From Methanocaldococcus sp. 28A (GTDB lineage: Archaea; AGJL01; Methanococci; Methanococcales; Methanocaldococcaceae), in assembly GCA_049852185.1 (NCBI GenBank), contig CP187540.1: a DNA stretch of 64,000 nucleotides. One strand, written 5' to 3'. Made by a program: the position numbers and the translations under genes. The notes beneath the pieces were generated by a model. The model had not been told where the DNA came from, did no database searches, and saw only the letters and a list, made by a program, of their open reading frames with translations. Of the stretch, positions 1-64,000 are shown piece by piece (position 1 is the first letter of the stretch; each line of letters begins with the position of its first letter).

Positions 1-605
1 AAGGGACAATAACTCAAATTTATGGACCACCAGGAGTAGGTAAGACAAATATATGCATTATAAACTCTATAAATGCTGTTAAATTTGGGAAAGTAATTTA
101 TATTGATACTGAAGGAGGCCTATCAATAGAGAGGATTAAACAAATTGCTCCAGATAACTATCAAAAAGTTTTAGAAAATATGATAATCTATGAAGTCTTT
201 GATTTCTATGAGCAAGATAAAGTTATACAAAAAGAGCTTCCATTAATTGCCAATAATGCAAGTTTAATTGTGGTTGATAACATCACTTCTTTATATAGGT
301 TAGAGTTGGGCGATGAAGCTAACAAAAATATCATGCTCAATAAAATGCTTGGCAATCAAGTAAAAACTTTATTAAAATTGGCTAAGACAAATAACTTGGC
401 TGTCATAATAACTAATCAAGTAAGGGAGACTGTTAATGGCTTTGAGGCTTCTGGAGGAAGATTGTTGGAGTATTGGAGTAAATGTATTGTTAGATTGGAA
501 AAACTCAATGGAGATAGATTGGCTATATTAGAAAAACATCTACATGCTAGAGAAGAAAGAGTTAAATTTAGAATAGTTGAAAGGGGAATTGAGATTATTG
601 ATTAA
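1..605 (+). CDS. radB: DNA repair protein RadB (5'-truncated by window)
   Basis: Frame is open from nt 3: GTITQIYGPPGVGKTN (Walker A), YIDTEGG, LIVVDNIT, ITNQV, and the RadB motif LEKHLH. Confidence 0.92.
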   Translation, partial: GTITQIYGPPGVGKTNICIINSINAVKFGKVIYIDTEGGLSIERIKQIAPDNYQKVLENMIIYEVFDFYEQDKVIQKELPLIANNASLIVVDNITSLYRLELGDEANKNIMLNKMLGNQVKTLLKLAKTNNLAVIITNQVRETVNGFEASGGRLLEYWSKCIVRLEKLNGDRLAILEKHLHAREERVKFRIVERGIEIID

Positions 606-646
606 TATATAAAATTATAAATATATATTTTTAAGTATTTTCAATC

Positions 647-836
647 GGACTTTCGCAATAATATATAAATCTTACTTAACTGCCGTTTGAAAGTGATATA
701 TACACTTTTATCGACAGTTAAAAGAGGAGTGTATCTAAAATCGAGTAAGATTTATAAGCTCTCTTATACACACCTGAAAAATACATCATTGCTATAGGTA
801 TCATATTTTTATTAATTATATAAAGTGCGAAAGTCC
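647..836. mobile_element. MITE family B (TIR GGACTTTCGCA...TGCGAAAGTCC) with nested palindromes and an IS-end relic
   Basis: 11-bp perfect terminal inverted repeats; the same TIR recurs at 18742, 21652, 24580, 24763, 36326, 47772 and 57400. Confidence 0.75.
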
Positions 837-839
837 TAT

Positions 840-904
840 CGAAAATAAATAATATGAAGGTGATTTAATGAATTATCATTACAAAATAATTTCAGGATAT
901 CACA
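840..904 (+). mobile_element. Relic of the right end of an IS481-like element
   Basis: TAATATGAAGGTGATTT...AAATAATTTCAGGATATCACA resembles 57872-57928. Confidence 0.6.
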
Positions 905-934
905 ATATTTCTCAATTTTTAAAAATGTGATAAT

Positions 935-1342
935 ATGAATATAAAAGCAGTAGTTGAATTCATAAAAAACTTTTCTAATTCAAAAAATTGCAAAAAAATA
1001 GCTGAAGTTGGAGTTGGATTTAAATTTGATATTGCAAAAGAGTTAAATAAATATTTTGATTTAATGGTTATTGATATCAATGAAAAAGCTGTTGAAAAAG
1101 CTAAATTTTTTGGATTGAAAGCCTATAAAGATAATTTATTTAATCCAAATATAAATTTATATAAAGATGTTAATTTAATATATTCTATAAGACCTCCACG
1201 AGATTTACAACCATATATTTTACTTTTATCAAAAGAGATTAATGCTAATTTAATTATAAGACCTCTTTTAAATGAAATGCCTATAAAAGAGCTGAAACTA
1301 AAAAACTATAAAGGAGAAGTGTTTTATATAAAAGAGATTTAA
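935..1342 (+). CDS. UPF0146 family protein
   Basis: KIAEVGVGF and LIYSIRPP motifs. Confidence 0.85.
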   Translation: MNIKAVVEFIKNFSNSKNCKKIAEVGVGFKFDIAKELNKYFDLMVIDINEKAVEKAKFFGLKAYKDNLFNPNINLYKDVNLIYSIRPPRDLQPYILLLSKEINANLIIRPLLNEMPIKELKLKNYKGEVFYIKEI

Positions 1343-1498
1343 TTAAGCTTTCAATTTCTTTCTTCTCCAGTATCTCATTTTTGGATGGAATCTAACTCTT
1401 CCTCTTGTTTTAACAATAACAAACAATGGAACTCTTCTATTCTGCTTCAATGCTTTAGCCAATCTCAACTTCTTTCCTAATGGCTTGTTACTCCCCAT
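1343..1498 (-). CDS. rpl39e: 50S ribosomal protein L39e (not in ORF track)
   Basis: Manual translation, 51 aa: [51 protein letters not shown]; GGTGA RBS. Confidence 0.97.
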
Positions 1499-1507
1499 TT
1501 TTCTCAC

Positions 1508-2110
1508 CTAAATTTTCTTTTTTAATCCAACTACTCTTGTTTGTTTATGTTCAGGGAAATATTTTCCAGGGTTTTCTCCTCTCTCCTTCAATATATATCT
1601 AATTTCAGCCTCGTAGTCAGAGCTTAACTTAGTTCCACTTTTTATCTCTTCTAATATAAAAAATTCACTTGCTAAATGTCTTAGTGTTTTATAACCAAAA
1701 CCCATTAATGGGGTTATATATTGAATATTTTTCCTCATCTCTAAGCTCTGAATCTCTGAATACCTAAGTTTAGGAACTTTATCATCTCTTCGTGTCCCAT
1801 CCGCTAAAATGTTGTATTTATCAGCTAAAATTTCTAAGACAGTTTTATGAATATATTGTATAGCTGGAGCAGGATATTTATTCTCTATAATCATATCAGC
1901 AGCTTTTTCAACAATTTTTCTATCGAGAGTTATGACTTTATGCTTAAATCCTAAAATCTTAGCGGTCTCTTCAGCTAATTTATAAGAAGGAATAACATCA
2001 AAATTTATGGTTATTAAATGAGGATTATAACCGAGTTTTTTTAATATAATCGCTGAGAGGGAACTATCTTTCCCTCCACTAAAGAGAACATGAACATCCA
2101 TAAGTTTCAC
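1508..2110 (-). CDS. PP-loop (AANH-like) ATPase family protein
   Basis: LFSGGKDSS PP-loop; lies in the conserved rps19e-PDCD5-L39e operon. Confidence 0.85.
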   Translation of the reverse strand: MKLMDVHVLFSGGKDSSLSAIILKKLGYNPHLITINFDVIPSYKLAEETAKILGFKHKVITLDRKIVEKAADMIIENKYPAPAIQYIHKTVLEILADKYNILADGTRRDDKVPKLRYSEIQSLEMRKNIQYITPLMGFGYKTLRHLASEFFILEEIKSGTKLSSDYEAEIRYILKERGENPGKYFPEHKQTRVVGLKKKI

Positions 2111-2436
2111 TTTCTAATGATTTTAATATCTCTCTTTCTCTTTGTCATAGCACTTAATCTCTCAAGTAAAGCTTTAAAGTCCTCATCTTTTAATGGAATA
2201 GGCAATCTACCAAGTTGAGCTAATTGAATCAGTTGCATTTCAACAGCTTCAGCAAATTCTGGTCTCGCTAATCTTATTCGCTCCAACCTCTCTCTTGCTT
2301 CAGGAGCTAATATCTTTCTTAATAATGCTCTTTTTTGCATTTCAGCTTCTAATAATGCCTCTTCTTGCTGTTGTTGTTCAGCAAGCTTTTTTTGCAATTC
2401 AAGAAGTTTTCTTCTTTTAATTTCTTCAATATCCAT
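2107..2436 (-). CDS. PDCD5-like DNA-binding protein
   Basis: EARERLERIRLARPEFAEAVE motif. Confidence 0.93.
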   Translation of the reverse strand: MDIEEIKRRKLLELQKKLAEQQQQEEALLEAEMQKRALLRKILAPEARERLERIRLARPEFAEAVEMQLIQLAQLGRLPIPLKDEDFKALLERLSAMTKRKRDIKIIRK

Positions 2437-2447
2437 TTTGCATCCCC

Positions 2448-2894
2448 TTAGTATTTAGCAAGAGCAGGGATTTCATTGATTATTTCATCCCTAACCTCTT
2501 TAGCAATGTTGTCTAAGAAACTTCTACCTTTTGGTGTAATAACTCTACCTTCTGGTGTCTTTTCAACAAATCCTAATTTTTCTAATTCTTGTAAAGCTTT
2601 TCTAATGATATTTCCACTACCTTTGTAGAAGTGCTCAGGTGCATGGCCTCTATTTTTTCTTCCTCCGTAAGCAGTTCTTAATCTTGAAACTCCAACTGGG
2701 CCGTAAATATAGATTTTTCTTAAAATTGATGCACACCTTATATACCACCAGTCATCTTGCTCAGGCCTTCTCTCTCTACTCATACCTGTCTTAACAAAAG
2801 GGACCCACTCTGGAACTCCAATATCCATCTCTTTTAATTTTTCAGCTGTCTTCTGAATTAACTTATCAGCTGGAACATCATAGACAGTTACCAT
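2448..2894 (-). CDS. rps19e: 30S ribosomal protein S19e
   Basis: [24 protein letters not shown] and [14 protein letters not shown] motifs. Confidence 0.98.
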
Positions 2895-3203
2895 TTTTGC
2901 ACCTCTCTTAAATATTTTAATTTATTTTTGATATTCTCTGAATTCTTTATTTTGTGGTTAAGATTTAGATTTTTGTTAGTATAAAACATCAAACTTTTTC
3001 ACTTATATATTTTTAACTCTAAAAATTTTATCTTTGCAAAAGTTTTATTAAACCAATAAAACAAGCTTAGTATTAATTTGATTAGGTTATATTTATATCT
3101 TATTATTGATAGACACCTTTACGTCTAAAATTTAACTTTATTAAAAAAGAGAACCTAAGCCTCATATAAGACAATATAAAAAATGAATTCAAAAAGTTTC
3201 AAA

Positions 3204-3278
3204 TGGAGCCGGGGGTGGGATTTGAACCCACGTAAGGCGGATCTGCAGTCCGCTGCCTAGCCCCTAGACTACCCCGGC
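3204..3278 (-). tRNA. tRNA-Cys (GCA), CCA encoded
   Basis: GCCGGGG acceptor stem, anticodon arm GCGGA-CTGCAGA-TCCGC, T-loop GGTTCAAATCC, 3' TCCA. Confidence 0.97.
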
Positions 3279-3343
3279 TCTCCAAACCTATGAGTTGCAT
3301 ACATAAACTATATAGAGGTAGTATATAAATTTTATGGTTTATA

Positions 3344-4176
3344 AGTGTGTCTAAAATAGTACTTACATACGATACCTCAGCAACATGATTAAAGAATATA
3401 TACAAACCCAGATAACGATTCGAGTAATAGAAGTCGAAGTTAAGAAAGTATTCAATTTATCTCCGAATCTGTTGGTTAAAGCTCCGAAGAAACCCTTGCA
3501 TATTCCTCTTTTATTATATTCTTTTTTATCGAAGATTTTATCCCTAATTTTAGCACCATAGCTCTTACTACCTCTTTTTGTTTTCTTTATTATTGGCTTG
3601 TAGTTGAATTTAACTATTTTATTTAGAGTATCCTTGTCATCGTATTATTATAAAAATATCCCTCTCCATAAGCAAACTCTAAGTCCGATTTATCTAATCC
3701 TATAGATATTGGAAATAATGTTTTATTTTCTGAATCGTAACGAGTTATAGCATGTATTTTTATCAACTCTCCTGCTTTATTCGAAAACTTTGTTGAGTCG
3801 ATAAATGTCTTCTCATAATCGAGACTTCATAATTTCCTAAGAATTTGATTTATTATCGATATTCTTTTCCCAGTAATGGATTACTGAATGGTCAATTCTA
3901 ACTCCAAAAAACATCTCTGTCAATTTTTCCATCGCTCTTAACGATACCCCTAAAAACCCCTTAACAACAGAACTTTAAGTAATTGTTCGATAGAATATTT
4001 TCTTGGCTTTAATTCCTTAAGTAATATCTCCTATCACGTCATCAAAAACTTCTAATATCTCGTTTATATTATCTATCTTAGAGTTCCATCTTTTCGTTAC
4101 CATATTTTTTTATTTTGTAGTTATATTGATATAAATATATATAAATATATAAATATTACTCGATTTTAGACACACT
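3344..4176 (-). mobile_element. Degenerate IS element (IS5/IS4-like DDE transposase pseudogene)
   Basis: 14-bp perfect TIRs AGTGTGTCTAAAAT/ATTTTAGACACACT; broken reading frame with FIDSTKF...IKIHAI and YNKRGICKGFFGAL fragments. Confidence 0.72.
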
Positions 4177-4191
4177 CCATTATACCGTAAA

Positions 4192-4224
4192 TTATATATA
4201 TATGGAAGTAGGAAACTTACTTCC
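4192..4224 (+). promoter_or_regulatory. glnA promoter TATA box and NrpR operator
   Basis: TTATATATA followed by GGAA-ACTTAC-TTCC (4211-4224), the GGAA-N6-TTCC nitrogen operator of Methanococcales. Confidence 0.85.
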
Positions 4225-4253
4225 AGAATTATTCAATCAAATTACATTGGGGG

Positions 4254-5606
4254 ATGGAAATGAACGTTGAACAAGCAATAGAATACGTAAAAAAGAACAA
4301 TGTTAAGTTCATAAGATTTCAGTTTGTTGACATATTAGGATTCCCAAAGAACGTTGCATATCCTGTTAAAGCTGGAGAAAAGGGAATTGATGAATTAAGA
4401 GATATTTTTGAAAATGGAGTTTGGTTTGATGGTTCATCAATTACTGGTTTTGTAGGTATTGAAGAATCAGATATGTTATTAAAACCAGACTTATCAACAC
4501 TCTCTGTTTTACCATGGAGACCAGAAGAGAAAAGCGTTGCAAGAGTTATCTGTGATGTTTACAAAGATGAGAAAACACCATTTGAAGGAGACCCAAGAAG
4601 CAGATTAAGAGCTATTTTAAATGAGTTAAAAGAAGAAATGAATGGAGAGTTTTTCGTTGGTCCAGAGCCAGAGTTCTTTTTGTTAAAGAGAGACCCACAC
4701 AACCCACACAGATGGATTCCTGCAGATGATGGTGGCTACTTCGATGTTGAGCCATTAGATGACGCTCCGGACATTAGAAGAGATATTGTTTTAGCTTTAG
4801 AAAACTTAGGATTCCATGTTGAAGCATCCCACCACGAAGTAGCTCCAGGACAGCATGAAGTTGATTTCAAATTCGACAACGCTTTAAAAACTGCTGACAG
4901 TGTTGTAACCTTCAAGATGACAATTAAAAACATTGCTAAGAAACATGGCTTAAGAGCTACATTCATGCCAAAACCATTCTTTGGAATGAACGGAAACGGA
5001 ATGCACTGCCACCAGAGTGTTTGGTTTAATGGGGAACCATCATTCTACGACCCAGAAGGGCCATACAATGGATTAAGTGAAACATGTTTAAGCTACATTG
5101 CTGGTATTTTAAGCCACGCTAAGGCATTAGTTGCTGTAACAAACCCAACCGTCAACTCATACAAGAGATTAGTTCCTGGTTATGAAGCTCCAGTAAACAT
5201 TGCGTGGGCTAACAAGAATAGAAGTGCTATCATCAGAGTTCCAGCAGCAAGAGGAAAAGCTACAAGAATCGAGTTTAGAGCCCCAGACCCAACATGCAAC
5301 CCATACTTAGCATTCGCATGTATGTTAGCAGCTGGATTAGATGGAATTAAGAAGAAAATGGAAGCTCCAGAACCTGTTGAAAGAAACATCTTTAGAATGT
5401 CAGAAGAAGAGAAGAAGCAGTTAGGAATTGAGTCAGTTCCTGCAAACTTGGCTGCTGCATTAGACGAGTTAGAATGTGATGAAGTCTTGCAAAAAGCTTT
5501 AGGTAAGCACATCTACGAAAATTACATGGAGATTAAGAGAGCTGAATGGGATGATTTCAGAATATCAGTTACAGACTGGGAGTTAGGCAAATACTTAGTC
5601 TACTAA
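4254..5606 (+). CDS. glnA: Glutamine synthetase type I
   Basis: FDGSSI, HHEVAPGQHE, FMPKP, NSYKRLVPGYEAP and RIEFRAPD motifs. Confidence 0.98.
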   Translation: MEMNVEQAIEYVKKNNVKFIRFQFVDILGFPKNVAYPVKAGEKGIDELRDIFENGVWFDGSSITGFVGIEESDMLLKPDLSTLSVLPWRPEEKSVARVICDVYKDEKTPFEGDPRSRLRAILNELKEEMNGEFFVGPEPEFFLLKRDPHNPHRWIPADDGGYFDVEPLDDAPDIRRDIVLALENLGFHVEASHHEVAPGQHEVDFKFDNALKTADSVVTFKMTIKNIAKKHGLRATFMPKPFFGMNGNGMHCHQSVWFNGEPSFYDPEGPYNGLSETCLSYIAGILSHAKALVAVTNPTVNSYKRLVPGYEAPVNIAWANKNRSAIIRVPAARGKATRIEFRAPDPTCNPYLAFACMLAAGLDGIKKKMEAPEPVERNIFRMSEEEKKQLGIESVPANLAAALDELECDEVLQKALGKHIYENYMEIKRAEWDDFRISVTDWELGKYLVY

Positions 5607-5690
5607 ATTCCTAAATTCCCAACTCTATCTTTTTTTATTCAAACAAAATTTTAAAAATTTCAATTATTCAATCTAAAAAAGGATGAGATT

Positions 5691-6389
5691 ATGAAAGCGA
5701 TAACTGTTTTAAGTGGGGGATTAGATTCTACAGTAGCTACATTGATAGCTAAAGATTTAGGTTATGAGATTACGGCAATAACTTTCAATTATGGGCAGAG
5801 AGCTGTTAAAAGAGAGATTAATTCAGCAAAAAAAATTTGTGAGATTTTAGGTATTGAGCATATTGTTGTTGATTTACCTTTTATTAAGCAGTTTAAAAAA
5901 AGCTCTTTAATAACTGAAAAAGAAATTCCTTCACTAAAAATAGAAGAGTTAGATAGTAAAAAAGCTTATGAAACAATGAAAGCTGTATGGGTTCCAGCAA
6001 GGAATTTAATAATGTTTAGTATAGCAAGTGGTTTTGCTGAGGCATTTGATGCAGAAAAAGTATTTATTGGAATAAATAAAGAGGAAGGAGTTACTTTCCC
6101 AGACAACACAATAGAATTTGTTGAGTCATTAAACAAAGCCTTAGAATATGGAACACTAAATAAGGTTAAAATAGAGGCTCCTTTATATGATAAAACAAAA
6201 GAGGAAATTGTTAAAATTGGTCATGAGATAGAGAAAAAGCTTGGCGTAGAGGTTTTGAAGTATAGCTATTCATGTTATAGAGATAATGGAGAGGACTTTT
6301 TACATTGTGGGAAGTGTGAAAGTTGTATGAGAAGGAAAAGAGCTTTTTTAATGGCAGGAGTTGAAGATAAAACAAAATATATTGAATGA
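5691..6389 (+). CDS. queC: 7-cyano-7-deazaguanine synthase
   Basis: SGGLDS, VPARNLI and SCY...HCGKCESC motifs. Confidence 0.95.
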   Translation: MKAITVLSGGLDSTVATLIAKDLGYEITAITFNYGQRAVKREINSAKKICEILGIEHIVVDLPFIKQFKKSSLITEKEIPSLKIEELDSKKAYETMKAVWVPARNLIMFSIASGFAEAFDAEKVFIGINKEEGVTFPDNTIEFVESLNKALEYGTLNKVKIEAPLYDKTKEEIVKIGHEIEKKLGVEVLKYSYSCYRDNGEDFLHCGKCESCMRRKRAFLMAGVEDKTKYIE

Positions 6390-6403
6390 ATTATTAATTT
6401 TTA

Positions 6404-7480
6404 TTATTCACCTCTTTTTTTCTTTAATTCTACAAGTTTTTTAACTGCATCTAAATTAACATTCTCGTCGTAGGTTATATAACCGTTATAAACTGCTCTC
6501 TTAAAGAACCCTTCTCCCCATTTGTTTCTTATTAAGACAGTTGAATATCCCTCTTCACTACCTACATTACCCACAGAAATATCTGATGTCAAGCCAGTAA
6601 AATCTTTACAAACCTTACATCCCTCTCTCATTGCAAATTCAACATCTTTCAGTTTATATTCGACAACTTCCCCATTAACTAATGTAACCTTCAATTTTCC
6701 TGATTCAATATCCATCTTTTTAATTTCCCATGGTTCTATTCCATCTGTTTTAAGCTTTTTAATCATCTTACTGTAATCATAAGTTTCAAAACAGAATAAA
6801 GCAATTTTTAACCTTATAGCTTCCCTAAATGGCTTTAATAAATCATTATCTGATGATAGTATTTGATAAATTGCATTTATTACACATGGTGTTCCTACAA
6901 CAGCCAATTTTTTTAATTTCTTATCCATAACTGCTGTTTTTAATGCTTTTAATATTGGCCCCTTCCATAGATATTTACTTCCAGCTGCTTTAATAACATC
7001 TTCTTTTGATAATGCTAAGTATGACTCTGGCTCTAATGTCCATTTATCATCAATCATTACAATAGCTCCATCAATTAATCCTTCATCAAATGCATTAGCT
7101 AATATAGCTGTTACAACTCCTCCATTTTGTGCATTTTTTATTTCTATGGATGCCTTTGCCTTTACAGCTTTTAATATATTTCCTAAATCTGTTGGTTTAG
7201 GAACTGATGATTTTTTTATTCTTGGACACGCATCGTAGCAGGCTCCACAAGGGACATCATAAACTACAGTTTTACAAAACTCTGCTGAAATTGGATGCTC
7301 AACAATATCTGCCGGGACTATTATGCAAGAGCATTCATCACATTCAAACTTTACTGGACTTTCCTCTCTAAAATATAGATTATTTACTGGACAGACAGCT
7401 ACACAAGCTCCACAACCGCTACATATATTTGTATCCCAGACTTCCTCTTTTAAATTTTTATATGATTTCATTAATCTCAC
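6404..7480 (-). CDS. FrhB-like (coenzyme F420-binding) Fe-S protein in the glutamate synthase cluster
   Basis: CSGCGACVAVCP, QNGGVVTAIL, VVGTPC, LFCFE and DISVGNVGS motifs. Confidence 0.88.
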   Translation of the reverse strand: MRLMKSYKNLKEEVWDTNICSGCGACVAVCPVNNLYFREESPVKFECDECSCIIVPADIVEHPISAEFCKTVVYDVPCGACYDACPRIKKSSVPKPTDLGNILKAVKAKASIEIKNAQNGGVVTAILANAFDEGLIDGAIVMIDDKWTLEPESYLALSKEDVIKAAGSKYLWKGPILKALKTAVMDKKLKKLAVVGTPCVINAIYQILSSDNDLLKPFREAIRLKIALFCFETYDYSKMIKKLKTDGIEPWEIKKMDIESGKLKVTLVNGEVVEYKLKDVEFAMREGCKVCKDFTGLTSDISVGNVGSEEGYSTVLIRNKWGEGFFKRAVYNGYITYDENVNLDAVKKLVELKKKRGE

Positions 7481-7556
7481 CTAAGGCTCATTTTGGTGTT
7501 TCTTCTCCTAATAATTTTAAAAAATTAATAAAAAATTTTGATATATTTACATAAAA

Positions 7557-8342
7557 TTACATTAAGTCAGGAGTATAGAGTTTTCCAAATGGTCTCTTTG
7601 AAATTGGTGCTATTTTTGTCCATTTTGAATTTAACAATTTATTTTTAACATCTTCTGGTAGATTAAACCATTTGCAGAATTCTTCAATATATGGTTTTAT
7701 TTTTTCTAAATCTTCTTGAGTAAATTCTTTTATATCAGCTGCTACACCTAATTGGTCTTTATCTATCTCTCCTCTAATGTAAATAGCTCCTCCATGAATT
7801 CCAGTTCCTATCATTCTTCCCTTAACTTTTCCTAAGTCATTTCCTTTTTCATCAATGTTTAAGACAATTATAATACCTCCAGCCATATATTCTCCTAAGA
7901 AATCCTTAGCTCTTCCACCAATAACAAGAACAGGGACTTTATCTTTATAAGCTTTCATATGTATGCCGCTTCTATAACCAACATCTCCTCTAACAAAAAC
8001 CTTTCCTCCTCTCATTGAATGAGCAGTTACATCTCCACTATTACCATAGATAACTATTGTTCCATCATCCATAGTGTTTCCTGGGGCAAATTCAGCATTT
8101 CCATGAACTATTATTGTAGGACCGCTCATAAACATTCCTAAATCTCCGCCAGGAATTCCGTAAATCTCTATAGTCAAATCCTTCTTCTGTAATCCATTCC
8201 CAATAAATCTTTGCCCTAAAACATTTTTCAATACAATTTTTTTGATATCAGGATTTTCTTTTAAAATTTGGTGTATTTTTTCATTTAACTCCCTATAATG
8301 CATGTCTTTTGCATCTATAACAACCTCTTCCATGTCTTTCAC
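7557..8342 (-). CDS. Glutamate synthase GXGXG-domain subunit
   Basis: GXGXG beta-helix repeats, FLGEYMAGG. Confidence 0.9.
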   Translation of the reverse strand: MKDMEEVVIDAKDMHYRELNEKIHQILKENPDIKKIVLKNVLGQRFIGNGLQKKDLTIEIYGIPGGDLGMFMSGPTIIVHGNAEFAPGNTMDDGTIVIYGNSGDVTAHSMRGGKVFVRGDVGYRSGIHMKAYKDKVPVLVIGGRAKDFLGEYMAGGIIIVLNIDEKGNDLGKVKGRMIGTGIHGGAIYIRGEIDKDQLGVAADIKEFTQEDLEKIKPYIEEFCKWFNLPEDVKNKLLNSKWTKIAPISKRPFGKLYTPDLM

Positions 8343-8364
8343 CTTTTAAAAAATTGAAATATTT

Positions 8365-9897
8365 TTACTCTCCAGCAGCTTTTATTCCTAAAACTTCTAA
8401 CTCCTTCTCATTTAATCCAACTCCTCTCAACCTATCTCTGTTTCCTCTTAAGCTTTCAATTGAGTTAATTCCAGCAGCTCCTAAGAGTTCTTTAATTTCA
8501 TGTGTCCATGCTTTAATTAAGTTAGCAACTCTTTGAGCTCCAACTTCTGGGTCTAATCTCTTAACTAACTCTGGTCTTTGTGTAGCTATTCCCCAAGCAC
8601 ACAATCCAGTGTAACATCTTCCACAAACTCTACATCCAAGAGCAACCATTGCAGCAGTTCCAATATAGACAGCATCTGCTCCTAAAGCTATAGCTTTAAA
8701 TACATCTGCTGAACATCTGATTCCTCCACTTGCTATAATACTAATTTCATTTCTCAATCCTTCCTCCCTCAATCTTTGGTCTACAGCTGCAATAGCCATT
8801 TCTATTGGAATTCCTACATGGTCTCTAAATACCTTTGGAGCAGCTCCAGTCCCTCCCTTATATCCATCAATAACAACTGCATCAGCATCACTTGTTGCTA
8901 TTCCAACAGCTATAGCTGGAGCATTATGGACAGCTGCAATTTTAACAAACACTGGCTTTTTCCATCTTGTTGCTTCTTTTAAACTTCTAACTAATTGAGC
9001 TAAATCCTCAATTGAGTAGATATCATGGTGAGGAGCTGGAGAAATAGCATCAGAACCTTCAGGAATCATTCTTGTTGCAGATATTTCAGCAGTAACTTTC
9101 TCTCCAGGCAAGTGTCCTCCAATTCCTGGCTTAGCCCCTTGTCCTATTTTAATCTCTATTGCTACACCTTTCATTAAATATTCTTCATTAACTCCAAATC
9201 TTCCACTAGCAACTTGTGTAATTATGTGGTCAGCATAAAGATAGAGAGCTTTTGGCAACCCTCCTTCACCAGTTCCCATGAATGTTCCACATTCTTTAAC
9301 TGCTTTAGCAAATGATAAGTGAGCGTTTAAAGATAAAGCCCCATAGGACATGTGAGCAATCATTATTGGTGTATCTAACTTTAAGTTTGGGGCTATTTTT
9401 GTTTTTAACTTAGCTTTTTTAATCTTTTTACCATTAATCTCCTCTTCAACGAATTCAAACTCTAATTGCTTTGGTTTTTTACCAATGTATGTTCTCAATT
9501 CCATTGGCTCTCTTAGAGGGTCGATAGATGGATTTGTAACTTGGCAAGCATCTAAAACAATTTTATCAAAATAGATTGGATGGTCTTTAGCATTAGCCAT
9601 TCCACTCAATAAAATACATCCTGTTTTTGCTTGGTTGTAGATATCAGCTCTTGTGTCTATATCCCATAATGGATGGCTTCTCCAAGATACAGCATTTTCT
9701 TTAATTGTTATAGCATCTCTTGGACACATAGCAACACATCTATGACATGCTCCACATCTATTTGAATAACTAATTATTCTATCTCCGTCTCTTCTATGAA
9801 CTCCCCAAGAACACTCTATTGTACATCTTTCACATAGCATACATTTGTTTGGGTCTACCTCTACCTTATACTTTGGTGGAACATAGCTTGGAATCAT
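8365..9897 (-). CDS. Archaeal glutamate synthase FMN-binding subunit with N-terminal ferredoxin
   Basis: MSYGALS, IKIGQGAKPGIGGHLPGEKV, ISPAPHHDIYSIEDL, CRVCGRC; probable start MIPSYVPP at 9897. Confidence 0.95.
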   Translation of the reverse strand: MIPSYVPPKYKVEVDPNKCMLCERCTIECSWGVHRRDGDRIISYSNRCGACHRCVAMCPRDAITIKENAVSWRSHPLWDIDTRADIYNQAKTGCILLSGMANAKDHPIYFDKIVLDACQVTNPSIDPLREPMELRTYIGKKPKQLEFEFVEEEINGKKIKKAKLKTKIAPNLKLDTPIMIAHMSYGALSLNAHLSFAKAVKECGTFMGTGEGGLPKALYLYADHIITQVASGRFGVNEEYLMKGVAIEIKIGQGAKPGIGGHLPGEKVTAEISATRMIPEGSDAISPAPHHDIYSIEDLAQLVRSLKEATRWKKPVFVKIAAVHNAPAIAVGIATSDADAVVIDGYKGGTGAAPKVFRDHVGIPIEMAIAAVDQRLREEGLRNEISIIASGGIRCSADVFKAIALGADAVYIGTAAMVALGCRVCGRCYTGLCAWGIATQRPELVKRLDPEVGAQRVANLIKAWTHEIKELLGAAGINSIESLRGNRDRLRGVGLNEKELEVLGIKAAGE

Positions 9898-9960
9898 GTT
9901 TTCACATCCGTATTTTTTTGATATTATTTGTATTTGTTTTATTATTATGTTGAGCATATA

Positions 9961-11049
9961 TTATTTCCAAGGTCTTGCAATAACTGGCATTCCAGCATCT
10001 GGCATCCAAACTCTATCTAAATCAGGACAGATTCTTCTTATGGCAGATTCCTCACTTGAAATAAATAGCATATCATCTTTTTCAGCAGCTATTAAAGGTC
10101 TTAACTTAATTCTATCTGTTAAACCAAACATAGTTGTATCTTTTTCAACGTCTCCATTCATGAATAACAAACCATGCGGTGTTCCAGCAGCAATAGCAAA
10201 AGGACCATTTAGCATAGCTCCTCCATAAGTTAATCTTATTGCTGTATGCAATTCTCTCTCTTCCTCTGGCATCTTATCTATCTCATCCCAGAATCTTGGT
10301 GCTAAAGCAGATAATGCATATTCAACAGGGATTTTGTGTTTTCTCATCAATAAATCTAAGATATAGGCAACAACTTCAGTATCAGTCAATAATCTACACT
10401 TATAACCAAACATCTCAACAAATCTCTTGTTTGTTCCATAGCTTGTTATCTCTCCATTATGAACTACACTCCAATTTAATAAATTGAATGGGTGAGCTCC
10501 TCCCCACCATGCCTTTGTGTTTGTTGGGTATCTCGCATGAGCTAACCACATATAACCTTCATATTTATCTATTCTGTAAAATTCAGCAACCTCATTTGGC
10601 CATCCAACAGCTTTAAAAACACCCAAATTCTTACCACTTGAAATGACAAAAGCCCCATCAATCTTATCGTTTATCTCCATAACGATATCTACAACAACAT
10701 CTTCCTCTCTATTAGAGTATTTTTCATCAACTTCATAGAAGTATCTCCAAGGAATATGGACTTTTTCTATAATACCTTCCTCTGTTGGAATTTCCTCATC
10801 TTTAACTATGGTTCCATACTGTTCTAAAACATTTTCAACTTCCACCTTTATTTTTTCAAATTTTGGTGTGTTATCAATTAAAATATGGAAAGCATAGCAA
10901 TCTTTATATTTTGTTGGGTATATTCCATAACCTACATAACCAGAGCCTTTTCCGTTTCCTCTCTCTTTTAAACTATCTAAAGCTAAGGCTATCTTATCCC
11001 CTTTTATCATTCTTTTTTTTCTACTCATAAAACCGATAATACCACACAT
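9961..11049 (-). CDS. Glutamate synthase class II glutamine amidotransferase subunit
   Basis: N-terminal MCGIIG (Ntn Cys), [17 protein letters not shown]. Confidence 0.93.
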
Positions 11050-11249
11050 AAACAACCCTCCATAATTAGATATAAAAGAGATAGTTTTTGGATTTTGTAA
11101 ATATTTGTTGATGTTAGTTATATTTAAATAATTATGGTTTGAAAAGTATTTATTATAAATTCCAATATAAAAATCAATATTCTTAATGGCTTTTGTCTTT
11201 CAATAATTTTGAATGTCCAAATATATGAATATAAAATAATAAAGATTAA

Positions 11250-11750
11250 TATAAAACGAAAAAAATTTGAAGAGAACTGTTATAACGAATATGGAATTAT
11301 AAAGATACATAATGATAAGAAAGTCTTTTTTGTAATAAGATAAGCTGTTTTTTAGATAGAACCATCAATATAACTTAAAGAACAATAAAACTAGAAGACC
11401 ATGTTATAATCCAAGAGCAATAGCCGCATCCGAACATCATGTCCTCAATAAATGTCGTTGGAAAATATTAAACTAACGGATAGTAGATATGAAATATGAA
11501 TCGGTAAGTAAATAAGAAAAGAAATGAGAAAAAGAAAAATTACAAAAAGCGGAAGGGTTATTGGAAAGCTTACGACCTTAGATATAAGAAATACGAAATA
11601 AAGGAAGATTATGCATTTATTTTGAGTATTATAAATAAGTTAAATCGCTCTCCGGTAGAAAGACGGTAGATTGGTCGAGCTTCAGCTATATCCCATTAAT
11701 GAATATATAACTGTCAAATATTAAAATTTAAGGGACATAGAGACACTCTT
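11250..11750 (+). pseudogene. Heavily degraded transposase relic (IS1182-like)
   Basis: AGACCATGTTATAATCCAAGAGCAATA (RPCYNPRAI) resembles the IS1182 GRPxYxP motif and a second relic near 61010-61300. Confidence 0.4.
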
Positions 11751-11780
11751 CAGCCCAATATTCAAAAAAAGTATTAAAAT

Positions 11781-12050
11781 TTATGCCAATGAAACTTCTA
11801 CTGTTTCAACGCTCTCAACATCGTCAATCTCTGCTAAAGCATTTTCTATTGGCTCTGTTCCTCCTTCTCTTTCCTCCATTTCAATAACGGTGTATATAGC
11901 GTATAAACCAAAAGCTAATGGCTCATCAAATAATCCCCTTATAACAACATCTTGTTTTTCTAATACCTCTTTAATCTTCTTTTTTAACTCTTCTTTATTA
12001 ACTTCTGGACTTGTAGGCATAATTTTTATTTTTGCTAATACAGTTGCCAT
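11781..12050 (-). CDS. ef1b: Elongation factor 1-beta
   Basis: KIMPTSPEV, EPLAFGL. Confidence 0.96.
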   Translation of the reverse strand: MATVLAKIKIMPTSPEVNKEELKKKIKEVLEKQDVVIRGLFDEPLAFGLYAIYTVIEMEEREGGTEPIENALAEIDDVESVETVEVSLA

Positions 12051-12101
12051 TTTCTCACCACATATTATTGAAATTTAGATTTATGGGCCTTCAAATCCAT
12101 A

Positions 12102-12170
12102 TCCATAGGGCTTCGCCCTATTGGTATACCCGGGATGCATCACCTCGCTCCGCTCGGTGATGCCTCTTAG
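12102..12170 (+). repeat. Palindromic repeat family C (CATAGGG-CTTCG-CCCTATTGGTATAC plus GCATCACC...GGTGATGC hairpin)
   Basis: GC-rich hairpins; related copies at 12419-12468 and 40905-40955. Confidence 0.7.
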
Positions 12171-12213
12171 ATAATAAATAGAATTGGACATTATAAGAAA
12201 TTTATATTAAGTT

Positions 12214-12378
12214 TTATGGGCCTTCAAACCCACATTTTGGACATTTATATGGGTTGTTTAATTTTCTACATTTCTCACATCTTACAATCTCTACTTCTCC
12301 ACAGTTTGGACATGGGAATTTTGTTGATTTCTCTCTTGGTGCAATCTCTGCATTACAGCTTATGCAAATGTATTTCAT
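12214..12378 (-). CDS. Small zinc-ribbon protein (DUF1610 / HVO_2753-like; not in ORF track)
   Basis: 54 aa: [54 protein letters not shown]; conserved position upstream of EF-1beta. Confidence 0.93.
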
Positions 12379-12418
12379 CTTTCCCACCCAGTAATTTTTA
12401 TATGAAACTTTTAAAAAT

Positions 12419-12468
12419 CATAGAGGGAAACCCTCTATTTCTATACTCCTTGTCCATTAAGTTTTGCC
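12419..12468 (+). repeat. Palindromic repeat family C copy
   Basis: CATAGAGGGAAACCCTCTATTTCTATACTCC...CCATTAAGTTTTGCC matches the reverse complement of 40905-40955. Confidence 0.65.
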
Positions 12469-12496
12469 GAATGAAGCGAGGTATAGTCTCTTTTAT

Positions 12497-13147
12497 CTAT
12501 CTTTTATCTATTCCGATAATTTTTGTATATATGTTGTGTTTTCCTTCTAAAATATCTATAACTCTCTCTGGATATTTGCCATTAACAACGTAAGCGTTCA
12601 TTTTAAATTGTTTTAAAAGAATTGGAAAGGTCTCATCTACAGATGTTAAACCTTTAATGTCATTTGCATTAATAATATTTAATAGTTTCCCTTCTGGGAA
12701 TTTATCATATATACCATCAACATTTGTAGCTATTATAACTTCCCTAACATCTAATAACTTTCCTATATATAAACTTAATGAATCTGATGTTATAGCCCAA
12801 GAATGCTCAGCCATATCAGTAGATAGCAAAATTTTTGAAGGTAATATAACAGCAATTTTTTCTTTTTCTATCTCTCTTTTTAAGTCAAATAATGTATCAT
12901 AAGCTTTTATATACCCAATTTCAGCATAGACCTCTCCAATCAAATCCATGCATTTTATAGCAAGCTTATGGGATAAAGAGTTTGAAATTTTTAGATTTTT
13001 ATCTATCTTTCTAACTATATTTGCAAATTCCCCTCCTCCAGGAATAACTAATATTTTTTTATCATTTTCTTTTGCATATTTTTTCAATGCTTTTAATAAT
13101 GGCTCTGCATCATAAGTTAAAGAACCACCAATTTTTATTATATGCAT
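12497..13147 (-). CDS. mfnE: Amino-acid-kinase family protein, probable [5-(aminomethyl)furan-3-yl]methyl phosphate kinase (methanofuran pathway)
   Basis: IIKIGGSL, PGGGEFAN, HSWAITSDS; MJ0458-like. Confidence 0.8.
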   Translation of the reverse strand: MHIIKIGGSLTYDAEPLLKALKKYAKENDKKILVIPGGGEFANIVRKIDKNLKISNSLSHKLAIKCMDLIGEVYAEIGYIKAYDTLFDLKREIEKEKIAVILPSKILLSTDMAEHSWAITSDSLSLYIGKLLDVREVIIATNVDGIYDKFPEGKLLNIINANDIKGLTSVDETFPILLKQFKMNAYVVNGKYPERVIDILEGKHNIYTKIIGIDKR

Positions 13148-13166
13148 TTATCTTCACCAGTAATTA

Positions 13167-13276
13167 TAGTTGTGTGCAAAATAAAATAAACTTTTATAAG
13201 GACAATTTGAATGCCTTCTTTAAGGAAGGCATTCTTTAGTTCCTTATTTTATTTAAGATAGTTTTGCACACAACTA
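13167..13276. mobile_element. MITE family A (110 bp, TIR TAGTTGTGTGCAAAA, TA flanks)
   Basis: 15-bp perfect TIRs, internal GAATGCCTTC...GAAGGCATTC hairpin; four copies in the window. Confidence 0.88.
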
Positions 13277-14520
13277 TATTTCAAAATCTCATAAAACACT
13301 TTAGCCATCTTAATTAAATCCTCTATTTTAATGTGCTCATTTGGTTGGTGAGCAGTTTCCTCACCAATGCCCCAAACAGCTACTTTATAACCTTTCTCTC
13401 TCAAAAATGCTGCAACAGTTCCTCCACCCATTCCACAGAGCTTTGCCTCTCTATCTAAAACATTCTTTATAGCTTTTTTCAATTCATTAATAATTTCTGA
13501 GTTTTCATCTGTATAGTTTGGATTTTCTGATTTTAATATTTCATACTCTATTGTTGCCTCTATTGAGGTATCATAATACTTAATATATTTTTTAAAGTCA
13601 AAGTTTTTAATAAACTCTTCTATAAACTCTAAAACTTCCTCTATTTTATAATTTGGCAGAATTCTGCAGTCAAAAACAACTTCAACATATCCTGGAATTG
13701 TGTTTGGATTTTCAACTTTATTTTTTAATATCGTTGGTTCAAAGGTTGAATACTCTGGCAAAAATATTGGATTAATTTTGTTAAATGTTTTGTATATATT
13801 GTTGTATAACTCATTTGCAAAGTTAAAAGCAACTATATCAGCATTTAACCCATTTTCAGGTGTGCTACCATGACACTGCTTTCCTCTAATCTTAAATTTT
13901 ATCCATAAAATGCCCTTCTCTCCAATCTCTACAAATTCTCCAGTTGGTGTTCCAAAATCTGGAACTATAATTAAATCATCTTTTTTAAATATCTCATCCT
14001 CAAAGTTATCCAATAGATATTTTAAGCCATATTCACTTCCATCCTCTTCATCAGAGACAAAAATTAATGATAAATTGTATTTTGGCTTAATATTATTTTC
14101 AAAAATCATTTTTAATAATAGAAGAGAAGAGACTATTCCTTTATGGTTGTCCTCTGCTCCTCTTCCATAAATTTTTCCATCTTTAATAACTGGTTCATAA
14201 GGATTTGTATCCCACAAACTAATATCACCTTCTGGAACAGTATCTAAATGAGAAATTATATGTAATGTTTTATCTCTATTGAAATCTATTTTAAAAACTA
14301 TATTTGTCCTCTCAATGTCATATCTGTCAATAGTGTTGTATTCTTTTAGAGTATAATTTTTTATATTATATTTTTTAACATATTCCATTAATTTGTTTTT
14401 AACATATTCTGCTTTTTCTTTCTCTCCTTTTCCACCAAATGAAGGATTAACTGAATTTATTTTTATTAAATCACTCTCCAACTTTATAGCCTCTTCTTTT
14501 AATTCCTCCATATTTATCAT
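13249..14520 (-). CDS. M20 family metallopeptidase (DapE/ArgE-like); C-terminus runs into MITE A
   Basis: SHLDTVP, GRGAEDN, DEE, GKQCHGS and AHQPNE motifs. Confidence 0.92.
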   Translation of the reverse strand: MINMEELKEEAIKLESDLIKINSVNPSFGGKGEKEKAEYVKNKLMEYVKKYNIKNYTLKEYNTIDRYDIERTNIVFKIDFNRDKTLHIISHLDTVPEGDISLWDTNPYEPVIKDGKIYGRGAEDNHKGIVSSLLLLKMIFENNIKPKYNLSLIFVSDEEDGSEYGLKYLLDNFEDEIFKKDDLIIVPDFGTPTGEFVEIGEKGILWIKFKIRGKQCHGSTPENGLNADIVAFNFANELYNNIYKTFNKINPIFLPEYSTFEPTILKNKVENPNTIPGYVEVVFDCRILPNYKIEEVLEFIEEFIKNFDFKKYIKYYDTSIEATIEYEILKSENPNYTDENSEIINELKKAIKNVLDREAKLCGMGGGTVAAFLREKGYKVAVWGIGEETAHQPNEHIKIEDLIKMAKVFYEILKYSCVQNYLK

Positions 14521-14529
14521 CTCAATCTT

Positions 14530-15579
14530 TTAGAGTATTTTAAAATACAATATTAATGTTGTTAAATGCAATATATAAATTAACATTCCAATTAATAAAA
14601 ACCTTACTACCCCAACTTCCCTATTAGATAATCTTAACGTTATCAAATTTGCAAATGAAGAAATTAAAGTTCCATTTCCTCCAACATTCACACCATAGGC
14701 AATTGGAAGCCAATTATCGTAGATATTTGAGAGAAGAACTGTTGCTGGTACATTAGAGATAATTTGGGATAATAATGATGAATAAACCATTATCATCACA
14801 TCATCTCCTCGTATATGAAACAAATTTATTATACCTAATTTTTTAATACCATAAACATCTATAAACAAAAATATGAATGTTAATAAAAACAAATAATCAA
14901 TTTTTGGTTTTTTAATTAAAATAATTGCCAAAATTATTGGAAATATATAAATGAAATTTAAAAATCCAAAGATGCATAGTAAAATCAGCATAAAGATTAT
15001 AAGATAAATTATCCACTCTTTTTTAAACTCCATTTCTACATTTATCTTACAATTATATTTTTTAAACTCCATAAATGGCAAAATAATTAAGATTCCAAAA
15101 ATTTCGAAAGGAATCATATTTTTTATAAATTCAAAAGCCCCTATATTATAAAAATGATATAAAAATAGATTTTGAGGATTGCCTATTGGAGTTAAACCAC
15201 TCCCAATATTTGCAGATACCCCCTCAAGTATTATAAGTTTTTCAAGGTCTTTTTTGTCAGCTTCTATATATTTAAATAAAATTAATGTGAAAGGAATTAT
15301 AACAAACAAAGCAATATCATTTGTTATTATCATTGATAAAAATAATGTTAAGGTTATTAAAGTAATAAATACTCTACTTGAATGTTTTATCACAATTAAA
15401 GAAATATAATCTAAAAATTTTGAATCTTTTAGAACATTTACAATAACCATTAAATAAAACAAAGATAGTATAGTTTTCCATTCTATTACATGGATAGCTT
15501 CAGATAAGCTAACTACAAATATTAGCATTAGAATGCCCACAAATATAAAAATTAAAAATATAAATGTATCAACTCTCAT
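14530..15579 (-). CDS. SLC13/ArsB/NhaD-type anion permease
   Basis: Multiple TM segments; ITND, ANIGSGLTPIGNPQN, SNVPA. Confidence 0.88.
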   Translation of the reverse strand: MRVDTFIFLIFIFVGILMLIFVVSLSEAIHVIEWKTILSLFYLMVIVNVLKDSKFLDYISLIVIKHSSRVFITLITLTLFLSMIITNDIALFVIIPFTLILFKYIEADKKDLEKLIILEGVSANIGSGLTPIGNPQNLFLYHFYNIGAFEFIKNMIPFEIFGILIILPFMEFKKYNCKINVEMEFKKEWIIYLIIFMLILLCIFGFLNFIYIFPIILAIILIKKPKIDYLFLLTFIFLFIDVYGIKKLGIINLFHIRGDDVMIMVYSSLLSQIISNVPATVLLSNIYDNWLPIAYGVNVGGNGTLISSFANLITLRLSNREVGVVRFLLIGMLIYILHLTTLILYFKIL

Positions 15580-15606
15580 AAATATCCCAACGATGTGGTG
15601 TTTATT

Positions 15607-16188
15607 ATGAACTGCTCTAAATGTATTAAAAAACTTTGCTATGCTGGAAAAAACTGTAAAAAGGATATAACAAAAAAAATTTTAGATGAATATAAAAAAG
15701 AAGACAATTTAAAAATAGCTAAAGTTTCTTCTTATATAGAGGCTACATATTACATGAAAAAAACGAGGTTGGAGGAGATTATAGAATTCTGCAAACTTAT
15801 GGATTATAAAAAGATAGGTATTGCTTTTTGTATTGGTTTAGAGGAGGAGGCAAAAATATTAGAGGAAATTCTATCTCAACATTTTAACACCTATTCAGTT
15901 TGTTGCAAAGTCTGTGGAATTGATAAAGATGTTTTAAAGTTGAAAAAAATTAACAATAATAACAAAGAGGCGATGTGTAATCCTATAGCTCAGGCAGAAA
16001 TTTTAAATGAGATTGGGGTTGATTTAAATATTATTGTTGGTTTATGTATTGGACATGATATTCTATTCCAAAAATATTCAAAAGCTCCAACGACTACATT
16101 TATTGTTAAGGATAGAGTTTTATCTCACAATACAGCTGGTGTTTTATATAGCAAATACTACCTAAAAAAGCTTAAAGGGATAAAATGA
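15607..16188 (+). CDS. DUF1847 metal-binding protein
   Basis: TRLEEIIEF, GIAFCIGL, MCNPIAQA, GLCIGHD; start MNCSKC preferred over GTG 15595. Confidence 0.88.
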   Translation: MNCSKCIKKLCYAGKNCKKDITKKILDEYKKEDNLKIAKVSSYIEATYYMKKTRLEEIIEFCKLMDYKKIGIAFCIGLEEEAKILEEILSQHFNTYSVCCKVCGIDKDVLKLKKINNNNKEAMCNPIAQAEILNEIGVDLNIIVGLCIGHDILFQKYSKAPTTTFIVKDRVLSHNTAGVLYSKYYLKKLKGIK

Positions 16189-17171
16189 AAGATTTAAGAC
16201 CAATAATATGGAATGATGATAAAAAAGAGCTAATTTTAATAGACCAAAGGAAGCTTCCAAACAAATTAGAATATTTTATCTGCAAAAATTATGAAGATGT
16301 TGCATTTGCAATAAAAGATATGGTTGTTAGAGGAGCCCCTGCTATTGGAGTTTCTGCAGCTTATGGATTGGCTTTAGCTGAAATTAGAGGAGATGATATC
16401 TATAAGGCATACAACATCTTAAAGAATACAAGACCTACTGCAGTTAATCTATTTTGGGCATTGGATAGATGCTTAGAAGCTTACAAAAAAGGAAAATCAA
16501 TCTTAGATGAAGCAAAAAAAATTCATGAGGAAGATATAGAAACCTGCAGAAAAATTGGAATGATTGGAGAGAAGCTTATAGAAGATGGAGATACTATCTT
16601 AACCCACTGCAATGCTGGAGCTTTAGCAACCTCTGCCTATGGAACTGCTTTAAGTGTTATTAGATTTGCCTTCTACAATGGAAAAAAGATTAGAGTTATA
16701 GCTGATGAAACAAGACCAAGATTGCAAGGAGCTAAGCTAACAGCTTTTGAGCTAAGTTATGAAGGTATTCCTGTTAAGGTTATAACAGATAATACTGCGG
16801 GTTTTTTAATGCAAAAGGGAGAGATTGATAAGATTATAGTTGGAGCAGATAGAATTTTGGCAGATGGAACTGTCTATAACAAAATTGGAACCTATAGTTT
16901 GGCAGTTTTAGCTAAATATCATGGTATTCCTTTCTATGTGGCTGCTCCTTTATCAACGTTTGATTTAAAAAGTAATGAAGAAGATGTTATTATTGAAGAG
17001 AGGGATGAGAAAGAAGTAGCTTATATTGATGGCGTTAGAATAATTCCTAAAGGTGTTGGTTGCTATAACTATGCATTTGATAAAACTCCTCCTGAGCTAA
17101 TAACTGCAATTATAACTGAAAAAGGAATTGTAAATCCTAAAAAAGAGGAAATTCTTAAAATTTTTGAATAA
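16185..17171 (+). CDS. mtnA: Methylthioribose-1-phosphate isomerase
   Basis: VRGAPAIG, RPTAVNL, THCNAG, ETRPRLQG, NKIGT. Confidence 0.95.
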   Translation: MKDLRPIIWNDDKKELILIDQRKLPNKLEYFICKNYEDVAFAIKDMVVRGAPAIGVSAAYGLALAEIRGDDIYKAYNILKNTRPTAVNLFWALDRCLEAYKKGKSILDEAKKIHEEDIETCRKIGMIGEKLIEDGDTILTHCNAGALATSAYGTALSVIRFAFYNGKKIRVIADETRPRLQGAKLTAFELSYEGIPVKVITDNTAGFLMQKGEIDKIIVGADRILADGTVYNKIGTYSLAVLAKYHGIPFYVAAPLSTFDLKSNEEDVIIEERDEKEVAYIDGVRIIPKGVGCYNYAFDKTPPELITAIITEKGIVNPKKEEILKIFE

Positions 17172-17195
17172 ATATAAAAAATACAATGTGAAAAT

Positions 17196-17510
17196 ATGGC
17201 ATGTATTGATAAAATGAACTATGAAATTTTATACAAAGGCGGATTTAAAGATTGTGCAGAATTTATAAGAAAAAATTTTAAAAATGTTAAAGAGATGAAC
17301 GCAGGAGATGAAATCATTAAAGGAATTTTCTTAATTGGAATTCCACCAATTCCAGTAGCATATGAGGATAATTGTATAATATTCCCTTATACAAAACCAT
17401 GTTATGGAACTTTTGTTTTAAAAATTAATCTTGAAGAGATAAAAGAAGAGGAAAAAGAAGGAACTGAAAAAAATAAAAAGAGTTTATTATCAAAACTAAA
17501 ATTCTGGTGA
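17196..17510 (+). CDS. DUF1894 family protein
   Basis: IGIPPIP, FPYTKPCYGTFV. Confidence 0.8.
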   Translation: MACIDKMNYEILYKGGFKDCAEFIRKNFKNVKEMNAGDEIIKGIFLIGIPPIPVAYEDNCIIFPYTKPCYGTFVLKINLEEIKEEEKEGTEKNKKSLLSKLKFW

Positions 17511-17514
17511 AAAC

Positions 17515-17961
17515 ATGAATATATTAGTTATAGTTGGATGTCCTGAACCGCCAGCATTAATTCCTTCTGTTTTATATTTAATAAACCAATTGAAAAAAAG
17601 AGGAGATAATGTTATTATAGCTGCAAATCACGCAGCAATAAAGCTTTTGGAGGTTGCTGATGATGATAAACACTATTTAAAAGGTGTTGGAGCTGTAGAT
17701 ATTGATGAAGGCATAAAGGGAATAGAAGAAATTGATAAAATAATTGCCTTTGTCCATAATGATGGAGGAGTTAGCTATACAGTATCCTACAAAACCAAAT
17801 ATAACAAAGACACATATGCCATTGTCTTTGGAAAACAAATAAATAAAGATTACGTTGAAACTCTAAAAAACAATAATATAGAGGTTTATACTGCGAGAGC
17901 TTTCCATAATCCAATGCCAATTGTAAATAAAATAAAAGAACTTCTATTTAAATCTTTTTAA
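17515..17961 (+). CDS. DUF1890 family protein
   Basis: GCPEPP, LLEVAD, FVHND, AFHNPMP. Confidence 0.82.
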   Translation: MNILVIVGCPEPPALIPSVLYLINQLKKRGDNVIIAANHAAIKLLEVADDDKHYLKGVGAVDIDEGIKGIEEIDKIIAFVHNDGGVSYTVSYKTKYNKDTYAIVFGKQINKDYVETLKNNNIEVYTARAFHNPMPIVNKIKELLFKSF

Positions 17962-18625
17962 TAATCTCTAAAAATTCATCTACTTTTTTTAAATCTTTCT
18001 TTCCACCATAAGCTTCTAATGAGGAAGATACATCTACAGCGTAAGGTTTAACTGTCTTTATTGCCTCTAATATATTATCCTTATTTAAACCACCAGCTAA
18101 AATTAAAGGTTTTTCTAAAGATTCTTTCAATTTTTTAGATACTGCCCAATTATGAACCTTCCCTTCAAATTTTATATTCTCTATTTTTGTATCTACCAAA
18201 ATTGCATCAACATATTTTTCATATTCTTTAGCAGTATTTAATAAAGCTTTAAAACCTATCTCTTCATCTTTAGGTATGTGGATAACTTTAATTATATCAG
18301 CATTTAATTTTCCATTATTTTTTAAATTTCTTATCTCTTTAACAAAATCTAAGCTCTCAAATCCATGTAGCTGTATAGCATTTGGTTTTAAAGATTTATA
18401 AATCTCTAAAACCTCCCTTATATCATTTGGCATTAATACAGAGACTAATGATGTAAATGGAGCAATATATTTTTTTAACTCTATAGCTTTATCCAACGAT
18501 ATTTTTCTTGGAGTTTTTACAGGGACATCTATTATAACTCCAACAGCATGAACCCTTTTTGATATATATGCCATATCTTCTTCATTAGTAATTCCACAAA
18601 TTTTTACCTTAACCAAATTTTTCAC
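17948..18625 (-). CDS. trpF: Phosphoribosylanthranilate isomerase
   Basis: VKICGIT, IQLHG, LAGGL, VDVSSSLE. Confidence 0.95.
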   Translation of the reverse strand: MKNLVKVKICGITNEEDMAYISKRVHAVGVIIDVPVKTPRKISLDKAIELKKYIAPFTSLVSVLMPNDIREVLEIYKSLKPNAIQLHGFESLDFVKEIRNLKNNGKLNADIIKVIHIPKDEEIGFKALLNTAKEYEKYVDAILVDTKIENIKFEGKVHNWAVSKKLKESLEKPLILAGGLNKDNILEAIKTVKPYAVDVSSSLEAYGGKKDLKKVDEFLEIIKKI

Positions 18626-18741
18626 CTTTTATATTATATTTGGGCTGAGGGAGTTTGGTCATAAAGTATCTGACGGTGGGATTATGATAGTCTTTTCTTT
18701 ATTAGTTCTTTACTACACTCTTTAATTACTTTATAAAAATA

Positions 18742-18917
18742 GGACTTTCGCAGGAATAAATATTTTATTGAAAATGGACACCTTTAAGGTGTCTAAATTC
18801 CAAACTATAGTTGTGAGCAAAACTATCTTAATTAAAATAAGGTATTAATGAATGTCTTCCTTTTGGAAGGCATCTAAATTATCCTTTTTAAAGTTTATTT
18901 CATTTTGCACACAACTA
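18742..18917. mobile_element. Nested MITEs: family B left half (18742-18805) followed by family A (18808-18917)
   Basis: GGACTTTCGCA TIR, then TAGTTGTGAGCAAAA...TTTTGCACACAACTA with TA flanks. Confidence 0.85.
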
Positions 18918-19141
18918 TAATTGCACGTGCAAATTTGAGAGAGCATATGGCATTATATTGGTGGGAAGGAAAGATTGAGGATGATAATGAAATAGGGGCT
19001 ATTTTAAAGACGGATGATGATAAATGGGAAGAGGTAAAAAAGGTTATTAGGGAATTACATCCTTATACAACACCTTTAATTATGAAGATGAATATTGAGG
19101 ATGTGAATAATGAGTATTTAAAATGGCTAAAAGATTTGTAG
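18918..19141 (+). pseudogene. cutA: CutA divalent-cation tolerance protein, 5' part lost or disrupted
   Basis: IARANLREHMALYWWEGKIEDDNEIGAILKT...LHPYTTP; the ORF start lies inside the MITE TIR. Confidence 0.82.
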
Positions 19142-19265
19142 GATAAGAATAGTGTTTAAATTCAATATATAAACTGCAAAAAGCTATAATGATAAAATTT
19201 ATAAACTTCCTGCTAAAATAAAAAATATCCAACATATCACCATAAGATTTTTTTGAGGGATAGTC

Positions 19266-20510
19266 ATGTTTTTAACATTGGATGATTTTAATTTTGATGA
19301 GAAAAGAGTAGTTTTAAGAGTAGATATAAACTGTCCAATAGACCCAAATACAGGAGAGATTTTAGATGATAAGAGGATTAGAGAGATTAAGAACACAATT
19401 ACAGAGCTCATACACAAAAATGCTAAGGTTGTTATCTTAGCTCACCAAAGTAGACCAGGGAAAAAAGATTTTACAACATTAAAAAACCACGCAAAGGTTT
19501 TATCAGATGTTATTGGTAAGGAGGTAGAGTATATTGATGAAGTTATAGGTTCTACAGCGAGAGAATCTATAATTAATATGAAAAGTGGAGATGTTATATT
19601 GTTAGAGAATGTTAGGTTTTATTCTGAAGAGGTTTTAAATGATTGGAAAAAATGGAAGGATATTACACCAAAAAAACAGGCTGAAACAAATTTAATTAGA
19701 AGATTGGCTCCTCTTTTTGATTATTTTGTTAATGATGCCTTTGCAGCTGCACATAGAGCTCAGCCATCATTAGTTGGTTTCTCTTATTATATGCCAATGA
19801 TTGCAGGAAGATTGATGGAAAGAGAGGTTGGAGTTTTATCAAAGGTTTTAGAAAATCCTGAAAGACCTTGTGTTTATGTTTTAGGTGGAGCTAAGGCAGA
19901 TGATTCAATAAGAGTTATGAAAAATGTTTTAGAAAATGGAACAGCTGATAAAGTTTTAACCTCAGGAATTGTTGCTAACATATTCCTTGTAGCTATGGGA
20001 TATGATTTGGGAGTTAATGTGGATGTTATAGAAAATCTTGGATTGAAAAGTCAAATAGAGATTGCTAAAGAGTTGTTAGATAAATTTGAAGATAAAATAA
20101 TAGTTCCGATAGATGTAGCTCTAAATATTAATGAAGAGAGAGTTGAAGCTGATTTAAATAAAAATGAAAAAGTAGAGCATTTAATTAATGATATTGGAGA
20201 GAAAACTATTGAACTTTACAGTGAAATAATTAATGAGGCAAATACTATCGTCGCCAATGGACCTGCTGGTGTGTTTGAAAAAGAGGCATTTGCAAAAGGT
20301 ACTGAGGAGTTGTTAAAAGCAATAGCTAACTCAAAAGGATTTTCAGTTATTGGAGGAGGACATTTGTCAGCTGCAGCTGAGTTATTTGGAATTACTGATA
20401 AAATAGACCACGTTAGCACTGGAGGTGGAGCTACCTTAGATTTCTTAGCTGGAGAAAAATTGCCAGTAATAGAGATGCTTAAGGAACCATATAAAAAATA
20501 TAAAGGATAA
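19266..20510 (+). CDS. pgk: Phosphoglycerate kinase
   Basis: [33 protein letters not shown]. Confidence 0.97.
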
Positions 20511-20667
20511 TTATTTTTAATTTTTTATTTTTGCATCTAATAATAGTAGATTTTTATCATATAATTATTAAGGTTAAATCAAGTATTTAAAATAAAAGCA
20601 AATCGAAAGTTTTAAAAGAAATAGTATTAAAAATTAAAAATACAATATTACCAAAAAAGGGGATTCT

Positions 20668-21642
20668 ATGAATTTAAAAAAAGTTGTTGATGAGATAAGA
20701 AATTTTGAAGGAATCTTGAGGAAAGTAGCTATTAAAGATGTTGTAGAGACCTTTGATTTTGATGATGAGGATTATGAATTTGATATTATAGTAGATTTTG
20801 GAGATGATGCTGCTGTTATAGGAATAGATGGAGATAATGCTATTTTATTAGCCGCTGATGGAATTTGGGGTAAGCTCTTAGAGGCAGACCCTTGGTGGGC
20901 AGGTTACTGTTCAGTTTTAGTTAATTGTAAAGATATAGCGGCAATGGGAGGAAAATGTGTAGGGATGACTAATATAATAAGTATAAAAGATAAAGATATC
21001 TGCAGAGAGGTTTTAAAAGGAGTTAAGGATGGAGTAAAAAAATTTGGAGTGCCAATGGTTGGAGGGCATACACATCCAGATGCTATGTGCAATGTCTTAG
21101 ATGTTTCTATAACTGGAATTGCTAAAAAAGATTGTATATTGAGAAGTGATAACGCAAAAATTGGGGATAAAATTATCTTTGCCTATGACTTAGTTGGGCA
21201 AATTTATAAATCATTCCCATTGAATTGGGACACAACAACAATGAAATCAAAGAAGTTAGTTAAGGCACAGATGGATGCTTTAGTTCAAATTGCAGAGAAT
21301 AAATTAGCTAATTCATGTAAAGATATAAGCAATCCAGGAGCTATTGGAACTTTAGGTATGCTTTTGGAAGTTTCAAGAAAAGGAGGTATTGTAGATATAA
21401 CAAAAATTCCTAAACCAGAAGAGATTGATTTAATCCACTGGCTTAAAGTTTATCCTGGTAGTGGTTATGTCCTAACTGCGAGAGAAGAGAACTTTAAAGA
21501 AATTAGGAATATTTTTGAAGATGTTAAAATAACTGCAGAAATTTGTGGTGAAGTTATATCTGATAAAAAACTATACATCACTGATGGTGAAAATAAAGAA
21601 GTTGTTTTTAATTTTGAGAAAGAGTTTATTTGTGGCTGCTGA
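20668..21642 (+). CDS. Methanogenesis marker protein 2 (PurM/AIR synthase-like)
   Basis: FGDDAAVI, DIAAMGG, GGHTHPD, KDISNPG. Confidence 0.88.
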   Translation: MNLKKVVDEIRNFEGILRKVAIKDVVETFDFDDEDYEFDIIVDFGDDAAVIGIDGDNAILLAADGIWGKLLEADPWWAGYCSVLVNCKDIAAMGGKCVGMTNIISIKDKDICREVLKGVKDGVKKFGVPMVGGHTHPDAMCNVLDVSITGIAKKDCILRSDNAKIGDKIIFAYDLVGQIYKSFPLNWDTTTMKSKKLVKAQMDALVQIAENKLANSCKDISNPGAIGTLGMLLEVSRKGGIVDITKIPKPEEIDLIHWLKVYPGSGYVLTAREENFKEIRNIFEDVKITAEICGEVISDKKLYITDGENKEVVFNFEKEFICGC

Positions 21643-21651
21643 TTTTTAATA

Positions 21652-21791
21652 GAACTTTCGCACTTTATGTATTATAGTTGTGTGCAAAATGAAATAAACT
21701 TTTATAAGGTATAAGGATAATTTAGATGCCTTCCAAAAGGAAGACATTCATTAATACCTTATTTTAATTAGGATAGTTTTGCACACAACTA
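21652..21791. mobile_element. MITE A (21675-21791) next to a short MITE B end
   Basis: GAACTTTCGCA, then TAGTTGTGTGCAAAA...TTTTGCACACAACTA. Confidence 0.85.
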
Positions 21792-21891
21792 TAATAAATA
21801 GCTTTCAGTTATAATTTAATTAATTTTAACTTTTATAAGGTAATTTTTTAAATATTTTATGTGGAAAAATAAAAAATTAAGGTGAGCATTA

Positions 21892-22863
21892 ATGTTAATA
21901 AGACCAAGAAGATTAAGAAAAAACCAAAAAATTAGAGATTTAGTTAGAGAGACAACGTTAACAAAAAATGATTTAATAATGCCAATCTTTGTAGATGAAA
22001 ATTTAAAAGGAAAGGAAAAGAAGGAAATTAAATCAATGCCTAATCAGTATAGATTTAGTGTAGAAGGAGCTATAGAAGAAGCAAAAGAAATTGCCGATTT
22101 AGGAATCCCAGCTGTAATATTGTTTGGCATTCCAAAGTATAAAGATGAGATAGGAAGCTCTGCCTATAATAAAAATGGGGTTGTTCAAAAAACTATAAGA
22201 GGAATTAAAGAAGAGCTTGGAGATGAGCTTTTAGTTATAGCAGATTGTTGTTTGTGTGAATACACAAGCCATGGACATTGTGGAATTGTTAAAGATGGAA
22301 AGATATTAAATGATGCTACTCTTCCTATATTATCAAAAATAGCATTATCTTATGCTGAGGCAGGAGTTGATATTGTTGCTCCATCAGACATGATGGATGG
22401 GAGAGTAAGAGCAATAAGAGAGGTTTTAGAAGATAATGGCTATGATGATGTTGCTATAATGAGTTACTCTGCAAAATATGCATCATCTTTTTATGGACCT
22501 TTTAGAGAAGCAGCTGAAAGTGCTCCAAAGTTTGGGGATAGGAAGAGCTATCAAATGGATATAGGAAATGCAAGAGAGGCTTTAAAAGAAATTGCCTTAG
22601 ATATAGAAGAAGGGGCTGATTTAATATTAATTAAACCTGCTTTACCATATTTAGATATAATAAGGATGGCTAAAGATAACTTCAATGTGCCTATTGGTGG
22701 CTACTGTGTTAGCGGAGAATATGCAATGGTTGAGGCAGCTGCTAAAAATGGTTTAATTGAGAGAGAGAAGGCTATTTATGAAGTATTGCTAAGTATAAAA
22801 AGAGCTGGAGCTGATTTTATCATTACATATTGGGCTAAAGAAGTTGCTGAAAAATTGTTATAG
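21892..22863 (+). CDS. hemB: Porphobilinogen synthase
   Basis: [36 protein letters not shown]. Confidence 0.98.
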
Positions 22864-22871
22864 GGAGAAAT

Positions 22872-23462
22872 ATGAACATCTTAAAAAATTTTTCAGTTCC
22901 TAATTTGTGTGATGCAGGGGCTAAGCCTTTAAAAGGCATAAAACCTATTTTAGATAATCAAAAGCTTGTTTTTGGTGAGGCTATAACTGTAAAGATAAAC
23001 TATGATGATTGGGGAACTTTAATAAAATCAATAAGCTTTGCTAAAAATAAATTTATTGTTGCTGAAGTTACTGGCGAAAAAAAATATGAAACTGCTGTTT
23101 GGGGAGGATTAGCTTCACTAAATGCTAAAATAAAAGGGGTTAAGGGGGTAGTTATAGATGGATGTGTTAGGGATGTTGAAGATATAAAAGCTCTAAAGTT
23201 CCCAGTTTTTGCAAAAAATTTCTGCCCAAATGCAGGAAAACCTTTAAATCTTGGAAAGATAAATGTCTCTGTGAATTGTGGTGATGTTTTGATAGAGCCA
23301 GGAGATATAGTTGTAGGAGATTGTAATGGAGTAGCAGTTATAAAAAAAGAAAATCTTAAAGAAATTATTGAAAATGCTAAAAATATAAAAGAGAAAGAGA
23401 AAAAAATTAGAGAAAGAATTTTAAGAGGACATGATTTAAAGGCTATTCTAAATTTAGAATAA
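22872..23462 (+). CDS. RraA/HMG-aldolase family protein
   Basis: NLCDA, AVWGGL, DGCVRD, PGDIVVGDCNGV. Confidence 0.9.
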   Translation: MNILKNFSVPNLCDAGAKPLKGIKPILDNQKLVFGEAITVKINYDDWGTLIKSISFAKNKFIVAEVTGEKKYETAVWGGLASLNAKIKGVKGVVIDGCVRDVEDIKALKFPVFAKNFCPNAGKPLNLGKINVSVNCGDVLIEPGDIVVGDCNGVAVIKKENLKEIIENAKNIKEKEKKIRERILRGHDLKAILNLE

Positions 23463-23498
23463 TAAAAATTTTAAAATAAAAAATTTGCAGGGTGATAA

Positions 23499-24074
23499 GT
23501 GTTGAATGTTCCGCGTAGTCTGAAATCTATTATAGATATAATAAATAGAGAATCCGGAACAAGATATATAGTTAGAGGGCTTATTGATGGCTCTCTATCA
23601 GCTCTTGGAGTAGTTATTGGAGCGAGTGGTTCAGCTGACGCTTCTGTTATCATAGCTGCTGGGCTTGGAGGGGGGATAGCTAACGGATTGTCCAATATTC
23701 TTGGGGCATTTACAGCTGAAAAAGCATCATTAGAAAGAGAAAGAATACAAAAAGAAAAGAGTTTATTAAAGCAGAATGGATATTTAAAGAAGTCAATAAT
23801 TTACAAAAAGGCAATTAGAGAAACGATGATTTGTGGTCTTATTGATGGAATATCAACATCTATTGGCTCAGCTCTTCCTGTAATCCCTTTCTTTTTATTT
23901 GATATAAAAACAGCTTTATATGCAGCAATAACAATAACTATGGCTATATTGTTTATATTAGGTGTGTTTATAGGAAAGATTTCTAAGGAGAATGTAGTAA
24001 TTTCAGGAATAAAGATGGTTGTTGGAGCTTTAATTGTGGCAGTTTTATGCTTTATGATAGAGAAAGCATTTTAA
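23499..24074 (+). CDS. TIGR00267 / VIT1-CCC1-like membrane protein
   Basis: GLIDGSLSALGVV; several TM segments. Confidence 0.85.
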   Translation: MLNVPRSLKSIIDIINRESGTRYIVRGLIDGSLSALGVVIGASGSADASVIIAAGLGGGIANGLSNILGAFTAEKASLERERIQKEKSLLKQNGYLKKSIIYKKAIRETMICGLIDGISTSIGSALPVIPFFLFDIKTALYAAITITMAILFILGVFIGKISKENVVISGIKMVVGALIVAVLCFMIEKAF

Positions 24075-24084
24075 TTGGGGGAAT

Positions 24085-24576
24085 ATGAAAACAAGAGAAT
24101 TATTTGAGAAATTAAAGAAAGAGCTTGATAATTTTAGCATATATGATATTATGATGATTAGAAGCTTTATTGAAAAAGATGCTAAGTATCTTCCAGAAAA
24201 ATATAAAAATCACTACGTTGAGGCGATGATGAAGTATTTAATTGAAACATTCAACGAGATTAAAAAAAAAGTTGAAGAAATTAAAGATGAAGAAATTGAT
24301 GAAGAAAAATTAAACGAAATGCTTAAAAGGATTGAAAAGTTTAGAAAATATTATACACCAGATGAAGAGAGATTTATAAATCTCTCAAAAATTCTCTGCC
24401 CATATCTATCTTTTATTGCCAAAAAACCATTACATCCGGAATATTTAACATTTCCTGGAAATGTAAAGATTATTAAGAAAGGAAATAACTATTACTGTCC
24501 AGTTAAAAATAAACAGCTTAATGAATATTCCCTATGTGAATTCTGTATATCTAAAAGTATGGATGAGCTAAAATAA
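24085..24576 (+). CDS. UPF0305 (DUF2115) protein
   Basis: KPLHP...FPG, YYCPVK, LCEFC. Confidence 0.85.
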   Translation: MKTRELFEKLKKELDNFSIYDIMMIRSFIEKDAKYLPEKYKNHYVEAMMKYLIETFNEIKKKVEEIKDEEIDEEKLNEMLKRIEKFRKYYTPDEERFINLSKILCPYLSFIAKKPLHPEYLTFPGNVKIIKKGNNYYCPVKNKQLNEYSLCEFCISKSMDELK

Positions 24577-24579
24577 TTA

Positions 24580-24670
24580 GGACTTTTGCTGTTTATATAT
24601 TTATGGTTTATATATTTATGATGCCTTTGGCATCAAATCTACCTTTTAATATTTATTCCTGTGGAAGTCC
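24580..24670. mobile_element. MITE family B
   Basis: TA-GGACTTTTGC...GTGGAAGTCC-TA; central GATGCCTTTGGCATC hairpin. Confidence 0.75.
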
Positions 24671-24762
24671 TAATGATAATTTTTTATGGAAGTTTAATAA
24701 AGTTCATTTTTGTGGCACAATTATAACCATCAAAAAGAATAAAAAATAATTTAGTTAATATA

Positions 24763-24854
24763 GGACTTTCACAGGAATAAATATATTTTATTATTGAATA
24801 CAGACTCCTAAAGGTATCTAAGTTCCTTATTCAATATAAATACTGAGAAAGTTC
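24763..24854. mobile_element. MITE family B
   Basis: TA-GGACTTTCACAG...CTGAGAAAGTTC-TA. Confidence 0.75.
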
Positions 24855-24896
24855 TATAATAGAAAACCAAATAACCTCATAAAAAATGGTGAAGAA

Positions 24897-26237
24897 ATGA
24901 GAGCTATAATAGTAGGGAGTGGAGCTGGTGGATTAACAACAGCATCAACAATTAGAAAATACAACAAAGAGATTGAAATAGTTGTAATAACAAAAGAAAA
25001 AGATATTGCTTACTCACCTTGTGCAATTCCTTATGTTATTGAAGGAGCAATAAAAAGCTTTGATGACATTATTATGCACACCCCAGAAGATTACAAAAAA
25101 GAAAGAAACATTGAGGTATTAACTGAAACCACGGTTGTAGATGTTGATTCAAAAAATAACAAAATAAAGTGCGTAGGTAAAGATGGAAATGAGTTTGAGA
25201 TGGATTATGATTATTTAGTTTTAGCTACCGGGGCTGAGCCATTTATCCCACCAATTGAAGGAAAAGATTTAGAAGGCGTTTTTAAAGTTAGAACTATTGA
25301 GGATGGAAAAGCAATATTAAAATACATTGAAGAAAATGACTGTAAAAAAGTTGCTGTTGTTGGAGCTGGAGCTATTGGTTTAGAGATGGCTTATGGTTTA
25401 AAGAAAAGAGGTTTAGATGTCTTAGTTGTTGAAATGGCTCCTCAAGTGTTACCAAGATTCTTAGACCCAGATATGGCTGAAATCGTTCAAAAATATTTAG
25501 AAAAAGAAGGAATTAAAATTATATTATCAAAACCATTAGAAAAGATTGTTGGAAAAGAAAAAGTTGAGGCAGTTTGTGTTGATAAAAAGCTATATGATGT
25601 TGATATGGTTATAATGGCTACTGGTGTAAGACCAAATATAGATTTAGCAAAAAAAGCTGGCTGTAAAATAGGAAAGTTTGCAATAGAAGTAAATGAAAAG
25701 ATGCAAACCTCTATTCCAAACATCTATGCTGTTGGAGATTGTGTTGAAGTTATAGATTTTATAACTGGAGAGAAAACTTTATCCCCATTTGGAACTACAG
25801 CTGTAAGGCAAGGAAAAGTGGCTGGTAAAAACATAGCTGGAGTTGAGGCAAAGTTTTATCCAGTTTTAAACTCAGCAGTTAGTAAAATAGGAGAGTTAGA
25901 AATTGGAGGAACTGGATTAACCGCATTCAGTGCAAATTTAAAAAGAATTCCAATAGTTATAGGAAGAGCAAAGGCATTAACAAGGGCAAGATACTATCCA
26001 GGAGGAAAAGAAATTGATATAAAGATGATATTCAATGAAGAAGGTAAAGTTATTGGATGTCAAATAGTTGGTGGAGAAAGAGTTGCTGAAAGAATAGATG
26101 CTATGTCAATAGCAATATTTAAAAAAGTTAGTGCTGAGGAGCTTGCAAATATGGAGTTCTGCTATGCTCCACCAGTTTCAATGGTTCATGAACCATTATC
26201 ATTAGCCGCGGAAGATGTTTTAAAAAAGTTAAAATAA
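24897..26237 (+). CDS. NADH oxidase / CoA-disulfide reductase family flavoprotein
   Basis: GSGAGG, redox Cys in YSPCAIPY, GAGAIGLE, YAPP. Confidence 0.92.
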   Translation: MRAIIVGSGAGGLTTASTIRKYNKEIEIVVITKEKDIAYSPCAIPYVIEGAIKSFDDIIMHTPEDYKKERNIEVLTETTVVDVDSKNNKIKCVGKDGNEFEMDYDYLVLATGAEPFIPPIEGKDLEGVFKVRTIEDGKAILKYIEENDCKKVAVVGAGAIGLEMAYGLKKRGLDVLVVEMAPQVLPRFLDPDMAEIVQKYLEKEGIKIILSKPLEKIVGKEKVEAVCVDKKLYDVDMVIMATGVRPNIDLAKKAGCKIGKFAIEVNEKMQTSIPNIYAVGDCVEVIDFITGEKTLSPFGTTAVRQGKVAGKNIAGVEAKFYPVLNSAVSKIGELEIGGTGLTAFSANLKRIPIVIGRAKALTRARYYPGGKEIDIKMIFNEEGKVIGCQIVGGERVAERIDAMSIAIFKKVSAEELANMEFCYAPPVSMVHEPLSLAAEDVLKKLK

Positions 26238-26256
26238 TTAAAAAAATAACTTAATT

Positions 26257-27207
26257 TTAACTTAATAACTTAATTTCTTCGTTATTTTTTTCCAATCCAT
26301 ATAAAACTTCTCCAAGACCTTCCCCAATTCCGTAACCCAAATAATATGTTAATCTAAATAATAATCCTCCATTATTGTCTAAACCATACTCAACAATCTC
26401 AGGATTTGAGACATTGGCAAGCTCTTCCAATTTTTTCAAAGCGGTTTCTTCTGTTCCTACCTCATCAACTAATCCTACTTTCTTAGCATCTTCTCCAGAA
26501 TATATTTTTCCATCTGCTATTTTTAGTGTATAATTAATTGATAAGTGTCTATGCTCTGCTACCCATTTAACAAAATCCATGTATGTTTCATTTATCATTT
26601 TTTGCAAATATTCTTTCTCTTCTTTAGTCATTGGTCTAAATGGCGAGCCAATATCCTTATACTTTCCAGCTTTTATTGTAGTTACATTTATACCAAGCTT
26701 CTTCATTAATCCATAATAATGTATTATATCCATTCTAACCCCAATACTTCCAACTATTGAATGCTTCTCAGCTACAATATAATCTGCAGGAACTGAAACC
26801 ATATAAGCTCCAGAAGCATCTAAACCCTCAACATAAACAACAACTGGCTTTTTCTTAGCAAGTTCTTCGACCTTTCTTGCTAATTTTTCACTTGCTATAA
26901 CCTCCCCTCCAGGTGAATTAACAATCAATAAAACACCTTTAACTGAATCATCCTTCTCCAAATTATCTAATAAATTTATATAATATCTTGCATCCTTTTT
27001 AGTTTCCGGGAAAATTCCATTTCCTTGATTATAGTCAAAATATATTTCATTGCATAAATAAACCTTAGCTATTTTCTCTCCACCAAACAAATTAAAACTT
27101 TCTCCTGATAAGCTCATGGCCAATAATATACCAGCTCCAACTATACAAATCAAAATTATAGAAAGTAGTAAAAGAATGACATAGATTTTTTTCATATTTC
27201 CACTCAA
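26257..27207 (-). CDS. sppA: Signal peptide peptidase SppA (S49)
   Basis: N-terminal TM, NSPGG, ASGAY, GSIGV, AGKYK. Confidence 0.93.
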   Translation of the reverse strand: MSGNMKKIYVILLLLSIILICIVGAGILLAMSLSGESFNLFGGEKIAKVYLCNEIYFDYNQGNGIFPETKKDARYYINLLDNLEKDDSVKGVLLIVNSPGGEVIASEKLARKVEELAKKKPVVVYVEGLDASGAYMVSVPADYIVAEKHSIVGSIGVRMDIIHYYGLMKKLGINVTTIKAGKYKDIGSPFRPMTKEEKEYLQKMINETYMDFVKWVAEHRHLSINYTLKIADGKIYSGEDAKKVGLVDEVGTEETALKKLEELANVSNPEIVEYGLDNNGGLLFRLTYYLGYGIGEGLGEVLYGLEKNNEEIKLLS

Positions 27208-27249
27208 TTAATGTTTTTCAAGTTATGATTTATAGATATACCTTTCTTA

Positions 27250-27302
27250 ATATATAAACAAGTCCCACCCATCTATCCCTATACATCACCGCCCCTAAGC
27301 AC
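27250..27302 (-). mobile_element. Short relic of the IS200/IS605-derived element at 37683-38014
   Basis: TATATAAA...GTCCCAC...CCCTAT...CATCACCGCCC resembles 37889-37990. Confidence 0.5.
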
Positions 27303-27313
27303 TTAGTAATAAT

Positions 27314-28666
27314 TTATGGTAAAAAATTATATTTGAATCTTTCTTTCCCACCTATATTTTTAATTATATTTAAAAACTCCTTCTCAATATCTTTTAATTC
27401 TTCTCTGCTATATCCATAAATTCTAAATGTAATACTTTTGTATCCTTTTTTAATTTTATCTCCTTCATAAACATCAATTATTTCAATGTCAAAAACATTT
27501 TTTAATAAGTTTAAAATAACTTCCTCATCAACATCTTTTTTAAATAAAATTGAAATATCAATATATTTCCTCTCTAAATACTTCTTTTTTAGCTCCTTCA
27601 ACTCATCTCCAGAAAATACCTCAACTCTCAAAATATTAAACCGCTGCTTCTTACCATTTTTATCTAATATTAGATAATCATCTTCAATATTCTTTAAAAA
27701 CCCAAAATGAATAACATCTGAGTTTATATTTTTTACAGCAATCTCTTTTCCTATTAATTTATTTAATTTTTCAATCTCAGAAGATAATGCAAACACGGCT
27801 TTATCTGAATAATAAGCCCCTCTTTTTGCTTCGCCACCAAAATGCTTAGCAGCTTCTTTCATTATCTTAACAAATCCCTCTCTATCTTTATTTTTAACTA
27901 TCTCGCTAATTTCTTTACACTGATTTATAAATGTCTCATGAATTTCCTTTATTCTTGGATTGAACATTTGGATATCAGCGTAGAGATAAGGATTTTGCCC
28001 TATAATTCTTCCAATAATAGAAATCATCAACTCGTATATTGGAGAAGAAAATTTTCTAGATTCTTTTATATCAACATTAAGTTCTTTTAATGTAGCTCCT
28101 AATGAAATAAATGTAAAATGTGTTAATCCCTGCACAATACCCATAATTCTATCATGTTTTTGTGGAGAAATGACTATAACCTTAGCTCCTTCTTCTTTTA
28201 AAAAATTATAAACTTTCTTAAACCATTCACTCTTTTTATGCTTTTCAGATGGCGTTAGAATAACTACCTGCCTTAGCAAAGATGGAGTTGATGGACCAAA
28301 CATTGGATGAGTAGGGATAACAGTTACTCCCTCTTTAACATTTTCTTCCATAGTTCTTGCAGGGATTTCTTTAATTGAGGTTATATCCATCAATAAACAG
28401 CCCTCTCTAACATGAGGAGCTATTTCTTTAATAACTCTCTCTGTAACATTTATTGGAACTGCTACAATAACTATATCTCCTCTTTTAGTAGCCTCAATAT
28501 TGTTGTTAGTAAATTCAACCCCAAGCTCTTTCTCAACATTTTTACCCTTCTCTACATCTCTTCCAGTAACTATCACGTTAAATCCCTTATTTTTTAAATA
28601 TCTCGCAAACCATTTTCCTAAACCATCAGTACCTCCAATAATAGAGATTGTTAAATTTTTTTTCAT
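27314..28666 (-). CDS. tyrA: Prephenate/arogenate dehydrogenase
   Basis: IIGGTDGLG, DITSIK, THPMFGP, HDRIMGIVQGLTH. Confidence 0.93.
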   Translation of the reverse strand: MKKNLTISIIGGTDGLGKWFARYLKNKGFNVIVTGRDVEKGKNVEKELGVEFTNNNIEATKRGDIVIVAVPINVTERVIKEIAPHVREGCLLMDITSIKEIPARTMEENVKEGVTVIPTHPMFGPSTPSLLRQVVILTPSEKHKKSEWFKKVYNFLKEEGAKVIVISPQKHDRIMGIVQGLTHFTFISLGATLKELNVDIKESRKFSSPIYELMISIIGRIIGQNPYLYADIQMFNPRIKEIHETFINQCKEISEIVKNKDREGFVKIMKEAAKHFGGEAKRGAYYSDKAVFALSSEIEKLNKLIGKEIAVKNINSDVIHFGFLKNIEDDYLILDKNGKKQRFNILRVEVFSGDELKELKKKYLERKYIDISILFKKDVDEEVILNLLKNVFDIEIIDVYEGDKIKKGYKSITFRIYGYSREELKDIEKEFLNIIKNIGGKERFKYNFLP

Positions 28667-28702
28667 AAATCTCCCTCAACATTTTATTAATTAGTTATCC
28701 AC

Positions 28703-29218
28703 CTAAATAAGATTTAATAAAATGTAATTAACTAAAATTCCTAATATAGTTCCAGCGATAACTTGGGAAAATGTATGTTTCTTTAAATAAATCCTTGCAT
28801 AGCCAGTAATAATTATTAATATGAGATATAAGGAAGATAACCAAATGTTATTTGTAAAAGCATATATAAGATAAGCCATAGCTGATAATCCATAATTATG
28901 CATACTTATTTTCCAAAACTTTGTTATAATTAAAATTATTAACACATTAACAAGAAAGATTGTTATAAATTCACTCTTCCAAAATAAATTTAACAATACT
29001 AAATACCATAAAGTAAAAAATAATGGTATAATTCTATTTTCTTTATTTGGTATATCCCAAGATTCATTTTTTATTTTTGCCCAACAAATCCAAAAAACAC
29101 ATGGGATAAAAAATGCTATGTATAAAAGCAAATCAAATTTTGAAATAAGTAAAAATCCAATAAATAAAAATAATAGATACATTAAAGAGAATATTTGAAG
29201 AATCTTTTTTATGCTCAC
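28703..29218 (-). CDS. PAP2-like membrane phosphatase family protein
   Basis: [15 protein letters not shown]; TM segments. Confidence 0.75.
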
Positions 29219-29222
29219 AATT

Positions 29223-29798
29223 TCACCAAAACATCATAAGTATCATATATCCAATTAGAGGTAGTCCTACAATTGCCCAAATTATAGGATTCCATCTTAA
29301 AACTTTTTCTCCATCAAATGGTGGAATTGGGAGCATATTAAAGCCTGCTAAAAATAGATTTATGTGAAATCCAAACTTTCCTATTAAATATAGTAATGGT
29401 ATATTATTAAAAATCAAAGCCAATATTAAAAATATAAATGCCAAAGCAACATTTGTTAAAGGTCCAGCTAAGGCGATTTTTCCATTTTCTTCATAAGTTA
29501 AGTAGTCTTTATAAATATATACAGCCCCAGGAGCTATAAAGGTAAATCCTAAAAAAATCTTTAATATTATAGCCAATATAAGCCCTTCATACCACGCTCT
29601 AAACTCACTCCATGCTCCATACTTCCTTGCAACTGTTCTATGCATTAATTCATGAAATACAAAGCCACTCCCAACGGCTATTAAACTAACAATAAAAATT
29701 AATATTGAAAGATTTGGATAAGAGAAAATAAAAGCAATAGCCAACACTGATACTATTAAATCAATTATCTCTCTCTCTGAAAATTTAAACATACTCAT
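29223..29798 (-). CDS. Site-2 (M50) membrane metalloprotease
   Basis: [22 protein letters not shown]. Confidence 0.93.
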
Positions 29799-29811
29799 TT
29801 TTTCACCTTTT

Positions 29812-30381
29812 TTAATAATATTTTACTTCCCTATCATATAATAATTTTCCTGATATTAGTCCCGTTATAAGTCCAGCTAAGTGTGTTATGTGTGCAATTC
29901 CTGTTTTTATGGAGTATGGAAGTAATATTAAATCAATAAGTGCAAATATAGCTACAGCTACTCTTATACTCACTGGAATTGGCAATGGAAACACAACAAC
30001 CCTTAAATGTGGTGATAGGATAGCCAAAGCTCCCATTATTCCAAATATAGCTCCAGAAGCTCCAACTGATGGATTGTAATCTCCCGTTAGATAAGCATAG
30101 ATGATATAAGCTAAATTTCCTATAATTCCTGATAATAAAAAGATTAAAAGATATTTTTTTGAACCAACCCTATTTTCTAAGTATGTTCCAAATATAAATA
30201 ATACGAACATATTCACCAATAGATGAGTTATATTTGCGTGCATAAATATGCTTGTAATTATCTGCCAAGGCATATAGGTAAAAAGATTTGGCCATAATGC
30301 AAAATAGTAATATAGTTGTGGCATAAAAACACTAACAATGAACATAATTATACAAATTCCAATTATTAAGAAATTCATCAA
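29812..30381 (-). CDS. Rhomboid intramembrane serine protease
   Basis: FMHANITHLLVNM, GASGA, AHITHLAG. Confidence 0.95.
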   Translation of the reverse strand: MMNFLIIGICIIMFIVSVFMPQLYYYFALWPNLFTYMPWQIITSIFMHANITHLLVNMFVLFIFGTYLENRVGSKKYLLIFLLSGIIGNLAYIIYAYLTGDYNPSVGASGAIFGIMGALAILSPHLRVVVFPLPIPVSIRVAVAIFALIDLILLPYSIKTGIAHITHLAGLITGLISGKLLYDREVKYY

Positions 30382-30445
30382 TTTTATCCCCTTCCAATAT
30401 TTTAGAAGTAATTATTTGTTTTAATACTTATAAAAAGGTGATGAC

Positions 30446-31750
30446 ATGGAACTTAATATAACAGGCTTTATTCCCAAACATATGGAAAATAGAGGAAAAT
30501 TAACTTTAAAAGAAAATTTAAAAATTATTGAAAATATTTTAGAGCAAAGAAAAGTTCCTGAAAATGGAATTGATGAAGAGCATATAAAATTTTTACTAAG
30601 AATTTTATCCTTTATGGATACGGATAAAGACCCAAGTGTTATACAAATTGGTGAGAGAGAGGCAAGAGTTTATACTAAACTACAAAGAGAAGGAGTTTTT
30701 GATTTCTGTCATGGAGTTGGAAGGAGTGGAAATTTAACAGACCCTCAACCAAAAGCTCCTGGAGCAAGTGTGATGTATAAATTAACCAATAAATTGTTAG
30801 AGAATTTTTTAAAAACTTTAGGATTGAAAGTTAAAGCAATAGCAACACCTGTAGCTACAGGAATGAGTATTGCTCTATGCCTATCAGCAACAAGGAAAAA
30901 ATACCATTCAGATGTTGTTATCTACCCCTATGCAGCTCATAAAAGCCCTATAAAAGCAACTTCTTTTATAGGAATGAGGATGAGATTGGTTGAGACAGTT
31001 TTGGATGGGGATATTGTTAAAGTTGAAGTTTCAGATATTGAAGATGCCATAAGAAGAGAAATTAATAGTAAAAATAACCCAGTAGTTTTAAGCACTTTAA
31101 CTTTTTTCCCACCAAGAAAGAGTGATGATATTGAAGAAATTGCAAAAATATGCCAAGAATATAATATCCCACATATAATAAATGGAGCTTATGCTATTCA
31201 AAATTTCTATTATATTGAAAAGTTGAAAAAAGCTTTAAAATATAGAATTGATGCTGTAGTTAGCTCATCTGATAAAAATCTATTTACACCAATTGGTGGA
31301 GGATTAATATATACAAAGGATGAGAGTTTTTTAAAAGAAATTTCCTTAACTTATCCAGGAAGAGCCTCAGCAAATCCAATTGTAAATATTTTAATTTCTC
31401 TCTTAGCAATAGGAACTAAAAACTATATAGATTTAATGAAAGAACAAAAAGAATGTAAAAAGCTATTGGATGAATTACTAAAAGATTTAGCTAATAAAAA
31501 AGGAGAGAAGGTTTTGAATGTGGAAAATCCTATTTCATCATGTATAACAACAAAAAAAGACCCATTAGATGTTGCTGGTAAGCTTTACAATTTAAGAGTT
31601 ACTGGACCAAGAGGAGTAAGAAAGAATGACAAATTTGGAACCTGTTATTTAAAAGAGTATCCTTATGATTATATAGTTGTAAATTCAGCTATAGGAGTTA
31701 AAAAAGAGGATATCTACAAAGTTATTGAGAAATTAGATAAAGTTTTATAA
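30446..31750 (+). CDS. spcS: O-phosphoseryl-tRNA(Sec) selenium transferase (SepSecS)
   Basis: GEREARV, HGVGRSG, QPKAPGAS, SSSDKN, YPGRAS. Confidence 0.95.
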   Translation: MELNITGFIPKHMENRGKLTLKENLKIIENILEQRKVPENGIDEEHIKFLLRILSFMDTDKDPSVIQIGEREARVYTKLQREGVFDFCHGVGRSGNLTDPQPKAPGASVMYKLTNKLLENFLKTLGLKVKAIATPVATGMSIALCLSATRKKYHSDVVIYPYAAHKSPIKATSFIGMRMRLVETVLDGDIVKVEVSDIEDAIRREINSKNNPVVLSTLTFFPPRKSDDIEEIAKICQEYNIPHIINGAYAIQNFYYIEKLKKALKYRIDAVVSSSDKNLFTPIGGGLIYTKDESFLKEISLTYPGRASANPIVNILISLLAIGTKNYIDLMKEQKECKKLLDELLKDLANKKGEKVLNVENPISSCITTKKDPLDVAGKLYNLRVTGPRGVRKNDKFGTCYLKEYPYDYIVVNSAIGVKKEDIYKVIEKLDKVL

Positions 31751-31906
31751 ACTGTAGGAGGTCGTGCTGTATCGTGGTCATCTTCATTGAGCAAAAGCTC
31801 TCTCCCACGACTCGCCCTGACCTCCTTTACTGTTCCCCCAACTTCGAACCCGCTATCATCGCAACCTTAAATGGATATGCTCCATGTGGGTCGGTTCGTT
31901 GGGGAT
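31750..31906 (-). ncRNA. Two-hairpin box H/ACA pseudouridylation guide RNA
   Basis: Two GC-rich stems (CCCCAAC/GTTGGGG; AGGAGGTC/GACCTCCT), each followed by ACA, with internal pockets and K-turn-like GA/TGA motifs; TATA box about 25 nt upstream. Confidence 0.85.
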
Positions 31907-32114
31907 AGATATATATCTTTAAGCAGTTATATAAAATTAAGTATTATTAATTTAATCATTTAACAAAGTGTATAAGAGGGTTCGAAACAGATTCTTAGTT
32001 TCTGTAGCATGTCGTAACATTATTAAATATCTTATTATTCGACAACCTCAGTTCATCCGTAAACTGTAAATATAGGAAAGAACTAACAAAATAATCGAAA
32101 AAACTATTTAGTGA

Positions 32115-33442
32115 ATGAACATGCCAAAAACGATTAAATTATCTAAAATCGTGGTATTGAAGAGTAAGCCATTGACTAAGAGAAAAATAAAAATCATAGA
32201 AAATACTATCAAAGCTTATAAAGAAATTTTATCTATTGCTTTAAATTATAGTTTAAAGAATAAAATAAAAAGCCATATAAAAATTAGAAAGGGGATATAT
32301 GAAGAAATAAAAAATAAATATTCAAATCTACCGACTCATTATATTTACACTGCCTCACAAGATGTATCTACGAGAATAAAAAGCTTTATATCAATGAAAA
32401 AGAGAGGAAAAGCATATACGGAAACTCCAGAAGTTAGAAACGTCTCTTTATGGTTGGACGATATTTTATTCAACTACAAAGATTTCAAAACCATATAGAA
32501 AAACTATATTCGATAGATAAAAAAGGAAAGAAGACTTTGCATATAAGATTATCTACACCGAATGGTAGAATAGTTATTCCTCTAAAGCCACATAAACTGT
32601 TTTTTAAACTGTTAAATGAATGTTGGAAAATAAAAGCTGGTTTTAAACTGAGATTGAATAAAGAGGATGGAACAGTAATGGTTTTAATCCCATTAGAAAA
32701 AGAAATAACTATTAATGATGATTATAAAGCTGTTTATGCATTGGATTTTAATTTGGATAATATAACTTATGGTAATTTCGAAAATATAGAGATAATAAAA
32801 ACTGATTTAGGAAAATTAACCGAAAAATACTCTAATATAATGGCTAATATCCAAGAGAAATTCTCATTTAAAGGTATTCATAAACAAGAAAAACCGTTAA
32901 AGAGGAAAGGTTTTATCTTGCTTAAAAAATTCGGTAAGAGATTAAAGAATATCAGAGAAGATAAGTTAAAAAAGTTAGCTAACAAAATAGCAAAAGAACT
33001 TAAAGAAAAAGATACAGTTTTAATTATCGAGGATTTGTCCTCTTATTTTAACCAAAATATTGCTAAAAAGTCATTTAAAAAGCTAAAACATAGACTACAC
33101 AACATTTCCGCTAAAAAATTTTTAGACAATCTTAAAAATAAGTGCTTAGAATTCGGGGTTAAAGTTGTTGAGGTAAATCCAGCTTTCACTTCTATATTAT
33201 GCCCGAACTGTGGAAATAGATTATCTCAATTATATAGATTAGCCGATGAGAGGGCTCTGCCTTCGAGGCTAATGTATTGCTTCGATTGTGGATTTTATGC
33301 TGATAGAGATGTTGTAGCCGTTTTTAATTTGATAAAAAGATTCATGGGGCTGTATCCGTTCAGCCCGAAGTCCAATGAACTCATAGCAGAGGGAATGGTA
33401 TTCCTGATGAAGCTGTGGGTTAAGGACAACCCTTTTCTATAG
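32115..33442 (+). pseudogene. tnpB: TnpB RNA-guided endonuclease (IS607/IS605-type), single -1 frameshift near 32487-32490
   Basis: RuvC residues ALDFN, IIEDL and ADRD; TS..CPNC...CFDC zinc finger; adding one A to the A4 run joins the two ORFs (NYKDFKNHIEKLY). Confidence 0.9.
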
Positions 33443-33511
33443 CTATAAATTTATTAAATACTATCTATGAAATACTATATAACTATAATAAGCTATAGAA
33501 ATGGGAAACGG
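33345..33511 (+). ncRNA. Putative omega-RNA and IS right end overlapping the tnpB 3' end
   Basis: GGGCTG-N8-CAGCCC hairpin, then AAATACTAT repeats ending ...GGAAACGG (IS607-like end). Confidence 0.5.
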
Positions 33512-33518
33512 TGAGATT

Positions 33519-34442
33519 GTGAGGTATGTAGTAGGGCACAAAAATCCAGATACTGATAGTATAGCATCAGCTATTGTTTTAGCTTACTTCTTAGATTGTT
33601 ATCCTGCAAGATTGGGGGATGTAAATCCAGAAACAGAGTTTGTTTTAAGAAAATTTGGAGTTATGGAACCAGAGCTAATAACATCTGCTAAAGGCAAAGA
33701 AATAATTTTAGTTGACCACTCAGAAAAGAGCCAAAGTTTTGATGATTTAGAAGATGGGAAGTTAATAGCTGTTATAGACCACCACAAAGTTGGTTTAACA
33801 ACAGCTGAGCCAATTTTATACTATGCTAAGCCAGTTGGTTCAACAGCAACAGTTATAGCTGAACTCTACTTCAAAGATGCTATTGAGTTAATTGGTGGGA
33901 AAAAGAAAAAATTAGGAGCAGATTTAGCTGGTTTATTGTTGAGTGCAATAATATCAGATACAGTTTTGTTTAAATCACCAACAACAACAGAATTAGATAA
34001 AGAGATGGCTAAGAAGTTAGCAGAAATTGCTGGAATAAGCAATATAGAAGAATTTGGAATGGAAATTTTAAAGGCTAAGTCAGTTGTTGGTAAGTTGAAA
34101 CCAGAAGAAATTATTAATATGGACTTCAAAAACTTTAATTTCAATGGAAAGAAGGTTGGAATTGGACAAGTAGAAGTTATAGATGTCAGTGAAGTTGAGA
34201 GTAAGAAAGAAGATATATATAAATTATTAGAGGAGAAGTTGAAGAATGAGGGCTATGATTTGATTGTCTTTTTGATAACTGATATTATGAAAGAAGGTAG
34301 TGAGGCATTGGTTGTTGGTAATAAGGAGATATTTGAGAAAGCATTTAATGTTAAATTAGAAGGAAACAGCGTATTCTTAGAAGGAGTAATGTCAAGAAAG
34401 AAACAGGTTGTTCCTCCATTAGAAAAGGCATACAACGAGTAA
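33519..34442 (+). CDS. ppaC: Mn-dependent inorganic pyrophosphatase (family II)
   Basis: GHKNPDTDS, DHH, SRKKQVVP; GTG start at 33519 after GGTGA. Confidence 0.96.
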   Translation: MRYVVGHKNPDTDSIASAIVLAYFLDCYPARLGDVNPETEFVLRKFGVMEPELITSAKGKEIILVDHSEKSQSFDDLEDGKLIAVIDHHKVGLTTAEPILYYAKPVGSTATVIAELYFKDAIELIGGKKKKLGADLAGLLLSAIISDTVLFKSPTTTELDKEMAKKLAEIAGISNIEEFGMEILKAKSVVGKLKPEEIINMDFKNFNFNGKKVGIGQVEVIDVSEVESKKEDIYKLLEEKLKNEGYDLIVFLITDIMKEGSEALVVGNKEIFEKAFNVKLEGNSVFLEGVMSRKKQVVPPLEKAYNE

Positions 34443-34498
34443 AATTATTATAAATTTTCATTTTAATTTTTTGTTTTAATTAGCAAAAAAGTGATATT

Positions 34499-34738
34499 AT
34501 GCACTACTCTATAATAAAACCAATATGCAAAAAAGAAGTTGTTGAGATAGATAAAGGTTCTCTAAAAACTAAGAGAAAGTTTGCATTTTTGTTAGAAATA
34601 GAGGATAAAATATTAAAAAATAAAGAATTTTGGGCTAATGAAGATGTTGAAGTTGTAGTAGATTACTCTTTTACAAATTCTAAAAGACCTAAGGAAAAAA
34701 TTGAAATTTATATAATAAAAAATATAGAGAGGGAATAA
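34499..34738 (+). CDS. Conserved hypothetical protein
   Basis: 79-aa ORF in operon context with typical codon usage. Confidence 0.7.
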   Translation: MHYSIIKPICKKEVVEIDKGSLKTKRKFAFLLEIEDKILKNKEFWANEDVEVVVDYSFTNSKRPKEKIEIYIIKNIERE

Positions 34739-34739
34739 T

Positions 34740-35015
34740 ATGGATTTAGAAGGAAAATGTTGTTTAATTCATGCTATTGGTGGAATTATTTTTGGTTATT
34801 TGGCAAATTATATATACACTGCTGGCTTAGGAATGTTTAGCGGAATTGCCACTTTGATATTTTTATTTATTGGAGCAGTAATTTTTGGACACATTTCTGC
34901 TAAAGTGTTTGGAGAAGAGAGTTTAACTCAAAAACAGTGGCTTGGCTGTGGAGTTCTACCATTTTTTTTAGTAGCTATAGTCGTCTGGATATTGAAGTTT
35001 AACGGGCTAATTTAA
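34740..35015 (+). CDS. EMC6-like small membrane protein
   Basis: Three TM segments, KQWLGCG...[11 protein letters not shown]; MJ0606-like. Confidence 0.75.
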
Positions 35016-35031
35016 ATATTGGGGTGAAAAC

Positions 35032-36312
35032 ATGGTTTTAAAAATGGATAAGTCAAAAGATTTATTTGAAGAGGCAAAAAAATACTTAGTTGGAGGTGTT
35101 AATAGCCCAGTTAGATACTTTAAGCCATATCCATTTTTTGTTGAGAGAGCTAAAGATTGTTATTTATTTGATGTTGATGGAAACTGCTACATAGATTACT
35201 GCTTAGCTTATGGTCCTATGGTTTTAGGTCATGCAAATGAAAAGATTATTGAAGCTGTTAAAGAGCAACTTGAATTAGGTAGTGCTTATGGATGTCCTAC
35301 AGAGAAAGAGATTATTTTAGCTAAGGAAGTTATAAAGAGAGTTCCTTGTGCAGAGATGGTGAGATTTGTCAATTCTGGAACAGAAGCAACGATGTCAGCA
35401 ATAAGATTGGCAAGAGGAGTTACTGGAAGAAAAAAGATTATAAAATTTGATGGAGCTTATCATGGAGCTCATGATTATGTTTTAGTTAAGAGTGGTAGTG
35501 GAGCTTTAACTCATGGACATCCAAACTCTCCAGGAATTCCAGAAGAAACAACAAAAAATACTATCTTAATTCCATTTAATGATGAAGATGCTGTAAAAAA
35601 AGCAATAAATGAAAATAAAGGTGAGATAGCTTGTATTATAGTTGAGCCAGTAATGGGAAATGTGGGATGTATCTTACCAAAAAAAGGTTATTTAGAATTC
35701 TTGAGAGAAATAACTGAGGAAAATGACATTTTATTAATATTTGATGAAGTTATAACTGGATTTAGATTGGCAAAAGGAGGAGCTCAGGAATATTTTGGGG
35801 TAGTTCCAGATATTGCTACTTTGGGTAAAATATTGGGGGGAGGGTTTCCAATTGGAGCTATTGTTGGAAAAAAAGAGATTATGGAGCAGTTTTCTCCATT
35901 AGGAGCTATATATCAAGCTGGAACATTCAACGGAAATCCGATATCAATAACTGCTGGAATTGCTACACTTAAACAATTGGATGATAAATTCTATAGAGAA
36001 ACAGCAAGAACAGCTAAAATATTGGCAGACACTTTAAGAGAGTTAGCTGATAAATACAATATTAAGGCTAAGGTTTATAACATTGCATCAATGTTCCAAA
36101 TATATTTCAATGAAAATGAGGTTTTAAATTATGAAATAGCTAAGCAGAGTGATGTTGAGAGATTTATGAAATACTTCTGGGGGTTATTAGAGAGGGGAGT
36201 TTTTGTTCCTCCTTCACAATTTGAATGTTGCTTTACATCAATAAAGCACAATAATGAAGTTGTTGATAAGACAATAAAGGCTATGGAAGATGTCTTTAAG
36301 AGATTAGAGTAA
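35032..36312 (+). CDS. hemL: Glutamate-1-semialdehyde 2,1-aminomutase
   Basis: [30 protein letters not shown]. Confidence 0.97.
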
Positions 36313-36325
36313 ATTTATTGTTATA

Positions 36326-36489
36326 TGACTTTCGCAAGAATGAATTTTTTATTGAACATGGACTTCTTTATGCCTCTTAATAAGAAGGTGAAATTTACCT
36401 CAGTGAATATTATAATATTCAACTAACCATAGGTCTAACGCCTAATGGTTTTGATGAAACTTTTTCTAAAAGTTTATGTGAGAATGGTC
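36326..36489. mobile_element. Degenerate MITE B composite containing a TTTGATGAAACTTT repeat
   Basis: TGACTTTCGCA start; TTTGATGAAACTTT also occurs inverted near 47330-47345. Confidence 0.55.
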
Positions 36490-36545
36490 TAAGTAAGGTT
36501 GTAGGCATTAGATTATAACAAAAAGTTCAAAATGGAGAGATAAAA

Positions 36546-37277
36546 ATGATAAGGGAAATTTTTAGCTCAATAATGGGAGAAGGGAAATATATAGGAAGAA
36601 GGTTTATATTTGTAAGATTTGCTGGATGTCCATTAAAGTGTGTTTACTGCGATGAAAAAAGCAAAGAATATTTTAATAGAGTGGAAAAAATCCCAGGCAG
36701 TGGAGAATTTGAAACTTTACAAAATATGAAGATTGAAGATGTAATAAATGCTATAGACAAATTAAAAACACCAGATTTGTTTGCTATATCATTTACAGGA
36801 GGAGAGCCTTTATTATATCATAAACAAATAAAAGAAATCGTTGAAATTTTAAAAGATAAAGGATACAGAACATTTTTAGAGAGCAATGGAATGTTTCCAG
36901 AAAAAGTTTTTTATTTTGATATTGCATCTATAGACATAAAGCTGAGGGAACATTTTGACCATATAAAAGATGAAGATTATGAAAAACTCTACAAAAATGA
37001 GCTTAAAACAATAAAAAAGCTGTATAATTTAAATTCTGACGTCTATGCAAAGGTTGTTATAATGGAAAAAACAGATATAGAAGAAGTAAAAATAATAGCA
37101 AAGGATTTGAGTGATATAGGAAATATAACTTTATGCATTCAACCAGTAACACCTCATGGAAATATAAAATCTCCTTCTCAAAAGAAATTGTTTGAAATTA
37201 TGGAAGCTTGTGGAGAGTATTTGAAAGATAATGTTATGCTAACAATACAAATGCATAAGTATTTGGGGATGTTATAA
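36546..37277 (+). CDS. queE: 7-carboxy-7-deazaguanine synthase (radical SAM)
   Basis: EIFSSIMGEG, CPLKCVYCD, TGGEP, QMHKY. Confidence 0.93.
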   Translation: MIREIFSSIMGEGKYIGRRFIFVRFAGCPLKCVYCDEKSKEYFNRVEKIPGSGEFETLQNMKIEDVINAIDKLKTPDLFAISFTGGEPLLYHKQIKEIVEILKDKGYRTFLESNGMFPEKVFYFDIASIDIKLREHFDHIKDEDYEKLYKNELKTIKKLYNLNSDVYAKVVIMEKTDIEEVKIIAKDLSDIGNITLCIQPVTPHGNIKSPSQKKLFEIMEACGEYLKDNVMLTIQMHKYLGML

Positions 37278-37465
37278 CAGTATCTCAATATAAAACATTG
37301 AACAGTTATCAAAAAACGATTTTATAAACGAGGTTTTGCATACTAATCTAAGGATTTATAAAGTAAAAGAGTATACAAAAGGACTAAAGAAATATTCAAC
37401 AATTAAGAAAACTTATAATAAATGTAAAAATAAAAAATATTGGTAATAGATACTGAGGTGGCATT

Positions 37466-37678
37466 ATGAATACATTAAAATTAAAGGGTGATAATAAAGA
37501 GAATTATAAATTATATTGGCATATTTGGTATATATTATTTGGAATTCTTCTTATCTTAATGTTTAATTTAAAACCTCCATATAAAACATTAATTATTGGG
37601 ACATTACTTATTATGATTTTATTTAGGATATCGATATTTTTTATTAGAATTTTAAAAATTACCAACGGCAAAATCTAA
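37466..37678 (+). CDS. Small hypothetical membrane protein
   Basis: GAGGTG RBS; two hydrophobic segments. Confidence 0.5.
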   Translation: MNTLKLKGDNKENYKLYWHIWYILFGILLILMFNLKPPYKTLIIGTLLIMILFRISIFFIRILKITNGKI

Positions 37679-37868
37679 TACTATGACGGCTCTCCGCCCT
37701 AAAGGGCGGAGTTTCGAGAGAGCGAGCCTAAGCTCGCCCTCTCCGGCCCCGCCAAAGCCACTACCCGTATCCCATTAGGGATTCGGGGCTACGCTTTAAC
37801 CATTTCCATGTCCCCAGCGGTGGAGTTTTCGATAACCCCACCAATTAATAACTTGGACTGGGGACATA
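37665..37868 (-). ncRNA. Putative stand-alone TnpB omega-RNA (scaffold plus flanking guide)
   Basis: TTTTATATA box about 21 nt upstream of ATGTCCCCAG; multiple GC-rich stems running to the IS right end. Confidence 0.65.
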
Positions 37869-38014
37869 AGTTAGTTTATTAATTCGAGTATATAAAAGTT
37901 ATGTTTGTCCCACTCACCTCCCCTATCTCCTTGCTTCGCAAGGAGAGTAATGAAATCTGAAAGATTTCATCTGAATTCATCACCGCCCTAAAGGGCGGTG
38001 CTTTCTTAGCGACA
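37683..38014 (-). mobile_element. Non-autonomous IS200/IS605 derivative carrying a putative omega-RNA gene
   Basis: Subterminal CCGCCCTTTAGGGCGG hairpins at both ends; right end ...GTCAT; TTTAT 5' of the left end; no ORF. Confidence 0.82.
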
Positions 38015-38170
38015 ATAAATGGTAAAACTATGAAAAATTTACCAATAATATTAAATAAGATTCATATAAAACTATAAAAAGAGTATAAAAAGAGAAAGAA
38101 TAAAACAAAAATTAAATAACTATTATTAATAACATAAGACACACTACCAATGAAAAAAATGAGGGAGATT

Positions 38171-38791
38171 ATGAATAAAGAAATATTAAAAAAGGTTATA
38201 GAACTAAAAAACAATGGGCTTACAATTGGAGAGATTGCTGAAGAACTCAACGTATCAATGGAAACAGCAAGATATTTAGTTTTAAATGCTGAGAAACTAT
38301 TAAAAGAGGAAGAAAAAACTATGAAACTTAAAAATGTAGATGTATTCATTAGTTGGAAAAATATTGGTTGTTCAGCAAATAGGTTAAAATGCATAAGCTC
38401 AATAATAGTTGATATCTTAAAAAGTAGGAATATTGAGTTTGATACTGTAGTAGGAATCTCTACAAGTGGTGTTCCTATAGCTACCTTAGTAGCTTCTGAG
38501 TTAGGGAAGGAGCTAACTATCTATATACCAAAAAAACATATATCTGAAGAAGGGAAAAAGATAACTGGTTCAATTTCACAAAACTTTTCTTCTGTAAATT
38601 ACAAAAGGGCTATTATTATAGATGACGTTGTAACAAGTGGAAGCACATTAAAAGAGTGCATAAAGCAATTAAAAGAAATTTGTAGCCCAAAATTTATAGT
38701 TGTATTGATAGATAAAAGTGGATTGGATGAAATTGAAGGAATACCATTAATTCCATTGATAAGAGTTGGAGTTGTAAATGTAGAACATTAA
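38171..38791 (+). CDS. HTH plus PyrE-like PRTase protein (GfcR family)
   Basis: GLTIGEIAEELNVSMETA HTH; GISTSGVP; IIDDVVTSGST; start MNKEIL preferred. Confidence 0.88.
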   Translation: MNKEILKKVIELKNNGLTIGEIAEELNVSMETARYLVLNAEKLLKEEEKTMKLKNVDVFISWKNIGCSANRLKCISSIIVDILKSRNIEFDTVVGISTSGVPIATLVASELGKELTIYIPKKHISEEGKKITGSISQNFSSVNYKRAIIIDDVVTSGSTLKECIKQLKEICSPKFIVVLIDKSGLDEIEGIPLIPLIRVGVVNVEH

Positions 38792-38862
38792 ATAAATTTA
38801 TTTGTTTTATCTTTATTTTTTTATTCTAAATTTTTTTATACTAAAAATTTGGAGGGCTATTT

Positions 38863-39153
38863 ATGTTACCAAAAGCTACAGTAAAGAGGATAATGAAACA
38901 ACATACAAACTTTAATATATCTGCAGAAGCTGTCGATGAACTCTGTAAAATGCTCGAAGAAATTATAAAAATAACTACTGAAGTAGCTGAACAAAATGCA
39001 AGAAAAGAAGGTAGAAAAACTATTAAAGCAAGAGATATTAGGCAGTGTGATGATGAAAGATTAAAGAGAAAGATTATAGAGCTCAGTGAAAGAACTGATA
39101 AAATGCCAATATTAATTAAGGAGATATTAAATGTAATATCATCTGAATTATAG
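38863..39153 (+). CDS. Archaeal histone with C-terminal extension (MJ1647-type)
   Basis: MLPKATVKRIMK, GRKTIKARD, about 27-aa C-terminal tail. Confidence 0.92.
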   Translation: MLPKATVKRIMKQHTNFNISAEAVDELCKMLEEIIKITTEVAEQNARKEGRKTIKARDIRQCDDERLKRKIIELSERTDKMPILIKEILNVISSEL

Positions 39154-39176
39154 TAGAAAAAGCAGAGGAGATTAAT

Positions 39177-39869
39177 ATGAGAATAGCAGTAACAAAATTC
39201 TTAGGGACTAATTGTGATTTAGATGTATGCCATGCAGTTAAATTAGCTGGTGGAAATCCTGAGCTTGTTTTTTTCACTCAAGAGAACTTAGATAACTATA
39301 GTGGAGCAGTTATTCCTGGGGGATTTTCTTATGGCGATTATTTGAGAGCTGGAGCAATAAGTGCAAGAACACCAATAATTAAAGGGTTAAAAAAGTTAGT
39401 TGATGAAGGAAAACCAGTATTAGGAATATGTAATGGAGCTCAAATTGGTTTAGAGGCAGGATTTTCTAAAGGAGTTTTAACAAACAACTTAAATTCAAGA
39501 TTTATTTGTAAATGGGTTTATATTAGAGTTGAAAATAACAAAACACCATATACACAGTATTATAAAAAAGGAGACATTTTAAAAATACCTATTGCCCACG
39601 CTGAGGGAAGATTTTACGCTGACGATGAAACACTCGACTATATGTATAAAAATAATATGATTGTTTTCAAATATTGTGATGAGACTGGAGAAATAACCGA
39701 GGAAGCTAATCCAAATGGCTCTATTGACAATATAGCTGGTGTTTGTAATGAAAACCAAAATTGTGTTTTATTAATGCCACATCCAGAAAGAGCAAGTGAG
39801 AAAATACTCGGCTCAGATGATGGGTTGAAGATGTTTAAAGGAATGATTGATTATGCTAAAAAACTTTAA
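39177..39869 (+). CDS. purQ: Phosphoribosylformylglycinamidine synthase subunit PurQ
   Basis: PGGFSYGDYLRAG, GICNG, MPHPER. Confidence 0.97.
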   Translation: MRIAVTKFLGTNCDLDVCHAVKLAGGNPELVFFTQENLDNYSGAVIPGGFSYGDYLRAGAISARTPIIKGLKKLVDEGKPVLGICNGAQIGLEAGFSKGVLTNNLNSRFICKWVYIRVENNKTPYTQYYKKGDILKIPIAHAEGRFYADDETLDYMYKNNMIVFKYCDETGEITEEANPNGSIDNIAGVCNENQNCVLLMPHPERASEKILGSDDGLKMFKGMIDYAKKL

Positions 39870-39899
39870 CATAATATATTAGAGTTTTAAATGCATATA

Positions 39900-40251
39900 T
39901 TAAGGGATTTAATTTTACTTTCTTGCTTTTATATACCCCTGCCTTAATTTTAGTACTAGAAAATTGATAAAAAGTATTACTAATTTTTTCTGATTAAAAT
40001 TTAGATTTTTTAGAGATTTTTGTTATTTGTTTTTATTGTGTAGATTTTATAGATAAATAAGATTTATTTTATATAAAATAATGTCTGATTATTGAGATTT
40101 TTGTTTATGGTTGTGCATTTTATTTATAAAGAGTTTGCACAATCTTTCTTACTCTTATAAAGGTTTCAATAATTGGGCAGTCAGAAAAATCGGATGTTAA
40201 AAGAAAGTTTTATATAGGAGTTTGTGTATTAGATAAGTAATAGTTGGTAGG
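39900..40251 (+). promoter_or_regulatory. CRISPR leader
   Basis: AT-rich noncoding region directly 5' of the first repeat; BRE/TATA-like GAAAGTTTTATATA at about 40203-40216. Confidence 0.7.
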
Positions 40252-40896
40252 GTTTGAATAGTTAGTCCATTAAAACAAGGATGGAAACTCTTTTATTTTC
40301 TCGTATTGATTTGTACATCCAAGTTTGAATAGTTAGTCCATTAAAACAAGGATGGAAACGATTCAAACATTTTCATCAGATACATTCTTAATCACAAATA
40401 TGTTTCCATGTTTGAATAGTTAGTCCATTAAAACAAGGATGGAAACAAGAAATTATCAAAATTAAAAAAGGAAAAATATGCATTGTTTGAATAGTTAGTC
40501 CATTAAAACAAGGATGGAAACTGGTAATATTGTGCACAACTATGATTAGGCAATTGTGTTTGAATAGTTAGTCCATTAAAACAAGGATGGAAACAATATG
40601 GTTTTGCAAATGGCTAAAAGGGAAGGGTTAAATGTTGAAACGTTTGAATAGTTAGTCCATTAAAACAAGGATGGAAACATTCTACTATTTCTATCATGCC
40701 CTATCACCTCCCTGTTTGAATAGTTAGTCCATTAAAACAAGGATGGAAACTCTACTATAACATTCAACAACCTCTTAAGCTCTAACGTTTGAATAGTTAG
40801 TCCATTAAAACAAGGATGGAAACAATAGGTGAAACTATGGCAACGACTTATGAGATAATGTTTGAATAGTTAGTCCATTAAAACAAGGAATAACAA
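40252..40896 (+). CRISPR. CRISPR array, 9 repeats (GTTTGAATAGTTAGTCCATTAAAACAAGGATGGAAAC, 37 bp) and 8 spacers
   Basis: Repeats start at 40252, 40323, 40410, 40485, 40558, 40642, 40714, 40787 and 40860 (last one degenerate); spacers are 34, 50, 38, 36, 47, 35, 36 and 36 bp. Confidence 0.99.
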
Positions 40897-40904
40897 ATAA
40901 AAAA

Positions 40905-40955
40905 GGCAAAATAATGGGGGAGTATACCAATAGAGGGGGCGAAGCCCCCTCTATG
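40905..40955 (-). repeat. Palindromic repeat family C copy; supplies the stop codon of the methyltransferase gene
   Basis: CCATAGAGGGGGCTTCGCCCCCTCTATTGGTATACTCCCCATTATTTTGCC. Confidence 0.7.
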
Positions 40956-42114
40956 GTTTTAGATAAAAAAAGATACACTTTAAATATTCAAGATTTTTAT
41001 TTCCTATTGATATTGGATGGTCTGGAGCTTGCCCTTTATAATCAATCATAATTAACTCTTTTTTTGCTCTAAAAGCTGATGATATAACTGTTCTTTTAAA
41101 CATCTCCTTATCTACATGATGAGAGCAAGAACAAGATACAAATATCCTTTTAGCTAATTTTATTCCTAAATAATTTAGAGAGGCATAAGCCCTCAAAGCA
41201 TTTTTTATATCTTCTTCAGTTTGTGTAAATGCTGGAGGGTCTAAAATTACTATATCAAATTTCTCTCCATCTTCTATAAACTCTTCCATAACTTTAAAGG
41301 CATTCCCTTCAATAAACTCATACCTATCTTTTGGAATATTGTTTAGTTCCATATTTTCTTCAGCTGTTTTTAGTGCCTTTTTAGATAAATCTACTCCTAC
41401 AACCTCAGCTCCTTTTATAGCACAATGAACTGAAAATCCTCCAGTATAACAGCAAATATCTAAAACTTTATCTCTTTCTTTCACAAATTTCTCTATCTCC
41501 AATCTATTTTCTCTCTGGTCTAAAAAAAATCCTGTTTTATGCCCCTTAACATTTACTTTAAATTTAACTTCTCCCTCTTTAATAATTGTTTCAAATTTCT
41601 CTTTATTTCCAAAAATTTTATTTTTAAGAGGAGCTCCTTTCTTTCCTCTCTTTACATATATTGTTTCTAAGTCAGATAATTCAAATAAAATATCAACAAT
41701 ATCCTTTAAGTATACCTTTTCAATAAGCTTTGACATCAACTGCATAGCCCCTATCTCATTATATTTATCAAATATTATTGTTGGTAGTTCATCCCCTTCA
41801 GCATAAATCCATCTGTAAGTGTTTTTATAATTTAAAATATCTTCTCTATAAATTTTTGCATTAAATATTCTTTTGTAGAAGAAATCATAATCAATTTCTT
41901 CATTTTCAGTGGTTAAAATCTTTAAAATTACTGATTTTGGATTGTATAAAGCCTTAGCAACAAATTTTCCATTATATGTAAGAATAACTATCTCCTCTTT
42001 TTCTGGTAAATCTTCTTTGTTTTTTATTGCTTTAGTATATACCAATCTTGAAAAATTTTTTATTGAATTATATGCCCTCTTATCAATCTCTAATTTAATC
42101 ATTAGTTCCACCAA
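40951..42114 (-). CDS. PUA-domain RlmI-like SAM-dependent rRNA methyltransferase
   Basis: GHKTGFFLDQRENR, CYTGGF, DPPAF, SCSHH. Confidence 0.92.
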   Translation of the reverse strand: MVELMIKLEIDKRAYNSIKNFSRLVYTKAIKNKEDLPEKEEIVILTYNGKFVAKALYNPKSVILKILTTENEEIDYDFFYKRIFNAKIYREDILNYKNTYRWIYAEGDELPTIIFDKYNEIGAMQLMSKLIEKVYLKDIVDILFELSDLETIYVKRGKKGAPLKNKIFGNKEKFETIIKEGEVKFKVNVKGHKTGFFLDQRENRLEIEKFVKERDKVLDICCYTGGFSVHCAIKGAEVVGVDLSKKALKTAEENMELNNIPKDRYEFIEGNAFKVMEEFIEDGEKFDIVILDPPAFTQTEEDIKNALRAYASLNYLGIKLAKRIFVSCSCSHHVDKEMFKRTVISSAFRAKKELIMIDYKGQAPDHPISIGNKNLEYLKCIFFYLKP

Positions 42115-42119
42115 ACCAT

Positions 42120-43229
42120 TTATTGTTTATTCTTATCTTCTACTTTATTTACTAAATATGGAACTTCATCTTTTTTAAATATCTTAACTTTATCCCCCTC
42201 TTTAATCTCTACATCTTCAATATTATCAAACTCATAAACTTCATAGCTTTTATCATCCATAACCATAATGTTTGGTGTAGTTGCTATAACTGTTGCTGTA
42301 TCTAATTCATCATTCTTTTTTGCCATTTTTGTTTCCTTCTCTGCAATATGCCAAGCTAATCCGATTTTTTCTCTTTTATAATCGATAGATTTCATATAAA
42401 CCTTATCTTCAGTTATTGCAGTAACCAAGTAGTATTTATCTTTATACTCTACAACATCTCCAACTTTATATTCAGGAATCCTTACAGAAACTGTAACTCT
42501 ATAAAGCTCTTTTCCACTATCTCTATCAACTCCAACTAATGTTGCAGTCTCTGTAATCTTTCCTCCATATCTTTCTTTAATTTTTTGAGCAACATTTCTT
42601 GCAGCTCCAACTGAACCTATCTGATAGTCTAATCCCTCTTTTTGTGGAATGAATTTTGCTATGAATGCCATTCTGTCTTTTTTTAGTCTTTTAGCTAACT
42701 CTTCTCTAACAAAGTTATCTAACTCTTCTCTTTCTTCTTTAGTTAAATATCTATTCATTGCTCTAACTTGTAATGTTGCTTCGTAATAGTTAGACATAAA
42801 TCTTGAACATCTTGGACATTGAACCATCCTTAAATGCACTTCAATATCTTTTTCATAAATTCTATCTTCTTTCTCTCCTGGCAATCTTCCCTTAGCTACA
42901 ATATGAACTGGAATAATTAACTTACTTCTCTTTCCTCCAGGAAGTTGGGTAACTTTAGGGTAAATTTCAACATCTACCATAACACTTTTCTTTTTAATAG
43001 CATCTTTTGTTGCGTAATATGCAATTTCATTTAATATCTCAAATGCTTCTTCACTCTTAGGTGTTTGCCATATCTTTCTTTTGTAAGAACCACACATATG
43101 GCAAACTTCTATCTCAACTCTCTCTGGAACTTCAATTAATGGATGTTCTTGAGCATAGCAAACAGGACAAAGCCCATCTATAAGCTCATCCTCTGCCCCA
43201 CATCTGTAACAGAATCCTCTAATCTTCAT
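42120..43229 (-). CDS. NMD3 family ribosome-associated protein
   Basis: [28 protein letters not shown]. Confidence 0.9.
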
Positions 43230-43325
43230 AATCTCACCTCGAACACAACTTATATACAATATTTTATCAATATTTTATAATTAAAATATTAATATTAAAA
43301 TTAAGTTATAATTAAAGGCGAAAAA

Positions 43326-43600
43326 ATGAATATTTCAGAAGGATTAAAATTTTCTATGAAAGATAAAGATTGGACTAAAAAAGTCCTTATTTGGGGTTAT
43401 TAAATATTGTCCCAATTGTAAATATTATAAGCATGAGATATTCATTAGAAACTAATGAAATTAATTATATATAAATGAAAATACACTTCCAGAATATCCA
43501 GAATAGGATAATTTAGTTTCTAAGTTTATAAAAGGTTTGTTGAGTGTTATAATAAGCTGTAATAAAATAAATAATAATATTAATATTTATAGCTTTGTTA
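43326..43600 (+). pseudogene. DUF4013-like membrane protein relic
   Basis: MNISEGLKFSMKDKDWTKKVLI, then frameshifted GLLNIVPIVNII. Confidence 0.55.
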
Positions 43601-43660
43601 AATGCTGATGAAAGTATTAATTCATCCTTAATAAATAATTTATTTTTTAAAGGTGGGATT

Positions 43661-44740
43661 ATGAAATTTTTCAACAGAAAGAAAGAAATTAACGAAATCC
43701 TGTCCATTTTAGAAAGAGAGCCTGATGATATTTACTTTGTATTTGGACCTATAAACAGTGGAAAGACAGCATTAATTAATGAAATAATAACTAACAGGTT
43801 AGATAAAAATAAGTATGTAGTATTTTACTTTGATTTGAGAGAGATATTTTTATCGAAGTATGAAAACTTTATAGAGGTTTTGTTTGAATAATACAGTGAA
43901 GATAAAAAACCATTAGATTTAATCAAAAGGATTATTAAAGATATTCCAGTTGTTAGTGGTATTCCAGTGCCAAAGAATACCTTAAACGAACTATTGAATA
44001 AAAAAACTACTAAAAATGTTTTTAAATATATAACAAATATTTTATTGGAGTTAAAAAAGCAAGGAAAGCAACCAGTTATAATTATTGACGAATTACAAAA
44101 AATTGGAGATTTAAAAATAAATGGGTTTCTAATTTATGAACTTTTTAACTATTTTATTTCTTTAACTAAACATAAACACCTATGCCATGTTTTTTGCATC
44201 TCATCAGATAGTTTATTTATAGAGAAGGTTTATCATGAGGCCATGCTTACTGGTAGAGCAAAATACCTATTAGTTGATGATTTTGATAAAGAAACTGCCT
44301 TAAAGTTTATTGACTTCTTAGCTAATGATATATTAAATAAAAATCTTTCTAATGAAGAAAAAGAATTAATTTATTCTTATGTTGGTGGAAAACCAAAGGA
44401 TATAAAATATGTCGTTGGGGAGAGTAAGTTTAAAAATTTAAAAGAGATTTTGGACTTGAGGATAAAAGAAGAAATTCAAAAACTAAAAAACTTTATAAAA
44501 GATTTAAATTATGTAAAACCAAAAATAAAAATTGAAACTGAAGTTATAGAAATTAAAAAAGAAGAAATAATAAATGCTTTAAAATTGTTTAAAAATAATT
44601 ATGAAATTAGTGATGATTCAATAGATAAGCCAATTTATATTTATTTGGTTAAAAAGAACATTTTATTTTTAAATCCTATTGATGGGACTTTAAAACCACA
44701 GAGTTATTTAGTTTGGAACGCTATAAAGAGAATTTTATAA
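43661..44740 (+). pseudogene. MJ-type archaeal ATPase with an in-frame TAA at 43889-43891
   Basis: [38 protein letters not shown]; the two ORFs are in the same frame. Confidence 0.88.
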
Positions 44741-44864
44741 AAGACATAATTAATACGCAATGATAAAAGTCTTTTAACTAAGAATGACATTGAAAAGTTT
44801 GAGAAAAGGCATGAGACGTTTAGAAGATGATAAAAAATTTTATATATTTAAGTTGAAAAAATAA

Positions 44865-45626
44865 TTAATTAATAATCTTAATCTCATCCAAATAATCAAC
44901 ACCTAACAACTTTGAAGCGTTGTCCATAAACTTAGATATCTCTAAGAATCCTTCACTATTTATTAAACATATAAAGTTATTTCCCCCTTCAAAGTATGAT
45001 TTAACAAACTTACATTTAATTACTTTATCTCCATTTTTTGTTTTTATTTTAATTAAAACCTCATCATAAATATCAAAATCTATTTCATCAGCTCTAATAT
45101 TGGTTATTATATTTCCAAATCTATCTATGTGTATAACTCTCTTTTTTTCAGTATTTAATTTAACTATATCACTTAGCTCCTCTCCATCATAGCTGTTATT
45201 AATTAAAATTTCAGCCCCTACAACGGCATACACATCTCTCCCATGAAATGTTGAAGATGGTTTATATTTGCTCTCATCAATTTTAATAATTCTTTTTATT
45301 CCTAATTTTTCAGACACATAAGTGAATAATCCATTATCAGGCCCAACTAAATAATGTCCATTTTTTGTTTCAATAACGATTGAATTCCTTTCACTACCAA
45401 CTGTTGGGTCTATAACTGCAACATGAACTGATGGTGGAAAATATGGAATAGCAGTTAGTAATATATAAGCCCCATGATAGATATTGAACGGTTTTATTTC
45501 ATGGCAAATATCAATTATTTTTGCGTCTTTATTATGTTTTTTTAAAATATCTAAAATCCTACCTTTTATTGCCCCAACATATCCCTCACAATTTCCAAAA
45601 TCTGTTGTTAAAGTTATTATATCCAT
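44865..45626 (-). CDS. SAM hydrolase / halogenase family protein (DUF62)
   Basis: TLTTDFG, VIDPTVGS, GPDNG, STFHGRD, DRFGN. Confidence 0.93.
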   Translation of the reverse strand: MDIITLTTDFGNCEGYVGAIKGRILDILKKHNKDAKIIDICHEIKPFNIYHGAYILLTAIPYFPPSVHVAVIDPTVGSERNSIVIETKNGHYLVGPDNGLFTYVSEKLGIKRIIKIDESKYKPSSTFHGRDVYAVVGAEILINNSYDGEELSDIVKLNTEKKRVIHIDRFGNIITNIRADEIDFDIYDEVLIKIKTKNGDKVIKCKFVKSYFEGGNNFICLINSEGFLEISKFMDNASKLLGVDYLDEIKIIN

Positions 45627-45649
45627 TTTTTCACCAAAAAAGGATATTT

Positions 45650-47269
45650 TTATTTTATTTCAACTTTTGCATTTAAAAAGACCGGTCCCCTAACATCTAT
45701 AACTTTGTTTTCTCCCATTATCTGTTTTAAAGCCAACTCATCAACTTTTAAGTTTATATCACTTAAACTCCTAACTATTGGAACTCTGAACTTAAATTCA
45801 TCTACATTAGAAACTAAAGCTTCTTCAATCTTAGCAACCAATTTGTAGATAATTCCATCTATGTATCTAATGTTTGTAGAAACTCCTTCTTCCTTAGCTT
45901 TCTTTAAAATTGGGATATACTGCTCTTTAACTCCTTCATAAGTTGGAGGAATACCATAGATATTTCCATCATAGACATAAACTTCATTTAATACTGAAGG
46001 TCCTAAAAGCTTTTTATTTGGTTCATTCTCAAATATTTCAACCTTAATTACTCTTTTTACTCCATTAAAGTTAAACTCTTTTTTAACTTCAATAGAACAT
46101 GGGCTTTCCTTATCTTTGTTGGCTATACAAATATCAATAAGCTCATTGGCAAAATTATAGAGCTCATCTAATATAGGAACTTTATCTATCTTAATCATTC
46201 CAGCTATATCTCTATCACTAAGTTTATATTCATAAAATTGAGGATAAACCATTGCCCTAACATCTTCATAGCCGTAAATAATCATTGCCAATCTCTCAAC
46301 TCCCAACCCAAGGTTCATAACTGGCACATCAATGTTGTATTTGGCTAAGGCAATTGGTGAATAAACTCCAAAAGTTGCTACTTCAATCCACTCTCCTAAT
46401 TTTGGATGATATGCATAAACTTCTGTTTGAGTCTCTGGAGTATAGTATTTACTCTTTTTCTCATCTGGCTTGAACCTAAATTTTGTAAATCCAAACTGCT
46501 CTAACAATCCTTCAGCAACGATTTTTCCATCATCTATACTAACATCTTCACCAACAACAACACATGATGCGGAGTGATAAGTCATTAAATGGCTTCTATC
46601 TTCTTTTTGTTCTCTCCTAAAGCATCTATCTATAGAGAATAGCTTTAAAGGCAGTTTTCTCTTTTTTATTAGATGGCTTAAAGTTATAAACCATCCAGAA
46701 GTCATGTGACTTCTTAAAGTTAATGTTGATGCCTCAGGTTTTAAATCCTTAAATTCAGGAAATGCAGTTTCTAAAACCTTTAAACCCATCTCGTTACTTA
46801 CATTTAACGCCTTAGCCATCTCGAAAACCAAATCATCCCCATCTATAGCTCCTTTCTTATATAAGTGAAGAACTTCCCTTAAACTTTCTTTCTTTTCCTC
46901 ATCTATATCTATACCTAATTTCTTTATAATTTCAACTTTATCATTACCTAAACCTACATCAGGTCTTGGCAATCCAGCTAAGTAAAAACATCTATCTAAA
47001 ACAGCCATAGCTTCTGGCCCAAATTGCTTGTAAATCTCTAATTCATCAACAATGACTGGATTAATCATCTCTTCAAATCCCATTCTTAAATATGCCTGCC
47101 TTAATTTTTCTATTGTTTCCATTACAGGATGAGGTTTTCCATAAATTGGCTTAATTCTTGGATACTTATCATCTATATGTTTATCTTTAATTAATGCCTT
47201 AGTCTCTCTCCAAGCCTTTTCAAAATCTTTCTCCGCTAAATCTAAAACCTTTTTTATATCAAATCTCAT
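45650..47269 (-). CDS. sepS: O-phosphoserine--tRNA(Cys) ligase
   Basis: QFGPEAMAVLDRCFYL, LRSHMTSGWF, DRCFRREQ, GLGVERLAM. Confidence 0.97.
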   Translation of the reverse strand: MRFDIKKVLDLAEKDFEKAWRETKALIKDKHIDDKYPRIKPIYGKPHPVMETIEKLRQAYLRMGFEEMINPVIVDELEIYKQFGPEAMAVLDRCFYLAGLPRPDVGLGNDKVEIIKKLGIDIDEEKKESLREVLHLYKKGAIDGDDLVFEMAKALNVSNEMGLKVLETAFPEFKDLKPEASTLTLRSHMTSGWFITLSHLIKKRKLPLKLFSIDRCFRREQKEDRSHLMTYHSASCVVVGEDVSIDDGKIVAEGLLEQFGFTKFRFKPDEKKSKYYTPETQTEVYAYHPKLGEWIEVATFGVYSPIALAKYNIDVPVMNLGLGVERLAMIIYGYEDVRAMVYPQFYEYKLSDRDIAGMIKIDKVPILDELYNFANELIDICIANKDKESPCSIEVKKEFNFNGVKRVIKVEIFENEPNKKLLGPSVLNEVYVYDGNIYGIPPTYEGVKEQYIPILKKAKEEGVSTNIRYIDGIIYKLVAKIEEALVSNVDEFKFRVPIVRSLSDINLKVDELALKQIMGENKVIDVRGPVFLNAKVEIK

Positions 47270-47319
47270 TTTATCATCCCTTAATTTTAATCAATTTTAA
47301 TTACTTCTAATATTTCTCT

Positions 47320-47390
47320 GAAACTTTAATAAAGTTTCATCAAAGCTAACACCTCCGAGCATAAGCGAGGAGTTGTAAATATCCACCTTT
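47320..47390. repeat. Hairpin cassette flanked by about 48-bp direct repeats
   Basis: GAAACTTT-AAT-AAAGTTTC and CTCCGAGCATAAGCGAGGAG between two copies of TCAATTTTAATTACTTCTAATATT. Confidence 0.7.
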
Positions 47391-47402
47391 TTATTATCCC
47401 TG

Positions 47403-47725
47403 TTAGTCAATTTTAATTACTTCTAATATTCCTCTAATTGCCAACAAATCTAATTTACTTTGTGGTTTTAAAATACCTTCTTCAATATTTACAAACAAAA
47501 TGTTTTTCTTAACACTCCAGACAATCTCATCAGTTATTTTTTTATTAAAATATTTCATCATTGTTTTTAAAGTTTTCAAATAACTTAATAACTCTTCTAA
47601 ATAAATCTTTATCTTCATCCTCTAAAGAATATATTAAGTCCATTAACTGCCTTTTTCTAACTCTGAGAGATTTTTCGCAGAATTCTTTAATATCTTCTCC
47701 TAAGATTTTTTCTTGAACTACTTCA
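47403..47725 (-). pseudogene. C-terminal fragment of an MJ-type archaeal ATPase
   Basis: VKKNILFVN...LKPQSKLDLLAIR; frameshifted upstream. Confidence 0.7.
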
Positions 47726-47771
47726 TCCTATTAATTATATAAACTACTTAATTATATAAACTACGAAAGTC

Positions 47772-48128
47772 CTATTTTAAGCTAATTAAATCAGGTCTTG
47801 GCTTTTTAAATTTATATTCTTCCCTACAAATATTACAAAGCTCTCTAACTCCAATATTTATTACATCATCACTTCCTGGCAACACTCTAACAAATATCCA
47901 ATCAGCATTTATATCATAATTTTTAGCTAACTCCTCCAATTTATTTAAAATCTTCTCTTTAAATATTTCAACATCATCAATAAAAAGCCCCCTAACAGTT
48001 ATCATTATCCCTACACAAGAGCATCTTGAAGCAAAAACATCCATTTCAGAGATAAAAATTTCTCTACCTAAAAGTTTTATAAAAAACTTCTCAATCTCTT
48101 CCCTATCCTTCAAAATTTTATTTTTCAA
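47772..48128 (-). CDS. Cys-containing hypothetical protein (possibly DUF5402-like)
   Basis: EMDVFASRCSCVG, RELCNIC; overlaps the U32 stop codon. Confidence 0.65.
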   Translation of the reverse strand: MKNKILKDREEIEKFFIKLLGREIFISEMDVFASRCSCVGIMITVRGLFIDDVEIFKEKILNKLEELAKNYDINADWIFVRVLPGSDDVINIGVRELCNICREEYKFKKPRPDLISLK

Positions 48129-49123
48129 TTTTTCACCTTTAAGGCTTTCTCTGCCAAATCTTTACAGAAATTGCATTTACTACATAATTTATTACATGAT
48201 TTCCAATATTCTATAGCTCCATCCAAAGCCCTATTATCTAAATAATAAAAATGCTCTAACTCTCTTGGGCAATCCAATAATTCCATCAAATTTCCTTCCC
48301 ATTTTTCATTTAAATAAGCATTTAAGGCTCTCTTTATCCATCCAATTGGATGACTTCTTCCAGAAATTTTAAATATATCAACTAAACCTTTATAGTATTT
48401 TAAATCTTCTGGTCTTATGAAAGGGCTTTTTATTATTAGCTCTTTTTTCTTAATTCTTAAATTTATGCATTTGTTATAATAATAATCATCCAACGCAGGA
48501 ACATTTTGAGCATTTGCATGGGAAAAGAAATTGAAATGCTGAATTCTCATAGGGCATTTGTATAAGCAGGATTCATTAACTAAAATTTTTAACTTACAGC
48601 TAACATTCTCTTTAATCTCTTGTATTATATCAAAGTGCCTATTTATTGAGCTGTCTAAGGTTATTGCATAAACCTCTTTTTCATCCCAAAATAGGGCTTT
48701 ATCTAAACTATCAACTAAGGCAATACATGAGACATTAACATCCAATCCATTACTTTTTGCCAAATCAATTAAATAAGGGTCTGATAAGGCAACACTATCA
48801 ACATCTATGTTTTTTAATTGGCTAAATATCCAATTTATATAACTGATACCTTTTAGTGTTAAGTGTATTCCACCAATGCAGGAAGCGTTTATAACTACCT
48901 CAAATCTGATGTTATTTTTCTTTGCATAATTAACTTGCTTAGCTAAATCTTCGAAATTTGGTTTGTATAAAGTTGCTCTTCCAGTTCCTATAAACTCTGG
49001 AAATCCCATATAAACTTCAAAACTTTCCTTTCTTAGCTTTTTATTTATTCTTCTATGTTTATTTATCTCATCTACAATAATTTTTAATGATTCAAAATTT
49101 CCTGGATGTGGAATAGAGAACAA
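48125..49123 (-). CDS. U32 'peptidase' family Fe-S protein
   Basis: VINASC, SDPYL, VNESCLYKCPMR, FIRPEDL, FKISGR. Confidence 0.85.
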   Translation of the reverse strand: MFSIPHPGNFESLKIIVDEINKHRRINKKLRKESFEVYMGFPEFIGTGRATLYKPNFEDLAKQVNYAKKNNIRFEVVINASCIGGIHLTLKGISYINWIFSQLKNIDVDSVALSDPYLIDLAKSNGLDVNVSCIALVDSLDKALFWDEKEVYAITLDSSINRHFDIIQEIKENVSCKLKILVNESCLYKCPMRIQHFNFFSHANAQNVPALDDYYYNKCINLRIKKKELIIKSPFIRPEDLKYYKGLVDIFKISGRSHPIGWIKRALNAYLNEKWEGNLMELLDCPRELEHFYYLDNRALDGAIEYWKSCNKLCSKCNFCKDLAEKALKVKN

Positions 49124-49260
49124 TGGTCATCACCATATAGATTATTTTGTAATTAAAAAAAGAGAAAAATTACTCCTTTTATATCATTTAAATCTCCATT
49201 TATAAATTTACATCTTCTTTGATATTTATATGTGCAAAATATTTTTGGATACCTCCAGCT

Positions 49261-49480
49261 ATAAAATCCTTTTTATAGCGTTCCAAACTAAATAACTCTG
49301 TGGCTTTAAAAAGCTTTAAATTGAATTTAAGTATAAAATATTTCTTTTAATTAAAAATTCTCTAATTTTTTATGGATTTTAGTGTCTTCAATTATGTAAT
49401 TTTAAATAAACTTATAATAATTAACAACTTCTTTATAAAGTTCTTTATTTTCCTCTTTGACATTTTCTAAAAAGTATACA
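49261..49480 (-). pseudogene. C-terminal relic of an MJ-type archaeal ATPase
   Basis: Encodes [16 protein letters not shown], nearly identical to 44690-44740. Confidence 0.75.
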
Positions 49481-49691
49481 TAGTCATGTAAAAATTACAG
49501 CGCAATATTAAACGAAATATGTGCTGGCTGTAAAGTCATACTTTAAAATACTATTCGAGTTATAAAAACTATTTCTATATTATATAGAGAATAATAAATA
49601 TAAAAATAATTTATTCGCTCAAGAATCGAACTTAGGGTTCTTAAATCTCGATTATAAAAAAATTATATACCTTATGACCAAACTCTAAAAG

Positions 49692-51854
49692 TTAAGAAGA
49701 TGTAAAAATGTAATATTGAGCATTTTGTGAGGAATATATTTTATTGGAGTGTAAAAGCATATTGAATATTTCTGGAGTTTTAATTGGCAATTCTTCTTTC
49801 TGCCCTCTACCAATAGGGATTACCATAAAATTCAGTTTTTTATTTTCAATATTCCACGATCCTAAGAACAAATAATAACCATATGATGTCTTTTTAGGTT
49901 GTACTATGTTGTTTTCTGAATTTATCAGGAGCATGTGATTGTCTACAGATTGTCCGAGTAATCCTAAAAATAAGGGAACCCTATCGAAATCAGCATAGAT
50001 TGAATTATTATTTTTGTATTCTTTTATCCACAATCCAGCCATAATCTCAGAATTAGTCCATCTCGCACATGATACTTCTTTTCCAAGATATCCAGGATAT
50101 GGTGGATCATTTGCAACTTTATATATTAAACCTGAAGTAAATACCAAATAAATTACCAAAAATACTGTGAAAAACTTTAAAATTACTTGGTTGTTTAGTT
50201 GTATTTTGGTAACTTTTTGTAAAAATCTAAAAACGGCGATATAACCAATGACCTCAAACGGGGCTAAAAAGAATAAAGTAAGCTGATAAAGTCTTGAAGC
50301 ATTTAGAGCATTTGCAAAGTATGGAACTACAATACCTGCTACATCATATGCAAACCAAACAAAAGTTAATGCAACATATTCTTTATTAATTTTTGTTTTT
50401 TTATAATTAAAGAATAACCATAAAATACCTATACCAATAAACCCTTGAGTAATTAAATAGATATACTTACCTATGTTATGTAATAGTGAGAGATGTCTAA
50501 TAATGAAGTAAAACCCTTGAGCTTTAGGTGTAAATACATCATAAATTGAGTTTAAGATAATATTTCCAGTTTGAACAATAGTATCAAACACAGAAGAGCG
50601 TGAAACTAAAATGTGATATAATAGGGTTATTATAATAAATATAATAATACATCTTCCATTAAGCAATAGTTCTTTTTTTTCTTCAGGATATAGAATTGAG
50701 TAAACAATCCATCCTATGATTAGTGATATTATAAATAGCCAGACGGTTCCATAATGGGATATAACTAAACCAAATCCAAACATTATCAGAAAAATTTTTT
50801 TTGTATTGTAATTTAAATTTCTTGTAAATATTAAAAGTATCAAAAGCATTAAATAAAGTTCAGCAATTTGTTGTCTTGCTACTGCTAACATCTCAATAAA
50901 GAATGTACTTAGAGAAATGAAAAAAAATGTTGCTAAAAAGGACTCTTTTTTTCTTAAGAAGTAGCAGTATGTTCTGTATAATCCAACTGGAACTAATGAA
51001 AATATGAGAGGATATATTATTTTGAAAACCATAATTTGACTAAGATTAAGAAAAATTGAGTATATAGGATTTAAAAGTACTACACTTAAAACAGAATTAT
51101 AATTATTTAATACTACATTTGGATCCCAATATCCATGTGTTAAAACCAAATGAGCTAAGTAGTATTCACCATTAATATCATATCCCCAAATGTAATTCCA
51201 TGATGTCCCAAAATCAGATACATAAAGTAAAGATATTGTTAAAATCCAAATAGTCCATGTTAGATATCTTGTTTTTTTACTATATATTACATATATTGGA
51301 ATAATAATAATTAACAAGAATGTTAGCATAATTAATGAAGAATCTCCAGTAATATTGAAAAAGTATGCACTACCTATTCCTAATATTGGTAGAATTAATA
51401 AACCTAAGACATACGGATTTAATATATCTTTAAATAGAATTAGATTCATATTGTTTTTATTATTAATATATGTCTTGTCCTTAAAGTATGCTAATATTAG
51501 AAATAAAATAAATGTAATGTTAAATGTAATTAAAAGTGGTATAAGAGATATTGGACGTTTAATACCAATCATTGGATAAAAAATGTCCATAAATAAACCT
51601 ATTATCATAATATACAATAAACTTAAACCTGTAGCGAAGAGTAATGCTTCAATCCTATCTATTTTATTAATTCTCAGGATTCTTAAAATGGTATATCCTG
51701 GAATAAAAGTCAAAAATAAGAATCCAGTTACCTGTCTTATTATTGGAATGTTCAATCCTATCTCATCAAGTATTATCAACCCATCAAACACTAAAAGTAA
51801 AGAAAGTGAAATTATAACAAATTTTTTAAATCCCCATTCATTTAGACTCAACAT
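49692..51854 (-). CDS. DUF2206 family polytopic membrane protein
   Basis: Many TM segments; GYDINGEYY, NSVLS, RQQIAE, SHYG, RLYQ. Confidence 0.82.
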   Translation of the reverse strand: MLSLNEWGFKKFVIISLSLLLVFDGLIILDEIGLNIPIIRQVTGFLFLTFIPGYTILRILRINKIDRIEALLFATGLSLLYIMIIGLFMDIFYPMIGIKRPISLIPLLITFNITFILFLILAYFKDKTYINNKNNMNLILFKDILNPYVLGLLILPILGIGSAYFFNITGDSSLIMLTFLLIIIIPIYVIYSKKTRYLTWTIWILTISLLYVSDFGTSWNYIWGYDINGEYYLAHLVLTHGYWDPNVVLNNYNSVLSVVLLNPIYSIFLNLSQIMVFKIIYPLIFSLVPVGLYRTYCYFLRKKESFLATFFFISLSTFFIEMLAVARQQIAELYLMLLILLIFTRNLNYNTKKIFLIMFGFGLVISHYGTVWLFIISLIIGWIVYSILYPEEKKELLLNGRCIIIFIIITLLYHILVSRSSVFDTIVQTGNIILNSIYDVFTPKAQGFYFIIRHLSLLHNIGKYIYLITQGFIGIGILWLFFNYKKTKINKEYVALTFVWFAYDVAGIVVPYFANALNASRLYQLTLFFLAPFEVIGYIAVFRFLQKVTKIQLNNQVILKFFTVFLVIYLVFTSGLIYKVANDPPYPGYLGKEVSCARWTNSEIMAGLWIKEYKNNNSIYADFDRVPLFLGLLGQSVDNHMLLINSENNIVQPKKTSYGYYLFLGSWNIENKKLNFMVIPIGRGQKEELPIKTPEIFNMLLHSNKIYSSQNAQYYIFTSS

Positions 51855-51966
51855 TAAAACCCCTCAACTATTAATATTTTTGAGATATCTTTATATAGAT
51901 TTATGATAAGTAATGATAAATAAACAGATATTAATAGTTTTGTAATAATTATGTTCTGGTGTCTGT

Positions 51967-53037
51967 ATGTATCCACGGGTTTCCATAATAATTTTGAATT
52001 GGAATGGTTGGAAAGATACTATAGAATGTTTAGAATCGCTCTATAAAATAACTTATCCCAATTATGATGTTATTATTGTGGATAATGGATCCAAAGATGA
52101 CTCTATTCAAAAGATAAAAGAGTATGCTGAGGGGAATATCGAGGTTAATTCAAAGTTTTTCAGGTATAACCCAAACAATAAGCCTATTAAGGTTTTCGAG
52201 ATAAGCGAAGATGACGCAAAACAAGGAAAGTTCAATAAACCGGTCTATGAAAAGTTTGATCCTAACAGGCGGATGATTTTGATCAAAAACAATGATAACT
52301 ATGGATATGCTGGTGGAAATAACGTTGGGATAAAATTTGCTTTAAGTGTTTTGGATCCTGATTATGTTTTGCTTTTAAATAATGATACAGTAGTTGATTC
52401 AAACTTTTTAACGGAGCTTGTTAAGGTTGCAGAGAGTGATAAGAATATTGGTATTGTGGGGCCAAAAATTTATTATTATGATTATAAGGGGAGGAGTGAT
52501 GTTATTCAGTATTGTGGTGTAACATTTATTCCAAAGCTATTGCATAAAAAAGTAGTAGGGTATAAGGAAACTCACTACAATCATATTGAACCGGTTTTAA
52601 CCGATGAGGTTCATGGAGCATGTATGCTAATTAAAAAAGACATCTTTTGGAAAGTCGGTTTTCTAGATAACAACTTTTTTGCATATTGGGAGGAAACAGA
52701 CTTTTGTTATAAATCAAGAAGAATGGGGTATAAACTGAAGGTTGTACCAATAGCAGAAATATGGCACAAAACTGGCTCAAATAATCCATCAGAAAAACGA
52801 ATAAGCACTTTTGCAACATATTTATTCGCTAGGAATGCTATTTATTTCATTCGAAATAATTTGAATGGTTTTGATAAATTTATCAGTCTATGTTTTATAT
52901 TTACGATAAATTTTGCTTTTTTAGAGGCTGTTTATTTCATATATTACAAAAAACCCAAAGTAGCTGTTAGTTATTGCTTGGGCTTAATAAATGGCATTTG
53001 GGGGGAGAAAGGAAAACCCAATTTAATGTTTAAGTAA
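51967..53037 (+). CDS. Glycosyltransferase family 2
   Basis: IIILNWNG, VDNGS, GYAGGNN, LLNND, YWEETD. Confidence 0.93.
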   Translation: MYPRVSIIILNWNGWKDTIECLESLYKITYPNYDVIIVDNGSKDDSIQKIKEYAEGNIEVNSKFFRYNPNNKPIKVFEISEDDAKQGKFNKPVYEKFDPNRRMILIKNNDNYGYAGGNNVGIKFALSVLDPDYVLLLNNDTVVDSNFLTELVKVAESDKNIGIVGPKIYYYDYKGRSDVIQYCGVTFIPKLLHKKVVGYKETHYNHIEPVLTDEVHGACMLIKKDIFWKVGFLDNNFFAYWEETDFCYKSRRMGYKLKVVPIAEIWHKTGSNNPSEKRISTFATYLFARNAIYFIRNNLNGFDKFISLCFIFTINFAFLEAVYFIYYKKPKVAVSYCLGLINGIWGEKGKPNLMFK

Positions 53038-54156
53038 AGATTGATAAACTTTCTCATAATCCCTTGCAACTTCCTCCCATGTCCTTATTTTCTTGCTAAA
53101 CGGCCCTACCTTAACATCACTATTCACAATTTTTAATATTAACTCAGCAACTTCTTTTGGATTAGGTGGATAATTAACACCAAAACATCCTGGTTCATTT
53201 AAAAACTCTTTTAGAGCTGTTCTTTTTGTAACTATTACAGGAGTTCCTAGAGCTAAGGCTTCAGCAACGGTTATTCCATAAGCTTCAGACTCAGAGAGCA
53301 ACAAAAATACATCCGCATTTTTTATTTCATTTATAAGTTCCTCTCTAGGTAAAAAAGATTTCCACATAATTTTATCATTTATTCCAAATTTTTTTGCTAA
53401 TTTTAATAACTTTTTCTTTTCTGGACCATTTCCAATTATCGTAAGAACTACATTTTCTACTCCAAAATCATAAGATAAACTATATAAACTTTCTAATATA
53501 TACTCTACTTTTTTTCTTTTTATTAAATATCCAGAATAAAGAAGATTGATTTTATCTTGATGTTTTATAGTCTTTTTCGTATTGATTATATCCACACCAT
53601 GAGGTATTATCGATATTTTATCTAAACTAATGTCAAATATCTGCATAAGCGTTTTAGCTTCAAATTCAGATGGTGAAATTATATAATCTACTAGTTTAAA
53701 TATTTTACTTCCAATAAAAAAATTGTATATTCCCCAAAAATATCTTCCGACAAATGTACTTCTGGCTACATCTAAATGAGGAGAATATACTAATGGAGTC
53801 TTAGGAAAATGTTTCTTAATAATGTAAATCATTTCTGGTGAAAACAATGTATGGTATCCATGAACATGAACAATATCTGGATTAAACTTTTTTATACTTT
53901 TATATATTACGTCAATATTCTTGATACTAATCCCGTAGAGTATTTTTCTATATTTATATCCTCTAATTAATATAAAACCCTCTTTTTTTTCTTTAATCAT
54001 CTGTAAATTATCATCCCATGATGGATTAAAAACTATAACATCATGACCCCACTTAGAAAGCCATCTAGCTGTTTCAAAAACGACTTTGTTTATTCCTCCA
54101 GGTGCTGTAGTTTCCATATAGTTTATTAATAGAATTTTCATTATCATCTCCTCCAA
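53023..54156 (-). CDS. Glycosyltransferase family 4
   Basis: PGGI, HVHG, EAYGITVAEALALGTPVI. Confidence 0.93.
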   Translation of the reverse strand: MEEMIMKILLINYMETTAPGGINKVVFETARWLSKWGHDVIVFNPSWDDNLQMIKEKKEGFILIRGYKYRKILYGISIKNIDVIYKSIKKFNPDIVHVHGYHTLFSPEMIYIIKKHFPKTPLVYSPHLDVARSTFVGRYFWGIYNFFIGSKIFKLVDYIISPSEFEAKTLMQIFDISLDKISIIPHGVDIINTKKTIKHQDKINLLYSGYLIKRKKVEYILESLYSLSYDFGVENVVLTIIGNGPEKKKLLKLAKKFGINDKIMWKSFLPREELINEIKNADVFLLLSESEAYGITVAEALALGTPVIVTKRTALKEFLNEPGCFGVNYPPNPKEVAELILKIVNSDVKVGPFSKKIRTWEEVARDYEKVYQSLLKH

Positions 54157-55331
54157 ACAAAAAATTTAAACACTCTCTCATACTCCTTCGCAACTTTCTC
54201 CCAGTTGTACTGCCTTCTTATCCTCATAATTTGAGTCTTCTTTATAAGCTTTAAATCAAACATCCCTCTCTCAAGCATTTTCATTTTGTTAGCTAAATCA
54301 TCAGCATCTTTAAAGTATATTCCCCCTTCCTGCAGAACCTCCTTGTTAAACGGCACACCATAAGCTAATATTGGTCTCTTAAACAGCATCTGCTCAAGTA
54401 GAGAGGGATTTGTCCCTCCAACTTCATAAGCGTGAATATAAGCAAAACAGTACTTCCTCAAAACTCCGAGAACTTCTCTGTCATATATTGGATCTAGGAA
54501 AATTATATTGTCATTATTACTTTTTAATTTAAGCAAATGTTGTGTATAGGGGTCCCTTTTGTTGAAGTTTCCAACTATAACAAGCTTATTTATAGAATCT
54601 GCTTTTTTAAATCCTTCAATTTCCAAATGAATATTGTTCTCAGCAACTATACGAGCAACTGTTAGGTAATACCTCCTCGGTTTTAATCCAAAGCTATTTA
54701 AAATTTCTATCTCGTCCTCTTTTGATAACTTCGATGGAAGAAGTTCTCTTGCACCATAAGCAATGTAAATTACTTTTTTTGGTTTATGTTTCCTTTCTAA
54801 ATGCTTTTTAATACCCAAGGAGTCAGCGACCACAATATCAGGTAACTTACAAGACAAGTATTCCATCAAATACATGTAGATCATTGTAGCTAAATAAATT
54901 GGAAATAAATAAAATGGCACAAAATAGCTTCTCTTTATCAGTCTTCTCCATTCCACACCATCTGGGTTTATCATAATTTTTTTCTTTGCAAGTTTTGCAA
55001 GAATTGCTGCTACAGAGCTATCAGGTCCAAGAAAGTAAAATAACTCTATGCTTTTTTCATGTTTTGCGAGAATATATGAAGTATTGAGAAGGTCATTAAT
55101 TGTTGGAATACTTGTACTTTTACTTTCAATTGCTGGAGAATGAACTCTGATAATTTCAGTATAGTTATCTTCATAAAATTTATTATCCTCATGCATAACA
55201 TAAAATTGAAATTTATCTTTTAATCTCATAGTGAGTTCTTCTACAAAAGTTTCAGTACCTCCATAGTTAGATGGAATTCCTCTTAATCCAATAATTGCAA
55301 TTTTAGGTTTATTTTTAGGTTTATTCAACAT
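54144..55331 (-). CDS. Glycosyltransferase family 4 with DUF1972 N-terminus
   Basis: GLRGIPSNYGGTETFVE, NPDGVEW, EVGGTNPSLLE. Confidence 0.9.
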   Translation of the reverse strand: MLNKPKNKPKIAIIGLRGIPSNYGGTETFVEELTMRLKDKFQFYVMHEDNKFYEDNYTEIIRVHSPAIESKSTSIPTINDLLNTSYILAKHEKSIELFYFLGPDSSVAAILAKLAKKKIMINPDGVEWRRLIKRSYFVPFYLFPIYLATMIYMYLMEYLSCKLPDIVVADSLGIKKHLERKHKPKKVIYIAYGARELLPSKLSKEDEIEILNSFGLKPRRYYLTVARIVAENNIHLEIEGFKKADSINKLVIVGNFNKRDPYTQHLLKLKSNNDNIIFLDPIYDREVLGVLRKYCFAYIHAYEVGGTNPSLLEQMLFKRPILAYGVPFNKEVLQEGGIYFKDADDLANKMKMLERGMFDLKLIKKTQIMRIRRQYNWEKVAKEYERVFKFFVWRR

Positions 55332-55339
55332 CTCACCTT

Positions 55340-56044
55340 TTAATCAAACCTCTTTTTAACGAGATACCATCCAATCATTAATCCAGTTTTTATAGCACCT
55401 AATGGATTACCCCCACCTAATTTAGGTTTATTTGGTCTTTTTCTGTAATTTATTACAATTTCACCAATATTAAAACCTTTTTTTACAATTTCAGTATAAA
55501 AGTTAGCTTCAAGGTCAAAACCATCGGCATCTATTTTAATAGACTCTAAAACATACTTTCTAAACCCCCACATTCCAGTACATAAATCACTAATTTTCAT
55601 TCCATAAAGAATTGTAGCTAATAATGTCAAACCGAAATTTCCTAATTTATTAACTTTTGACATTGCTCCATTTTCAATTTTTCCTTTTAATCTAGATCCA
55701 ATAACAACATCGTATTTTTCCAATGCTTTAACAATGTCATAGATATATTCAGGAGGATAAGTATAATCTGAATCAAGCATAACTAAATAGTCATAATTGA
55801 AATCTATTAACTCTAATGCTCTTTTTACACCTCTTGCTTTACCTATTGGCACATTATATACTATTGCCCCCTTTTTCTTAGCAATTTCAGCTGTTTTATC
55901 AGTACTATGTCCATTAGCTACAACAACTTTTACATTATACCCCTCATTCTCTAATTTCTTAAATGGTATTTCGTCAATAACCTTTCCTATAGTTTCTTCC
56001 TCATTAAGTGCAGGTAATAAAACTACAACTGTTTTATTTTTCAT
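55340..56044 (-). CDS. Glycosyltransferase family 2 (DPM1-like)
   Basis: PALNEE, STDKT, LDSDYTY, GSR, DLCTG. Confidence 0.9.
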   Translation of the reverse strand: MKNKTVVVLLPALNEEETIGKVIDEIPFKKLENEGYNVKVVVANGHSTDKTAEIAKKKGAIVYNVPIGKARGVKRALELIDFNYDYLVMLDSDYTYPPEYIYDIVKALEKYDVVIGSRLKGKIENGAMSKVNKLGNFGLTLLATILYGMKISDLCTGMWGFRKYVLESIKIDADGFDLEANFYTEIVKKGFNIGEIVINYRKRPNKPKLGGGNPLGAIKTGLMIGWYLVKKRFD

Positions 56045-56065
56045 AGTATCACACTATTTAAATTT

Positions 56066-57055
56066 TTATATGCTTAAAATTGATTTTCTATACTCTTCAT
56101 ATCTCTTCCAAGCCTCTTTAGCTTTTTCTTTTTCACCCAAATATTCATAAGCTTCAGCAACATGTTTCCACCACATTCCATCACTTTCAGCTTCCTTTAA
56201 ACAATAATCTAAAAATTTTTCATAAGCCTCTTTAGTTAAATCTTTTTTACCTAATTTTTCAGCTATTTTACCAACATCTTCCCAAAAAACTCCTTCTTCT
56301 TTTGCTTCATTAATATAATACTCTAACGCCTTTTCCCATGCATATTTTGCTTTCTCATCATTTCCAAGATTTTCATACAACTTAGCTACATCTTCCCAAA
56401 ACCATGGCTCTTCTTTTGCATATTCTTCTAAAGCCTTTACAGCTTTATCCATATTTCCTGATTTTTTCCAAAATTCATAAGCTTCTTTTAAATAATAAAC
56501 ATCATTCTCCTTTTCATATAACTTTTCATACAACTCAGCTGCCTTATCAAACTTCTTAGCCTTTTCATAAGCCCAGGCAGCACTCTCAAGCCATCCAAGC
56601 TTAAAGTACATCTCAGCTGCTTTTATATAATTACCCTCTTTCTCATACTTTCTTGCAGCTGCCTGATACTTCCCTATCTTTTCAAGAGCCTCAGCACTTT
56701 TAAACCTATCAATTAATCCTAAATCTGGTTCACTTATATACCAAACAAAACCAATCAATCCTAATATATATAAAGCTATAATTACTCCAATAATCTCAAG
56801 CTTTTGCCAAGTTATGGATAAATAAGTAGCATACCCACTTAAAATTGCAGGTATCAAAAATAACAAACAAAATTTCCAATTTTTTACATAGGCACTTAAA
56901 ATTGCAAAAAATAACAACATTAAAGTTACTCCTCCAAATCCTAAACTTAAAATTAATCTTATAAGCATCAATAAATCAAATTTCCACACTATTATTCCAG
57001 CTACTGCCAATACAACAGCTAAAAATCCAACCATATATGCTTTTAATTTGTCCAT
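56066..57055 (-). CDS. Membrane-anchored TPR/SNAP-like repeat protein
   Basis: Four N-terminal TM segments followed by AAxxYEK and FWEDVA helical repeats. Confidence 0.8.
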   Translation of the reverse strand: MDKLKAYMVGFLAVVLAVAGIIVWKFDLLMLIRLILSLGFGGVTLMLLFFAILSAYVKNWKFCLLFLIPAILSGYATYLSITWQKLEIIGVIIALYILGLIGFVWYISEPDLGLIDRFKSAEALEKIGKYQAAARKYEKEGNYIKAAEMYFKLGWLESAAWAYEKAKKFDKAAELYEKLYEKENDVYYLKEAYEFWKKSGNMDKAVKALEEYAKEEPWFWEDVAKLYENLGNDEKAKYAWEKALEYYINEAKEEGVFWEDVGKIAEKLGKKDLTKEAYEKFLDYCLKEAESDGMWWKHVAEAYEYLGEKEKAKEAWKRYEEYRKSILSI

Positions 57056-57092
57056 AATATTAACCTCTCTTCTCTTTTATATATTTATATAG

Positions 57093-57928
57093 TGTGGTAT
57101 CCCGAAAATATTTCGCACCTATAAATAATAAAAAAGAAAAGATAACATAAATAATGAGGGGTGTAAAACTTGGAAAAAGGATTTAAAACGAAAGAAGAAG
57201 TTGGGAATATCTACTCGTAGAGTTCATTAGATATGGATGGTATATCGAGAGACTGGAGAAATCCCAAAGATAAAGCGTAGATGTAGGAAGCCGAAAGAAA
57301 TTACTCGGGAAGAGACTATTCTTAAAGCACTCGAGGAATATAAGGGAATAAGCCCAGTTCATTTGGGACACTTTATCGAACATAGGTATAATATACATAG
57401 GACTTTCATAGGAATAAATAATTTATTGAACATAGACACCTTAAAAGGGTCCTATGTATATATTCAACATAACCGTATATATACTATACTGAAACAATAA
57501 TATAGTAAAATACAACCCAAAAAGAAAAAAAGATGTAACTCTCCGCTTACTAAAAACGATTTAACGCTTCGAAGCCTAATGAATTTGTGGTAGAGGGATT
57601 TTAAACTTGTAGATATTGATAGAATTAGGCATAATTCATTAATATTATTTATACTAACAAAAGTCTTACCATAAGAAAAGTTGAACGGATAAATAGAGAG
57701 GTTGAATATCGACTAAATAGATTTAATAGTCTAAAAGATTTCATAGTTTGAATAAAATCACTAATGTGATTTCATAACTCTCCGCTACGCTCCGATTGGA
57801 ATAATAAAATAAAACCACATCGTTCTTTAGATTATAGGACTCCTTATGAGGTTTATTTCGAAAATACCGTTAATAATATGGAGGAGATTTCATAAATTAT
57901 AATTGCGAAATAATTTCAGGATACCACA
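57093..57928 (+). mobile_element. Degenerate IS481-family element
   Basis: 25-bp TIRs with 2 mismatches (TGTGGTATCCCGAAAATATTTCGCA), TGT...ACA ends; C-terminal KPHRSLDYRTPYEVY fragment. Confidence 0.85.
57400..57452. mobile_element. Short MITE B inserted in the IS481 relic
   Basis: TA-GGACTTTCATAGG...AAAAGGGTCC-TA. Confidence 0.7.
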
Positions 57929-57972
57929 GCTATAATAAAAAGCTTAAATATATTTACAATTACTGTGAAATT

Positions 57973-58452
57973 ATGAAAGTAAGAGAACTAAAAAAAAGAG
58001 AAATTAATTTAATAAAAGAAGAACTAAGTAAATACACCAATGAAGATTTTGTTAAAAATTTTAATTATGAAAATTTGGCAATTTTGGAAGGAAAATGGCT
58101 AACTGTTTGTTATGCAAATAAACAAACAATAAGAAATTTAAATATGTTTCATGAGATATTTTCAGTAGGTAATGTTTTTGGTGAGATTAAGAGAAAATTT
58201 AGATTATCCTTAGAGGGATTTACACTAATATCCCAACATATAATAAATAATTATGCAATTGTAAATGAAAAAGGAGAAACATTGTTTTTGTATGGAAGAG
58301 ACATATTTAAAGAATCAATTATAGAGGTTAAAGGCTCTGGAAGAATAGCTATTTTTAATAAAAATAGAGAATTTTTGGGAATTGGATTCTTAGATGGAAA
58401 GATGATTAAAAATATAAAGGATAAGGGATGGTATTTAAGAAAGGGGGGATAG
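57973..58452 (+). CDS. NIP7-like PUA-domain ribosome biogenesis protein
   Basis: [23 protein letters not shown]. Confidence 0.8.
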
Positions 58453-58531
58453 ATAAGGACATTAAAAAATAGACGATTTAAATATTGTTATTATTGATTA
58501 AATCATTAATTTAAATTTAATAGGTGGAATA

Positions 58532-59329
58532 ATGAAAGCAAAAGAATTGGCTCAAAAAATTTTATTAGATATTTACAAAAACTTAGATGAGTTTTCAAAA
58601 GATGTAATTAGGGGAGATTTGGCAGATGTTGAATTTAAAGGATTCTACCTAAAAGGAAAAAACGGAGAAAAAGCTTATATTAGGAATTTGGATGATTTTG
58701 AGAATTTGGAAGATTTTGATGTAGAGATGAGAAAATATACGCTAAAAAGCATTAATTTAAAAAACTTAGATGATGGTTTGATGATAATAAATCTATCTTC
58801 AAGAGCAAGTAATGAGTATAAGTTTGAGGCAAATGAATACTCAATAATCTACCCATCAAACGATACAACCATAGAGTTTAAAGAGAGGATGTTAAAGTGG
58901 ATGGAATTAGAGGATGATGAATTAGATGAAAAAATTATAGAGTTTGATACAAAGATTAATGAAATTCTCGAAGAACTATTAGAAGAAATTGATGTTGAAG
59001 AAGAGATTTCTGTATATATTGATGTATTTATGGATGTTAATAAAATCGAAAACTTTGTAGAAAAGTATGATGAGAGAGTAATTATCTGGATTCATCCAGT
59101 ATTTTTATTCTCAAATAATGATGTATTAAGAGGACTTTTGGCTTACGAGTTATCAAGATTCAAAAATAAATTCTTAGAGATTGGATATAAAGATATAATA
59201 AAATACTGCAAGGAATTGAAAAAATTAACCAATAAAAAACCAAAAGTTCTTGAAAAAATTAAGAATATTGCAAATAAATATGGAGATACTGAATCTTTAA
59301 ATTTAATAAATGAAATTGAGAATGAATAA
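58532..59329 (+). CDS. Hypothetical acidic protein
   Basis: 265-aa ORF with AGGTGG RBS; no family recognised. Confidence 0.7.
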   Translation: MKAKELAQKILLDIYKNLDEFSKDVIRGDLADVEFKGFYLKGKNGEKAYIRNLDDFENLEDFDVEMRKYTLKSINLKNLDDGLMIINLSSRASNEYKFEANEYSIIYPSNDTTIEFKERMLKWMELEDDELDEKIIEFDTKINEILEELLEEIDVEEEISVYIDVFMDVNKIENFVEKYDERVIIWIHPVFLFSNNDVLRGLLAYELSRFKNKFLEIGYKDIIKYCKELKKLTNKKPKVLEKIKNIANKYGDTESLNLINEIENE

Positions 59330-59359
59330 ATGAGAAATTTTTATGATAGTGGAATTGGT

Positions 59360-59640
59360 GGTAGTTTCCTTAAATAGAACCTATAAAACAAAAGATCATA
59401 AAATAAAAAGTTATCAATAATTAAAGAAATTCTAATAGCAATCGATGAAACCAAACTAATGATTGAAAATGAAATTATTTACGTTTGTTATCGATGTAGT
59501 ATCTAAAGAATGTTTATGTATTTATGTTTCTATAGAAACTATGACCAAAACTCGAAAGAGTTCAATTTAATTTAAGAAATTATGTCTAAAAATTTCTTCT
59601 CTCTACGTAAAAAAGAACTAAATCTTCCTATGACCTATTC
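59360..59640 (+). pseudogene. IS6-family transposase relic
   Basis: IAIDETKLMIENEIIYV followed by frameshifted IDVVSKECLCIYVS. Confidence 0.6.
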
Positions 59641-59693
59641 CCTAATAATACTAAATTCTTAGTCTGTCATTAGCTGTTTTGTATCTTCCTCAA

Positions 59694-60884
59694 TTAATCT
59701 TTTTTAATAATTTTTAATGTTTCAATAAGATTGTCAATATGCTCTTTTTTAATGTGTGGCATAACAACAATTCTTAAAGCTTTAACACAATTACACACTG
59801 AGACATAAATTCCTTTATCTCTAAGTTTTTTACAAACGTCTTTATAATTTTCATCTTCAATTGCAACAATATTTAATATAGGTTCAATAACTGGCTTAAA
59901 ATTATTTTCTTTTAATTTTTTGTAAAGATAGAATGTGTTTTCCATACACTCATTAACTATCTTCCTCTGCCCTTCTTTACCTAAATATTTTAAAACTGCA
60001 TAAGTGCATGCTCCTCCAAATCCTACTCTTGTCCCTAAAATTGTTGCTTGCCTGGTTTCTGTTAAATAAGGAGCATTAACATCCAAATATTTTCTATAAC
60101 TTATATTTTTAAATAAAATACCTCCACTTGGAATTGGACAGTGTCCCATTTTATGAGGGTCTATGGTTATAGAATCTACTCCCAAAGAGAAGTCAAACTT
60201 ATAATTTACTTCTCTTTTTTTGTATTTATCCTCCAAAAATGGAATTACTAATCCTCCAAATGCTGCATCTACATGGATATAAATATTATTTTCCTTAGCT
60301 ATTTTGCTTAGCTCTTCTATATTATCTATAGTTCCAAGCTCTGTTGTTCCAGCAATTCCAATAATTCCATTTATCTCATAATCTTCCACTGCATCCCTAA
60401 CAAATTTTTCATCTATAGTATAATCTTTTTTAATTGAAGCATAGATATAATCCAAATCCATCATATCTCTTCCTTTCTCAAATGAGAAGTGGGCAGTTAC
60501 TGGAACAATAATTTTAGGATGTTCATTTTTTGATAGACCTTTTCTTTTTTTCTTTCTCCATATATTTTTTATACATCTCAATGCCATTAAATTAGCCTCA
60601 GTTCCTCCACTAACTATATGCCCATAGGCATTTTTATTGTTTAACAAAGAGCCTAATAATTCTATAGCTTTTTCTTCTAACAATTTAGTTCCTTTAAATA
60701 AACCTGGGTCTCCCAAGTTTGTTTCTAAGAACATATCTACAATTTTTCTTGTTATAGGTAGTATATTTGAACACATTGAACCAAAAATCTTTCCATCTTC
60801 ATACTTTAAATCTAAATCTCTGTATTTAATTAACTCTTCCAAAATTTCTCTCTCACTAACGCCCTTTTCTTGCATAATTCTCAC
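59694..60884 (-). CDS. mfnA: L-tyrosine/L-aspartate decarboxylase
   Basis: [27 protein letters not shown] (PLP Lys); GTG start at 60884 after a GAGGT RBS. Confidence 0.95.
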
Positions 60885-61009
60885 GTTTATACCTCTCTGT
60901 ATTATTAGGGATAAATTATATCCCTTCTTAAAATTATTCAGAGTTTCGTATGGAATACAAAAGCCAAATTCTTTTATAAGTGCCTTCTGATACAAGGGAT
61001 AATACATTA

Positions 61010-61300
61010 TGAAACGAAAAAATCAAATAAAACTTATTACACTGAATACTATGCTATGGAGTGATATGGACAATAAAGACGTATTTTCATAGATAAAATG
61101 CATGGTATATTCAATAGAACTCCTATATAAATTAAATGATAGTAAAGTGAAGAGACCATGATTTAATCCAAAAGCTATATTAGTTATATTCCAAAGATAT
61201 TTAAATTTTATGGATAAATGGGTTATAATATGTGTAATTTACAAAAAAGACTGATTTAGAAGGAATATTATCACATAAAAAATTAAAAAATAAAATATTG
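61010..61300 (+). pseudogene. Second IS1182-like transposase relic
   Basis: Similar to 11250-11430 (AGACCATGATTTAATCCAAAAGCTATA). Confidence 0.4.
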
Positions 61301-61400
61301 TATTATAAAAAAGTGTTGTTGAAGAGAATAAAATAAACATTATTCATTATTTATCCACATTTAAAAAATAATTTTATGTTTTTGAATATCTTTAGTTTTT

Positions 61401-61425
61401 ATGACGGTTCTCTACCCTAAAGGGC
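61401..61425 (-). mobile_element. Relic IS200/IS605 right end
   Basis: ATGACGGTTCTCTACCCTAAAGGGC compared with ATGACGGCTCTCCGCCCTAAAGGGC at 37683. Confidence 0.65.
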
Positions 61426-61675
61426 TGTTCATCCTTACTAATAATATTATAATAATAACTATTAATTGGACAAAGGTAAATAACATTTTAATTTTAATTG
61501 TTTTTAATTGATATTTTCATATCTATCTAAAAATTATTAAATTTATGATTATTTAACAAGATTTTTCTAATTGAAAATAAAAGATGTTTAATTCAGAGTG
61601 ATATACTAAAGTTATAAATTTATGGAAATTAGTATTATCAAAATAGATTACAAAAACTATAATTTAGGTGAAAGA

Positions 61676-62536
61676 ATGAAAATCTCTGATGTTGTTGTTG
61701 AATTGTTTAGGGATGCAGTTATTTATCTGCCAAAAGATGTAAAAAATGCATTAAATGAAGCGTATAATAAAGAAAGTAGTGAAATATCAAAAAATACTTT
61801 AAAAGCAATTGTAGAAAACTATGTAATTGCTGAAGAAAAACAAGTTCCTTTATGTCAAGATACTGGTATTCCAATAATATTTTTAAAAATTGGGAAAAAC
61901 ATAAATTCATCAGAAATCATGAAAATCATTGAGGAAATAAAAGAAGGTGTAAAAAAGGCTACAAAAGAGATTCCTTTAAGACCTAATGTAGTTCATCCTT
62001 TAACAAGAGAGAATTTTAAAACAAATGTTGGATTAAATGCTCCTTTTATAAACATAGAGTTTGATGAAAACTTAGATAGAGAGATTGAGATAATTGCATT
62101 TCCAAAAGGAGCTGGTAGCGAGAATATGAGTGCTTTAGAGATGCTAAAGCCATCTGATGGTATAGAAGGAATAAAGAAATTTGTCCTTGAAACTGTAGCC
62201 AACGCTGGAGGAAAACCTTGCCCACCAATAGTTATTGGAATAGGTATTGGTGGAACTGCAGATGTGGCATTAAAATTAGCTAAAAAGGCATTACTAAGAG
62301 ATATTGGAGAAAGACATAGAGATAAAGAAATAGCTGAGCTTGAAAAAGAGTTGTTAGAGAAGATAAATAGCTTAGGAATAGGAGCTATGGGTTTAGGTGG
62401 TAATATTACAGCTTTAGATGTATTTATTGAAATTGCTGGCTGCCACACTGCTTCTTTACCGGTAGGGATTTGTATTCAATGCTGGGCTGATAGAAAAGCA
62501 TGTAAAAAAATAAAAATGGATGAAATTGAGCTATAA
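61676..62536 (+). CDS. Fe-S hydro-lyase (fumarate hydratase / tartrate dehydratase) alpha subunit
   Basis: PLCQDTG, KGAGSEN, GKPCPP, CHTASLP, QCWADR. Confidence 0.92.
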   Translation: MKISDVVVELFRDAVIYLPKDVKNALNEAYNKESSEISKNTLKAIVENYVIAEEKQVPLCQDTGIPIIFLKIGKNINSSEIMKIIEEIKEGVKKATKEIPLRPNVVHPLTRENFKTNVGLNAPFINIEFDENLDREIEIIAFPKGAGSENMSALEMLKPSDGIEGIKKFVLETVANAGGKPCPPIVIGIGIGGTADVALKLAKKALLRDIGERHRDKEIAELEKELLEKINSLGIGAMGLGGNITALDVFIEIAGCHTASLPVGICIQCWADRKACKKIKMDEIEL

Positions 62537-62597
62537 CACAAATTTCTATTTTTAATATATTCGAATATTTAAACATGATATACTAAAAAACAAATTA

Positions 62598-62707
62598 TAG
62601 TTGTGTGCAAAAGTTTTTTAAATAAAATAAGGAATTAGTGAATGCCTTCATTATGGAAGGCATTCAAATTGTCCTTATAAAAGTTTATTTTATTTTGCAC
62701 CCAACTA
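62598..62707. mobile_element. MITE family A
   Basis: TA-TAGTTGTGTGCAAAA...TTTTGCACCCAACTA-TA, 110 bp. Confidence 0.88.
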
Positions 62708-62793
62708 TAAATTCCATATTCTGCACTTAAAGTTTAAATATTAAATGCGTTATAATATTAATCATCAAAAAATTCTGTTAAAAGGTGAGATTG

Positions 62794-64000
62794 ATGTTAA
62801 ATGAACCAGTAAAGGAAATAATGACAAAAGATGTAGTTACAGTAACACCAGATACCCCTGTTTCAAAGGCTATTGGTATAATGGAAGAGAACGGATTTCA
62901 TCATTTAATAGTTGTTGATAATAAAGATGGTAAAGAAGAATATTACTTAATAAGCATGAGAGATTTGTTGCTGGCATCATCAGTCCATGAGGAAGTAGGT
63001 TCATTAATGTATAAAGCACACTGTATACATGAAGAAACACCAGTCTTAGATGCAGTTTGCGAGATGTTAGATAGTGGGCAGAGAGCAGCTCCAATTGTTG
63101 ATGATAAAGGTAAATTAGTAGGAATTATTACTGACTATGACATAATGGCAAGAGCTGCGAAATCAAAGATAATGAAGGATACAAAAGTTACAAAGATAAT
63201 GACAAGGAATGTTATAACAATAAGAGAAGATGATTCTATTGGTAAGGCAAGAGCTTTAATGAGAGATAACAACATTGGTAGATTAGTTGTTGTAGATGAT
63301 GAAGGAAAGCCAATTGGAATGGTTACTGAAGTTGATATTATAAAGAAAATCCTTAAACCAAAGAAAAAAATGACTGTTGGTGAATTTAAAGGAGAAAAAG
63401 TTCCAAGAATGGGACAGCCAGTTAAATTAATTATGAACACTCCCCTAATTACAGTTGATGTTGATGCGAGTGCTGCAGATGCTGCAAGAGTTATGCAGGA
63501 ATATGACATTAGAGGGGTTCCAGTTGTTAAAGGTAAATCATTAAGGGGAATTGTTACAAGATTAGATATTATAAAATACATTGCTGACTTAAAGAAAGGA
63601 GCAATGATTGAAATTGAATTACATGGAATGCTTGACCCTGAATTTAAAGACCTTGCTGAGAGAATTATTGCAACAGAAGTTAAAAAGATGGTTAAACACG
63701 CTGGAAAAATCCATTGGATAAAGATAAACATCAAAAAAGATAGAGATAAGGGTGGAGTCCCATACTATACAATAACTACCTACGTTAAAACACCAAACAA
63801 ATTATATGTGGGAGAAGGTAGACCTAAAGCTTCATTACCAAACAAATTAAAGGCAGAAGGTGAAGATATAGAATACACTTCAGAACATGAAAGATGGGAA
63901 TTCATTGACATATTAAAAGAATCATTAGAATCAGTATTAAAACAGTTAGAAGCTGATTTTGAAAAACACCACCCAAAATATGCTGGTAGAGTAATTAAAG
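62794..64000 (+). CDS. Four-CBS-domain protein with C-terminal HPF/RaiA-like domain (3'-truncated; not in ORF track)
   Basis: GGTGA RBS; MLNEPVKEIMTKDVVTVTPDTPVSKA with four CBS repeats; frame stays open to the window end. Confidence 0.88.
   Translation, partial: MLNEPVKEIMTKDVVTVTPDTPVSKAIGIMEENGFHHLIVVDNKDGKEEYYLISMRDLLLASSVHEEVGSLMYKAHCIHEETPVLDAVCEMLDSGQRAAPIVDDKGKLVGIITDYDIMARAAKSKIMKDTKVTKIMTRNVITIREDDSIGKARALMRDNNIGRLVVVDDEGKPIGMVTEVDIIKKILKPKKKMTVGEFKGEKVPRMGQPVKLIMNTPLITVDVDASAADAARVMQEYDIRGVPVVKGKSLRGIVTRLDIIKYIADLKKGAMIEIELHGMLDPEFKDLAERIIATEVKKMVKHAGKIHWIKINIKKDRDKGGVPYYTITTYVKTPNKLYVGEGRPKASLPNKLKAEGEDIEYTSEHERWEFIDILKESLESVLKQLEADFEKHHPKYAGRVIK

Follow-up and report, generated by a model that had tools for sequence, protein, structure and literature searches.

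A protein-free IS200/IS605 element of Methanocaldococcus with a predicted cargo RNA of the omega-RNA type

IS608 of Helicobacter pylori uses the target TTAC and carries the guide AAAG 5' of the hairpin in its left end (LE). Among archaea, the orphan RNA family HgcC is reportedly represented in Methanocaldococcus jannaschii, where Klein and colleagues are said to have found it in 2002. The protein-free derivatives of IS200/IS605 elements known as PATEs are a class already in print. According to the available text of a preprint, PATEs often encode omega RNAs on which TnpB must act in trans (Meers et al., PMC10055086), and the omega-RNA PATEs of Geobacillus stearothermophilus in that text have no protein gene, carry an LE and right end (RE) like those of a resident IS around a guide scaffold, and would need both TnpA and TnpB in trans. 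For Halobacterium salinarum, the available text of a second paper identifies VNG_R0052, transcribed from an LE/RE-fusion element, as a PATE-derived RNA, and proposes that PATE RNAs are decoys for TnpA (Gomes-Filho et al. 2015, PMC4615843). The same text describes sotRNAs, which come from the 3' end of IS1341-type tnpB genes and carry the RE hairpin. These halophile RNAs are 99-275 nt long with a UUCA tetraloop, and neither a promoter nor an ORF-internal module is described for them there.

The element reported here is best filed in this known class, as an IS200/IS605 PATE with cargo of the omega-RNA type. It is built like the G. stearothermophilus PATEs in all the respects just listed, resembles VNG_R0052 as an LE/RE fusion, and its predicted RNA carries the RE hairpin as sotRNAs do. 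It differs from the G. stearothermophilus elements in being archaeal (Methanococcales) and in having a conserved internal TATA promoter, by prediction, exactly at the first helix. Its RNA, moreover, appears to fuse two non-adjacent segments of tnpB, a trait absent from the description of those PATEs in the available preprint text. The new parts are this two-part origin of the RNA and a conserved hairpin internal to the tnpB ORF; neither was found in the literature searched, which also yielded no paper on TnpB in Methanococcales or on HgcC as PATE cargo. The family offers a compact natural unit for a guide-type RNA, with its own predicted promoter, in hyperthermophilic archaea.

The window is the whole stretch of 64,000 nt that was analysed, and all coordinates are positions in it unless a genome and contig are named; G000 is the window's own genome (1.56 Mb, two contigs). 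Read on the minus strand from 38025 to 37663, the locus presents TTAC, the LE hairpin, two further hairpins, a G-rich box, a TATA box, a spacer, an RNA-like stretch, GTCAT and the flank (Table 1). The motifs picked out in a first-pass annotation of this DNA (LE hairpin, two hairpins, TATA box, stems, RE hairpin and GTCAT) are all present on that strand. The spacer between TTTTATATA and the RNA-like stretch is A+T-rich and 21-23 nt long, and the RNA-like stretch itself (37867-37683) is about 185 nt long and G+C-rich and closes with the RE hairpin and GTCAT. As a whole the element forms an island with a G+C content of 0.39-0.59 between flanks at 0.17-0.29. The 204-nt RNA strand of the window copy folds at -101.8 kcal/mol, compared with -69.5 +/- 4.6 for shuffled sequences (z = -7.1; none of 200 shuffles was as good).

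Table 1. Features of the element and its surroundings, in window coordinates
Feature	Positions	Strand	Basis
Whole PATE, protein-free IS200/IS605 derivative, 339 nt	37683..38021	-	Three full and one half copy aligned; 12 family members; element-free site in G006/G011
Flanking TTAC, target site / TAM, immediately 5' of LE	38022..38025	-	11/12 distinct minis and full IS copies
LE subterminal hairpin, 9 bp, loop TT, AAAG before it	37981..38000	-	Motif check; homology to LE of tnpA-tnpB element
Two accessory 9-bp hairpins, optional LE insert	37926..37970 (37950-37970 and 37926-37946)	-	Sequence pairing
G-rich box GGGGAGGTGAGTGGG	37909..37923	-	Also found in full IS copies and in elements of the HgcC type
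TATA box TTTTATATA, predicted archaeal promoter	37889..37897	-	Conserved core and spacing; promoter function predicted
Predicted transcription start, G37865 or A37867	37865..37867	-	24-22 nt downstream of TATA box; first base of helix 1
RNA 5' domain: helix 1, asymmetric internal loop UCCAAGUU..., helix 2 (37834-37842 / 37819-37827)	37808..37867	-	From tnpB codons ~131-157
10-bp stem ATGTCCCCAG/CTGGGGACAT	37858-37867 and 37808-37817	-	Sequence pairing
Linker (..GGTTAAAG), remnant of tnpB sequence just 3' of the internal hairpin	37793..37807	-	Comparison with tnpB flanks
RNA 3' domain, omega-RNA-type scaffold, four helices including a 12-bp stem (37716-37743)	37683..37792	-	Homology to tnpB 3' end and RE
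RE subterminal hairpin, 9 bp, 9 nt before GTCAT end	37692..37711	-	Sequence pairing; covariation in family
Putative guide: flanking 20 nt appended by read-through	37663..37682	-	Guide role predicted
Neighbouring 70-aa hydrophobic ORF; stop codon 5 nt from RE	37466..37678	+	ORF list; conserved without element in G006, G011, G010
Degraded LE relic and G-rich box, same family	27250..27302	-	Sequence comparison
RE relic, same family	61401..61425	-	Sequence comparison

The ORF list holds no frame of at least 40 aa inside 37683-38021. A coding reading of the RNA, for which the window copy offers a 23-codon ATG frame, was rejected because family members share neither its start codon nor its frame or length and the changes between them compensate for one another in the helices: indels break the reading frame, and substitutions preserve pairing.

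The locus is a mobile, protein-free IS200/IS605 derivative. The first-pass annotation had proposed a mini-element of this kind, and the genome bears it out with three full copies, 97-98% identical, at unrelated loci with unrelated flanks; besides the window copy these are G000:C1:1422319-1422661 and G000:C1:360160-360502. There is also one half copy, cut off beside a DDE-transposase gene, and there are several micro-elements, one of them a single LE/RE hybrid hairpin without internal modules. A search for an intact tnpA/tnpB copy with the same ends, which had been suggested as a check, led to a single full element in the genome with matching ends (G000:C1:829310-831456). Its two genes are neighbours whose products are Y1_Tnp and OrfB_IS605/TNB proteins, and G000 has no other Y1 tnpA and no second tnpB of close relationship. 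The LE of the mini-element is 98% identical over 53 nt to that of this element (G000:C1:831404-831456), the only tnpA-tnpB element of the genome, and the RE region with the 3' domain is 74% identical over 117 nt to its counterpart (G000:C1:829310-829434).

Across the genus, 7 of 17 genomes supplied 12 distinct minis with this architecture, at about 70% identity to the window copy. GTCAT ends all 12 and is followed by a variable base, which agrees with the right end first placed at 37683. TTAC precedes 11 of them (the exception has ATAC) and also precedes the full IS copies, and the base before TTAC varies. The motif TTTAT, which had been taken for the TAM, belongs to the element itself, and relatives have ATTAG or ATAAA in its place; the motif that flanks the element is TTAC. 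The left boundary, first set at 38014, has likewise to be moved 7 nt further out, to a junction at 38021/38022, on the evidence of the alignments and of an element-free site. At this orthologous site in G006 and G011 the 70-aa ORF is kept and the element is absent: left-flank homology extends to T(A)AC, is interrupted by 12-15 unshared bases, and is found again from AGT(T)ATTAG onwards. An ATTTAT junction had been predicted for such a site, and CATTTAT is absent from it. The other two copies yielded no clean empty site: synteny breaks at copy b, and copy c has multicopy repeats on its flanks. There is no target duplication at the insertions, and their flanks are unrelated apart from the fixed motif (TTAC in 11/12). 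The traits by which a PATE is recognized are all found here: LE and RE homologous to those of a Y1 element, no protein gene, a fixed motif, several copies and orthologous sites without the element. On these points the first reading, which was partly supported, was right in outline, and it went wrong on the TAM, on the left boundary and on membership of HgcC, to which we return below.

Several features recall IS608: TTAC lies 21 nt upstream of the foot of the LE hairpin, AAAG stands directly 5' of the foot and the RE cleavage site falls ~9-10 nt after the RE hairpin. The differences are the other host domain, a TnpB with a shifted RuvC-II glutamate and an end in GTCAT rather than TCAA. Within the family, the accessory hairpin pair is missing from 3 of the 12 minis and from the IS of G000, G006 and G007, and is present in the IS of G014. 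The RE hairpin changes from CCGCCC/GGGCGG to CCGAGC/GCTCGG in 3 of the 12 members; covariation of the LE and RE hairpins would be equally expected from recognition of single-stranded DNA by TnpA. The family has left many relics and truncated copies. Two such relics had been noted in the window, both on the minus strand, and both do exist (Table 1).

The TATA box reported ahead of the RNA is also where it was said to be. Its core, TTATAT, is kept in 10 of 12 minis that are only ~70% identical, and its distance to the RNA is fixed save for one base. In the full elements a TTTTATGT box follows the G-rich box at the same place, upstream of tnpA, so that the promoter of the mini-element looks inherited from the LE-proximal region. 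No conserved TATA box was seen before the ORF-internal hairpin in 10 tnpB genes. G036, a genome from another family of the order, contains PATEs with different ends in which a TATA box lies ~24 nt before helix 1, and elements in G039 keep the window's own module with the TATA box at the same distance. Transcription from the box is predicted from these comparisons throughout.

The same module of LE, hairpin, G-rich box and TATA box also precedes HgcC RNAs. The count of their contexts covers 16 of the 20 above-cut-off matches in the genus: 13 of the 20 lie at most 62 nt downstream of a BLAST match to the LE-promoter half of the window element, on the same strand; one more has the module nearby, as judged by eye; and two have it 1.1 kb upstream, with another gene intervening at G011:C25. 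The first position of the HgcC model is the G in a TATG/TATTG motif; it corresponds to G37865 in the window, where the pairing of helix 1 begins. HgcC elements (RF00062) thus resemble the window element in their flank (TTAC/TCAC), LE, optional hairpins, G-rich box and TATA box, and their RNA, too, begins at this distance from the TATA box and closes with a hairpin of the RE type. The RNA body, in contrast, is unrelated in sequence, and the HgcC RE ends in GGTCAG whereas the window family has CGTCAT.

It had been suggested that the window RNA might itself be HgcC, and this does not hold. With the Rfam covariance model the window scores 19.2 bits, against a gathering cut-off of 50; nothing in G000 exceeds the cut-off, the best match in the whole genome being 24.8 bits, and matches in relatives (66.6-150.9 bits) are at other loci. 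At gathering thresholds Rfam finds only a tRNA in the window. With E values up to 10 allowed, all matches in the region (ARRPOF, GcvB, RNAI and HgcC) stay below threshold and are driven by the LE/RE hairpin. HgcC RNAs that pass the cut-off are the cargo of sister elements with the same LE and promoter module. An orphan RNA family thereby gains a genomic context, in a set of sister mini-transposons.

The 3' part of the RNA can be traced to the end of tnpB. Seven tnpB-linked copies, drawn from five genomes, can be aligned with the segment 37792-37683 over their last tnpB codons and RE. In an alignment of the 12 minis with these seven, 9 of 21 consensus pairs have compensatory changes, including double changes such as C-G to U-A in seven sequences and C-G to G-C in seven sequences. 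An omega-RNA scaffold comprises the tnpB 3' end and the RE, with the guide directly beyond the RE; homology supplies the first of these here and the variable flank the second. The comparison supports the 3' domain of the mini RNA as a scaffold of the omega-RNA type. The proposal that the whole RNA is a right-end omega RNA stands for its last 110 nt, which are homologous to the tnpB-linked scaffold, and fails for its 5' third, which comes from the middle of tnpB. Identity with a sotRNA, also raised earlier, is contradicted by the locus, which has no tnpB and an RNA that overlaps no gene, and by the RE loop, which is UUUA rather than UUCA. The bacterial relatives of TnpB have the same layout of the 3' scaffold.

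The 60-nt 5' domain has no match beside the 3' scaffold of full elements. It matches tnpB codons ~131-157 (protein ...KHGIESKFLWVEFSKTLPLDAMQ...), and in undisturbed copies 667-679 nt separate this site from the 3' domain further downstream. In the full element of G000 the hairpin occupies G000:C1:830423-830493. Within the gene the segment folds in the same way, with a helix 1 of 14 bp and a helix 2 of 9-10 bp, at -26 to -41 kcal/mol. The mini-element can therefore be set out as the LE and promoter region, then a segment of tnpB codons 128-162, then the stretch from codon ~381 to the RE. The length of the linker varies between subfamilies, so the second deletion is not identical everywhere. 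By its sequence relationships, the RNA is a fusion of two non-adjacent pieces of tnpB, one of them an ORF-internal hairpin.

The structure of this hairpin is strongly conserved. Across 24 sequences (14 from PATEs and 10 from tnpB ORFs), 14 of 20 pairs have compensatory changes and 97.3% of cells are paired; none of 500 shuffles came up to these values, and slid controls pair at 37-52%. When only ORF sequences are considered (15, of which 14 are distinct), covariation is seen in 11 of 22 pairs and 98.1% of cells are paired. In some cases the compensation inside the gene alters the protein: a silent change in a His codon faces Met to Val, a silent change in a Gly codon faces Ala to Thr, and Val to Ile goes together with Pro to Ser. 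A covariance model of the hairpin (R1), against which the window copy scores 80.8 bits, has matches in 13 of 40 genomes of a phylum-level set, always in this clade of tnpB or its PATEs; G036 alone has 39 copies. The hairpin also lies at the same codons in homologues of 54-60% identity from Fervidobacterium, Caloramator and a Synergistota MAG, and the model has no match in the more distant haloarchaeal homologues of 31-38% identity. A hairpin from the middle of a nuclease gene is kept in the predicted RNA and is under structural selection inside archaeal and bacterial tnpB genes.

Two accounts would deny the RNA a function. The element could be a decaying deletion remnant whose structure is inherited baggage, as might be thought from the frequency of relics and truncated copies in the family; yet members with only ~70% identity share the promoter spacing and retain 97.6% of the base pairs, with double compensatory changes (7 of the 45 pairs in the consensus of the full RNA), the family spans three genera, and the copies in G000 are young and intact. 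We regard a remnant as highly improbable. The helices could otherwise act as single-stranded DNA structures in transposition, any RNA being incidental. IS200/IS605 elements move as single-stranded circles of the top strand and TnpA reads DNA hairpins, according to the available preprint text (PMC10055086), and the LE and RE hairpins of this family do covary. Against this, however, some micro-elements have no internal modules and consist of one LE/RE hybrid hairpin, the TATA box keeps a fixed distance from helix 1 in three lineages with different ends, and the 3' domain occupies the position of known omega-RNA scaffolds. The internal hairpin also contains invariant U-G and G-U pairs on the RNA strand, which would be A-C on the opposite strand, and invariant U-G pairs favour RNA. 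A role as DNA structure is in our judgement very unlikely.

What the hairpin contributes to TnpB is more speculative. We tentatively propose, as a possibility somewhat short of even, that the guide RNA of this TnpB clade is bipartite: the omega RNA would have a second functional module in the WED-coding hairpin (codons ~131-157), which lies ~0.67 kb upstream of the RE-proximal scaffold. Compensatory changes maintain this hairpin, and its conservation extends from Methanococcales to Thermotogota, Synergistota and Clostridia. If so, the autonomous element would need a working RNA that either spans ~0.9 kb of the tnpB mRNA or is assembled by removal of the coding stretch, and PATEs that join both modules behind a promoter would be the minimal natural form of the bipartite RNA. 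If the hairpin is part of the guide-RNA particle, the boundaries of omega RNA in this clade have been drawn too narrowly, and this, if true, has a bearing on the production of guide RNAs for TnpB and on the design of small TnpB genome editors.

The presumed partner is the resident TnpB (G000:C1:829716-830888), with OrfB_IS605 and TNB domains. Residues D197, E335 and D371 are invariant in 6/6 TnpB homologues. The canonical position of the RuvC-II glutamate is Gly in all six, and an invariant Glu stands seven residues before the zinc finger. TnpBs with a C-terminally shifted glutamate have been described, and the arrangement in the resident protein is as in the available text of that report (bioRxiv 10.1101/2023.08.09.552727). 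With its D/E/D residues intact the resident TnpB looks competent. Its gene carries a ~290-nt tandem duplication of the 3' end, which shortens the open frame to 396 aa, compared with 412-445 aa in relatives. As the 3' domain of the mini RNA is only 74% identical to the scaffold linked to the resident TnpB, recognition of the mini RNA by this protein is not assured.

Our reading starts from the homology, mobility, promoter architecture and covariation-backed structure of both RNA modules observed in the family. The locus is probably a non-autonomous IS200/IS605 PATE that arose from a tnpA-tnpB element of the shifted-glutamate TnpB clade by two internal deletions, is moved by TnpA and feeds guide RNA to TnpB in trans. 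The deletions would have left the TTAC-adjacent LE, the promoter region, the 60-nt hairpin, a short linker and the 110-nt scaffold spanning the tnpB stop and the RE. The single Y1 TnpA would move the mini-element in trans, as the 98% identity of the LE and the three young copies suggest. The TATA box would start the RNA at G37865, the first base of helix 1, and transcription would pass the RE and append the flank as guide. By analogy with published TnpB homing, the resident TnpB may bind this stand-alone omega RNA and cut the joint of TTAC and flank that is left by excision (TTAC, then AGTATTAG), whereupon the copy would be restored by recombination. Against this reading stand the 3' duplication in the resident tnpB, the genomes that have the RNA module and no TnpB of this clade, the unclean site in G006 and G011, the 74% identity of the two scaffolds and the fact that TnpA recognition would equally account for covariation in the LE and RE hairpins.

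The genomes without such a TnpB bear on a further alternative, that the RNA is made and works independently of TnpB, as a host-recruited or selfish small RNA, for example as a TnpA decoy or by antisense regulation of the convergent 70-aa ORF. Of the 13 genomes positive for the 5' module, five (G002, G011, G012, G013 and G039) have no TnpB of this clade, two of them (G002 and G039) being 99% complete, so the presumed partner is not needed for the RNA to persist. Overexpression of a PATE-derived RNA altered growth in Halobacterium, according to the available text of that study (PMC4615843), and read-through from the window copy would be antisense to the last 16 nt of ORF 37466-37678, which agrees with the overlap stated in the first-pass annotation. 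The three copies, however, have unrelated flanks, so that an antisense target cannot be a property of the family, and none of their guides has a second match (a TTAC-plus-guide site) elsewhere in the genome. Both modules, moreover, are pieces of tnpB and its RE scaffold that co-vary with the tnpB-linked versions. We consider a TnpB-independent RNA unlikely, and retain the trans-acting guide as the preferred reading.

A few smaller observations concern the neighbourhood and the internal arrangement of the RNA. A Pfam search assigned no family to the product of ORF 37466-37678. Splicing-type (bulge-helix-bulge) pairing between the two tnpB deletion junctions was sought in duplex folds of eight genes, and no consistent pairing emerged. 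A loop-loop contact between the internal loop (CCAAN) and the apical loop (N'UUGG) of the second helix of the 3' domain was also considered, over 33 rows, and was not established. CCAAG occurs with CUUGG in 13 of 16 tnpB-linked rows and the Synergistota row is compensated (CCAAA with UUUGG); the fourth pair is broken in 10 of 17 PATE rows, which have CCACG or CCATG. Finally, the tnpB of G014 contains a 45-nt in-frame insert with two small hairpins in the loop of helix 2, and most minis have a similar two-hairpin insert at the matching place.

The mini-element, a protein-free IS200/IS605 derivative, lies in the window between a radical-SAM gene and a PRTase gene. In six relatives (G014, G001, G005, G007, G012 and G002) these two genes are only ~20-35 nt apart, and the 880-nt stretch running from one to the other is absent as a whole. 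Three other genomes (G006, G011 and G010) possess the part with the 70-aa ORF and lack the mini-element.

The other copies in the same genome have varied surroundings. Copy b sits at a synteny breakpoint; orthologues of the flank on the side of its right end (RE) and of the radical-SAM gene of the window are 0.5-4.6 kb apart in five relatives, and the distance in the present genome is 680 kb. The flank of copy c is a multicopy repeat, with dozens of ~240-nt matches at ~70% identity that form arrays in G014 and G007. A half copy runs from the left end (LE) into the RNA, of which it keeps the initial 35 nt, and ends at the start of a 190-aa ORF on the opposite strand. This ORF shows weak matches to DDE-transposases of the ISC1217 type, and the half copy was probably cut by the insertion of another IS. 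The only full IS copy of the genome carries a ~290-nt tandem duplication of the 3' end of tnpB, which leaves a second copy of residues 270-391, without an ORF, between the tnpB stop codon and the RE scaffold.

Coordinates of the features discussed (L numbers denote individual loci; G000 is the genome of the window and C1 one of its contigs)
Feature	Position in window or locus	Position in genome
Radical-SAM gene	window 36546-37277	
Stretch absent from six relatives	window 37278-38157	
PRTase gene	window 38150-38791	
CRISPR array	window 40252-40897	
Two-hairpin insert, examples	window 37926-37970; L096 2205-2320; L036 1736-1890; L120 660-740	
Copy b with flank	L002	G000:C1:1421717-1422663
Copy c flank	L003 900-1320	G000:C1:359558-359978
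Half copy and adjoining 190-aa ORF	L004 1501-2217	G000:C1:1407895-1408611
tnpB 3' duplication	L031 1136-1430	G000:C1:829435-829729
HgcC-type element with tnpB	L113	G011:C25:1200-3100
Shortened bacterial copy	L148 1584-1900	

Two small hairpins, a G+C-rich one and another of the GAAATC...GATTTC type, recur as a pair in this family of mini-elements and tnpB elements. The pair has four different insertion sites: in the LE, in the loop of helix 2, in the 3' domain within its first helix, and immediately ahead of the RE. The helix 2 loop is also occupied, in frame, within the tnpB of G014, and the site before the RE is that used in elements of G036, which belongs to another family of Methanococcales.

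One HgcC-type element holds a different tnpB, of 371 aa and with the canonical RuvC-II glutamate. This gene, oppositely oriented, separates the HgcC RNA from the LE module and takes the place of the usual TATA box; it looks like a nested insertion.

A 2.5-kb contig titled as a Persephonella MAG, a bacterial one (L144; JALVKE010000285.1), encodes a TnpB 90% identical to that of the present genome, its gene carrying the same internal hairpin; this stems either from recent transfer or from mis-binning of a contig of archaeal origin. In Fervidobacterium thailandense, a shortened copy has just 291 nt from the internal hairpin to the 3' scaffold, whereas ~620-750 nt separate them in full copies, and it may be an intermediate toward a PATE, the class of the mini-element.

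The window also contains a CRISPR array of nine copies of a 37-nt repeat (GTTTGAATAGTTAGTCC...GGAAAC), spaced at 71-87 nt, with the final repeat degenerate.

Follow-up and report, generated by a model that had tools for sequence, protein, structure and literature searches.

The second spacer of the CRISPR array analysed here (spacer 2; 50 nt, positions 40360 to 40409, + strand) has the sequence of an inverted repeat-spacer-repeat junction, and the repeat variant that it carries shows that junction to be one of another array. We consider it likely that a fragment of array DNA was captured by Cas1-Cas2 and inserted antisense, and most likely that spacer 2 is now an inert fossil of this capture event, having no target in the genome. 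It is best seen as a side effect of capture machinery that samples array DNA, and most likely does not represent a novel form of immunity.

Organisation of the array

The window, by which we mean the whole stretch of 64,000 nucleotides that was analysed, is C1:704001-768000 of a 1.556-Mb genome (29.7% G+C; 2 contigs) with a completeness of 99.94%. The array lies at positions 40252 to 40896 on the + strand and is made up of 9 repeats of 37 nt, with A at position 9, and 8 spacers. The start-to-start spacings of its repeats are 71, 87, 75, 73, 84, 72, 73 and 73 nt, which leaves spacers of 34, 50, 38, 36, 47, 35, 36 and 36 nt, in that order. Rfam CRISPR-DR7 gives a full-length + strand match on each of these repeats (36.3 bits; gathering score, 37), so that the repeat boundaries are supported independently. 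The two repeats that enclose spacer 2, repeat 2 upstream (positions 40323 to 40359, + strand) and repeat 3 downstream (positions 40410 to 40446, + strand), are both of full length, are both matched by CRISPR-DR7, and do not differ from the array consensus at any position. At the leader-distal end the terminal repeat (positions 40860 to 40896, + strand) is degenerate, with 5 mismatches to the consensus and an Rfam score of 24.1 bits.

Upstream of the first repeat there is an AT-rich leader of approximately 200 nt (positions 40052 to 40251, + strand), which can be aligned along its length with the upstream regions of four other arrays of the same family in this genome. The conservation of the leader indicates that the array is transcribed from the + strand with the leader at its left, which makes spacer 2 the second-newest spacer, and it also indicates that the array is competent for the integration of spacers and that spacer 2 was acquired recently. 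With intact direct repeats on both sides, a leader, and adaptation genes present in the genome, spacer 2 is a bona fide spacer. The genes surrounding the array are housekeeping genes (encoding an aminotransferase, a radical SAM protein, a histone, an amidotransferase, a methyltransferase, NMD3 and SepRS) and no cas genes were found among those flanking it, for which reason the array is called an orphan.

Structure of spacer 2

Read on its minus strand, spacer 2 consists, in order, of ATGGAAAC, a 33-mer and GTTTGAATC. Positions 40360 to 40368 (minus strand) are the reverse complement of repeat positions 1-9, GTTTGAATC, in the variant that has C at position 9. Positions 40369 to 40401 (minus strand) contain the 33-nt core, presumed to be a spacer of the donor array and found as a single copy in the window and in the genome. 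Positions 40402 to 40409 (minus strand) hold, in reverse complement, the final 8 nt of the repeat (positions 30-37), ATGGAAAC, the presumed Cas6 5' handle. The pattern is that of an array-derived unit in reverse, with a repeat end (8 nt), a spacer-sized core (33 nt) and a repeat start (9 nt). The initial annotation had already described the reversed spacer as a handle followed by a 33-mer and a repeat start; this description is borne out, and the match to the repeat is longer than had been stated, extending over 17 terminal nt and not 16. With base composition taken from the spacers of the genome, the chance of such a 17-nt match is approximately 1.5e-10 per spacer and orientation, and approximately 1.2e-8 over 42 spacers in 2 orientations, which puts a figure of about 1e-8 genome-wide on the earlier view that two such end matches would be improbable by chance. 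Among the 42 family-1 spacers, spacer 2 is the only one with a terminal match of at least 5 nt to the repeat ends in either orientation. Its length needs no special explanation as that of a prespacer, since 24 of the 117 spacers in the genome are 44 nt or longer. A separate observation concerns spacer 7 of the array at C1:854227, which contains an internal repeat-like 9-mer; this falls within the shuffle null and was dropped.

At 37 °C the ends of spacer 2 are predicted to pair with the flanking repeats, with a folding energy of -27.6 kcal/mol compared with -17.2 +/- 3.0 for shuffled sequences (z = -3.5), the neighbouring units giving z values of -0.08 and -0.96. The pairing is lost at 80-85 °C (-0.46 and 0.0 kcal/mol). 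Gene content and the organisms of the control hits would place the host in a genus of thermophilic methanogens. The host is probably a hyperthermophile, and an effect of this structure on processing is therefore not claimed.

Repeat position 9 and the donor array

There are 49 family-1 repeats in the genome, distributed over seven places. At position 9, C is present in 38 of the 49, and the terminal C of the reversed spacer, which the initial annotation had counted as an extra base, is thus a part of the repeat. The base is A in all nine repeats of the window array (9/9), in one repeat of a two-repeat remnant and in one solitary degenerate copy, while the arrays with the C variant number five. 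Beyond this genome the family-1 repeat is widespread, being present in 11 of 40 genomes of the order, which include 8 of the 16 others in the genus and both of those in a second genus (2/2), and among the matches listed from these related genomes position 9 is usually C. As spacer 2 carries C at this position and the window array carries A, the donor must have been another array. The capture of spacer 2 from a CRISPR locus had been proposed in the initial annotation; this proposal is supported, and the ninth base adds to it that the donor was a different array.

The same base bears on the ways in which an inverted unit might arise locally. The flipping of a window-array spacer together with its repeat ends is ruled out by the presence of A at position 9 in every repeat of that array. 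Simple inversion would have its breakpoints inside repeats and would leave truncated repeats behind, but both repeats that flank spacer 2 are intact. The alternative offered earlier, in which a resident spacer was flipped during integration, is rejected on these two grounds, the difference between C and A and the two full flanking repeats. It can also be reasoned that misplaced staggered cuts during integration would yield direct duplications and not inverted repeat ends. Copying from an array would appear to be the sole simple route to a sequence that comprises a repeat end, a spacer-sized core and a repeat start.

Search for the donor unit

The core occurs once in the window, and the complete 50-mer matches nothing in the genome but itself, the next best alignments being of 13-14 nt. 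It had been suggested that the 33-mer be compared with the host's own arrays, with those of relatives and with viromes. This comparison found no donor copy: with up to 3 mismatches allowed, none of the 39 other genomes from the order contains the 33-mer, and it has no exact match in viral, genome or metagenome contig collections. The donor unit was accordingly identified in no array, whether among the host's own arrays, in the 39 related genomes or in the three collections.

In relatives, 6 of the 213 spacers of the family-1 repeat are 33 nt long, which places the length of the core within the range of the family. The composition of the core gives a hint as to its history. Spacers of both repeat families tend to have more C than G when read on the strand that is transcribed. 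Of 326 spacers, from which spacer 2 is left out and to which the relatives contribute 210 (only gaps of 20-60 nt being counted), 119 have a C minus G value of at least +5 and 29 a value of -5 or lower. The value for the core is +5 as it is now placed and -5, that is G-rich, in the sense orientation of the donor. This hints, by approximately four-fold, that its orientation in the donor was out of the ordinary.

CRISPR-Cas systems of the host

The genome contains two Cas1 genes, one Cas2 gene and two Cas4 genes. One Cas1 (334 aa) is encoded with Cas2, Cas4 and the type I-B proteins Cas8b, Cas7 and Cas5, between two of the C-variant arrays; the other (335 aa) is encoded with Cas4 in a cluster of type I-A (Cas8a2, Cas5a, Cas7, Csa5) and type I-D (Cas3', Csc1, Csc2) genes. 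Cas6 is present in a single copy near the type I-A/I-D cluster. Elsewhere there is a type III-A operon, csm1-csm5 with two CARF proteins, which is accompanied by neither an array nor adaptation genes, so that the effectors of the genome are of types I-A, I-B, I-D and III-A.

A second repeat family, with a repeat of 30 nt, accounts for ten further arrays and 75 spacers. What the two families have in common is exactly the last 8 nt, ATGGAAAC, which, from what is established for Cas6 systems, we take to be the Cas6 5' handle. Judged by sequence, this identity fits an 8-nt Cas6 handle that would serve all the effectors.

No match to the Pfam family RVT_1 was found in the genome (0 matches) by a search that was positive in 3 control genomes, and both Cas1 proteins, at 334 and 335 aa, are of ordinary length and have no fusion and no extra domain. 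The earlier recommendation to look for RT-Cas1 or other reverse transcriptases has thus been followed with a negative outcome, RVT_1 having 0 matches and Cas1 being unfused.

PAM, targets and present function

Read on the strand that has the sequence of the spacer, the flank of the donor would be ...CTAAC, and the triplet at the PAM position, AAC, is the last three nt of every repeat. PAMs are normally unlike repeat ends, which spares arrays from attack, according to the available part of a large survey of spacers and their targets (10.1101/2021.05.04.442622). As AAC at the PAM position is the end of the repeat, type I interference against the donor would not be expected. For type III systems, the 3' flank of the target would pair with the crRNA tag at -1 to -3 only.

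The crRNA of spacer 2 is predicted to be antisense to the transcript of the donor array. The csm genes are present and the target is absent from the genome. It had been proposed that this crRNA might act as an anti-crRNA or cause self-targeting of arrays, but at present neither is expected, as the genome has no matching spacer with which it could pair or that it could cut. A further possibility, which had not been raised, is that the type III-A system could sense the transcript of the donor.

Searches for protospacers more generally gave no targets. The arrays of the genome had no match in a phage collection or in a plasmid collection, and the first 26 nt of three spacers had 0 matches each in the viral contig collection. 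When 92 spacers of relatives were compared with the genome, the only matches could be traced to two parsing artefacts with a truncated repeat inside them. One array compared with the 40 genomes gave array-to-array matches only, among the matches listed (150 listed, 96 more).

Origin of spacer 2

In the capture that we propose, the prespacer would have been a 50-bp piece of a C-variant array, made up of 8 bp from the end of one repeat, an entire 33-bp spacer and 9 bp from the start of the repeat that follows. This fragment would have been taken up by Cas1-Cas2(-Cas4) in the manner of an ordinary prespacer and integrated at the leader end of the window array, in the orientation opposite to that of donor transcription, and the later acquisition of spacer 1 would then have moved it to second place. 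The likely source of the fragment is nicked or gapped DNA, of the kind made by spacer integration at leader-proximal repeats. Capture is supported by the presence in the genome of two adaptation modules that look complete. How the fragment was captured, where it came from and that spacer 2 has no present function are inferences; as the donor spacer was found nowhere, the origin is deduced from 17 nt of repeat sequence only. The exact start at the handle boundary and the near symmetry of the two ends (8 and 9 nt) would each be a coincidence of approximately 1 in 18 to 1 in 9 under random sampling, given that there are 18 ways of placing a 50-nt window so that it takes in the 33-mer completely.

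As to whether the donor was an array of the host or an array on foreign DNA, we slightly favour the former. The biology of arrays as acquisition hotspots and the presence of five C-variant arrays in the same cell speak for an own donor, whereas the donor unit is missing from the genome, which speaks against it. If the donor was one of the host's own arrays, the unit would since have been lost or would never have become fixed. Recombination between repeats would be enough for its loss, and the type III-A system would favour such a loss, given the complementarity between the donor transcript and the crRNA of spacer 2.

Alternative explanations

A foreign donor would leave the capture mechanism unchanged and would differ only in the source of the fragment, which might have been the chromosome of another strain or species or a mini-array on a virus or plasmid. 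We regard this as possible, although on balance unlikely. The core is unmatched in the genome, as is every other resident spacer, and natural resident spacers are nearly always non-self. The C-variant repeat occurs in 8 of the 16 other genomes of the genus and in 2 of 2 of the second genus; mini-arrays borne by archaeal viruses exist, as described in the available part of PMC6858448, and spacers from the genomes of related species are reported in that of PMC12612501. On the other hand, the searches revealed this repeat on no virus or plasmid (0 contigs with the repeat core in IMG/VR, and none in the phage collection, the plasmid collection or the small contig of the genome itself), and the 33-mer is absent from every collection searched. 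The antisense orientation is the one required for pairing with a donor transcript, but orientation alone has a chance of 1 in 2. The genome has a full csm1-csm5 operon with two CARF proteins. The flank would pair with the crRNA tag at -1 to -3, and a type III system might read it as self. Were the donor foreign, spacer 2 would be a real immune memory, and Csm (type III-A) loaded with its crRNA would pair with the foreign transcript and trigger defence.

A different route, which we consider doubtful, is that spacer 2 is a recaptured integration intermediate, derived from a 33-bp prespacer that was in the course of integrating into a C-variant array and whose core was never stably resident there. 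In a gapped full-site intermediate, each 3' end of the prespacer is linked to the 5' end of a repeat strand that is single-stranded. Breaks a few nt into the two gaps would have freed the spacer duplex together with 9 and 8 nt of repeat sequence as its 3' tails, and this tailed duplex, being of the form preferred by Cas1-Cas2 as a substrate, would have been bound again and integrated into the window array. The arrangement of spacer 2 agrees with such a route, in that both strands of the core carry repeat sequence on their 3' side and the near-equal lengths of 9 and 8 nt are the geometry of a full-site intermediate. Recapture would also account for the absence of the core from all arrays and for its donor orientation, which looks unselected. 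Some support may come from spacers that carry a direct copy of their own repeat: two spacers of the second family end in the first 14 and the first 9 nt of their repeat, and there is one further 9-nt case in a related genome, all of which fit half-site intermediates. The mirror image, a repeat end copied at the start of a spacer, was seen in 0 of 17 genomes of the genus and, for the first family, in 0 of 40 genomes. However, local tandem duplication would account for the three direct-copy cases equally well, very few cases are involved, and those of 9 nt are AT-rich and exceed chance by a narrow margin only. To our knowledge, no recapture of integration intermediates has been described.

It is very improbable that the template was a mature crRNA, with an 8-nt handle, a 33-nt spacer and a trimmed 3' handle of 9 nt, that was copied into DNA or integrated directly. 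Such a template would explain why the unit starts precisely at the presumed Cas6 cut site and why its 8 handle nt are exactly the stretch that is common to the two repeat families, and a trimmed crRNA could plausibly measure 50 nt. The initial annotation had put forward the reverse transcription of a processed crRNA; this is unlikely in a genome that is 99.94% complete and in which RVT_1 has 0 matches, where the 3 control genomes were positive, and in which both Cas1 proteins (334 and 335 aa) are unfused. The coincidence at the handle boundary is only about 1 in 18, and the other repeat-bearing spacers of the genome have no handle. If a crRNA was nevertheless the template, this would mean that there is a route from RNA to spacer that is independent of reverse transcriptase, for example the integration of RNA or of an RNA:DNA hybrid by Cas1-Cas2 followed by repair synthesis.

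That the structure is an artefact of assembly, for instance from a read that is chimeric or inverted, or reflects an inversion within the window array is hardly credible, for while repeat sequences are difficult to assemble, the insert is flanked exactly by two intact 37-nt repeats where inversion of a unit would have truncated them, it carries the C variant that is missing from the window array, its core is single-copy in the assembly so that there is no sense copy to flip, and the assembly is in 2 contigs and 99.94% complete.

Occurrence in other genomes

The full antisense signature was found in 1 of the 40 genomes of the order, which is the genome itself, and the genome and metagenome collections yielded 0 contigs with it. 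A single junction, GTTTCCAT followed by GTTTGAAT, was likewise present in 1 of 40 genomes; the signature and junction scans cover only repeats that have exactly these ends. The antisense terminal pattern was seen in 0 of the 75 second-family spacers of this genome and in 0 of 213 spacers of relatives (37 array loci in nine related genomes). The survey for spacers bounded by inverted repeat ends that had been suggested at the outset was thus carried out on the 40 genomes and the collections, where it recovered spacer 2 and no second case.

Full-text phrase searches of open-access papers and preprints returned no description of a resident spacer that consists of an inverted repeat-spacer-repeat junction. 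In this connection it is of relevance that a large survey of spacer targets discards matches that lie within arrays, as set out in the available part of that source (10.1101/2021.05.04.442622). Where array-internal matches are filtered out, spacers such as spacer 2 will be systematically missed, and this may explain the lack of descriptions.

The observations suggest that a methanogenic archaeon can, through its adaptation machinery, take up and store a whole repeat-spacer-repeat junction of another array. The captured ends, which measure 8 and 9 nt and one of which lies at the Cas6 site, offer a read-out by which random fragments, recaptured intermediates and crRNA templates could be told apart, and existing acquisition datasets and CRISPR databases can be searched for such ends. 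The combination in one cell of an antisense, array-derived guide with a type III-A system also constitutes a natural test of how a reaction to CRISPR transcripts is avoided.

Relationship to known systems

Spacers that derive from cellular DNA are known from self-targeting and CRISPR autoimmunity. Spacer 2 would likewise be of cellular origin if the donor was one of the host's own arrays, but it differs from self-targeting spacers in that no target is left in the genome. RT-Cas1 acquires spacers from RNA, and spacer 2 does have the outline of a processed crRNA, with its start at an 8-nt handle; in contrast to the hosts of such systems, the present genome has neither a reverse transcriptase nor an RT-Cas1 fusion. 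In E. coli there is a spacer hotspot beside the CRISPR array, similar to that of P. furiosus which is considered below.

Mobile elements may carry host-like repeats in the form of mini-arrays, solitary repeat units and RNA anti-CRISPRs, as reported in the available parts of two sources (PMC6858448; PMC10651486). A host spacer acquired from a mini-array would contain repeat ends, as spacer 2 does, but no mobile element with this repeat was found in IMG/VR or in the phage and plasmid collections, and our literature searches found no report of a host spacer directed against a mini-array.

The closest parallel is with P. furiosus, in which CRISPR arrays are chromosomal hotspots for protospacers during naive adaptation (PMC5737086). 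In the available part of that report the hotspot is attributed to nicks made by integration at the leader-proximal repeat, and beyond the first spacer the protospacers are on the minus strand. Spacer 2 resembles these acquisitions in being antisense, in the archaeal Cas1/Cas2/Cas4 set of its host and, if the donor was the host's own, in being drawn from an array of the same cell. It differs in several respects. The P. furiosus events were transient and were seen in deep-sequenced laboratory cultures, and 0 of 200 resident spacers matched the host genome as far as the available part of the source goes (PMC5737086), whereas spacer 2 is a single event fixed in a natural genome and is a whole unit of 50 nt with both junctions. 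The PAM also differs, being CCN in P. furiosus according to the same partial source (PMC5737086), where the flank of the spacer 2 donor is AAC. By analogy, the mechanism would be that of array-derived spacer acquisition, already known mainly from deep-sequenced laboratory cultures. Unusual in the present case are its fixation in nature, the capture of a complete unit with both of its junctions, and a repeat variant that points to another array as the donor.

Repeat families and adaptation genes

The second repeat family in this genome, with a repeat of 30 nt, comprises 75 spacers in ten arrays on contig C1, examples being the array at locus L050 (C1:389880-390753) and one close to the type III-A csm operon (locus L049, array at C1:96958-97817). 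What this family and the 37-nt family have in common is exactly the final 8 nt of the repeat, ATGGAAAC, although in two of the ten 30-nt arrays it is replaced by ATGAAAAC. A type I-B cas cluster lies between two arrays (locus L006, C1:845001-857000) and includes Cas4, Cas2, Cas1, Cas8b, Cas7 and Cas5, with the gene for a RecJ-family nuclease adjoining it. Neither Cas3 nor Cas6 was found among the eight ORFs of at least 80 aa in this cluster.

Spacer length, composition and ends matching the repeat

Spacer lengths across the genome fall into two groups, the main one at 34-38 nt and a tail of longer spacers reaching from 41 to 51 nt, and when both families are considered together 24 of the 117 spacers are 44 nt or longer. 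On the transcribed strand the spacers are pyrimidine-rich and contain more C than G, a compositional bias that would be compatible with guides having been selected for antisense pairing with mRNA.

At the end of two 48-nt spacers in the second family (L051:472-519, minus strand; L050:893-940, plus strand), the opening bases of the next repeat are copied directly, 14 nt in one spacer and 9 nt in the other. The 9-nt copy at a spacer end is also present in one related genome (G005:C1:1456805-1456827). Possible origins of these spacers are a prespacer taken from an array, a half-site product of integration or a tandem duplication of small size.

Hairpin, second contig and a recurrent 17-mer

Between the end of the array in the window and the stop codon of a convergent methyltransferase gene there is a perfect G+C-rich hairpin (window 40930-40955), with a stem of 11 bp and a loop of 3 nt as judged by eye; it looks like a terminator. 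The second contig, C2 (L054:1-10393), repeats itself exactly every 3,896 nt as a concatemer, 6,497 of 6,497 compared positions being identical. The probable explanation is a circular plasmid of 3.9 kb around which the assembly has run approximately 2.7 times, and no CRISPR repeat was found in the contig's whole 10,393 nt.

In a different genus of the order, five genomes (G029, G032, G033, G034 and G036) contain the 17-mer ATGGAAACTATGGAAAC, with two occurrences in G034; it may belong to arrays or to a conserved gene.

Duplicated spacers and possible array rearrangement

One 47-nt spacer is identical in two separate arrays (C1:847666-848370, copy at L006:2995-3041, minus strand; C1:1540998-1541265, copy at L053:409-455, plus strand). 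The spacers adjacent to it differ. The pattern suggests either that one prespacer was captured twice independently or that a single unit was exchanged between arrays. A 36-nt spacer occurs twice in succession in the array at C1:1390538-1391594 (L055:478-513 and 544-579, minus strand), a spacer-repeat unit having been duplicated in tandem. At locus L052 (C1:184811-185958) a leaderless remnant of two repeats lies 393 nt past the end of an array of nine repeats, as if one array had been split by insertion or rearrangement. In a related genome, G006, one 44-nt spacer is shared by two loci (L017 and L019). At both, the repeat next to it breaks off after 26-27 nt and a degenerate repeat comes after that, an arrangement that looks like a duplicated remnant array.
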